Source: Octopus sinensis (taxonomy: Eukaryota). From it: a stretch of 8,021 nt of DNA. Positions 1 through 8,021 of the stretch are shown here, one piece after another; the first letter of the stretch is position 1; every line of letters begins with the position of its first letter. The notes under the pieces were generated by a model. The model was given only the letters and a program-made list of their open reading frames with translations. It ran no database searches and had not been told where the DNA came from. The position numbers and the translations under genes are program-made. The DNA is taken from the NCBI RefSeq assembly GCF_006345805.1, contig NW_021828553.1, positions 1-8,021 on the forward strand. The letters run 5' to 3'.

Positions 1-45
1 ATAAACATTACCAGGGTGAGTCGGTTTTTTTTTTTTTGTCGTTTA

Positions 46-292
46 ACTTGTTTCAGTCATTAGACTGCGGCCACACCGGGGTATCACTTTGAAGGGTTTT
101 AGTCAAAGAGATCGATCCCTCCCACAACCACCACCATCACCACCACAAATACCTGTTTGTTTGGTTGGGTTTTTTTAACGCGTCTTGTATTTATTTTATC
201 GCGCGTTTTTGCCGAACCGCTATGTTACGGGGACGTAAACAAGCCAACACCGTTTGCCAAGCAGTGGGAAGAGGGCCAAACACACAGACACC
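46..292 (-). mobile_element. 3' half of CORE-type tRNA-derived SINE (octopus-like family), with a (CAC)n-like insertion at ~121-150
   Basis: ACTTGTTTCAGTCATTAGACTGCGGCC and TTTTGCCGAACCGCTATGTTACGGGGACGTAAAC match the 3' half of the full-length copy at 7313-7763 in the same orientation. Confidence 0.85.
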
Positions 293-299
293 CGTACCT

Positions 300-802
300 A
301 TACACTAATTTTGACTTATCTCCTCATTCTAATCAAACACATCGCCTCCCCCATCTATCCACAAATACTACCAATACATTCTCAAATTTTCATTCAAACC
401 ACAAGACACTTTCGAATGAGCAACACAGAATCCACGGCTCCATACTTTGAAATGACTAAACACGAACTACTATCAGAACTTACACACCATGTACAGGAAA
501 CTTTTTTACCACTTCTATACACCATTTTCCTCGAATAATGGAACTGCAACTACAATATCTTTATGTTTTATTTCTACTTTCATTCCCTTATTTCCCTCTA
601 TTTTCCCTATCTCCTCCTTTTCCATAATAATTCCTTATTTCGAACTCAAATATTTACCTCTATTTAACCATCACACACCGTCTTTGATGAAAGGATATCC
701 ATAATATCCCAGAAACAGCTGTAAGACTATATCTATACCGTTTTCCTTATAAATGTCCTGAAAACTCCTCACAGCCTTGGCTTTCTTATCTCATTTTGTC
801 GA
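300..802 (+). mobile_element. Putative non-autonomous Penelope-like/retrozyme-like fragment carrying a hammerhead motif
   Basis: C/T/A-rich segment between a SINE half and a (TA)n tract, containing an HHR-like motif at 680-727. No RT or GIY-YIG similarity is recognisable in the translations. Boundaries are approximate. Confidence 0.4.
680..727 (+). ncRNA. Variant minimal type I hammerhead ribozyme motif (C3U core, unpaired base of stem II)
   Basis: Stem I GTCT(680-683)/AGAC(724-727); core TTGATGA(684-690); stem II GGATAT-ccata-ATATCC with 2-nt mismatched base; GAAA(712-715); stem III AC-AGCT-GT (palindromic); cleavage triplet GTA(721-723). Confidence 0.65.
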
Positions 803-832
803 ATATATATATATATATAATATATATATAAT
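803..832. repeat. (TA)n microsatellite
   Basis: Direct reading. Confidence 0.95.
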
Positions 833-1146
833 AAATATTAGGGAATAAATCCAAATTTACAGGGAAAATCAGATTTAGGATTGAATCCAATTTTATAGTA
901 AAATATTATATAATATTAATTAGAGACAAAACCACTATTTTGCAAATCAAACAAAGAAAGACTTAATCCAATACATTAAAAAATTTTAATATAAATTAAA
1001 TAAAATTATATTCGCCACTACAATTGTTTCATGTCTCTTCTCAGGACATTCATCAGGTGGATTTCAGATCTAAAAATAATCAATATTTTTAAGATATAAA
1101 TTTAAAATGACTAAAACTATAAATAATATAAATTTATCAATGAAAA
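833..1146 (-). mobile_element. AT-rich hammerhead-bearing element (Penelope-like pseudo-LTR-type), left copy
   Basis: Bounded by (TA)n on both sides. Contains an intact HHR on the minus strand at 1015-1060. 907-1146 is duplicated in inverted form at 1217-1456. Confidence 0.6.
1015..1060 (-). ncRNA. Minimal type I hammerhead ribozyme, intact core (mirror copy of 1303-1348)
   Basis: Exact reverse complement of 1303-1348. Confidence 0.85.
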
Positions 1147-1302
1147 TATATATATATATATATATAATCTATATATAATCTATATATAATCTATATATAG
1201 ATTATATATATATATTTTTTCATTGATAAATTTATATTATTTATAGTTTTAGTCATTTTAAATTTATATCTTAAAAATATTGATTATTTTTAGATCTGAA
1301 AT

Positions 1303-1348
1303 CCACCTGATGAATGTCCTGAGAAGAGACATGAAACAATTGTAGTGG
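1303..1348 (+). ncRNA. Minimal type I hammerhead ribozyme, intact core
   Basis: Stem I CCAC(1303-1306)/GTGG(1345-1348); CTGATGA(1307-1313); stem II ATGTC(1314-1318)/GACAT(1328-1332), extendable by CT-GAGA-AG; GAAA(1333-1336); stem III AC-AATT-GT (palindromic); cleavage triplet GTA(1342-1344). Confidence 0.85.
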
Positions 1349-1450
1349 CGAATATAATTTTATTTAATTTATATTAAAATTTTTTAATGTATTGGATTAA
1401 GTCTTTCTTTGTTTGATTTGCAAAATAGTGGTTTTGTCTCTAATTAATAT

Positions 1451-1455
1451 TATAT

Positions 1456-1496
<41 letters not shown>
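1451..1496. repeat. (TA)n microsatellite
   Basis: Direct reading. It lies where the SINE's internal microsatellite is expected. Confidence 0.95.
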
Positions 1497-1499
<3 letters not shown>

Positions 1500-1500
1500 T

Positions 1501-1658
1501 TCTTCTTTCAGTTTTCGTCTACCAAATCCACTCACAAGGCTTTTGTCGGCCCGAGGCTATAGTAGAAGACACTTGCCCAAGATGCCACGCAGTGGGACTG
1601 AACCTGGAACCATGTGGCTGGTAAGCAAACTACTTACCACACAGCCAGTCCTGCGCCT
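1501..1658 (-). mobile_element. 5' half (tRNA head plus CORE-like domain) of CORE-type SINE
   Basis: Minus strand reads AGGCGCAGGACTGGCTGTGTGGTAAG (A box), GGTTCAGTCCC (B box) and GGCATCTTGGGCAAGTGTCTT (resembles MIR core GACCTTGGGCAAGTCACTT). Matches 4202-4365 and 7603-7763. Confidence 0.92.
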
Positions 1659-1861
1659 ATGTAGATAATAATACAGTTGATCGAACAACTGAATTCTCTT
1701 TGTTGAAACCGACGAAGATCCACCACCACCACCACTAGATCTATGGAACCTGTCACTCTGCTACGTCAAAAATGAAATTAAAATCAATGCTGGCGCTAGT
1801 TTTTGTTGTAGGGGTGAAGTATGGTGGAGGAAACCTAATATTTGATTGCAGATTGGAAGCA

Positions 1862-1954
1862 CAAAGCAGTGATTGAGACAGATGTAAACTTGTTACCGGT
1901 TCGAATATGCTTAAGACATATCCCAGCCCGTAAGAAAGCCATTTATTGCATTTT
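1862..1954 (-). repeat. Dispersed copy of the hairpin-bearing segment of the ~335-bp HHR unit
   Basis: Minus strand CTTTCTTACGGG...ATATGTCTTAAGCATATTCGAACCGGTAACAAGTTT...ATCACTG matches 2502-2575 and 2840-2890. Confidence 0.8.
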
Positions 1955-1955
1955 A

Positions 1956-2000
<45 letters not shown>

Positions 2001-2008
2001 CAGTAGTT

Positions 2009-2055
<47 letters not shown>

Positions 2056-2056
2056 T

Positions 2057-2087
<31 letters not shown>
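1956..2087. repeat. (TAG)n microsatellite, 44 units with one CAG and two TTG interruptions
   Basis: Direct reading. It is the source of the poly-Thr and poly-Val ORFs. Confidence 0.97.
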
Positions 2088-2088
<1 letters not shown>

Positions 2089-2136
2089 TTTACGACACCT
2101 ATTTTTACAACACATAAGAAACGCATAAGAAACGTT

Positions 2137-2274
2137 GAGTCTTTTTATTTTTTGACATGACAGTTCCCATTAAAACACCAGAATAACGTAAAATGAACAC
2201 AACACGCTACCCGATCCGGGAATCGAATCCACGATCTAGGGATCGTGAGTGCAACATCCTAACCACTAGGCTGC
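2137..2274 (-). mobile_element. Short tRNA-derived SINE (third family)
   Basis: Minus strand GCAGCCTAGTGGTTAGG (A box) and GATTCGATTCCC (B box). Body and tail match 4875-5007 (CCCATTAAAACACCAG, TTTTGACATGA); head matches 5511-5600. Confidence 0.85.
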
Positions 2275-2344
2275 ATTTTGTTATATAGAAAAGTTTTCGC
2301 TAAACACACCAAGTAGGCTCGGAATGCCCTCTACCCAGACGTTG

Positions 2345-2384
2345 GACACATGCATCTCGGTATAATTATCTCCTCTTCAGTGTC
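2345..2384 (-). ncRNA. Degenerate (probably inactive) minimal hammerhead motif
   Basis: Minus strand GACA-CTGAAGA-GGAGATAATTATACC-GAGA-TGCA-T-G-TGTC. Stem I GACA/TGTC is intact, but GAAA is changed to GAGA and position 17 is G. Homologous to 2708-2747. Confidence 0.55.
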
Positions 2385-2431
2385 GAACTGACTACGAGAG
2401 ACCTAGTATCTCCTATTCTATTCCAGTCAAA

Positions 2432-2890
2432 GTACTGTGATTTGAAGTATTTACACTTAGTTGCCTACGACGAGTTCCTCCGCAAGAAAATGCATGATTA
2501 TCTTTCTTACAGGGTTCGAATATATCTGAAGCATATTCGAACTGGTAACAAGTTTATATTTACATACATCACTGTTTAGTGTTTCTGCTCCTTATTTTAT
2601 TTACAGCAAACCATTGATTAGCGCAACCAGTCGCAGCACGATGACGAGAATATAAGAGATATCCATTTCTTGTTTGTTAGTTCGTAACATTTCCCTTCCT
2701 GGTGTCTGATGCTGAAGAAGAGATAACCACTCCGAAATGCATACATACATCAGTCTGGTGCGCTTCGAACTGATTTGATCTGTTTACACCTTTCTGTCGA
2801 CAGCGACAAATTTTCTCCACGACAAACTGCTGTGATTGACTTTCTAACGGGTTCGAATACGTCTCAAGCATATTTGAACTGGTAACAGGT
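2432..2890 (+). repeat. Degenerate tandem repeat, ~335-bp period (about 1.4 units), containing an HHR motif and a conserved hairpin
   Basis: Colinear anchors: TGATTTGA at 2438 and 2771; TTTACAC at 2450 and 2784; GGTTCGAATA at 2513 and 2850; GAACTGGTAACA in both units. Confidence 0.7.
2706..2753 (+). ncRNA. Minimal type I hammerhead motif, near-canonical
   Basis: CTGAAGA(2712-2718); stem II GAG-ataacca-CTC with an A.C closing mismatch; GAAA(2734-2737). Folds either as palindromic A-TGCA-T with a 3-bp stem I, or as ATG-cata-CAT with a 6-bp stem I CTGATG(2706-2711)/CATCAG(2748-2753). Confidence 0.65.
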
Positions 2891-2914
2891 TGGTATTAGT
2901 ATATGATTGGAGTC

Positions 2915-2992
2915 TCATGTTATCGACACCTGGAAGAATAAAAGTGAAAGTTGACCAGGTCGAGAATTGAACGCAGAGTGTAAAGGGGGCGT
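2915..2992 (-). mobile_element. Degenerate fragment of the RTE-5'/Ceph-like SINE
   Basis: Minus strand TTTACACTCTGCGTTCAATTCTCGACCTGGTCAACTTT...GTGTCGATAA aligns with TTACGTTCTGAGTTCAAATTCCGCCGAGGTCGACTTT...GGGTCGATAA at 6665-6727. Confidence 0.6.
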
Positions 2993-3050
2993 AACTAAAT
3001 ATCAAGGGGACAATTGATATTCACGTTAACAAAGAAAGAGAGAAGAGAAA

Positions 3051-3106
3051 ACAACAACAGCAACAACAACAACAACAACAACAACAACGACGACGACGAC
3101 GACGAC
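3051..3106. repeat. Compound (CAA)n-(CGA)n microsatellite followed by degenerate trinucleotide-like sequence
   Basis: Direct reading. Confidence 0.95.
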
Positions 3107-3212
3107 GTAAGCGGCAATGATGGCATAAGCGGTAACAGTAACAACATCAACAATAGCAACATTGGCGTTGGTAGTTAACATTATATATTTTCTGAAAGCG
3201 GCTACAGTTAAT

Positions 3213-3234
3213 GTCCAGTCCAGTCCAGTCCAGT
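3213..3234. repeat. (GTCCA)4 pentanucleotide repeat
   Basis: Direct reading. Confidence 0.9.
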
Positions 3235-3604
3235 AGACGAGCCAATAGAGAGTTTATTTATGATGAACAGTGGTCAGTTGGGAAGGCCGGACTATTTTAT
3301 TTTCTCGGTCAATAGAAGAGATAAGCATAAGATGAAAATAAACTTTTTGTATTTTTGCTTCTCCATTTTTTCCCTTTTACTTTTTGTGTGTAATGGTAGG
3401 CCTGAAATTATTTGATGCGGATAATTAAGAGTTGATATACAACAAACTAACCTAGTTTGGGCGCCACATAAGCTGCAGATCATATAGAGAGATGATTACA
3501 ATTGATTTCACATTAATGACAGCGAGAATGGTATCGATTCTTTTGTGCAGCACTCCTTATATTATAAGATCTCACCATTGTTAGTTTCCAATCAACATCG
3601 TTAA

Positions 3605-3715
3605 TTCTAAGGACAGCCACCGTATCTATTTTACCAACTGAATAGACAGCATTCTTCTTTAAGATCGAGTTTTTAAAAGCAATGTTTTTTTTTCTACTTT
3701 CTTTTTATTTACTTT
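3605..3715 (+). repeat. Unclassified dispersed repeat, copy 1
   Basis: TTCTAAGGACAGCCACC...CTATTTTAC.AACTGAA.AGACA...ATTCTTCTTTAAGATCGAGTTTTT then a T-rich tract, repeated at 7199-7312. Confidence 0.85.
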
Positions 3716-3920
3716 TAATTACTTCGTCCAGGTGAGAGTTGTGATGAGGACAGACGAGTTTGGTTTTTATTTAAGTTCCTTTTTCTTTTCAGCGTTCTGT
3801 TTTCTCTACCTGGCAATGCATAAATAGCTGTGCCGTTTATAGAGTTTCTAATTCCGGGTTCTATAATCATATGTATTTTTGTTGTTGCTTTTTGTGTTAA
3901 CTTCCACTAACACATAATTA

Positions 3921-4167
3921 TTGGGTCGGTGCATAATTACTGCGACATTTTTTCAACAAATTTTATTCAATAAAAACAATGATATTTAACAAAAACATCT
4001 TTAAATGACGGTCTGACCGTCTGCCAAGCAAACGGGAAGCAGTAATTGAAGTAGATGGTGAATATGCTCCGGAATAATCATTTAAAGATGTTTTTGTAAC
4101 ATGTTGTTATTAGTTTTGTTGAATAAAATTTGTTGAAAAAAGCCGCACTAATTATGCACCAACCCAA
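3921..4167 (+). mobile_element. Mariner-derived MITE/internal deletion derivative, 247 bp, TA target-site duplication
   Basis: Termini TTGGGTCGGTGCATAATTA / TAATTATGCACCAACCCAA flanked by TA (3919-3920, 4168-4169). The imperfect inverted repeats extend ~88-90 bp. 4015-4077 translates to DRLPSKREAVIEVDGEYAPE*, resembling a mariner transposase C-terminus (LP.RW..V....G.Y). Confidence 0.9.
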
Positions 4168-4201
4168 TATAATTAATCTAAGACACCCTCCTCTCGAAGT
4201 C

Positions 4202-4612
4202 AGGCGCAAGTGTGGCTGTGTAGTAAGAAGTTTGCTTCCCAACCACATGGTTCTGGGCTCAGTCCCACTGCGTGGCACCTAGGGCAAATGTCTTCTACTA
4301 TAGCCTCGGGTCGACAAAAGCCTTGTCAGTAGATTTGGTAGACGGAAACTAAAAGAAGCCCGTCGTATATATGTATATGTATATATGTATGTGTGTGTCT
4401 TAGTATCTGTGTTTGTTCCCCTGTTCCCCACCACTGCTTGGTGTATTACGTCCCATAACCTGGCGGTTCGACAAAAAAAAACGCTGAAATAAGGACCAGG
4501 CTTTAATAAAAGTGAAAACTGGTGTCGATTCGTTCGGCTAAAATTCTTTAAGGCGATGCCCCAGCTTGGCCACAGTTTAATGACTGGTAAAAAGAACGAA
4601 AGAATAAAAGAA
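4202..4612 (+). mobile_element. Full-length CORE-type tRNA-derived SINE with internal (TA)/(TG) microsatellite
   Basis: A box TGGCTGTGTAG, B box GGGCTCAGTCCC, CORE-like GGCACCTAGGGCAAATGTCTT, microsatellite at ~4365-4398, and 3' tail ...GGCCACAGTTTAATGACTG...AAAGAATAAAAG. Confidence 0.92.
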
Positions 4613-4640
4613 GGTAATTTTGTTTAGTATTAGAATACAT

Positions 4641-4763
4641 TGGCCTTGCTCGCTTAGCCAGCGGGGTGGGGAGGCGTCATTCGAAGGATAAAACAATGCG
4701 AACGCATTGTGACCAGCGATGTGTAACAACATCTGATGGTCTGGTCGGTCACGTGATCACGTG
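4641..4763 (+). mobile_element. 123-bp retroposed insertion (5'-truncated LINE or SINE 3' end) with a 12-bp target-site duplication
   Basis: ATTAGAATACAT at 4629-4640 and 4764-4775; internal stem-loop ACAATGCG-AA-CGCATTGT (4693-4710); tandem-repeat tail (TCACGTGA)2. Confidence 0.8.
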
Positions 4764-4874
4764 ATTAGAATACATAGCATCTTGGAACAACAGACCATTC
4801 TGATAACAACAAGAGCAACAAAAACACCGGGTCGTCTGCAAGTTTTATTGAAATGTTAAAAAAAAAAAACTTTG

Positions 4875-5007
4875 GGTCTTTTTTCTTTTGACATGATAGT
4901 TCCCATTAAAACACCAGGGCAACGTAAAATAGAAACAACACGCTGCCCGATCCAGGAACTGAACCCACGATCTACAAATGGTGAGTGCTGCATCCTAACT
5001 ACTAAGT
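4875..5007 (-). mobile_element. Short tRNA-derived SINE (third family)
   Basis: Colinear with 2137-2274; B box GGTTCAGTTCC on the minus strand. Confidence 0.85.
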
Positions 5008-5230
5008 AAGTCTTCAAACCAACAGAGTTTGTAAACCGGTTTCAACTTCAAGCGTAGAAACGATTTTATTTTATGTCATCTTACGTCACACAATCGAATT
5101 GACCTATATAAAAAGAAATCAATAGCTCAGTGCAAACGGCAAAAATCAATCTTAAATTGTTACCAGGACGGTGAATTGCAAAATCATTGGAGCGTCGAAC
5201 AAAATGTCATACATTGTTTAGATACATTTC

Positions 5231-5300
5231 TTTACGATATGGGTTCAAATCTTCACGCAGGTTATCTTTTCATCATTTCGAAGTCGGTAAAATAAATAGC
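5231..5300 (+). mobile_element. Degenerate fragment of the RTE-5'/Ceph-like SINE
   Basis: GGGTTCAAATC...TTTTCATCATTTCGAAGTCGGTAAAATAA resembles GAGTTCAAATT...TTTCATCCTTTCGGGGTCGATAAATTAA. Confidence 0.55.
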
Positions 5301-5317
5301 CTGCCATCTTTATCTTT

Positions 5318-5510
5318 CATTTGCTAGTCATTAGACTGCGGCCATGCTGGGGCACAGACTTGAAGAATTTTAATCAAACGAATCGATCCCAGTACTTAGT
5401 TTTTTAAGCTCGTACTTATTCTAGCGGTTTCTTTTGCCGAAGCGCTGTGCTTCGGGGACGTAAACACACTAGCACCGGTTGTCAAGTAGAGGTGGGAGAC
5501 AAATGCAAAC
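5318..5510 (-). mobile_element. 3' half of CORE-type SINE
   Basis: AGTCATTAGACTGCGGCCATGCTGGGGCAC...CTTTTGCCGAAG...GGGGACGTAAACACAC...GGTTGTCAAG matches 7320-7495. Confidence 0.88.
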
Positions 5511-5645
5511 GCATGGCCTAGTAGTTAGGGTGTTGCACTCACGATAGCGAGATCATGGTTTCAATTCCTAGACCAGGTGGTGCGTTGTGTTCTTAAGCAA
5601 CGTACTTCATTTCACGTTGCTCTGCGATCACTTCGACACATGAAG
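5511..5645 (+). mobile_element. tRNA-derived SINE related to the third family (longer body variant)
   Basis: A box TGGCCTAGTAG and B box GGTTTCAATTCC; head homologous to the 2137-2274 and 4875-5007 copies; body has an extra ~16 nt (TTAAGCAACGTACTTC). Confidence 0.8.
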
Positions 5646-5653
5646 TGGGTTGG

Positions 5654-5905
5654 GTGTGTGTGTGTGTGTAAACGTCTGTCTTTCTGTCTGTCTGTGTTTG
5701 CCCCCACCACCACCACCACCACCACCATCATCGCCTAACAACCGATGTTGGTGTGTTTACGCCCCAGTAAGGTAGCGCTTCGGCAAAAGAGACAGATAGA
5801 GTAAGTATTAGACTTACAAAGAATAAATCCTGGGTTCGATTAGCTCGACTAAAGGTGGTGCTCCAGCATGGCCGCAATCAAATAACTGAAACAAGTGAAA
5901 GAATA
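5654..5905 (+). mobile_element. 3' half of CORE-type SINE starting at its (GT)n tract, with a (CAC)n expansion
   Basis: GGTGCTCCAGCATGGCCGCAATCAAATAACTGAAACAAGTGAAAG tail; TTCGGCAAAAGAGAC body. Confidence 0.88.
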
Positions 5906-6065
5906 CAAGAAAAATCGTTAGAAAACGTATTTAACGCCGATTTGATGGAGGGGTCGGCTAATGTGCAGTACGAACATTTGATCACAATAAGCGAATCATT
6001 TGTGCAGGTCGCTCAACAGAAGCTGAATACTCATATGTCGTCTTCGACGGGAAAGTCCACGATAG

Positions 6066-6176
6066 GTGTGTGTGTGTGTTTGCGTTGGTCTGCCACCGCT
6101 ACTTGACAACCGGTGCTAGAGTGTTTACGTCCCCGAAGCACAGCGCTTCGGCAAAAGAAACCGCTAGAATATGTAC
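6066..6176 (+). mobile_element. Middle fragment of CORE-type SINE, near-identical to the reverse complement of 5412-5510
   Basis: 6093-6176 versus the reverse complement of 5412-5495: 3 mismatches in 84 nt. Confidence 0.85.
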
Positions 6177-6184
6177 CGAGTTTT

Positions 6185-6338
6185 CTTTCTGCTTCGACCT
6201 ACCAAATCCACTCACAAGGCTTTCGTCGACGAGAGGCCTTAGTAGAAGACACTTGCCCAAGGTTTCACGCAGTGGGACTGAACCCGGAACCATGTAGTTG
6301 GGAAGCAAGCTTCTTACCATAGACACACACCTGCACCT
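6185..6338 (-). mobile_element. 5' half of CORE-type SINE
   Basis: CTACCAAATCCACTCACAAGGC...GACACTTGCCCAAGG...GCAGTGGGACTGAACCCGGAACCATG matches the other copies. Confidence 0.9.
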
Positions 6339-6491
6339 GGGATTAATTTAATCGATTGTACCTTACGTCCGAAAATGTGAGATGGATGTTGTGCTAATAT
6401 TAAAAATCAACATGCAGATTACGTATTAGGCAACGACGACAAAAAAAAGAACTTCCGGTGAATAGGCACTGCGCAGCCAGCTTGGTTAGAC

Positions 6492-6560
6492 CAGTGGTTC
6501 CTAGTCTATGGTTCTCGGACCCTTGGTTGTCCGCAAAGGTAGTACTGGGGTTCCTTGAAC
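6492..6560 (+). mobile_element. Probable terminus of a hAT (Charlie-like) non-autonomous DNA transposon; partner end not seen
   Basis: Begins CAGTGGTTCC (Charlie-type TIR start), preceded by GGTTAGAC (partly fits the NTCTAGAN target preference); subterminal palindrome CGGAC...GTCCG (6516-6533). Confidence 0.5.
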
Positions 6561-6600
6561 ATCTTGAGCTGGTGGACCTTTCAATATCCTGTAGTCCGAA

Positions 6601-7148
6601 AGGCGGAGAGCTAGCAGAAACGTTAGCACGCCGGACGAAATGCTTAGCAGTATTTCGTCTGCCGTTACGTTCTGAGTTCAAATTCCGCCGAGGTCGACTT
6701 TGCCTTTCATCCTTTCTGGGTCGATAAATTAAGTACCACTGGGGTCGATGTAATCGACTTAATCCGTTTGTTGTCCTCTGTCCTTGTTTTGTCTCTCTTT
6801 GTTTAGTAGCCCTTGTGGGTAGTAAGAAATAAGTATTTTCGTATGCCGTTTACGTTCTGAGTTCAAATTCCACCGAAGTCGACTTTGCCGTTCATCCTTT
6901 CGGGGTCGATAAATTAAGTACCAGTTGCGTACTGGAATCGATCTAATCGACTGGCCCCGTCCCCCAAAATTTCGGGCCTTGTGTCTAGAATAGAAAAGAT
7001 TCTATTCCCCAACGACGGCGAGCTAGCAGGAACGCTAGTACGCCGGGCGAAATGCTTAGCGGTATTTCGTCTGTTTTTACGTTCTGTGTTCAAATTCCGC
7101 CGAAGTCAACTTTACCTATCATCCTTTCGGGGTCGATAAGTTAAGTAG
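6601..7148 (+). mobile_element. Three tandem units of a tRNA-derived SINE with an RTE-5'/Ceph-like body (6601-6832, headless 6833-7010, 7013-7148)
   Basis: Each unit has TACGTTCTG.GTTCAAATTCC (B box) and GTC.ACTTT.CC..TCATCCTTTC.GGGTCGATAA.TTAAGTA. Units 1 and 3 have the GAGCTAGCAG.AACG.TAG head; unit 2 lacks it. Confidence 0.88.
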
Positions 7149-7198
7149 CATCACAATTTCTCACATTACCCATAAGATATAGTAATTAACATTATAGG

Positions 7199-7312
7199 TT
7201 CTAAGGACAGCCACCATTGCTATTTTACAAACTGAACAGACATAATTCTTCTTTAAGATCGAGTTTTTTAAAAGAAAATGTTTTTTCTTTCTTTTTATTT
7301 TTTATTTTATTC
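7199..7312 (+). repeat. Unclassified dispersed repeat, copy 2
   Basis: Direct repeat of 3605-3715. Confidence 0.85.
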
Positions 7313-7527
7313 TTTTACTTGTTTCAGTCATTTTGACTGCGGCCATGCTGGAGCACCACCCTCAGTCGAGCAAATCAACCCCAGGACTTATTATTTGTAA
7401 GCCTGGTACTTATTTTATCGGTCTCTTTTGCCGAACTGCTAGATTTCGGGGACGTAAACACACCAACATCGGTTGTCAAGCAATGGCGGGGTGACAAACA
7501 CACATACACATGCACACACACATAAAC

Positions 7528-7575
<48 letters not shown>

Positions 7576-7763
7576 TATAGTATATATATATATATATATA
7601 TACGACGGGTTCTTCAGTTTTTCGTCTACCAAATCCACTCACAAGGCATTGGTCAGACCGAGGCTATAGTAGAAGACATTTGTCCAAGGTGTCACGCAGT
7701 GGGACTGAACCCGGAACCATGTGGTTGGGAAGCAAGCTTCTTATCACACAGCCACGCTTGTGC
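7313..7763 (-). mobile_element. Full-length CORE-type SINE with long internal (CA)/(TA) microsatellite (~7498-7602)
   Basis: Tail, body, microsatellite, CORE-like domain and tRNA head are all colinear with the 4202-4612 copy, in reverse orientation. Confidence 0.93.
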
Positions 7764-7895
7764 TTTTTTAATTACTTTTGTAAATTACTTCTTGTTAAAT
7801 TATTTTTGTAACTGGTAAAGTCCAAAACAACATTCCCAGAATTGCACAGATGCCAGTCTGCTGGCTTGAGACCGGTAAGATCGTACCCATGGATT

Positions 7896-8021
7896 CAGCG
7901 GGTGTGTAGTAAGAAGCTTGCCTACCAACCACATGGTCCCGGGTTCAGTCCCACTGCGTAGCACTTTGGACAAGTGTTTTCTACTAATGCCTCGAGCCGA
8001 CCAAGCCTTGTGAGTGGATTT
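7896..8021 (+). mobile_element. 5' part of CORE-type SINE (runs off the window end)
   Basis: GTGTGTAGTAAGAAGCTTG...GGGTTCAGTCCCACTGCG...TTGGACAAGTGTTTTCTACTA...CCTTGTGAGTGGATTT. Confidence 0.9.

What the first reader, a model, noticed from the sequence alone, without database searches (positions are those of the whole stretch)
680..2753. Cluster of five minimal hammerhead ribozyme motifs from three families in ~2.1 kb of apparently junk DNA
Seen: type I HHR architecture at 680-727(+), 1015-1060(-), 1303-1348(+), 2345-2384(-) and 2706-2753(+). Each has a short stem I and a palindromic stem/loop III (ACAGCTGT, ACAATTGT, ATGCAT). Established: such minimal HHRs mark the pseudo-LTRs of Penelope-like elements and cleave as dimers through the palindromic loop III, and tandem type I HHR repeats (retrozymes) produce small circular RNAs in animals. 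Inference: this is a nest of non-autonomous, ORF-less ribozyme retroelements. I cannot tell whether these families are already catalogued.
Basis: partly seen in the sequence, partly recalled or inferred. Interest (0 to 1): 0.85.

Follow-up and report, generated by a model that had tools for sequence, protein, structure and literature searches.

The report
Hammerhead ribozyme relics of Penelope-type retroelements
This stretch of non-coding animal DNA holds five real but mostly decayed copies of a tiny self-cutting RNA motif, left by short parasitic retroelements of a kind already well known in invertebrate and lower-vertebrate genomes, so it is a good catch but an ordinary one.

Summary
All five motifs are at the stated coordinates and are far beyond chance. 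They are not five equivalent ribozymes.

- **F2, 1015-1060(-) and 1303-1348(+):** one identical 46-nt sequence on the two arms of a 100 % perfect ~550-bp palindrome. It is a flawless minimal type I hammerhead.
- **F3B, 2706-2753(+):** the core is intact, but there is an A.C mismatch at the base of helix II and an ACAT duplication in helix I.
- **F3A, 2345-2384(-):** a diverged copy of the same family. It carries GAGA instead of GAAA and G at position 17, so it should be dead.
- **F1, 680-727(+):** U3 instead of C3 and a loosened base of helix II.

The window has no RT or GIY-YIG ORF. No family has two ribozymes in direct orientation, so retrozyme-style circular RNA from this locus is not supported.

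The layout matches published Penelope-like element (PLE) insertions. There are two head-to-head inverted pairs and one partial tandem, and F2 sits inside (TA)n next to a SINE tail.

Best reading: one young and several old ORF-less, 5'-truncated or non-autonomous PLE-type elements nested together. They are largely inert here.

No further copies could be fetched, so family consensus, covariation and a link to an autonomous PLE remain untested. This is a known kind of element, and interest is modest.

The parts
680..727 (+). F1 hammerhead relic: GUCU / UUGAUGA / AA-GGAUAU-CCAUA-AUAUCC-CA / GAAA / CAGCUG-U / A17 / AGAC. The predicted cleavage site would be 723/724. U3 replaces C3.
   Evidence: sequence. 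(hit with 1 core mismatch). (expected 0.0015-0.008 per window). (homodimer folds as a double hammerhead).
803..838 (.). (TA)n tract with an 11-nt period (ATATATAATAT), to the left of the F2 palindrome.
   Evidence: TRF.
839..906 (.). 68 nt of unexplained sequence between the left (TA)n and the left F2 arm. It could be flanking DNA or an optional 3' extension of the left copy.
   Evidence: no significant similarity to the F2 arm or to anything else in the window.
907..1146 (-). F2 left arm, a ~240-nt unit in minus orientation with its 3' end pointing outward (left).
   Evidence: I1 (arms 907-1160 / 1203-1456, 100 % complementary). (base-by-base symmetry).
1015..1060 (-). F2 hammerhead, minus-strand copy, identical to 1303-1348(+). 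Cleavage site between 1019 and 1018 on the minus strand.
1147..1216 (.). Centre of the palindrome: (TA)n with (TATATATAATC)n. It is slightly asymmetric, with a 1-nt indel at the inner junction.
1217..1456 (+). F2 right arm, a ~240-nt unit in plus orientation with its 3' end pointing outward (right).
1303..1348 (+). F2 hammerhead, fully consensus: CCAC / CUGAUGA / AUGUC-CUGAGAAGA-GACAU / GAAA / CAAUUG-U / A17 / GUGG. Cleavage after GUA at 1344/1345.
   Evidence: the only strict hits in the window. (0 of 2000 shuffles). (dimer -24.2 against 2 x -7.9 kcal/mol, with an intermolecular 8-bp helix III and helix I formed in trans).
1447..1663 (-). (TA)n tail (1447-1496) plus a SINE-like repeat (1497-1663). 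The right F2 arm abuts this tail.
   Evidence: 1447-1663 matches 7548-7770 at 84 % over 224 nt, TA tract included., D2.
1845..1955 (-). F3 copy A, 3' part, including the conserved hairpin at about 1899-1927.
   Evidence: 1856-1976 against 2585-2465, 74 %; 1887-1959 against 2891-2819, 77 %. (alignment).
1956..2278 (.). Interruptions inside F3 copy A: (TAG)44 at 1956-2088 and a SINE-like repeat at 2127-2278.
   Evidence: (2127-2268 matches 4864-5004 at 83 %).
2279..2437 (-). F3 copy A, 5' part with its hammerhead relic.
2345..2384 (-). F3A hammerhead relic: GACA / CUGAAGA / GG-AGAUAAUUAUA-CC / GAGA / UGCA-U / G17 / UGUC. A14G and G17 both fall at invariant positions.
   Evidence: 2 core mismatches. 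(74 % identity to 2712-2758).
2438..2590 (+). F3 copy C: 3' part only, with no ribozyme (5'-truncated). It lies head-to-head with copy A and in tandem with copy B. Perfect 10-bp hairpin at 2514-2542.
   Evidence: 2438-2560 matches 2771-2897 at 73 %..
2591..2930 (+). F3 copy B. The 5' boundary is uncertain. Hammerhead at 2706-2753 and hairpin at 2851-2879.
2706..2753 (+). F3B hammerhead: CUGAUG / CUGAAGA / A.GAG-AUAACCA-CUC.C / GAAA / UGCA-U / A17 / CAUA-CAUCAG. The core is intact and cleavage would follow AUA at 2743/2744. There is an A.C mismatch at 10.1/11.1 and an ACAT duplication in the 3' strand of helix I.
   Evidence: (hit at 2709-2746 with zero core mismatches, expected 0.0003)..

Best explanation
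The region is a small nest of short, ORF-less hammerhead-bearing retroelement copies of the Penelope-like (PLE) type. There are three sequence families of different ages.

Proposed life cycle (inferred from published work):
1. In master copies elsewhere in the genome, transcripts with two or more same-strand units pair through the palindromic helix III.
2. This forms a double hammerhead that cuts after N-U-A, releasing unit-length RNA.
3. That RNA may be ligated into circles.
4. It is copied back into DNA by a PLE reverse transcriptase / GIY-YIG endonuclease supplied in trans.
5. Integration often occurs in (TA)n tracts or next to older copies, with 5' truncation, partial tandems and head-to-head inverted copies.

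What the sequence shows here:
- F2 is a very young pair of identical ~240-nt units, 5' ends together and 3' ends outward, inside a (TA)n tract that is also the tail of a SINE.
- F3 is an old trio: an inverted copy A, a 5'-truncated copy C and a tandem copy B. The copies are 73-77 % identical, and copy A was later split by a SINE and a microsatellite.
- F1 is a solitary decayed copy.

What is inferred: the RNA-mediated origin, the dependence on a PLE enzyme, and cleavage activity. At this locus the elements are most likely inert. No same-strand partner of the same family is present, and three of the four distinct ribozyme sequences carry defects (core substitutions in F1 and F3A, helix defects in F3B).
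For: - The motifs are real and non-random.
- Helix III is a 6-8-nt palindrome in every family. The F1, F2 and F3B homodimers fold in silico into the double hammerhead, with an intermolecular helix III and helix I formed in trans.
- In their unit context the F2 and F3B motifs do not adopt the hammerhead fold as monomers. That fits the published need for dimers (PMC4209133; PMC6765202).
- The layout matches published PLE insertion signatures:
  - 'Dual min-HHRs ... ~100-700 bp apart but in opposite strands' (PMC4209133). Here the gaps are 242 and 321 bp.
  - 5' truncation, partial tandems, an inverted 5'-truncated copy adjacent at the 5' end, and (TA)n target bias (PMC8557442).
  - PLEs tend to insert into or next to earlier copies (PMC6765202).
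  - A purified PLE enzyme cleaves and extends both target strands in vitro (PMC11167929). That would give exactly head-to-head copies with their 3' ends outward.
- F2 is flanked by (TA)n on both sides and has (TA)n at its centre.
- There is no ORF or Pfam domain. GC content is 17-40 % across the region.
- Animal retrozymes have been argued to be pLTR-derived non-autonomous PLE sequences (bioRxiv 10.64898/2026.07.22.740005).
Against: - No autonomous PLE (RT plus GIY-YIG) is in the window, and none could be linked to these elements.
- No additional family members could be fetched. Consensus, covariation and copy number are therefore untested.
- F3 is not next to a (TA)n tract.
- The exact symmetry and 100 % identity of the F2 arms could also come from a DNA-level fold-back duplication or from an assembly error.
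- The 68 nt at 839-906 is unexplained.
- The role of the hammerhead in PLE transposition is itself unsettled. Catalytic mutants did not affect insertion in vitro, and no RNA-seq reads ended at the cleavage site (PMC11167929).
Confidence: 0.68

Rival explanations
1. The locus is an active animal retrozyme. Tandem type I hammerhead repeats are transcribed, self-cleave and are ligated into small circular RNAs produced from this very region.
For: - Unit sizes fit the 150-450-bp retrozyme monomers: F2 ~240 nt, and an F3 C-to-B period of ~333 nt (PMC7229834).
- GC content is low and there is no ORF.
- Helix III is palindromic.
Against: - No family has two hammerheads on the same strand.
- F3 copy C lacks the ribozyme.
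- F1, F2 and F3 have different helix III palindromes and different helix I sequences, so heterodimers would not form complete active sites.
- A transcript through F2 would fold into a ~250-bp perfect hairpin rather than a ribozyme.
Confidence: 0.05
2. The F2 palindrome did not arise by retrotransposition. A single hammerhead-bearing sequence was duplicated in inverted orientation at the DNA level, by fold-back or template switching at the self-complementary (TA)n tract. Alternatively the palindrome is an assembly artefact.
For: - The arms are 100 % identical over ~240 nt and stop at the same inner position.
- The centre is self-complementary (TA)n-like sequence, which can snap back.
Against: - The palindrome is internal to the window, with unique and different flanks.
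- Its centre is asymmetric, with 3 against 1 copies of the 11-mer and a 1-nt indel.
- The older F3 family shows the same head-to-head geometry with diverged arms, so this geometry recurs independently.
- Even if this rival is true, the hammerhead element itself is still real.
Confidence: 0.15
3. F2 is a palindromic MITE or foldback DNA transposon with a TA target that happens to carry a hammerhead sequence. It is moved by a transposase, not by reverse transcription.
For: - The structure is a perfect hairpin in TA-rich flanks.
- The same window holds a separate MITE-like inverted repeat at 3919-4169, so such elements exist in this genome.
Against: - A complete hammerhead on each arm is not expected by chance (0 of 2000 shuffles).
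- Hammerhead-bearing short repeats are a hallmark of PLE and retrozyme elements.
- No discrete terminal inverted repeat or target-site duplication can be defined in the TA-rich ends.
- The comparison MITE has 78-91 % complementary arms, not 100 %.
Confidence: 0.08
4. The motifs are chance matches found by a flexible human pattern search in AT-rich junk DNA.
For: - The loosest descriptor gives 0.15-0.20 hits per shuffled window.
- Rfam models score none of the five.
- 2345-2384 and 680-727 deviate at invariant core positions.
Against: - Strict and near-strict descriptors give 0 to 0.008 expected hits against 2-3 observed.
- The weakest motif is a homologue of a core-intact one and shares its 3' region.
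- All five lie within 2.1 kb, and there are none in the other 5.9 kb.
Confidence: 0.02

Closest known systems
Minimal type I hammerheads in the pseudo-LTRs of Penelope-like elements (Cervera & de la Pena 2014, PMC4209133; Lunse, Weinberg & Breaker 2017, known here only through citation in PMC6765202)
   Same: - Open, short helix I (3-6 bp) and no loop 1 / loop 2 tertiary contacts.
- Helix III reduced to a 6-8-nt palindrome that can only be stabilised in a dimer.
- Several heterogeneous families within one genome.
- Many solitary or opposite-strand pairs 100-700 bp apart.
- Association with truncated, ORF-less copies.
   Different: - No RT/GIY-YIG ORF or full pLTR-ORF-pLTR unit is present or linked.
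- F2 has A10.1-U11.1 and no bulged nucleotide after A9, whereas G10.1-C11.1 and that bulge are reported as typical.
- Helix II is 3-6 bp, against 6-8 bp in the examples described.
Animal non-LTR retrozymes (Cervera & de la Pena 2020, PMC7229834; Li, Clavereau & Pollet 2026 preprint, 10.64898/2026.07.22.740005)
   Same: - Non-coding, low-GC units of ~240-340 nt carrying a type I hammerhead with a weak helix III.
- Proposed derivation from PLE pLTRs and mobilisation in trans.
   Different: - Retrozymes are head-to-tail arrays in which every monomer has a ribozyme. Here the pairs are inverted, and the single tandem has only one ribozyme.
- Retrozyme hammerheads are mostly the canonical form with a 6-bp helix I and loop-loop contacts, not the minimal form.
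Schistosome SM-alpha / Sj-alpha SINE-like hammerhead retroposons (cited in PMC6765202)
   Same: Short, dispersed, ORF-less repeats that carry a hammerhead.
   Different: Those have a promoter followed by a canonical, efficiently cleaving hammerhead. No promoter or tRNA-like head was found in F1-F3.

Membership tests
Hammerhead ribozyme (type I, minimal variant) | 5' catalytic box C3-U4-G5-A6-N7-G8-A9 | tested here: met
   Met by F2 (CUGAUGA), F3B and F3A (CUGAAGA). Not met by F1 (UUGAUGA; U3 with G8, not the known U3-A8 covariant)..
Hammerhead ribozyme (type I, minimal variant) | 3' catalytic box G12-A13-A14 followed by the A15.1-U16.1 pair, and a cleavage-site nucleotide H17 (not G) | tested here: met
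   Met by F1 (GAAA...U-A), F2 (GAAA...U-A) and F3B (GAAA...U-A). Not met by F3A (GAGA, G17)..
Hammerhead ribozyme (type I, minimal variant) | Helices I and II base-paired directly against the core, with helix I open (type I topology) | tested here: met
   - F2: helix I 4 bp, helix II 5 bp, no slack.
- F1: helix I 4 bp; helix II 6 bp, but with 2 unpaired nucleotides on each side.
- F3B: helix I 3 bp (6 bp with a 4-nt bulge); helix II 3 bp after an A.C mismatch.
- F3A: helix I 4 bp, helix II 2 bp.
Hammerhead ribozyme (type I, minimal variant) | Match to a curated covariance model (Rfam Hammerhead_1 and related families) at the gathering score | tested here: not met
   No hammerhead hit at the gathering score or at E<=10, even on 81 nt around the perfect F2 motif. 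No Rfam hammerhead model scores even this consensus minimal motif.
Hammerhead ribozyme (type I, minimal variant) | Covariation in helices I-III within a family | not testable with these tools
   No further copies could be fetched. The in-window copies are either identical (F2) or number only two (F3).
Hammerhead ribozyme (type I, minimal variant) | Mg2+-dependent self-cleavage | not testable with these tools
   Needs in vitro transcription of monomer and dimer constructs.
Penelope-like element (PLE) | Single ORF with a telomerase-like RT and a GIY-YIG endonuclease | tested here: not met
   Only short ORFs, with no Pfam match among the ten longest. Absence from an 8-kb window does not exclude a truncated or trans-mobilised copy.
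Penelope-like element (PLE) | Minimal hammerhead with palindromic helix III in the terminal repeat | tested here: inconclusive
   The ribozyme type matches. Whether the carrying sequence is a pLTR cannot be told without a full element.
Penelope-like element (PLE) | Insertion signature: 5' truncation, partial tandems, and an inverted 5'-truncated copy head-to-head | tested here: met
   F2 is a head-to-head pair. F3 has inverted copy A, truncated copy C and tandem copy B. Compared with the description in PMC8557442.
Penelope-like element (PLE) | Microsatellite, often (TA)n, target bias and an optional 30-40-bp tail | tested here: inconclusive
   F2 lies in (TA)n, but F3 does not. The 68 nt at 839-906 could be a tail, but it is too long and has no comparator.
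Animal non-LTR retrozyme | Head-to-tail tandem repeats (150-450 bp), each monomer carrying a type I hammerhead | tested here: not met
   No two same-strand ribozymes of one family. The C-to-B tandem, with a period of ~333 nt, has one ribozyme.
Animal non-LTR retrozyme | Expression as linear and circular monomer RNAs | not testable with these tools
   No transcriptome data are available.

The most novel reading that the evidence does not exclude
F2 is a young, possibly still mobile ~240-nt ORF-less hammerhead element. Its perfectly identical head-to-head pair inside a SINE (TA)n tail would then be a natural footprint of target-primed reverse transcription from both cleaved target strands. That property has so far been shown only in vitro, for one purified PLE enzyme. 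It would give a genomic handle on how PLE machinery mobilises ribozyme-only passengers.
Probability: 0.15. Interest if true: 0.55.

Novelty: new member of a known kind. Interest (0 to 1): 0.3.

Why it matters
[quoted passage not shown] The kind is therefore not new.

The locus has some modest value:
- It is a compact worked example. Three unrelated families and three ages sit within 2.1 kb, and both typical insertion geometries are present.
- The intact, zero-divergence F2 pair in a (TA)n tract is a good candidate for testing dimer-dependent cleavage.
- The same pair could help ask how such ORF-less units are copied.

It also shows that Rfam-based annotation misses this class entirely.

Tried and rejected
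**Rfam.** Scans at the gathering score and at E<=10, on the whole window and on 81 nt around F2, gave no hammerhead or other ribozyme hit. The weak hits were all AT-microsatellite noise.

**Fetching further copies.** Every route failed:
- Exact-product look-up of the ORF spanning F3B.
- Protein homology with that ORF and with a SINE-derived ORF (no candidates, so this genome's non-coding ORFs are not in the protein collection).
- F2 pattern in metagenome contigs and viral contigs.
- SINE pattern in metagenome contigs.
- Sequence strings in the paper library (only unrelated primer hits).

The source organism could therefore not be identified. From memory the SINE-like repeats resemble cephalopod repeats, but I could not verify that and I do not rely on it.

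**Covariance model.** I considered building one from the in-window motifs.

**Similarity tests.**
- The 68 nt at 839-906 against the F2 arm: not significant.
- Between families: F1 against F2 and F1 against F3 are not significant. F2 against F3B is marginal, with 19 of 500 shuffles reaching the score.

**Other checks.**
- ARAGORN finds no tRNA.
- Supplementary files of the key paper are not held.
- Lunse et al. 2017 is not held.


Full report
**What is there.** The window is ORF-poor, repeat-rich DNA of animal type. It holds several SINE-like families, microsatellites and a MITE-like inverted repeat, with no tRNA and no Rfam family at the gathering score.

**The five motifs, in hammerhead numbering.**
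- **F2**, 1303-1348(+) and 1015-1060(-): CCAC/CUGAUGA/AUGUC-CUGAGAAGA-GACAU/GAAA/CAAUUG-U/A17/GUGG. Every invariant position is consensus. Helix I is 4 bp and helix II is 5 bp. Helix III is the palindrome ACAAUUGU. Cleavage would follow GUA at 1344/1345.
- **F3B**, 2706-2753(+): CUGAUG/CUGAAGA/A.GAG-AUAACCA-CUC.C/GAAA/UGCA-U/A17/CAUA-CAUCAG. The core is intact. There is an A.C mismatch at 10.1/11.1. A duplicated ACAT leaves either a 3-bp helix I or a 6-bp helix I with a 4-nt bulge. Cleavage would follow AUA, not GUA.
- **F3A**, 2345-2384(-): the same family, but with GAGA instead of GAAA and with G17. Both are invariant positions of the hammerhead (established mutational knowledge), and helix II is reduced to 2 bp. 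Combining the two F3 copies suggests an ancestral helix II of GGAG/CUCC with the usual G10.1-C11.1 pair. This is an inference from two sequences only.
- **F1**, 680-727(+): GUCU/UUGAUGA/AA-GGAUAU-CCAUA-AUAUCC-CA/GAAA/CAGCUG-U/A17/AGAC. U3 faces G8. Only the U3-A8 covariant is known as a natural variant (PMC4209133), and C3/G8 single mutants abolish activity (PMC11167929).

**Chance.** A descriptor of my own requires the two core boxes, a palindromic helix III of 6-10 nt, and helices I and II adjacent to the core.
- With no core mismatch it finds only the two F2 copies. None of 2000 dinucleotide shuffles, whole-window or in 500-nt blocks, gave a hit.
- With at most one core mismatch it adds F1, against 0.0015-0.008 expected.
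- An untailored variant (no core mismatch, helix I >=3 bp, one nucleotide of slack at helix II) finds F2 twice plus F3B, against 0.0003 expected.
- A descriptor loosened after the fact until it catches all five finds exactly those five in 8 kb on both strands, against 0.15-0.20 expected.

F3A alone would be unremarkable on that last figure. It is nevertheless a diverged homologue of F3B: 74 % over 47 nt (E = 0.003), followed by the same 3' region.

There are three independent families rather than five independent events. F2 against F3B shows only a marginal resemblance, and F1 shows none to either.

Rfam's hammerhead models report nothing even at E<=10 on an 81-nt stretch around F2.

**Context of F2.** The two F2 motifs lie on the arms of an inverted repeat that is 100 % complementary (907-1160 / 1203-1456).
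- Base by base, the unique arms are about 907-1146 and 1217-1456.
- The centre (1147-1216) is (TA)n with (TATATATAATC)n. It is slightly asymmetric, and there is a 1-nt indel at the inner junction.
- Each arm reads 5' to 3' from the centre outward. It has ~86 nt, then the hammerhead, then ~108 nt.
- On the right the arm abuts (TA)25. Together with the following 165 nt, that tract recurs at 7548-7770 (84 % over 224 nt), so it is the tail of a SINE-like repeat.
- On the left there is a (TA)n tract at 803-838 with the same kind of 11-nt period as the centre. It is separated from the arm by 68 nt that match nothing.
- The zero divergence of the arms contrasts with the 80-89 % identity among SINE copies, and with the 78-91 % complementary arms of the MITE-like repeat at 3919-4169. 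This structure is therefore young.

**Context of F3.** Self-comparison and alignment define three copies.
- **Copy A**, minus strand: a 5' flank and ribozyme at 2437-2279, then a SINE-like insertion (2127-2278) and (TAG)44 (1956-2088), then the 3' part at 1955-1845.
- **Copy C**, plus strand, 2438-2590: the 3' part only.
- **Copy B**, plus strand, ~2591-2930: ribozyme plus 3' part.

Copies A and C meet head-to-head. C and B lie in tandem, with a start-to-start distance of ~333 nt. All three share a hairpin, GTTCGAATAT-N9-ATATTCGAAC, followed by TGGTAACA about 100 nt downstream of the ribozyme position. Identities of 73-77 % make this family old.

**No coding capacity.** The longest ORF is 120 aa and is a microsatellite read-through. 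The ten longest ORFs have no Pfam match.

**How it most likely works.**

*Shown.* The motif architecture, the palindromic helix III, the copy geometry and the absence of ORFs are read directly from the sequence.

*Computed.*
- F1, F2 and F3B homodimers fold into the double hammerhead, with an intermolecular helix III and helix I formed in trans. For F2 the dimer is -24.2 kcal/mol against -15.8 for two monomers.
- The F2 and F3B motifs do not adopt the hammerhead fold as monomers in their unit context.

*Inferred from the literature.*
- Minimal hammerheads of this architecture sit in the terminal repeats of Penelope-like elements. They cleave poorly and only as dimers (PMC4209133; PMC6765202).
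- PLE insertions are typically 5'-truncated and partially tandem. They are often accompanied by an inverted truncated copy at the 5' side, and are biased to microsatellites such as (TA)n (PMC8557442).
- PLEs tend to land in or beside earlier copies.
- A purified PLE enzyme nicks and extends both target strands (PMC11167929). That would produce head-to-head copies with their 3' ends outward, which is the geometry of both F2 and F3 copies A and C.
- Animal retrozymes have been argued to be pLTR-derived non-autonomous PLE sequences (bioRxiv 10.64898/2026.07.22.740005).

*Reading.* I therefore read the region as nested PLE-type, ORF-less insertions of three families and ages. At this locus they are probably inert:
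- No family offers a same-strand partner for dimer formation.
- A transcript through F2 would form a long perfect hairpin.
- Three of the four distinct ribozyme sequences carry defects.

**Rivals.**
- An active retrozyme array is not supported, because there is no direct tandem of ribozymes.
- A DNA-level fold-back duplication or an assembly artefact could explain the F2 symmetry, but not the existence of the element. It is also made less likely by the asymmetric centre and by the independent, older head-to-head pair in F3.
- A MITE or foldback transposon carrying a ribozyme cannot be excluded without more copies.
- Pure chance is excluded for F2, F3B and F1.

**What could not be done.** Every route to further copies failed. 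The following therefore remain open:
- family consensus, covariation and copy number;
- catalogue status in Repbase or Dfam;
- the link to an autonomous RT/GIY-YIG element;
- the source organism.

**Verdict.** It is over-stated on function, since two of the motifs are mutated at invariant positions. It is wrong in implying a retrozyme-like tandem. This class is well known and abundant in animal genomes, so novelty is at most 'new member of a known kind' and interest is modest. The most useful item is the pristine F2 head-to-head pair in a (TA)n tract.

Noticed in passing
window 3919-4169: A MITE-like inverted repeat of ~250 bp. The arms are 78-91 % complementary and the termini read TATTGGGTCGGTGCATAATTA... 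It is unrelated to the hammerhead elements.
   Followed up: partly
window 1447-1663, 4202-4390(-), 6183-6343, 7548-7770, 7900-8021(-): Five copies of a SINE-like repeat, 80-89 % identical to each other. Three of them carry a (TA)n or TA-rich tail, and the F2 palindrome sits against one such tail. ARAGORN and Rfam call no tRNA in them.
   Followed up: partly
window 2514-2542, 2851-2879, 1899-1927(-): A conserved hairpin, GTTCGAATAT-N9-ATATTCGAAC followed by TGGTAACA, in all three F3 copies about 100 nt 3' of the ribozyme position. It has 10/10, 9/10 (one G.U) and 8/10 pairs. It may be a structured 3' element of the family, and its 5' arm resembles a tRNA B-box.
   Followed up: partly
window 1307-1330 versus 2706-2729: F2 (CUGAUGA-AUGUC-CUGAGAAGAGA) and F3B (CUGAUG-CUGAAGAAGAGA) share two blocks used in different structural roles. 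A block that is loop II in F2 forms the core box plus helix II in F3. The similarity is only marginal, with 19 of 500 shuffles reaching the score.
   Followed up: partly
window 839-906: 68 nt between the left (TA)n tract and the left F2 arm, with no match to the arm or to any other part of the window. It could be flanking DNA or an optional 3' tail of the left copy.
   Followed up: yes
window 803-838 and 1147-1210: The left flanking TA tract and the centre of the palindrome both show an 11-nt period (ATATATAATAT and TATATATAATC). This suggests they are pieces of one microsatellite split by the insertion.
   Followed up: no
window 2127-2278, 4864-5004, 5507-5592(-); 6596-7150 and 2920-2984(-); 55-271, 5326-5496, 7332-7490, 5729-5882(-), 6075-6177(-): At least three further dispersed repeat families, 74-93 % identical within each family. 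Most of the 8-kb window is interspersed repeats.
   Followed up: no
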